A stretch of DNA of 12,469 nucleotides. It comes from Promethearchaeia archaeon. GTDB lineage: Archaea > Asgardarchaeota > Lokiarchaeia > Sigyniarchaeales > SOKP01. Positions 1-12,469 of this stretch are shown piece after piece. A program made the translations under genes and the position numbers. The stretch spans positions 1 to 12,469 of the forward strand of contig JAHQWL010000104.1 of assembly GCA_029856155.1 (NCBI GenBank). The letters run 5' to 3'. The first letter of the stretch is position 1; each line of letters opens with the position of its first letter. The notes under the pieces are model-generated. The model saw nothing but the letters and a program-made list of their open reading frames with translations, searched no databases and had not been told where the DNA came from.

Positions 1-1
1 C

Positions 2-499
2 TCTGATGGAACTTATTATTTTATCATAGTTGCTGAGAATGATTATGGTGACACAAAATCAAACTGTATAGAAGTTACGGTAGATATACCTCACCCCCCT
101 GAGGAATTTGATTTAAGTACTGATGCTGATACCCCAAATGATGGTGATGGTGCATTTAATCTTTTCTGGACTGAATCTATTGGTGCAAATGATTATTCAG
201 TATATCAACATTCCAGTTATATAACAGTAATTAATGGAAGTTTGACACCATTAGCAGAAGAAATTACTGAACAAGAACTTCCTTTGAGTGGGTATAGTAA
301 TGGGAGATACTTTTTTATCATAGTAGCATATAATGATATCGGAGAAACTCTTTCAAACTGCATTTCAGTGATGATACTTTACGAAGGAGGAGGAGGTGGA
401 ATACCCGGATATGAACTACTATTTATTATTGGAACGTTAGGGATAGCTATAATACTCTTAAGGAAAAGAATATCAAAAAAGATAAAGAATAATTATTAA
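2..499 (+). CDS. C-terminal part (5'-truncated by the window edge) of a cell-surface protein with FN3/Ig-like repeats and a Loki-CTERM-like sorting signal
   Basis: The frame of ORF 242..499 is open from base 2: SDGTYYFIIVAENDYGDTKSNCIEVTV...GAFNLFWTESIGANDYSVY...SNGRYFFIIVAYNDIGETLSNCISV. It then runs GGGGG-IPGY, a hydrophobic helix (LLFIIGTLGIAIILL) and a basic tail (RKRISKKIK). The TTG at 242 is internal, not a real start. Confidence 0.85.
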   Translation, partial: SDGTYYFIIVAENDYGDTKSNCIEVTVDIPHPPEEFDLSTDADTPNDGDGAFNLFWTESIGANDYSVYQHSSYITVINGSLTPLAEEITEQELPLSGYSNGRYFFIIVAYNDIGETLSNCISVMILYEGGGGGIPGYELLFIIGTLGIAIILLRKRISKKIKNNY

Positions 500-511
500 A
501 TATTTTTTCTA

Positions 512-1042
512 TTATAATTTCTTATTTTTAAATAGGTTAATTGAATAATCCACAATTCCTTGTGCATCCTCAGCTGTTTTCCATTCTTTAAATTTAACCC
601 ATTTATGGGGATCCAATCTTTTATATGTCTCGTAGAATTCTTGAATTTCCTTAAGTCTGTGGCTATGCACATCTTGAATATCATTATATCCGCTAAACCT
701 AGCATCATTAATAATAACAGAAAGAATTTTTGGGTCATCTCCATGCTCATCTTCAATAATTAAAGCCCCTATAACTCGAACTTTTACAATGCACCCCACT
801 TCGAGTGGTTCATAACTCAATACCATTATATCAAGAGGATCATCATCATCTGACCATGATTGTGGGATAAAGCCATATTCTACAGGAAAAATTACAGATG
901 AAGGAATAACGCGATCTAATATAAAAGCTTCCCATTCGGGGTTATACTCGTATTTATCTCTTGAACCACTAATAACTTCGATTACTGCGTTTAAAGTGAT
1001 TGGAGGATTATCTCCAGAAGGAATGTCTTTCCAAAGATTCAT
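512..1042 (-). CDS. ppa: Family I soluble inorganic pyrophosphatase
   Basis: Signature DDDPLD (DxDPxD), plus KYEY, LDR, FPVEYGFIPQ, DEHGDDPKIL and EFYETYK; 176 aa is the typical prokaryotic PPase length. Confidence 0.97.
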   Translation of the reverse strand: MNLWKDIPSGDNPPITLNAVIEVISGSRDKYEYNPEWEAFILDRVIPSSVIFPVEYGFIPQSWSDDDDPLDIMVLSYEPLEVGCIVKVRVIGALIIEDEHGDDPKILSVIINDARFSGYNDIQDVHSHRLKEIQEFYETYKRLDPHKWVKFKEWKTAEDAQGIVDYSINLFKNKKL

Positions 1043-1050
1043 AATTATCT

Positions 1051-1072
1051 AAATCTAAATAGATTTTTAAAA
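1051..1072 (-). promoter_or_regulatory. Putative ppa promoter: TATA-like TTTTAAAA (1065-1072) with adjoining inverted repeat AAATCTA-AA-TAGATTT (1051-1066)
   Basis: The TATA-like element lies 23-30 nt upstream of the ATG at 1042, and a perfect 7-bp-arm palindrome sits between it and the start. The AT-rich background limits specificity. Confidence 0.4.
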
Positions 1073-1096
1073 TGTTACTTCCTAATTACTAAAATA

Positions 1097-1104
1097 TTTA
1101 TAAA
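1097..1104 (+). promoter_or_regulatory. Putative archaeal TATA box (TTTATAAA) for the phosphatase gene, probably a leaderless transcript
   Basis: Consensus TTTATAAA begins 27 nt upstream of the ATG at 1124 and is preceded by an A-rich, BRE-like stretch. Confidence 0.55.
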
Positions 1105-1123
1105 TTTCAATATAAGTTGATCT

Positions 1124-1615
1124 ATGGTTCGTCCTTGGTATTGGCCTAAAGATGGAATGCCCGAAAAAACTGTACCATTTAATTGGATCGTGAAGGGAAA
1201 AATTGCTGCGTCATGGTGGCCAGATGCGTCTTTATTTGAAAAGTATAAAAAGGAGGATATAAAAGTGATTATAAATTGTTCGGAATTCGATTATCGGAAA
1301 GATAGCCCAAATGAGTTTCTCTATTTTCACATAAATATACCTGATTTTGGAACTCCAACCGAGTCTCAATTAGAAAAATTCTTCGAAATTACAAGTACAT
1401 GTGGAACAAATAGAGATCCAATTGTTGTACATTGTGTTGCAGGTTGTGGAAGAACAGGTATAATGATCGTAGCATGGGCTGCTTTTAATGGTTATATTCC
1501 AAATGGATTGGATCCGGTAAAATGGATTCGAAAACTTAGGCCGTGTTCCTTAGAAACAAAGGAACAAATGGAATTAGCACGAAAAATAGCTAAAAGGTAT
1601 CGAAACCGTCATTAA
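1124..1615 (+). CDS. Dual-specificity protein phosphatase (PTP/DSP superfamily, DUSP23/Cdc14-like)
   Basis: Catalytic P-loop HCVAGCGRTG (CX5R), general-acid loop IPDFGTP, N-terminal FNWIVKGKIAA and C-terminal IRKLRPCSLETKEQ, all collinear with DUSP23-type motifs. Confidence 0.93.
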   Translation: MVRPWYWPKDGMPEKTVPFNWIVKGKIAASWWPDASLFEKYKKEDIKVIINCSEFDYRKDSPNEFLYFHINIPDFGTPTESQLEKFFEITSTCGTNRDPIVVHCVAGCGRTGIMIVAWAAFNGYIPNGLDPVKWIRKLRPCSLETKEQMELARKIAKRYRNRH

Positions 1616-1693
1616 TATAAAGTATATAAGAATAGAATTTATTTTATTATTAAGATTATAATTTTTTAATTGCCATATTGTATATATCATTAG

Positions 1694-2863
1694 ATGCTTA
1701 TGCAAAAATCAGACTACATTTATATGATAACTGATAATATTATGGTATATCAGATTAATTTACCCACTGATTTTCGCGGAAATAAATTACATGAGCATCT
1801 TAATAGCTACGATGAGAAGTATCTTAGTATAATTGCAGGATTCGATAAAAATTTCTTAGAACACTTCTTAATAATATCAAAGGGAAGAACTCAAGAAGAT
1901 ATTGCTGAAATACTTAGAAAAATGGAAAAAATTTCTCATATGATCGGACCAACAGGAAATTTAAATTATCTTACTCCTAATCAAATCCAATATATCCTCA
2001 CTAAATTAGGTTCACTCAATGTAAACGAAATAAAAGAGGAAAATATTAGCCAAATTGCTGATGAACAAATAGAAAAAGAATTTGGAACCACATACGGCGC
2101 ATCTTCCGCATTAGAACAACAACTTGCTAGTGCAGCATTTTATTTACAATCAATTGGATATAATATTCAAGAGATACAGGAGAAATTCAATGAAGTAAGA
2201 CAAGATCCTTCCAAATTGGATAACTTATTTACCTTACCACCTAAAGAAATTATAAGTGTGCCTATAGAAATCCAAACAAGGGACACTCCTCCATCAAGAA
2301 TTCAACAACCTTCAACAACCCAATCTACCTCTATTGACAGAAACCAACAAACTCAAAATGCCATCGAACAGCATGTAAGATCAATTGAACATGAAATTAC
2401 TGGAGAAAGAGCAAAAAAAGTAGAAGAAATAATGGAACTTATAAAAACACATGTTAAGGAAAATATGAATGAGAGTTATGAAAGAGTTTTTCGCCAAATG
2501 CATCCGGATAGGTTAAATAAAGCTTACAAAATGTTAAAAGATACAAAAAGAAAATCAAAAAGAATGGATCTTTATTTAGAATGGTTCTTCTGCTCAACTC
2601 TCTTATCCAAAATTGAACTGAAAGTAGAACATTGGCAAGTTTCATCACAAGCGGGTCATGGTCAAGCGGGAGTTTATACTGCGGGAATAAATTTCTCTCG
2701 CTATGATAATATTGTACGAGAATTTCCAGATACCAAATTAACAAAAGTAATAAACATTTGTAGGCGATTACTACAAAATCCTACTAAAAATGCAATTCAA
2801 AAACTAGCTACAGACTTGGTAGCTGAAACGGGATTTGATGAACATCTTTATTTTACTGACTAA
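1694..2863 (+). CDS. Hypothetical soluble protein with two helical regions joined by an S/T/Q/P-rich linker; the start may be the ATG at 1742
   Basis: 389-codon ORF fills the gap between flanking genes, and an ORF this long is very unlikely by chance at this AT content. No transmembrane segment and no family recognised. TTTATAT at 1719-1725 could favour the later start. Confidence 0.85.
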   Translation: MLMQKSDYIYMITDNIMVYQINLPTDFRGNKLHEHLNSYDEKYLSIIAGFDKNFLEHFLIISKGRTQEDIAEILRKMEKISHMIGPTGNLNYLTPNQIQYILTKLGSLNVNEIKEENISQIADEQIEKEFGTTYGASSALEQQLASAAFYLQSIGYNIQEIQEKFNEVRQDPSKLDNLFTLPPKEIISVPIEIQTRDTPPSRIQQPSTTQSTSIDRNQQTQNAIEQHVRSIEHEITGERAKKVEEIMELIKTHVKENMNESYERVFRQMHPDRLNKAYKMLKDTKRKSKRMDLYLEWFFCSTLLSKIELKVEHWQVSSQAGHGQAGVYTAGINFSRYDNIVREFPDTKLTKVINICRRLLQNPTKNAIQKLATDLVAETGFDEHLYFTD

Positions 2864-2880
2864 AAATCCTAAATTACAGC

Positions 2881-2889
2881 AAAAAAAAA
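2881..2889 (-). terminator. Oligo-T terminator candidate (T9 on the minus strand) for the amidohydrolase gene
   Basis: A9 run on the plus strand, about 30 nt past the amidohydrolase stop, in a convergent intergenic gap. Confidence 0.45.
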
Positions 2890-2916
2890 CCAAGTAAATA
2901 TATGATCCTCAATAAT

Positions 2917-4551
2917 TTATAGATAATTATTTCTTTTAAAAACTGTTTTTCCTCTAATTATTGTTTCAAGAACTTGAATATCTCTAACTTTATCACTAGA
3001 GATTTCAAAAGGATTTCTGTCTAATATTACTAAATCTGCTAATTTTCCAACTTCTATACTTCCTTTAATCTTTTCTTCAAATGCCCCATAAGCAGCACTA
3101 ATGGTATACGTTTTTAGCGCCTCTTTCATGGATATACACTGTTCAGGGATAAATCCATTTCTGTTCACTAGTGCGTGGAGTCCTAAAATAGGATTAGGAT
3201 CTTCAATTGGTGCGTCACTTCCGGATATAAGAACAACTCCACCTTCTATAATAGATTTCATAGGGTACGTATATTTGCATCTTTCTTTTCCTAGTCTTTT
3301 CTCAAGCCATTTATATTCTGAATTTATGAAAGGTGGTTGACATGAAGCAATAATCCCATATTTTTTCATATCTTTTATTACATCATTAGTTAACATTGAA
3401 GCATGCTCAATTCTATGTCGATGATTGTCTCTTGGGAATTCTTTTAATAGGCGTTTAAATAAATCCACACAGATCCTATTTCCTTTATCTCCGATTACAT
3501 GAATAGATATTTGAAGTCCATTGTTATGAGCCACTTTCATCTGTTCATAGATTTCATCTTCATCTACTACACAAAATCCGCACATACCAGGGGCATCTGA
3601 AAAAGGTTCCCACATACAAGCAGTCTTAGCTCCAAATGTACCATCGAGGAATAATTTTAAGGAACCAATTTTGAATTTACTATCTTCTTTACCACCGTCC
3701 AGAGGGGGTTTTTTAATTTTAATTATTTTTTTTGGCTTTTCAGTGGCTATAATACCATACCAGTTTTGAAGTATTTTCTCTTGGACAGATTTGAAAAGAG
3801 GTGTTTCAATAGGTCCAAGACTTCCACTTTCACGAGTTTTACCAAGCTGAATAATTCCATGAATAGAAGTAATTCCTTTTTCAGCTAATATTTTAAAAGC
3901 TTTTTCAGTACTTTCTTGAAAAAATTTTAATTCGGGGATGACATATTTATCAATCTTAGAATATATTAACGTTAAAGCATTTTCAGATATAACACCTGTT
4001 AATTCTCCGTTTTCGTTGATTCTGATTTCCCCTCCTTCTGGGATTTTTGTGTTAACGTTAATATCAACTAATTCCAATGCTTTTGAATTAGCAACGCCAA
4101 TATGAGAATCATAACGTAAAAGAAATACTGGATTTTCAGGGCATGCATCATCTAAATCCCATCTTGAGGGCAAAATTGCATTTTTAAAGTTCTCTTCATT
4201 TAAACGCAAACCAAGTATAAATTCTCCTTCACTTTTTCCTTTAGCAGTTTTTCTTAGAATTTTTTTTAACTCTCTTAAACTTCTGACAGAAGAAAGATTT
4301 AGATTAATTGAAAAGAAAACAAAAGACATTGGATGCATATGACAATCAATAAATCCTGGAAGCATTGCTTTTCCTTCTAGGTTAATAAATTTTACATTTT
4401 CCTTCATTTTTCGTTTAACTTCTTCAAGGGTACCTGTAGCTTTAATTTTATCTCCTTCAATGCCTACAGCATCCACAAATGGTTGGTGAGCATTCATTGT
4501 TATAATTGTACCACCAAAGTACACGCTTCTATCTAATTTTTTAGAGGACAT
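2917..4551 (-). CDS. Metal-dependent amidohydrolase, YtcJ-like (Amidohydro_3)
   Basis: PGFIDCHMH (HxH metal motif), KLFLDG, IHVIGDKG, RHRIEHAS, SGSDAP and the C-terminal KGSIEVGKLADLVILD. Confidence 0.95.
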   Translation of the reverse strand: MSSKKLDRSVYFGGTIITMNAHQPFVDAVGIEGDKIKATGTLEEVKRKMKENVKFINLEGKAMLPGFIDCHMHPMSFVFFSINLNLSSVRSLRELKKILRKTAKGKSEGEFILGLRLNEENFKNAILPSRWDLDDACPENPVFLLRYDSHIGVANSKALELVDINVNTKIPEGGEIRINENGELTGVISENALTLIYSKIDKYVIPELKFFQESTEKAFKILAEKGITSIHGIIQLGKTRESGSLGPIETPLFKSVQEKILQNWYGIIATEKPKKIIKIKKPPLDGGKEDSKFKIGSLKLFLDGTFGAKTACMWEPFSDAPGMCGFCVVDEDEIYEQMKVAHNNGLQISIHVIGDKGNRICVDLFKRLLKEFPRDNHRHRIEHASMLTNDVIKDMKKYGIIASCQPPFINSEYKWLEKRLGKERCKYTYPMKSIIEGGVVLISGSDAPIEDPNPILGLHALVNRNGFIPEQCISMKEALKTYTISAAYGAFEEKIKGSIEVGKLADLVILDRNPFEISSDKVRDIQVLETIIRGKTVFKRNNYL

Positions 4552-4703
4552 ATAAGACTAACTCTTATTATTATGAAAAAATGAATTAATTTATTACTAA
4601 TATTCAAGATTTCAAAAAGCTTTTTTAAAAAAAAAGTTTTGTTCTAGCTCTTAATTTTCAATTGATCAATTTTATTTCTTGCTAAATCCAGAATTAATGG
4701 TGA

Positions 4704-5084
4704 TTAATAAATCATAACGTAAGAGTATAACATTAGTATTACTAATCCAAATATTGCTACACCCGAAGCCAAAATCATCCCTTTTCTAACATTATCTGAA
4801 AGTGTTCTGTCCGTCAAACCACCGATAAAAAATGAAAATATAAATAAGGCGAACCCAATTTGTAAGAAGAGTCTCGAAATCGATAAGAAAATCCTCATTA
4901 AATTTATGTAATTATTATATCCTACATCCGAATAGTCGGGTCTAGGAATAATACCGAACAGAGAGGATATTATAAATCCAACTATTATTAATATAATACC
5001 TACAGTAAAGATCTTTATATACCCTTTCTTTAAAAGAGGTTCTCGATATGATTCTATTGAATTTGCATCTGTAATAGAATTCAC
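4704..5084 (-). CDS. Small hypothetical membrane protein (about 3 TM helices), GTG start
   Basis: 126-aa ORF with three hydrophobic segments (IFTVGIILIIVGFIISSLFGII; LFLQIGFALFIFSFFIGGL; MILASGVAIFGLVILMLYSYVMIY); fills the intergenic gap. Confidence 0.75.
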   Translation of the reverse strand: MNSITDANSIESYREPLLKKGYIKIFTVGIILIIVGFIISSLFGIIPRPDYSDVGYNNYINLMRIFLSISRLFLQIGFALFIFSFFIGGLTDRTLSDNVRKGMILASGVAIFGLVILMLYSYVMIY

Positions 5085-5229
5085 CTTTATTTTTTAAAAT
5101 TTAATTTATTTTAATACCTTAAAAATATATTGTATTTTAGACCAGAATGTCAGTATATTTCATATAAAACGAAATTTTTCTTTCTTAAAGTTTGGATATA
5201 TTATTGCACTTTTTTATAAATTTAAAGAA

Positions 5230-5808
5230 CTATTTTCTTTTTAGTCTTAATTCTATTGATTTGTCTTTAGCTGACTTAGTAAGATTTTCTCGGAGTATCT
5301 TTGATTTGATTTTTATGTCTGTCTTATTTATTTCCTTATCTTTAATATGCTTTATACTCTCTTCTAATGACTTTTCTAAATCTTCGACTGAAAGTAGAGC
5401 AGCAGCAATGCAATAAAAGCTCTTAGACCTACCTTCATTAAAGTTTTCTAACATTCTCTCAAGAAATTCAATTCTTTTCTGTTGTTGAGATAAAAATTCT
5501 TCTAATCCCTTGTCCTTAATTAATTTTAAGTTTGTAAGTGAAACTTTATGAGATATAAAGGAATCAAATTTATCCCATTTATCTATTTTTGAGCATGGAA
5601 ATTCCTTACACTCTGCACAGGTCTCAAAGTTGTGCTGTTTTACACAACATGTAATTATTGAACATGATGGATACTTATTAATAAAGTCAGGACCACAACA
5701 ACCAGGACATCTTGATGGTCCTTTAGTATAATACATTGGACATAACCCACAATCTAATCCACAGCAAGCGACTGTAGGATATCTCTTGATTGGGTATTTA
5801 TTAGACAT
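5230..5808 (-). CDS. DUF3795-type cysteine-rich, probably metal-binding protein
   Basis: Cys pattern ACCGLDCGLC...CPGC...CSIITCC...ETCAECKEFPC is characteristic of DUF3795; helical C-terminal extension with GRSKSFYC. Confidence 0.85.
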   Translation of the reverse strand: MSNKYPIKRYPTVACCGLDCGLCPMYYTKGPSRCPGCCGPDFINKYPSCSIITCCVKQHNFETCAECKEFPCSKIDKWDKFDSFISHKVSLTNLKLIKDKGLEEFLSQQQKRIEFLERMLENFNEGRSKSFYCIAAALLSVEDLEKSLEESIKHIKDKEINKTDIKIKSKILRENLTKSAKDKSIELRLKRK

Positions 5809-5839
5809 AAATGAACCTTCTGATTATAGAATTTAATAA

Positions 5840-5864
5840 TTATTTCTTAGATTTTAAGAAATAA
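5840..5864. repeat. Perfect inverted repeat TTATTTCTTA-N5-TAAGAAATAA in a divergent promoter region
   Basis: 10-bp arms at 5840-5849 and 5855-5864 are exact reverse complements. Confidence 0.6.
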
Positions 5865-5941
5865 AAAGATTATAAGAAAAATATTAAAAATATGAAATAA
5901 TTCTTAGGATTAATCAATAGGGAAAAACGTGAAATTTAAAA

Positions 5942-8284
5942 ATGAAAGCATCACTTTTGAAAAAATTAAATCTAATAATTGAAGAAGCTAATGCTTTAAA
6001 AGATGAAAATAAATTCCAGAAAGCAATTCAAAAGTTTCAAGAAGCATTACATTTTATAGGCGATAAAGTTAAAGACCCAGAAGATAAAAAAACAGAAATT
6101 GAAAATATAAAAGATGCTATTAACCAAACTTATTCTGTTCAAGTTGATGGAATAGTCACACAAGCGATACATTTGACGGCACAAAAAAAGTTTAATAAAG
6201 CGAAAGATGAGTTTCAAAATGCTCTTCAAGTTTGTGATAATATAGATGATCCTGATCTTCAAAAAGCCGAAAAAGATGAAATTAATAAACTAATTGGTGA
6301 AAATGAAATAGAAAAGTTATTAGTAAGAGGACTTGAATTAAAAAATCAGAATAATCTAGATGAAGCTGTTGAGATATTTAAAAAGGGATTTGAAATTGCA
6401 GAGAAGACATATGATTCAAATTTTGGACCTGAAGCTTTATTCAGAATTAAAAAAGAGATTACGATAATTTATGATTCGCAAATTGATGAGATTGTTGAAC
6501 AAGGCAAAAAGTTCAAACAAGAGGGTCAAATCGATAATGCTATTAAAACCTTTGAAGAAGCGTTGCAAACTATTGAAAAGTTCTTTGACCCTGAAGAAAA
6601 GAAATCACAAATTATTACTGTTAAAAATTTGACTAATGAAATATATTCTAATCAAATTAAACCTTTAGTGGAGAAAGGAAAAGATTTATTAAACCAAAAT
6701 TTAACCGAACAAGCTAATTCTGAACTTAAGAATGCTATCTCTTTAGCAACCAAAATGTATGATTCAGATCTTAAAAACCTTGAAATTAGTCTAATTGCTG
6801 AAGTTTTAAATCCAATTTATCTTGAAAGTATTAAACCATTAGTAGAAAAAGGAAATCATATAACCCAACAAGAAAAGTTTGAAGAGTCAGTAAATTCCAT
6901 TAATGATGCAGTGGATTTATTCCGAAAAAGTCTTGATATTGCTCAAACAATGGTAAGATCAGAAAGAAAAGCTAAAAAAATTAAAGAGATTAGTGATCTA
7001 ATCAATAATGCTTGCATTTCAGGAATAAATATAATCAAAAATAATTCTATTCAATCTATTGTCCAGAAGAAATATGATGAAGCGATAAGTGATTTATATA
7101 TTGCTTTAAGTTTAGCTAAAAGAATGGTGTATCCTGAAGAGGAAAACCCGGAGTTGGAAAATCTTAAAAATTTAGTCAACAAGGTTTATTCTGCCGAGGT
7201 CAAAGAGGTTGTAGATAAAGGAAATAAATTAGTAGAACAAAAAGATTATGAAAAAGCAATAAAAACTTACAATCAAGCATTAACAATGACAAATAAAATG
7301 TATTTAACAAGCGAGATGGAAAAAGAAATCGCTTTGATAAAAAGTTTAATATATGAGACTGAAGTAAAACAATTAGTTGTAAAGGGGGAACTATCAGAAG
7401 AGCAAAAGTTAAAAGAAAAAGAGATCGAGAAACTCAAAAAACGTTTAGATTATGCCCAATCCATTGATGATCCAGGTCGAAGAGCTACAGAAATGAGTAA
7501 AATTAAAAAATTAATTGATGATGTTCATTCTGAAGAAATCAAGTTGTTAATCGAGCAGGGAAATCAGCTCGCCGATTTAAAAAAATACGATGATGCCTTC
7601 AAATTTTATGAAAAAGCGTTAAAAGTCAATGAATTGATGGAAGCCCCAGATGTTAAAAATAAAGATTTAATAAAAAGATCTTATGAAAAAGAACTTATTA
7701 ATAGAGCGAAATTAGAAATTGAGAATAAGAATTATGATAATGCCATTGAATACTGTAAAAGAGCTTTAGATCTTAATGAGATATTTGTTGAGGCATATTA
7801 TCATATAGGGCTTGCTTATAGTCATAAGAAAAAATATGATGTGGCAATTGAAAATTTTCAACGAGCTGTTGATTTTGATAAAAAACATGTAAATTCTTGG
7901 AACTCAATGGGATTAGCATATGAAGCAAAAGAAGATTATGATAATGCTCTTAAGTATTTAAATAATACAATAGAGATTGATCCTAGCTTTACTGAGGGAT
8001 GGTATAATCTAGGAAATGTATATAAACTAAGAAAAGAATACAATAAAGCAATAGAGAGCTATAATAAAGCAACGGAAGTAAACTCAGAATTCGCCCTAGC
8101 TTGGTTCTTTATGGGTTGTACTTATTTTGATAAGAAAGATTATAATAAAGGACTTGAATATCTTGAAAAAGCAATCAAAACCGATCCAAATTTAGGCCAA
8201 GAAGTCCATCCGCTTATAAAAGATATGAATAACGCAATTGAAAAACTTCAAGAATCACTTTCATTGCGTTTTATTAATAGATAA
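5942..8284 (+). CDS. Tetratricopeptide/helical-repeat protein: about ten 55-65-aa helical repeats followed by about five canonical TPRs
   Basis: C-terminal 34-aa TPRs (AYYHIGLAY, SWNSMGLAY, GWYNLGNVY, AWFFMGCTY). N-terminal units are anchored on a [LIV][VIL]xx[GA] motif at aa 12, 71, 126, 184, 242, 300, 423, 478 and 536. Confidence 0.92.
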   Translation: MKASLLKKLNLIIEEANALKDENKFQKAIQKFQEALHFIGDKVKDPEDKKTEIENIKDAINQTYSVQVDGIVTQAIHLTAQKKFNKAKDEFQNALQVCDNIDDPDLQKAEKDEINKLIGENEIEKLLVRGLELKNQNNLDEAVEIFKKGFEIAEKTYDSNFGPEALFRIKKEITIIYDSQIDEIVEQGKKFKQEGQIDNAIKTFEEALQTIEKFFDPEEKKSQIITVKNLTNEIYSNQIKPLVEKGKDLLNQNLTEQANSELKNAISLATKMYDSDLKNLEISLIAEVLNPIYLESIKPLVEKGNHITQQEKFEESVNSINDAVDLFRKSLDIAQTMVRSERKAKKIKEISDLINNACISGINIIKNNSIQSIVQKKYDEAISDLYIALSLAKRMVYPEEENPELENLKNLVNKVYSAEVKEVVDKGNKLVEQKDYEKAIKTYNQALTMTNKMYLTSEMEKEIALIKSLIYETEVKQLVVKGELSEEQKLKEKEIEKLKKRLDYAQSIDDPGRRATEMSKIKKLIDDVHSEEIKLLIEQGNQLADLKKYDDAFKFYEKALKVNELMEAPDVKNKDLIKRSYEKELINRAKLEIENKNYDNAIEYCKRALDLNEIFVEAYYHIGLAYSHKKKYDVAIENFQRAVDFDKKHVNSWNSMGLAYEAKEDYDNALKYLNNTIEIDPSFTEGWYNLGNVYKLRKEYNKAIESYNKATEVNSEFALAWFFMGCTYFDKKDYNKGLEYLEKAIKTDPNLGQEVHPLIKDMNNAIEKLQESLSLRFINR

Positions 8285-8427
8285 TCTATTATTGAATATT
8301 TAACAAAAATAGTTAAGAAATTTTTCTTCTATTACAAAAAGAGTATCAAAATCTACTTCAAAAGCTGTACAAATCCTATAATGTCTATAATATGTAAATT
8401 TTCGTTTAAGGGCTTAAAACGCGCTGC

Positions 8428-8449
8428 AAAAAATTAAAAAAGAAAAAAA
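8428..8449 (-). terminator. Oligo-T terminator candidate for the ABC operon
   Basis: Three runs (T7, T6, T6 on the minus strand) immediately after the permease stop at 8451. Confidence 0.55.
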
Positions 8450-8450
8450 G

Positions 8451-10064
8451 TTATTCGATTTTCTTTAAGTGTCTTAAACCCATTAAGAATATGGGAAGAG
8501 ATATTGCAAGATGTATAGAAATGAACAATATAGAAGGTGTTAAGTCCCAAGTAGTGATTTCAGGAAATTTTTCGCTCAACCAAACCATTAAGAATATAAA
8601 ACCCGTAAGTACCCCCATTTGGATGCTTATAATTTTAAACATATTCAATCCCATGTGTTTTCCTTTTTCTTCGAATGCGGGACTAAATCCTTGTATTCCA
8701 ATTGCTTCAATCAGTACCAGTGTTCCATACGATAAGTAAGCTATGAGAAAAACAACCACGTAAAACGCATCAAATTTAAAAAGGATAGTAGAGAATATTG
8801 TTACAACTACAGCTAATATTGTATTGATAATTAACATCGCTATAATGTAGGAATAAACCAGACTGTTTACATTTCTTGGACTACGTTTATACACCCATAA
8901 CAAGTCTTTACTCCCTACAAAGATGAAATTCCCTAGCATAATCCCATAAAGCAGTCCACCCATGAACAATACCATCATTATTTTAAATCCTCCTGATATG
9001 AAATCATTAGCAGCTCCACTTACAGAAAATGAAAAAATTAATCCATAAACGCAAGTTATACCACCCAAATATACTAATTTTGAGATATTTTCTTTTTTCC
9101 GAAAAAACTGTTTTAATTGGGTGATAACTAACCCCTCCCATTTTGAGCCCATAATGCGTCTATTAAATTTGTAGAATACATTTTCATTTTCTATAGTTGA
9201 TCTAGCCTTCTCAACTCCTCCCTCAAGCGTGTAAAATCTATCCGCTCCTTTATAAGAAAAATATAAGATTATTACAGGTACAAGAATAGCAAGCGTTAAA
9301 CTCGTCCAAATATTTAAGATATAGGTGTTTAATAATGTGGTATCGAAGGTATAGAGGATAATATTAGAGAACCATAGAGCTGGATACCACATAAGATAAT
9401 TCTTCAGTTCTGGATGTTCCATGATGAATTGGAACCCAAACTGTAAAGTGTAGATAAGTGCAACCATTCCAATTGATAGGAGTATTAACAATGCTTTAGC
9501 AATGTCTCGTGCTTTTTCACTCTGAGCAATTTTATGTTCGATCCAACTCATTATTATGGTACCAATTAAGGTTGCCAGAAATACAAGCCCAAATACACAC
9601 CCATAAATTACTAAGGTTTGTACAAACGTCAAGTTAAAAATTGGATTCAACATGTTTACCAAGATAGGTGTAAGAGCAAACACGTAAGAGAAAAGTATGG
9701 GTATCTTTCCTAAGAACTCTCCCAAAAAGATATCCCCTGCTGTGGTTGGGGATGCCAACAGGATTTCTTTAAACCCTATCTCGGTCTGACGATATATATT
9801 ATTTAGAGGATAAATCATAATCATAATAAAAAATATCATCATCAACTGTTCAATAATCATCGCAATGGAGGGGATTAAAACCTGAGAAATCTCCTCCATC
9901 CCCACTAATGTCGGCATAAACAGGTCAAAAATCAAGGGACATAGATAGAACGCCCAAAAAATAAGGAAAGAATATAACACTAAGAAAAATGCTAACCGAT
10001 TCTTGCGAAATTTAGAGGTCCTAACCCTCATTTCATTCTTAGCAATTTTCATCCATCGAGTCAT
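8451..10064 (-). CDS. ABC exporter permease (large ABC-2-like, about 12 or more TM helices in two halves)
   Basis: Highly hydrophobic 537 aa. IAKNEMR at the N-terminus and ILLASPTTAGDIFLGEFLG resemble the ABC-2 permease loop motif, and the second half echoes it (KRSPRNVNSLV). Starts 6 nt after the ATPase stop. Confidence 0.85.
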   Translation of the reverse strand: MTRWMKIAKNEMRVRTSKFRKNRLAFFLVLYSFLIFWAFYLCPLIFDLFMPTLVGMEEISQVLIPSIAMIIEQLMMIFFIMIMIYPLNNIYRQTEIGFKEILLASPTTAGDIFLGEFLGKIPILFSYVFALTPILVNMLNPIFNLTFVQTLVIYGCVFGLVFLATLIGTIIMSWIEHKIAQSEKARDIAKALLILLSIGMVALIYTLQFGFQFIMEHPELKNYLMWYPALWFSNIILYTFDTTLLNTYILNIWTSLTLAILVPVIILYFSYKGADRFYTLEGGVEKARSTIENENVFYKFNRRIMGSKWEGLVITQLKQFFRKKENISKLVYLGGITCVYGLIFSFSVSGAANDFISGGFKIMMVLFMGGLLYGIMLGNFIFVGSKDLLWVYKRSPRNVNSLVYSYIIAMLIINTILAVVVTIFSTILFKFDAFYVVVFLIAYLSYGTLVLIEAIGIQGFSPAFEEKGKHMGLNMFKIISIQMGVLTGFIFLMVWLSEKFPEITTWDLTPSILFISIHLAISLPIFLMGLRHLKKIE

Positions 10065-10070
10065 ATTATA

Positions 10071-10886
10071 TCACTTCCTTTTCTTTTTTGTTTTTTTATT
10101 GAGATTTGCACCATTTGGACCATTTTCACGCCAGGATAATAAATCCTCTATATGAGTTGTTCCCATAATTTTGAGATATGCATCCTCTAAGTCTTTTGCA
10201 TTTTGAGATTCTATAATTTCTTTAGGGCTACCTTGTAATTTCAATTCTCCTTTATCGATAATTCCTATAATATCACAGAGTTCTTCAGCTGCATCAAGCA
10301 GATGAGTACACATAAAAATTGTTTTATCTGCTTTCTTAGCCAAATCAGAAATGAGATCCTTAACCATTCTCGCTGCTGCAGGATCTAAATTTGACGTAGG
10401 CTCATCCAAAAAAATAATCTTGGGATCCTGAATTAATGCTGCACACAAACATACTTTTTGCTTCATACCACGAGAATATCCTTCAAGCAAGTCGTTCTCT
10501 CGTCCCTCAAGATCGAATATATCAAGGAGCTCATCAATACGACTAGATATAGTTGCTTTCGGTAAATAGTACAGCTCGCCAATGAATTCCAAGAACTCTT
10601 TAGCAGTTAATTTTGAATATAATCCGGGTGATTCTGGTAAAAATCCACAGATCATCTTCACATCCTTGGTTTGGGTGAGAATATTATACCCCCCTACTAA
10701 TGCTGTACCATTTGAGGGAGAAATAATACCATTTAACATCCTGACGGTTGTAGTTTTTCCTGCTCCATTTGGCCCTAATAGACCATAGGTAGTACCATAT
10801 GTAATCTCAATATTTAAGTCTTTTACAGCTACAATATCACCAAAAATTTTTGTGAGATCTTTGGTTGCTATTGCCAATTTTTCCAT
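10071..10886 (-). CDS. ABC transporter ATP-binding protein (ABC-2 / drug-resistance exporter type, NatA/CcmA-like)
   Basis: Walker A GPNGAGKTT, signature YSRGMKQK, Walker B IIFLDEP and H-loop CTH. Confidence 0.97.
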   Translation of the reverse strand: MEKLAIATKDLTKIFGDIVAVKDLNIEITYGTTYGLLGPNGAGKTTTVRMLNGIISPSNGTALVGGYNILTQTKDVKMICGFLPESPGLYSKLTAKEFLEFIGELYYLPKATISSRIDELLDIFDLEGRENDLLEGYSRGMKQKVCLCAALIQDPKIIFLDEPTSNLDPAAARMVKDLISDLAKKADKTIFMCTHLLDAAEELCDIIGIIDKGELKLQGSPKEIIESQNAKDLEDAYLKIMGTTHIEDLLSWRENGPNGANLNKKTKKKRK

Positions 10887-10897
10887 TTTGTTTTTTA

Positions 10898-10905
10898 CAC
10901 TTCCT
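10898..10905 (-). promoter_or_regulatory. Purine-rich RBS candidate AGGAAGTG upstream of the ATPase; the same 8-mer precedes the permease (10072-10079)
   Basis: An identical 8-mer lies 11 nt and 7 nt upstream of consecutive start codons. Confidence 0.45.
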
Positions 10906-10910
10906 ACTTT

Positions 10911-10938
10911 TTTATTTTGTTTTATTTTGTTTTATTTT
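10911..10938. repeat. Short tandem repeat (TTTATTTTGT)x2.8
   Basis: tttattttgt tttattttgt tttatttt, read directly between the XRE gene and the ATPase. Confidence 0.6.
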
Positions 10939-10947
10939 TATATATTT

Positions 10948-11376
10948 TTAATTTTCAACTTCTTTCTCGAATAAATCCTCAATCTCTACTCCTAGAGCTT
11001 CAGAAATATTATACAATTCTTTTTCATTAAAAATTTCTAATAACTCCTCTTCATCCAAATTTTTTAATTTAATTATTCGTTTAGTATTTATGCCCGTTTT
11101 TACTGAAATTTTTTCTATTTCATCAAGAGTTTTACCCCCTAATAAATCTTCAATAACAGGTTCTTGATAAAAAATTTTTTCCAATGGTTTCTCAAAAATT
11201 TCGGTAAGTTTAAAGGATAACGTTAAAGAAGGGTTGTAATCCCCTTTCTCTAGGTAATAAATTGTCTGGCGGGAAACACCTACTTTATCAGCTAACTGCT
11301 GCTGAGTTAAGCCTAGCTCTTCTCTATAATCTCTAACATTTGATTTAATTCTTTTTATAAATTTCAGATGCTTCAC
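10948..11376 (-). CDS. XRE/Cro-family (HTH_3, COG1476-like) transcriptional regulator with a second degenerate HTH-like domain; GTG start
   Basis: N-terminal VRDYREELGLTQQQLADKVGVSRQTIYYLEKGDYNPSL; the C-terminal half ends in LYNISEALGVEIEDLF. Confidence 0.93.
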   Translation of the reverse strand: MKHLKFIKRIKSNVRDYREELGLTQQQLADKVGVSRQTIYYLEKGDYNPSLTLSFKLTEIFEKPLEKIFYQEPVIEDLLGGKTLDEIEKISVKTGINTKRIIKLKNLDEEELLEIFNEKELYNISEALGVEIEDLFEKEVEN

Positions 11377-11387
11377 ACCAAAATTAT

Positions 11388-11405
11388 TTTAAACTTGAGT
11401 TTAAA
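11388..11405. promoter_or_regulatory. Palindrome TTTAAACT-TG-AGTTTAAA overlapping a TATA-like element for the XRE gene; operator candidate
   Basis: Perfect 8-bp arms. Minus-strand TTTAAA (11405-11400) is 24-29 nt upstream of the GTG. Confidence 0.5.
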
Positions 11406-11417
11406 CATTAAATAATT

Positions 11418-11428
11418 AAAAAAAAAAA
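11418..11428 (-). terminator. Oligo-T terminator candidate (T11 on the minus strand) after the PH-XRE gene
   Basis: A11 run on the plus strand, 6 nt past the stop at 11435. Confidence 0.55.
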
Positions 11429-11434
11429 GAATTT

Positions 11435-12262
11435 TTATGCTAATTTAAATAGATCCTCAACCTTACACTTTAAAACTTCTGCTATTTTGAAAGCTAATGC
11501 TAAACTTGGATTATATCGGCCTTCTTCTAAATAATTTATAGTTTGAATTGGAACCCCAACTTTTTCAGCCAAAACTGCAGCGCTCATATTAATATTTTCT
11601 CTTTTTTCTTTTATTGTTGTTTTTAAATATTCTCCTTCTCGCATTTTCGAAAGAATGTAGCTAATAAAGTTATCAAAAGCAATTTCTTCAGGTTTAAAGA
11701 TTTTATCTTCTAAACCGCTTGGAATTGTAGAATATTTGGTTAACCTATCTTTTATCTTCTCCTCGATGATATTGGGCTCTAATAATCCTGGAATATAACC
11801 TTCTGGGCGAACAACACCTCCTTTAGCACCTGCTGCTGCCGCTGCAGATCCTGCAGTCTCAACTTTAACGGTATATGTTTTAAACATTCTATCAAAGACT
11901 CCATTGGTTATATTTATGTTTTGAATTCTGCTATGTGGGATAGTCGCTCTCACTCTATTAAAAACTCCATGTTGAATTATGAGATCACTTTCTAATACTT
12001 CAAAGGAGAACATCTTGACATATCGGTAAGAATACCAGATTGTAGACAATAACACAACTATAAATGGGATCACCACTGAATAAAAAAGTATCCATAAAAT
12101 CCAGTTAAATTGGGATATTTCTTCAAAAAAGAACAAAATCCAAAACGTTAAGATCATCCAAGATGCATAAAACAAAAAATAACCAATAATGGTTTTAAAA
12201 ATCTGTTTCTTCGCATAATTACGAGAGATAGTTCCTTTATACATTGGATCACGTTTACTCAT
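11435..12262 (-). CDS. Membrane-anchored bacterial-type PH domain (bPH_2, YdbS-like) fused to a C-terminal XRE helix-turn-helix domain
   Basis: Two TM helices (aa ~24-46 and ~53-78). The bPH_2 pattern LIIQHGVFNRVRATIPHSRIQNINITNGVFDRMFKTYTVKVETAG...IPGL spans aa ~85-172. The XRE domain IKEKRENINMSAAVLAEKVGVPIQTINYLEEGRYNPSLALAFKIAEVLKCKVEDLF spans aa ~217-272. Confidence 0.9.
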   Translation of the reverse strand: MSKRDPMYKGTISRNYAKKQIFKTIIGYFLFYASWMILTFWILFFFEEISQFNWILWILFYSVVIPFIVVLLSTIWYSYRYVKMFSFEVLESDLIIQHGVFNRVRATIPHSRIQNINITNGVFDRMFKTYTVKVETAGSAAAAAGAKGGVVRPEGYIPGLLEPNIIEEKIKDRLTKYSTIPSGLEDKIFKPEEIAFDNFISYILSKMREGEYLKTTIKEKRENINMSAAVLAEKVGVPIQTINYLEEGRYNPSLALAFKIAEVLKCKVEDLFKLA

Positions 12263-12270
12263 TTTATTTA

Positions 12271-12276
12271 TCCTCC
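12271..12276 (-). promoter_or_regulatory. Shine-Dalgarno-like GGAGGA for the PH-XRE gene
   Basis: tcctcc on the plus strand, 8 nt upstream of the ATG at 12262. Confidence 0.6.
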
Positions 12277-12373
12277 ATTTTTATATTATTTTTTAATTTA
12301 TGTAAACTTTAATTATACTAAATTTTTGATATTTTAAATCTTGAAACATAATATTTTGAAAATTAGTTTCATT

Positions 12374-12392
12374 ATGTAATGTTTATTTACAT
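12374..12392. promoter_or_regulatory. Inverted repeat ATGTAA-N7-TTACAT; operator candidate upstream of the PH-XRE gene
   Basis: Perfect 6-bp arms at 12374-12379 and 12387-12392; a degenerate copy ATGTAA-N7-TTATAC lies at 12300-12318. Confidence 0.4.
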
Positions 12393-12469
12393 TCGTATTT
12401 AAATCTATCTATAAAAATTCGAAAATGTAGCATAATAGTATTATTTTTGTAATTGGATGAATGTTAAGT

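Follow-up and report, generated by a model that had tools for sequence, protein, structure and literature searches.

A membrane-tethered PH-XRE protein and a soluble XRE protein form a conserved pair in Lokiarchaeia, probably tied to ABC exporters through a shared promoter-operator element

A pair of genes encoding a membrane-tethered PH-XRE fusion protein (A) and a soluble XRE protein (B) is conserved in Lokiarchaeia, and the two probably belong to a class-specific, kinase-free regulatory module tied to ABC-2/12-TM exporters via a TATA-operator element. To our knowledge, almost nothing has been learned about gene regulation in Asgard archaea; for Lokiarchaeia, a class-specific regulator pair and an exact predicted operator with its promoter geometry are now defined. 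The pair lies in the window, that is, the whole stretch of 12,469 nt analysed, at the head of four co-oriented genes on the minus strand. ORF calls and Pfam confirmed the layout given in the original prediction, with gaps of 58, 61 and 6 nt and four products: a 2TM-bPH_2-HTH_3 fusion, a soluble XRE protein, an ABC ATPase and a permease with about 12 TM segments.

11435..12262, minus strand: gene A, membrane-tethered PH-XRE protein, 275 aa (ORF, Pfam, AF2 model)
10948..11376, minus strand: gene B, soluble XRE protein, 142 aa, GTG start (ORF, Pfam)
10071..10886, minus strand: gene C, DrrA-like ABC ATPase, 271 aa (ORF, Pfam)
8451..10064, minus strand: gene D, permease with about 12 TM segments, probably of the 12TM_1 / ABC-2 kind, 537 aa (ORF, hydropathy, Atlas neighbours)

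The possibility that the fusion in A is an assembly chimera was ruled out, as the full-length protein is present in most genomes of Lokiarchaeia (by family of the class, f1 88/134, f3 12/14, f4 3/4 and f7 2/2) and has 444 homologues, the best 120 of which all carry PF03703 plus PF01381. Other classes of the phylum gave partial matches to A only and no full-length fusion. A was located in 74 genome loci, and B follows it in essentially all of those with downstream sequence. The genes of the cluster are single-copy, are conserved by vertical descent throughout the class and keep stable synteny with housekeeping genes. Among the 63 fully evaluable loci, 36 have an ABC transporter in one operon with A-B: the order is A-B-C-D in 29 and C-D-A in 2, other ABC types lie directly upstream in 5, and the remaining 27 have no ABC genes. 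At least four non-orthologous types of ABC transporter are linked to A-B, the permeases nearby including 12TM_1-like, ABC2_membrane and ABC2_membrane_3 types, and the adjacent-ABC state changes at least nine times on the tree of A. Distant copies of A with 32-41% identity are again followed by an XRE gene plus ABC genes. The A-B pair is the conserved core and the ABC pair is facultative; thus the fusion and the A-B part of the expected four-gene unit held up in the PF03703+PF01381 and neighbourhood analyses, and the fixed cluster of four did not.

Upstream of A and in the spacers between the genes, the following elements were found.

12461..12469, minus strand: distal operator, right half ACTTAACAT (alignment A5)
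12396..12403, minus strand: TATA box TTTAAATA of the predicted A promoter, invariant in 15 clade members (alignment A5)
12374..12392, minus strand: operator-like palindrome ATGTAAATAAACATTACAT, kept at -127 to -132 in the window's clade
12301..12317, minus strand: degenerate third site TATAAT-N5-TTTACA with a conserved AAAGTTTACA block (motif search, alignment A5)
12272..12276, minus strand: GGAGG ribosome-binding site of A, invariant (alignment A5)
11418..11428, minus strand: T11 run just past the A stop codon, archaeal terminator-like (T-run count)
11388..11405, minus strand: non-conserved palindrome TTTAAAC-N4-GTTTAAA upstream of B that overlaps a TATA-like element
10887..10947, minus strand: B-C spacer with conserved TAAAAAT.TATAAAAA and GGAAGTG blocks (20 loci compared)

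The cis-element of the class is a TATA box followed, 2-4 nt downstream, by the 20-bp palindrome ATGTWAA-N6-TTWACAT. The operator motif is present in 47/66 loci, where shuffles give 6.6, and the TATA-plus-operator composite lies upstream of A in 41/66, where shuffles give 0.125; one clade has another palindrome, or none, in its place. Because a dimer bound so close past the TATA box would block initiation, the palindrome is most likely a repressor site. It is not a general promoter element, since the core motif occurs at chance level in the window's own genome. In the proximal palindrome of the window, the spacer falls one base short of the class consensus. The contig ends inside the distal operator, whose left half lies beyond the contig end; in 14 relatives the distal site reads ATGTAAAG-N-TTAACAT at about -215 from the A start codon (alignment A5). 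The third site may be a weak operator or else an additional promoter element.

Palindromes had been noted upstream of both regulator genes. Both exist, and taken one by one they do not exceed what chance gives in such AT-rich DNA; that of A is embedded in the conserved motif, and that of B is unconserved even in relatives with 83-89% identity. The A-B spacer has fewer operator half-sites than shuffles do (5/69 loci against 14.9), and in the window no operator or half-site precedes B or C. At least six T occur within 40 nt of the A stop codon in 56/69 loci, and a T run is absent from the B-C spacer. B-C-D probably form one transcript, which in the window, where operator sites precede A only, looks like a separate or read-through transcript. 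Given the conserved T run after A and the lack of an operator before B and C, control of C-D by the operator would need read-through or another input.

The exact TATA-operator composite has 19 matches in 161 genomes of the class, and the reversed control has none. Nine of the matches precede A, eight precede ABC ATPase genes, one precedes an AbrB-like gene and one lies at a contig end. In ABC-first operons the operator sits before the first ABC gene. At least two of the eight ABC-preceding composites are unlinked to A; the unlinked operator-headed ABC operons are G401/G275:C99, G403:C6 and G155:C60, and one such operon encodes an ATPase and a membrane protein of 863 aa that carries an Rce1/CPBP domain. 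ABC ATPase genes account for less than about 1% of genes, with some 30 tblastn matches in the window's own genome. For the 27 loci without adjacent ABC genes, no second operator was found in most of the genomes concerned. Gene order far above chance and the shared promoter-operator support the proposed link between the regulators and ABC exporters, and the motif predicts a small regulon made up of the A-B pair itself plus ABC-2/12-TM exporters.

The domains of the two regulators are as follows.

12011..12220, minus strand: A residues 15-84, two-helix transmembrane hairpin, sequence-variable (AF2, hydropathy, alignment A1)
11729..12007, minus strand: A residues 86-178, cytoplasmic bPH_2 (Pfam PF03703, AF2)
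11630..11728, minus strand: A residues 179-211, near-invariant linker IPSGLEDKIFKPEE.AFDNFISYILSKMREGE (invariant columns, alignment A1)
11450..11614, minus strand: A residues 217-271, CylR2-like HTH_3 with P-I-Q-T replacing canonical S-R-Q-T (Pfam, phmmer)
11173..11337, minus strand: B residues 14-68, CylR2-like HTH (Pfam, Foldseek, phmmer)
10972..11157, minus strand: B residues 74-135, second, degenerate five-helix HTH-like domain

In the AF2 model of A, two TM helices are followed by a PH domain and then an HTH domain, and Pfam assigns bPH_2 (PF03703) to residues 84-141 (56.9 bits against a cutoff of 22) and HTH_3 (PF01381) to residues 217-271 (51 bits). The modelled bPH_2 comprises strands at 86-160, with a Gly/Ala-rich loop insertion at 140-151, and a helix at 163-178. 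The charge distribution places both termini in the cytoplasm, as an N-in/C-in hairpin. The outside loop has about 7 residues (AF2 model, alignment A1), so any sensing must take place within the membrane or in the cytoplasm, and membrane insult or envelope state as the cue of A is purely conjectural. The linker, with pLDDT below 50 at residues 180-194 and a helix at 191-209, is a candidate partner-binding segment. After the fusion family, the best phmmer matches to A were YdbS-like (~180 aa) and YdbT-like (~500 aa) proteins, the YdbS-like ones being weaker, partial matches. The N-terminal 180 residues of A fit the YdbS-type layout of two TM helices plus one bPH_2 and nothing else in about 160-180 aa, and A extends beyond it into the conserved linker and HTH_3.

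B has HTH_3 at residues 14-67 (67.9 bits, Pfam) and a beta strand at residues 69-73 between its two HTH-like domains. In phmmer searches against PDB, the HTHs matched DR_2454 (5e-12 for B, 1.7e-10 for A) and CylR2 (3e-9 for B, 1.5e-8 for A) with 44-52% identity, and the CylR2-like match in Foldseek had a TM of about 0.87 over the target. By these similarities, both HTHs belong to the XRE/HTH_3 CylR2-like subgroup. B keeps the canonical S-R-Q-T, its R36, Q37 and T38 being invariant. P-I-Q-T is invariant in A of the main clade, the window's included, and deep-branching A proteins have T/S-R-Q-T. With P-I where DNA-binding relatives keep S-R, A of the main clade may be unable to bind DNA.

A would be held in the membrane by its two-helix hairpin, with the bPH_2 and XRE domains both in the cytoplasm, and the target of A/B would be the palindrome that heads the A operon and, in many genomes, ABC exporter operons, linked or unlinked. 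For the DNA-binding partner, the sign of regulation and the signal, we infer from sequence a circuit that is plausible, if short of probable. B, which keeps the S-R-Q-T recognition helix, would bind the operator as a repressor; the hairpin and PH module of A would pick up a cue in the membrane or at the transporter; A would then engage B through its diverged HTH and invariant linker and lift repression, and the induced exporter would remove the cue. A more specific version, which we consider rather unlikely, is that the hairpin and PH domain dock on the 12-TM exporter or read the surrounding lipid state, so that transport load would be converted into promoter occupancy via the A-B HTH pair. 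If so, Bce-type flux sensing would have an archaeal counterpart that needs no phosphorylation, and Lokiarchaeia would have their first class-specific circuit of transcription factor, operator and regulon open to testing in cultured strains. [quoted passage not shown] A-B may share the logic in which the activity of an ABC transporter sets its own expression; unlike Bce, it would be kinase-free, and contact between A and the transporter is only hypothetical.

There is some, though a small, chance that A is a classical one-component transmembrane regulator whose own HTH binds the operator from the membrane like BcrR, ToxR and CadC, with B either assisting as a co-repressor or separately regulating a different target, such as the unrelated dyads before B. 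[quoted passage not shown] Its HTH is almost invariant across the clade (alignment A1), as would suit a fixed DNA target; T/S-R-Q-T-I is retained in deep-branching A proteins, and at L107, with a deep-branching A, the operator and ABC genes are present with no adjacent B. However, the main clade has P-I for S-R at the start of the recognition helix, where B, CylR2 and DR_2454 alike keep S-R, and essentially all main-clade loci have B together with A.

It is improbable that A serves the ABC exporter mainly as an accessory subunit, in the manner of the YdbS/YdbT-type proteins DdE/DdF, with an HTH that reports flux or only binds protein, just as RodZ binds MreB through an XRE-type HTH. Membrane proteins with bPH_2 do act alongside ABC transporters in the export of enterocin DD14 (PMC8657885), A adjoins ABC genes in more than half of the evaluable loci (36/63), the Rce1/CPBP family seen in one unlinked operon is linked to bacteriocin immunity, and the outside loop of A lacks the length for external sensing. 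Against this, A-B stands without adjacent ABC genes in 27 loci, and non-orthologous ABC partners fit poorly with a fixed physical partner. Still less likely is a self-contained, autoregulated A-B pair unrelated to export, with ABC neighbours arising by chance or hitch-hiking. The patchy ABC state with its repeated changes would agree with this, as would the absence of an operator before B or C in the window and the loci L002, L021 and L023, where A-B lies directly 5' of a TPR gene. However, the diversity of the linked ABC types (four or more) and the operator at the head of ABC genes in 8/19 exact matches, unlinked ones included, against their share of under about 1% of genes, are difficult to reconcile with it. 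A mobile defence or toxin-antitoxin module is hardly credible. XRE proteins are common as antitoxins and controllers and PADLOC gives generic HTH and ATPase matches, but no specific defence family was matched, the cluster has no toxin-like partner, and the genes are single-copy, vertically inherited and stably placed.

In BcrR the HTH is N-terminal, four TM helices come after it and a PH domain is absent. In A the order is reversed (2TM-bPH_2-linker-HTH), a second, soluble XRE protein accompanies it, and the lineage is archaeal. BcrR-BcrAB(D) of Enterococcus faecalis likewise couples a kinase-free membrane-embedded XRE regulator to an ABC operon (PMC10269533, PMC3968067). At the cytolysin locus of E. 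faecalis, the membrane protein CylR1 and the small XRE repressor CylR2 are proposed to signal without a phosphorelay, and the CylR2 homodimer binds an inverted repeat at the promoter (PMC3709268; structures 1utx, 2xiu). A-B similarly pairs a membrane protein with a small XRE protein, and in the Foldseek and phmmer matches the HTHs of A and B are 44% identical to CylR2. However, CylR1 is described as small, with three predicted TM segments and no PH or HTH, whereas A has 275 aa and its own HTH; B, unlike CylR2, has the additional degenerate HTH-like domain; the targets here would be the promoters of ABC exporters and of the module itself, which have an archaeal TATA architecture; and no lantibiotic genes, as in the operon controlled by CylR1/CylR2, were found in the window. 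The original prediction knew of no description of such an arrangement, which stands for the domain architecture only: kinase-free XRE signalling from membrane to DNA, in control of ABC transporters or bacteriocin loci, has been described for BcrR and TTRs (PMC10269533) and for CylR1/CylR2 (PMC3709268). The novelty lies in the architecture, not in the signalling principle, and A-B extends the known membrane-bound one-component regulators without founding a new class.

The bPH_2 membrane proteins YdbS/YdbT belong to the sigma-W regulon (PMC3498285), and DdE/DdF, bPH proteins of the YdbS/YdbT type, are needed for leaderless bacteriocin export (PMC8657885). A shares with them a TM hairpin followed by a cytoplasmic bPH_2 and ABC transporters nearby, theirs being in bacteriocin loci; unlike these proteins, which have no DNA-binding domain, A fuses the near-invariant linker and an XRE domain to it. 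The fusion gives a poorly understood domain a readable output, transcription, and could help to reveal what bPH_2 domains sense. TTRs, of which ToxR and CadC are examples, are reported in a survey to be widespread in archaea, where some regulate motility; a term search of its text brought up no bPH, XRE/HTH_3 or Asgard (PMC10269533). A resembles them in its predicted joining of a TM region and a DNA-binding domain in one polypeptide.

As for the transporter genes, C matches ABC_tran (94.4 bits, Pfam) and scores 245 bits against the DrrA subfamily TIGR01188, below the NCBIfam cutoff of 312, so that it is DrrA-like and not a formal member. The paralogues of C-D in the window's own genome lack both the operator and a neighbouring XRE gene. 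Profile searches gave no Pfam or NCBIfam match for D; its hydrophobic segments, about 12 in number, fall into two groups of six, and the Atlas places it next to 12TM_1/ABC_tran_2 clusters at 0.96-0.98. A paralogue of D in the same genome gives a weak Pfam match, the homologue of D in L042 passes ABC2_membrane_3 (32.3 against 31.6), and the permease of L106 passes 12TM_1 (35.3 against 33.2).

The four genes of interest are co-oriented minus-strand ORFs separated by 58 nt (A/B), 61 nt (B/C) and 6 nt (C/D), and carry the domains claimed in the original prediction:

A, 12262..11435, minus strand, 275 aa: PH-XRE fusion, bPH_2 at residues 84-141 and HTH_3 at 217-271
B, 11376..10948, minus strand, 142 aa: soluble XRE protein, HTH_3 at residues 14-67
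C, 10886..10071, minus strand, 271 aa: ABC ATPase, DrrA-like, missing the subfamily cutoff
D, 10064..8451, minus strand, 537 aa: permease with about 12 hydrophobic segments arranged 2 x 6

The window is the entire contig C104 of a 4.1-Mb genome in 104 contigs, in which A and B each occur once. D itself had zero family match in the family search; its closest Atlas clusters bear 12TM_1 or ABC_tran_2, and its homologues score above the cutoff for ABC2_membrane_3 or 12TM_1. The 2TM-bPH_2-HTH_3 fusion is genuine and not an assembly chimera: it has 444 homologues, with both domains in 120/120 of the best matches. In an exhaustive phmmer search with A, only 26 clusters (50% identity) were found at E below 1e-30, and the next matches were YdbT-like and YdbS-like proteins. 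Among 400 genomes of the phylum, full-length A is restricted to this class (88/134, 12/14, 3/4 and 2/2 genomes of its families f1, f3, f4 and f7), and matches in other classes are partial, HTH-only or PH-only. One member of the fusion family comes from Ca. Lokiarchaeum ossiferum. At one relative's locus (L042, 6896-7789), A and B are separated by a second, tandem PH-XRE gene (40% identity), which has an apparent in-frame stop within the HTH and may be a decaying duplicate.

Of the four-gene cluster, the first half is conserved. At essentially every one of the 74 species-level loci that has downstream sequence, A is followed by a co-oriented B, whereas the ABC genes are often absent. The arrangements in these loci plus the window are:

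A-B-C-D, window counted: 29 loci
C-D-A: 2 loci
non-related ABC ATPase and permease, co-oriented, directly upstream: 5 loci
both flanks evaluable and free of ABC genes within 6 kb: 27 loci
not fully evaluable: 12 loci

Among the unrelated upstream permeases, one clearly belongs to ABC2_membrane; loci without ABC genes have housekeeping neighbours, mostly on the opposite strand. The ABC state changes at least 9 times on the tree of A, and ABC-linked states occur in every deep clade. Divergent copies of A (32-41% identity, one genome) again have XRE and ABC genes downstream, in the orders A, 67-aa XRE, beta-lactamase-family protein, ATPase, 12TM_1 permease and A, ATPase, 12-TM protein, ATPase, ABC-2 permease. 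Thus, A-B is the conserved core, to which ABC genes of various kinds are often, but not necessarily, attached. A beta-lactamase-family (serine hydrolase) protein of about 700 aa was also seen between the small XRE and ABC genes in two genera of one sister family (L106, 6321-8429; L109, 6322-8478). A defence or toxin-antitoxin reading was rejected, as PADLOC matches were generic only.

At any single locus, the strongest inverted repeats before A are equalled by most shuffles of this AT-rich DNA, so that only recurrence across genomes is informative. With at most one mismatch and within 200 nt upstream of A, TGTWAA-N5/6-TTWACA is present at 47/66 loci, versus 6.6 (maximum 14) in shuffles. This candidate operator, a 20-bp palindrome, follows a TTTAAATA box after 2-4 nt, and the composite of both is found at 41/66 loci versus 0.125 in shuffles. 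A sequence of this kind is:

candidate operator: ATGTTAAGTTTATTTAACAT

Where the ABC genes precede A, the composite stands upstream of the first ABC gene. Nineteen exact composites were counted across 161 genomes of the class, versus 0 for the reversed control: 9 upstream of A at a distance of 31-75 nt, 8 upstream of ABC ATPase genes, 1 at a contig end and 1 upstream of an AbrB-like gene. At least two of the eight ABC-associated composites are unlinked to A (genome:contig G155:C60 and G275:C99), and a third unlinked ABC operon (G403:C6) has the operator after a TATA box with one mismatch. A second A'-B' pair (35% identity, one genome) also has two operators. In the operator-headed unlinked operon at L093 (59-3460, G401/G275:C99), an ABC ATPase gene is paired with one for a membrane protein of 863 aa whose C-terminal domain is an Rce1/CPBP protease; this family is linked to bacteriocin immunity. 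Contig-end match apart, the sole exact composite heading neither A nor an ABC gene (L126, 409-739, G264:C98) lies upstream of genes for an AbrB/SpoVT-like protein of 89 aa and a methyltransferase.

The operator motif does not mark promoters in general, since the core motif occurs in the window's own genome at chance level (7 occurrences, equal to other spacings). A regulon there was rejected: beyond the core motif at chance, the sole extended match, upstream of a JAB-domain gene, is probably fortuitous, and no operator sites were found before other ABC ATPases of this genome. Across 15 genomes, non-self matches to the 20-nt motif are at background overall (8 versus 13 in the control), several of them upstream of unrelated genes, such as those for an FGGY kinase and a NosD-like protein. 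Specificity resides only in the stricter TATA-operator composite, not in the 20-nt motif alone. Seven identical copies of ATGTTAATATTATTTAACAT are scattered in genome G404, that of L056 (L078, L082, L085, L087-L089 and L091), one of them flanked by SIR2_2 and GH57 genes; the pattern suggests a repeated element mimicking the operator.

Palindromes had been seen upstream of both regulator genes. That of A falls within the conserved motif; an alignment with 14 clade members reveals three conserved blocks in the window's promoter, the first being a distal operator of which only the right half is retained because the contig ends there:

12469-12461, minus strand: distal operator, right half only, at about -215, conserved in the clade alignment
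12403-12396, minus strand: TATA box TTTAAATA, invariant in the clade alignment
12392-12374, minus strand: proximal operator-like site ATGTAAATAAACATTACAT, spacer 1 base below consensus
about 12317-12301, minus strand: degenerate site, a conserved block in the clade alignment

The missing upstream sequence was not found on the other contigs. The palindrome before B (11405-11388), in contrast, is unconserved in close relatives and was rejected as an operator. The A-B spacer has fewer operator half-sites than expected (5/69 loci versus 14.9 in shuffles), and a T11 run follows the window's A, a run of at least 6 T being conserved in 56/69 loci. The B-C spacer has conserved blocks and lacks a T run, so B-C-D probably form one transcript. 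Therefore, operator control of the exporter in the window's arrangement is indirect at best. A different short dyad, ACTCC-N4-6-GAGTAA, lies 10-30 nt before the start codon of B in a large clade, with ABC genes present or absent (L006, L007, L009, L015-L018, L022, L024, L041, L043, L051, L057 and L073).

AF2 (pLDDT 77) models A as two long TM helices, residues 15-45 and 52-84, and then a PH-type sandwich ending in a C-terminal helix (86-178). Residues 180-194 are of low confidence and lead into a helix at 191-209, after which comes an HTH of five helices at 217-271. Both ends should be cytoplasmic, judging from the Lys/Arg-rich N-terminus and post-TM2 segment and the acidic 7-residue loop between the helices. 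Among orthologues the TM hairpin is variable, unlike the near-invariant PH domain, HTH and intervening linker IPSGLEDKIFKPEE.AFDNFISYILSKMREGE; an invariant stretch left unplaced by AF2 suggests that the linker is a candidate partner-binding segment. In the model of B (pLDDT 92), residues 14-68 form an HTH and 69-73 a short strand, and a second domain of five helices, resembling a degenerate HTH, spans 74-135. Among solved structures, the HTHs of A and B are closest to DR_2454 (52% identity) and to CylR2, the cytolysin repressor (44%).

Archaeal repressors can block initiation from a site just downstream of the TATA box. The operator has this position, and its occupation would thus repress transcription by blocking initiation. 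That A itself binds DNA directly is a live rival reading: deep-branching A proteins have T/S-R-Q-T in the recognition helix. However, main-clade A has an invariant P-I-Q-T, versus S-R-Q-T in B as in CylR2 and DR_2454, which favours B as the candidate DNA-binding repressor. With B as repressor, A would be the membrane-anchored input, engaging B via its HTH and linker. As the outer loop of A is just 7 residues, the signal would have to be sensed by a cytoplasmic or intramembrane part of A, perhaps at the transporter. For leaderless bacteriocin export, bPH_2 proteins are required beside ABC transporters (PMC8657885). The A-B pair is related in logic to CylR1/CylR2 (PMC3709268) and to BcrR and other transmembrane transcription regulators (PMC10269533). 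The literature searched has no description of a 2TM-bPH_2-linker-HTH protein that is always paired with a tandem-HTH protein. The signalling logic has known relatives, and what appears new, within that literature, is the domain architecture.

Elsewhere in the window, a 389-aa ORF (1694-2863, plus strand) had no match in a Pfam search. C-D paralogues on contigs C98 and C23 of the same genome have neither an XRE gene nor an operator. The ATPase paralogue on C98 (L075, 4800-4970; 83% identity to C) aligns from residue 4 at about 4828, and its first in-frame ATG/GTG/TTG does not occur before 4966; its start is non-canonical (ATC/ATT, preceded by a GGATGTGA motif) or its N-terminus is damaged. Beside the A-B module, the order of genes for a 780-aa TPR protein (5942-8284, plus strand), a DUF3795 protein (5230-5808, minus strand) and Amidohydro_3 (2917-4551, minus strand) is kept in many relatives. 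In L002, L021 and L023 the TPR gene immediately follows B, so that C-D appears to have been inserted or lost between B and TPR.

What the first reader, a model, noticed from the sequence alone, without database searches (positions are those of the whole stretch)
11441..11626. The membrane-tethered XRE domain looks like a DNA-binding-impaired copy of its neighbour: a possible decoy or anti-repressor
Seen: LAEKVGVPIQTINYLEEGRYNPSLALAFKI versus [30 protein letters not shown] gives 21/30 identities by hand, suggesting local duplication. The tethered copy has SAAV for TQQQ in helix 2 and PIQT for SRQT at the start of the recognition helix. Established: the helix-2 Gln and recognition-helix Ser/Arg are typical DNA contacts in XRE/Cro domains, and the C-terminal helix commonly mediates dimerisation; paralog-mimic antagonism is known for SinR with SinI/SlrR. 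Inference: the tethered domain heterodimerises with and sequesters the soluble repressor at the membrane, or retargets it, under PH-domain control.
Basis: partly seen in the sequence, partly recalled or inferred. Interest (0 to 1): 0.75.

Follow-up and report, generated by a model that had tools for sequence, protein, structure and literature searches.

The report
Membrane-tethered pseudo-repressor domain beside true repressor
In a group of Asgard archaea, a membrane protein carries a repressor-like domain that has lost the usual DNA-reading residues and sits beside a normal soluble repressor and an ABC exporter, so it probably controls that repressor by pairing with it; this pairing has not been shown experimentally.

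Summary
The 275-aa protein (11435-12262, minus strand) is 2TM + bPH_2 + C-terminal XRE domain. That domain matches the neighbouring 142-aa soluble XRE at 21/30 identities in the quoted stretch and 27/60 overall.

The claim of a local duplication is not supported. Both domains are equally or more similar to bacterial CylR2-type proteins (41-52%), and the gene pair is conserved across a whole archaeal order.

The claim of impaired DNA reading is supported by comparison:
- The subfamily's helix-2 Gln and helix-3 Arg occur in 64/71 and 63/71 unrelated small XREs and in 48/48 soluble partners, but in 0/50 tethered domains of this family (Pro plus Ile/Leu/Val instead).
- In 45 paired loci, DNA-contact columns are nearly invariant in the soluble protein (0.20 bits) and the most variable class in the tethered one (1.12 bits).
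- The NPSL-loop and helix 4/5 surface stays conserved.
- Palindromic operators next to the TATA box follow the soluble protein's recognition helix, not the tethered one.
- A heterodimer model passed its controls (0.65 versus 0.01), but it resembles the solved CylR2 dimer.

Binding and sequestration remain unproven. I class this as a new variant of a known kind, of moderate interest.

The parts
11435..12262 (-). Gene for the 275-aa membrane protein: cytoplasmic N-tail, two TM helices, bPH_2 domain, linker, C-terminal XRE domain
   Evidence: ORF. Pfam bPH_2 and HTH_3. More than 444 homologues, and every source name given is Asgard-labelled. AF2 model has mean pLDDT 74.7.
12011..12220 (-). TM hairpin (residues ~15-84) with a very short outside loop (EEISQFN)
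   Evidence: AF2 helices 15-46 and 52-84 with pLDDT 80-93. The positive-inside pattern is read from the sequence.
11729..12010 (-). bPH_2 (YdbS/YdbT-type bacterial PH) domain, residues ~85-178, including a Gly/Ala-rich loop at 139-151
   Evidence: Pfam PF03703, E 2.6e-15. Strands and C-terminal helix appear in the AF2 model. ETAG and RPEGYIPG are invariant.
11642..11680 (-). Linker helix FDNFISYILSKMR (residues 195-207), the most conserved stretch of the protein
   Evidence: 97-100% conserved in 116 orthologues and kept as FDEFIAYFLSKMRE in distant families. AF2 places it with low confidence (pLDDT ~51-55).
11438..11626 (-). Tethered CylR2-like XRE domain (residues 213-275): helix-2 SAAV, recognition helix PIQTINY, NPSL loop, helices 4/5 with conserved Cys266
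   Evidence: TM-score 0.90 to CylR2 and DR_2454.
11418..11428 (-). T11 run directly after the stop codon of the tethered-XRE gene, resembling an archaeal oligo-T terminator
   Evidence: Sequence. A T-rich run (about 5-11 T) is conserved at this place in 24 aligned orthologous loci.
10948..11376 (-). Soluble XRE (sXRE) gene. HTH1 is residues 11-73 (11158-11346). A C-terminal helical domain spans residues 74-142. The conserved start position is the CTG at 11365-11367, behind a GGTGTG Shine-Dalgarno-like site at 11374-11379
   Evidence: AF2 mean pLDDT 92.6. CylR2/DR_2454 fold with 44-52% identity.
10071..10886 (-). ABC ATPase, DrrA/ABC-2 exporter type
   Evidence: Pfam ABC_tran. NCBIfam drrA, E 1e-72, below the family cut-off. 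88-95% identical in relatives of the genus.
8451..10064 (-). 537-aa polytopic permease with no Pfam or NCBIfam match. Atlas look-alikes are 12TM_1 / ABC_tran_2 exporter permeases
   Evidence: 79-86% identical in relatives and always follows the ATPase.
12396..12403 (-). TATA-like box TTTAAATA
   Evidence: Almost invariant in 15 aligned upstream regions of the genus and also present in other genera of the family.
12374..12392 (.). Proximal operator: 19-bp palindrome ATGTAAA-TAAAC-ATTACAT, 3 bp downstream of the TATA box
   Evidence: Symmetric variants (ATGTTAA..TTAACAT) occur in sister genera.
12461..12469 (.). Right half (TTAACAT on the minus strand) of the distal 20-bp operator ATGTAAAG-N4-CTTAACAT, cut by the contig end
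   Evidence: The full palindrome is present at about -215 in 14 orthologous loci.
12297..12319 (-). Conserved block AGTATAATTAAAG-TTTACAT-AAA about 45 nt before the start codon. It holds a single operator half-site and may be a second TATA-like element. The GGAGG Shine-Dalgarno site lies at 12272-12276
   Evidence: The half-site changes to TTAACAT in the genera whose palindromes use TTAACAT.

Best explanation
This is a four-gene module found here in Asgard archaea: tethered XRE, soluble XRE, ABC ATPase, permease.

Inferred: the soluble CylR2-like XRE (sXRE) is the operator-binding repressor. As a symmetric dimer it binds the palindromes that flank or overlap the TATA box of the operon's own promoter.

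Shown by comparison: the membrane protein is a YdbS-like 2TM-bPH sensor with almost no extracellular part. Its C-terminal XRE domain keeps the CylR2 fold and the NPSL-loop/helix-4/5 dimer surface. It has replaced the subfamily's DNA-reading Gln and Ser-Arg with Ala and Pro-Ile, and its contact positions drift.

Inferred: the tethered domain does not read the operator. It pairs with an sXRE monomer through the normal dimer surface. The resulting heterodimer has only one competent recognition helix and is held at the membrane, so sXRE is titrated away from its palindromes, in the manner of a dominant-negative partner. The TM/bPH part would set how available the tethered domain is, perhaps by sensing membrane state or the activity of the neighbouring exporter.

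Inferred evolutionary path: the ancestor was a DNA-binding membrane-tethered one-component regulator. Lineages without the soluble partner next door, and some fragments, still carry canonical SQ...S/T-R-Q-T residues. After the soluble partner took over DNA binding, the tethered copy was reduced to a partner-binding module.
For: 1. Hallmark residues. Helix-2 Gln and helix-3 Arg are present in 64/71 and 63/71 unrelated small XRE cluster representatives and in 48/48 sXREs of the family. They are present in 0/50 tethered domains, which have Pro in 46/50 and Ile/Leu/Val in 47/50.
2. Paired entropy in 45 loci from the same genomes. Contact columns: tethered 1.12 bits versus sXRE 0.20. Predicted interface: 0.62 versus 0.92. 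Remaining columns: 0.77 versus 1.14. Permutation p = 1.5e-4.
3. Operator class follows the sXRE helix. SRQTI/VYY goes only with TGTWAW..WTWACA (22/32 loci). SRQTINY goes only with GTCAA-N4-8-TTGAC (4/4). SRQMISY goes only with GCAAC..GTTGC (2/2). Within the GTCAA class the tethered helices differ: SRTTVQY, SRTTIEY, SVEAIQF.
4. The operators sit 3 bp after a conserved TATA box and show symmetric compensating variants.
5. Genus g5 loci (L028, L075) have no sXRE downstream. Their tethered domain carries SQ...SRQTINY, and the GTCAAG-N4-CTTGAC operators lie upstream of the gene. Fragments P0266 and P0362 carry TRQTI.
6. Complex prediction gave score 0.65 in three runs, against a best control of 0.01. 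That mark was reached by 58 of 80 solved complexes and 2 of 110 mismatched pairs. The runs agree in at least 87% of contacts, and the partner's pLDDT is at least 85. The interface is 251-258/267-274 against 48-59/64-71.
7. The gene pair is adjacent in nearly every carrier across four families of the order.
8. G023 keeps sXRE and the ABC genes without the tethered gene, so sXRE can stand alone as the regulator.
Against: - No binding or DNA-affinity data exist.
- The heterodimer pass may be recalled from the solved CylR2 homodimer.
- The tethered recognition helix is not random. Pro238, a hydrophobic residue at 239, Thr241 and Tyr244 are fixed, which could equally mean a different, specific ligand or DNA site.
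- Gln240 (equivalent to 434 Gln29) is kept in about two thirds of sequences.
- The covariation rests on only three or four independent lineages.
- The direction of regulation (sequestration on signal, or release on signal) is unknown.
Confidence: 0.45

Rival explanations
1. The fusion is an ordinary transmembrane transcription regulator. Its HTH still binds DNA from the membrane, with a changed specificity: Pro-Ile-Gln-Thr reading a different, perhaps AT-rich or methyl-contacting site. In this reading it acts in parallel with the soluble XRE, not through it.
For: [quoted passage not shown] Distant orthologues and g5 carry fully canonical contact residues. Pro238, the hydrophobic residue at 239, Thr241 and Tyr244 are strongly conserved. 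The conserved block at 12297-12319 has a conserved left flank that the sXRE palindrome does not explain.
Against: The family-wide Gln and Arg are lost in 50/50 sequences. Positions 228, 240 and 243 are among the most variable of the domain, whereas the partner's equivalents are invariant. Glu appears at position 240 in 11/50 sequences. The left flank of the conserved block differs between genera that share the same tethered helix. No second palindrome class tracks the tethered helix.
Confidence: 0.25
2. The tethered domain is only a self-association module. It homodimerises or cross-links subunits of a bPH ring as part of sensor assembly or of exporter regulation, and it never touches the soluble XRE, which regulates the operon independently.
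For: The conserved NPSL/helix-4/5 surface is the CylR2 homodimer surface. Bacterial PH domains form oligomeric rings (PMC2817789, abstract seen). bPH_2 proteins work in peptide transport alongside ABC transporter genes in Enterococcus (PMC8657885). sXRE and the ABC genes exist without the fusion in G023.
Against: This does not explain why the soluble XRE gene is almost always the next gene. It also does not explain why loss of the contact residues coincides with the presence of the soluble partner, while g5, which lacks the partner next door, keeps them. The heterodimer model scores well.
Confidence: 0.15
3. Retargeting. The heterodimer does bind DNA, at a lone sXRE half-site, using the tethered domain as a non-specific second subunit. 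This would bring the promoter to the membrane or switch sXRE from the palindromes to the single half-site at about -45.
For: A single conserved half-site (TTTACAT, window 12300-12306) lies in a conserved block near the start codon. It changes to TTAACAT in the genera whose palindromes use TTAACAT. The heterodimer geometry would point both recognition helices at the DNA.
Against: The block may simply be a TATA-like core promoter, or a third site for cooperative sXRE binding. No evidence separates these readings, and RNA data gave no transcript starts.
Confidence: 0.1

Closest known systems
CylR1/CylR2 of Enterococcus faecalis (cytolysin regulator)
   Same: A small CylR2-type XRE repressor is encoded right after a small membrane protein gene. 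Signal passes from the membrane protein to the repressor without phosphorelay (PMC3709268). Both HTH domains here have the CylR2 fold at 41-44% identity.
   Different: CylR1 is a 3-TM protein with no HTH and no PH domain, and its mechanism is still unknown. Here the membrane partner carries its own CylR2-like domain and a bPH_2 domain, the soluble partner has an extra C-terminal domain, and the host is an archaeon.
SinR with SinI / SlrR (Bacillus subtilis)
   Same: A paralogue-derived antagonist neutralises an XRE repressor by forming a heteromer in place of the repressor's own oligomer.
   Different: SinI has no HTH domain and binds through the C-terminal helical hooks. SlrR still binds DNA. 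Neither is membrane-bound. Here the predicted contact is HTH domain to HTH domain, through the NPSL loop and helices 4/5.
Transmembrane transcription regulators such as BcrR, ToxR and CadC
   Same: A DNA-binding-type domain is fused to TM helices, often controlling a neighbouring transporter, and this class is widespread in archaea (PMC10269533). The distant orthologues with canonical contact residues (g5) probably work this way.
   Different: In the window's family the HTH has lost the subfamily's contact residues and is paired with a soluble canonical copy. The HTH is C-terminal, behind a bPH domain.
YdbS/YdbT and DdE/DdF bPH_2 membrane proteins
   Same: The 2TM + bPH_2 architecture matches YdbS. 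DdE and DdF are needed for export of a leaderless bacteriocin and lie upstream of ABC transporter genes (PMC8657885).
   Different: Those proteins have no HTH domain and no described regulatory role.
Id / Emc dominant-negative HLH proteins (eukaryotes)
   Same: The logic is the same: a family member keeps the dimer surface, lacks the DNA-contact residues, and poisons its DNA-binding partners. This comparison rests on my own knowledge.
   Different: The fold is unrelated, the proteins are soluble, and this is an analogy only.

Membership tests
Pfam HTH_3 (XRE / Cro-C1 helix-turn-helix) | Match to the profile above the gathering score | tested here: met
   Residues 217-271 score 51 bits against a cut-off of 23. 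The soluble partner scores 67.9 bits.
Pfam bPH_2 (YdbS/YdbT bacterial PH) | Match to the profile above the gathering score, preceded by a TM hairpin | tested here: met
   Residues 84-141 score 56.9 bits against a cut-off of 22. AF2 shows two long helices followed by a beta sandwich and a C-terminal helix.
CylR2-like small XRE repressors | CylR2 fold: five helices plus terminal strands | tested here: met
   Foldseek target-normalised TM-score is 0.90-0.91 with rmsd 0.9-1.0 A to 1utx, 2xiu and 9k3w for the tethered domain, and 0.86-0.87 for sXRE.
CylR2-like small XRE repressors | Conserved DNA-reading residues: helix-2 Gln and Ser/Thr/Arg-Arg-Gln-Thr at the start of helix 3 | tested here: not met
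   The tethered domain has Ala228 and Pro238-Ile239. In the family, 0/50 carry the Gln or the Arg, against 64/71 and 63/71 in other small XREs. sXRE meets this feature in 48/48.
CylR2-like small XRE repressors | Binds a palindromic operator as a dimer | not testable with these tools
   For sXRE this is inferred from the palindromes and the covariation. For the tethered domain it is unknown.
SinI-type anti-repressor | Lacks the HTH domain and binds the repressor's C-terminal oligomerisation helices | tested here: not met
   The tethered module is a full HTH fold. The predicted contacts involve the HTH cores.
Transmembrane transcription regulator (TTR) | At least one TM region plus a recognised DNA-binding domain in one polypeptide | tested here: met
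   The definition is taken from PMC10269533.
Transmembrane transcription regulator (TTR) | Regulates transcription by binding DNA from the membrane | tested here: inconclusive

The most novel reading that the evidence does not exclude
An archaeal two-protein signalling system without phosphorelay. A membrane sensor carries a dominant-negative copy of the repressor's own DNA-binding domain and switches the repressor off by forming an incompetent, membrane-held heterodimer. The system would have arisen from a one-component membrane-tethered regulator by splitting DNA reading and sensing between two paralogous-type domains. If true, it would also suggest how the long-unexplained CylR1/CylR2-type pairs pass a signal.
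Probability: 0.35. Interest if true: 0.7.

Novelty: new variant of a known kind. Interest (0 to 1): 0.55.

Why it matters
Very little is known about how Asgard archaea sense their envelope and regulate genes. This module is common in one order: it was found in 44 of 68 sampled genomes of the window's family and 6 of 7 of a sister family. It is annotated only as 'PH domain-containing protein'.

If the tethered domain is a dominant-negative partner of the soluble repressor, that would be a simple and testable way to pass a signal from membrane to DNA without phosphorylation or proteolysis. It would also be a clear case of a one-component regulator splitting into sensor and reader. The predicted operators, the contact residues and the interface give concrete reagents for biochemical tests, so the work does not depend on Asgard genetics.

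Tried and rejected
- **Local duplication.** Rejected as an inference from identity, because 45% is the subfamily level. The 62-column HTH tree is poorly resolved (16 of 181 branches starred). An AU test rejects an exclusive tethered+soluble clade (p 0.008). However, the outgroup was picked by likeness to the tethered domain and may include soluble partners from other Asgard lineages, so I use this result only as 'no support'.
- **Genome-wide regulon.** The strict operator pattern occurs at two other places in the 4.1-Mb genome, against one for the reversed control. That is no enrichment. One site overlaps the start of a JAMM/MPN gene and is probably chance.
Only the T-run and the GGTGAG site are conserved. 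The TTTAAAC..TTTAAAA element is limited to the closest relatives.
- **RNA structure between the two promoter-like elements.** RNAalifold found no consensus structure. Single-sequence hairpins range from -2 to -12 kcal/mol.
- **Expression.** Two sediment metatranscriptome runs held short contigs (236 nt at 11580-11815 and 191 nt at 12035-12225, three mismatches each) inside the tethered-XRE gene. These are contigs from RNA libraries, and they show no transcript start, no strand, and no proof of transcription.
- **Failed or blocked steps.** Two DNA-search runs failed on pattern syntax. The CylR2 structure paper (PMC517608) is not held, so the assignment of contact residues rests on alignment to 434 repressor numbering from my own knowledge and on family conservation.

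Full report
**What is there.** The right end of the window holds four co-oriented minus-strand genes:
- a 275-aa protein at 11435-12262;
- a 142-aa protein at 10948-11376;
- an ABC ATPase at 10071-10886;
- a 537-aa polytopic permease at 8451-10064.

Pfam places bPH_2 at residues 84-141 and HTH_3 at 217-271 of the first protein, and HTH_3 at 14-67 of the second. The sequence and the AF2 model (mean pLDDT 74.7) give this layout for the 275-aa protein:
- a Lys/Arg-rich N-tail;
- two long TM helices joined by a seven-residue acidic loop;
- the bPH_2 sandwich with a Gly/Ala-rich loop;
- a linker containing the near-invariant helix FDNFISYILSKMR;
- the C-terminal HTH.

With two TM helices and the positive-inside pattern, the PH and HTH domains lie in the cytoplasm. 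Almost nothing is exposed outside the cell.

The two quoted 30-mers are present and share 21/30 residues. BLASTP over the whole domain gives 27/60 identities, E 4e-16. SAAV replaces TQQQ, and PIQT replaces SRQT, as described.

**Where it occurs.**
- The fusion has more than 444 homologues, and every source name given is Asgard-labelled.
- In genome searches the full-length fusion was found in 44 of 68 sampled genomes of the window's family and 6 of 7 of a sister family.
- It was also found in two further families of the same order.
- Outside the order, the roughly 225 sampled genomes of the phylum gave only HTH-only or PH-only partial matches.
- In nearly every carrier the soluble XRE (sXRE) gene follows within 50-100 bp.
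- Within the genus the ABC ATPase and permease follow as well.
- Conservation within the genus is graded: ATPase 88-95%, permease 79-86%, fusion 66-88%, sXRE 45-75%.

**Is the neighbour a local duplicate?** Identity does not support that.
- The closest solved structures to both domains are Deinococcus DR_2454 (9k3w) and Enterococcus CylR2 (1utx, 2xiu).
- sXRE is 52% and 44% identical to them. The tethered domain is 48% and 41-43% identical, with TM-scores of 0.86-0.91.
- A scan of 1.8 billion cluster representatives found 3151 clusters at E <= 0.001. More than a hundred small XREs were 45-58% identical to the tethered domain.
- A 62-column tree is poorly resolved. An AU test rejects an exclusive clade of tethered plus soluble domains (p 0.008), with the caveats listed under Tried and rejected.
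- Any duplication therefore predates the order. The 45% figure reflects membership of the CylR2-like subfamily.

**Is the tethered domain impaired in DNA reading?** Three comparisons say its contact surface is no longer under the selection that acts on a repressor.

*1. Hallmark residues.*

| Set | Helix-2 Gln | First residue of helix 3 = Arg |
|---|---|---|
| 71 unrelated small XREs | 64/71 | 63/71 |
| sXREs of the window's family | 48/48 | 48/48 |
| Tethered domains of the window's family | 0/50 | 0/50 |

The tethered domains have Pro in 46/50 at the helix N-cap and Ile/Leu/Val in 47/50 at the Arg position. Aligned by hand to 434 repressor (my own knowledge), these positions correspond to Gln17, Thr27 and Gln28.

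*2. Column entropy in 45 loci where both proteins come from the same genome.*

| Columns | Tethered domain (bits) | sXRE (bits) |
|---|---|---|
| Seven DNA-contact columns | 1.12 | 0.20 |
| Predicted interface | 0.62 | 0.92 |
| Rest of the domain | 0.77 | 1.14 |

In sXRE the contact columns are the most conserved class. In the tethered domain they are the least conserved. The tethered domain is nevertheless the better conserved of the two overall. The shift at the contact columns is reached by 0.015% of random column sets. It is not simple decay, however: Pro238, the hydrophobic residue at 239, Thr241 and Tyr244 are fixed.

*3. Ancestral state.* The Pro-Ile state is derived. Distant families carry SQ...SRTTV, SQ...SRQTINY, or Glu/Val at the Arg position. 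Fragments of other fusions carry TRQTI. In genus g5 no sXRE gene follows, and the tethered domain has the fully canonical SQ...SRQTINY.

**Operators.** Aligned upstream regions of 15 loci of the genus show a clear footprint:
- a 20-bp palindrome ATGTAAAG-N4-CTTAACAT at about -215, of which the window holds only the right half at its very end (12461-12469);
- a near-invariant TATA box TTTAAATA (12396-12403);
- three bases later, a 19-bp palindrome ATGTAAATAAACATTACAT (12374-12392);
- a conserved block with a single half-site TTTACAT about 45 nt before the start (12297-12319);
- a GGAGG site (12272-12276).

Sister genera keep the TATA-plus-palindrome layout with symmetric variants (ATGTTAA..TTAACAT). 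Their lone half-site changes in the same way. Distant families have GTCAA-N6-TTGAC or GCAACC-N3-GGTTGC instead.

Operator class follows the sXRE recognition helix without exception in the loci scored:

| sXRE recognition helix | Operator class | Loci with that operator |
|---|---|---|
| SRQTI/VYY | TGTWAW..WTWACA | 22/32 |
| SRQTINY | GTCAA..TTGAC | 4/4 |
| SRQMISY | GCAAC..GTTGC | 2/2 |

Tethered helices vary within a class: SRTTVQY, SRTTIEY and SVEAIQF all go with GTCAA sites. The g5 fusion carries SRQTINY itself and has GTCAAG-N4-CTTGAC sites upstream of its gene.

This is only three or four independent lineages, so I treat it as qualitative. It points to sXRE as the operator reader and to a classic archaeal repression geometry. 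The strict motif is not enriched elsewhere in the genome.

**Can the two domains pair?** One complex job was run with residues 192-275 of the fusion and full-length sXRE, each with its own alignment.
- The score was 0.65 in all three runs, against a best control of 0.01.
- That mark was reached by 58 of 80 solved complexes and 2 of 110 mismatched pairs.
- The runs agree in at least 87% of contacts, and the partner's pLDDT is at least 85.
- The interface is pseudo-symmetric. N251-F258, K267-E269 and F272-L274 of the fusion contact N48-T52, S54-K56, T58-E59, P64-E66, F69 and Q71 of sXRE.
- This is the NPSL loop plus helices 4/5, the most conserved shared motif of both proteins.
- The dimeric arrangement of CylR2, SinR and DdrO HTH domains is known from crystal structures (PMC8960796).

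The pass may therefore be recalled from those solved dimers. It shows that a heterodimer is compatible with the known geometry. It does not show that a heterodimer forms, or that it is preferred over homodimers, and I could not model the homodimers.

**Other context.**
- A T-rich run follows the stop codon of the fusion in all 24 aligned loci, and a GGTGAG site precedes the sXRE start. The two regulators may therefore be expressed at different levels.
- The ATPase is of the DrrA/ABC-2 exporter type. The permease resembles 12TM_1/ABC_tran_2 exporters by language-model features only.
- One relative (G023) keeps sXRE and the ABC genes without the fusion gene. This fits sXRE being the self-sufficient regulator and the fusion being an accessory input.
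- bPH_2 membrane proteins are needed for export of a leaderless bacteriocin and lie upstream of ABC transporter genes in Enterococcus (PMC8657885).
- CylR2 works with the membrane protein CylR1 by an unknown, non-phosphorelay mechanism (PMC3709268).
- Transmembrane transcription regulators are common in archaea (PMC10269533).
- I found no paper describing a bPH-XRE fusion.

**Verdict.** The duplication inference is not supported. The functional idea is the best-supported reading, at about 0.45: the tethered copy no longer reads the operator and acts on the soluble repressor through the shared dimer surface. Three alternatives remain open: a changed DNA specificity, a pure self-association role, and retargeting to the lone half-site. 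I class this as a new variant of known themes (a membrane partner of a CylR2-type repressor, a dominant-negative paralogue, a TTR) and not as a new kind of system. All mechanistic steps beyond sequence comparison are inferred.

Noticed in passing
window 11365-11379: The conserved start position of the soluble XRE gene is ATG, TTG or, in the window and its closest relatives, CTG (11365-11367). It lies 7-8 nt behind a conserved GGTGAG/GGTGTG site. The GTG listed by the ORF finder (11374-11376) is GAG in the relatives, so the protein is probably 139 aa and may start at a CTG.
   Followed up: partly
window 10951-11157: The C-terminal half of the soluble XRE is a confident helical domain (AF2 pLDDT above 90) made of two HTH-like repeats of about 31 aa. 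In genus g13 (L073, L074, L076) it matches the HTH part of the profile at E about 1e-6. The extension is missing from the 64-99-aa partners in most distant families. It appears in the same clade as the Pro-Ile state of the tethered domain.
   Followed up: partly
window ~12320-12365: An imperfect inverted repeat (for example AAATTTCAAAATATTATATTTTGAGATTT in L019) lies between the TATA/operator and the -45 block. Single sequences fold at -2 to -12 kcal/mol, but RNAalifold finds no consensus. It could be a second protein site.
   Followed up: partly
L077, L078, L079; P0249, P0253: These are paralogous 307-325-aa variants of the fusion, each followed by a canonical soluble XRE. In P0249 and P0253 the Gly/Ala-rich loop of the bPH domain is replaced by a hydrophobic insert of about 50 aa, which may be two extra TM helices. 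The locus-encoded variants have recognition helices PIRTIKY, SIKTIQY and PVKLIKH.
   Followed up: no
L024 (G018:C70): Here the order of the module differs. The ABC ATPase and permease come first, followed by two tandem copies of the fusion gene, then the soluble XRE. The second fusion copy is 43% identical and is cut by a TAA before the HTH.
   Followed up: no
L082 (G023:C1:436000-440700): This single-contig relative has the soluble XRE, ATPase and permease (87% identical) but no fusion gene upstream; an unrelated 357-aa ORF sits there. About 100 bases at the start of the XRE gene are masked as N.
   Followed up: partly
L080 (G000:C71:78539-78558): An operator-like palindrome ATGTAAAGTGTTTTTAACAT overlaps the start codon of a JAMM/MPN-type gene (HSHPG motif). 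The reversed control pattern occurs about as often in the genome, so this may be chance.
   Followed up: partly
P0241: An 883-aa protein in the public library matched the tethered HTH query in ten stretches, suggesting a tandem array of CylR2-like HTH domains. Several others have 4-8 matching stretches.
   Followed up: no
window 10071-10886 versus 10948-12262: The ABC ATPase is far better conserved across the genus (88-95%) than either regulator (66-88% and 45-75%). The soluble XRE evolves fastest outside its invariant recognition helix.
   Followed up: no
window residue 266 of the fusion (11465-11467): Cys266 in helix 5 (LKCKVEDLF) is 99% conserved in the window's family. It is absent from the soluble partner (Pro) and from distant families (Val/Ile). 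It lies next to predicted interface residues 267-269.
   Followed up: no
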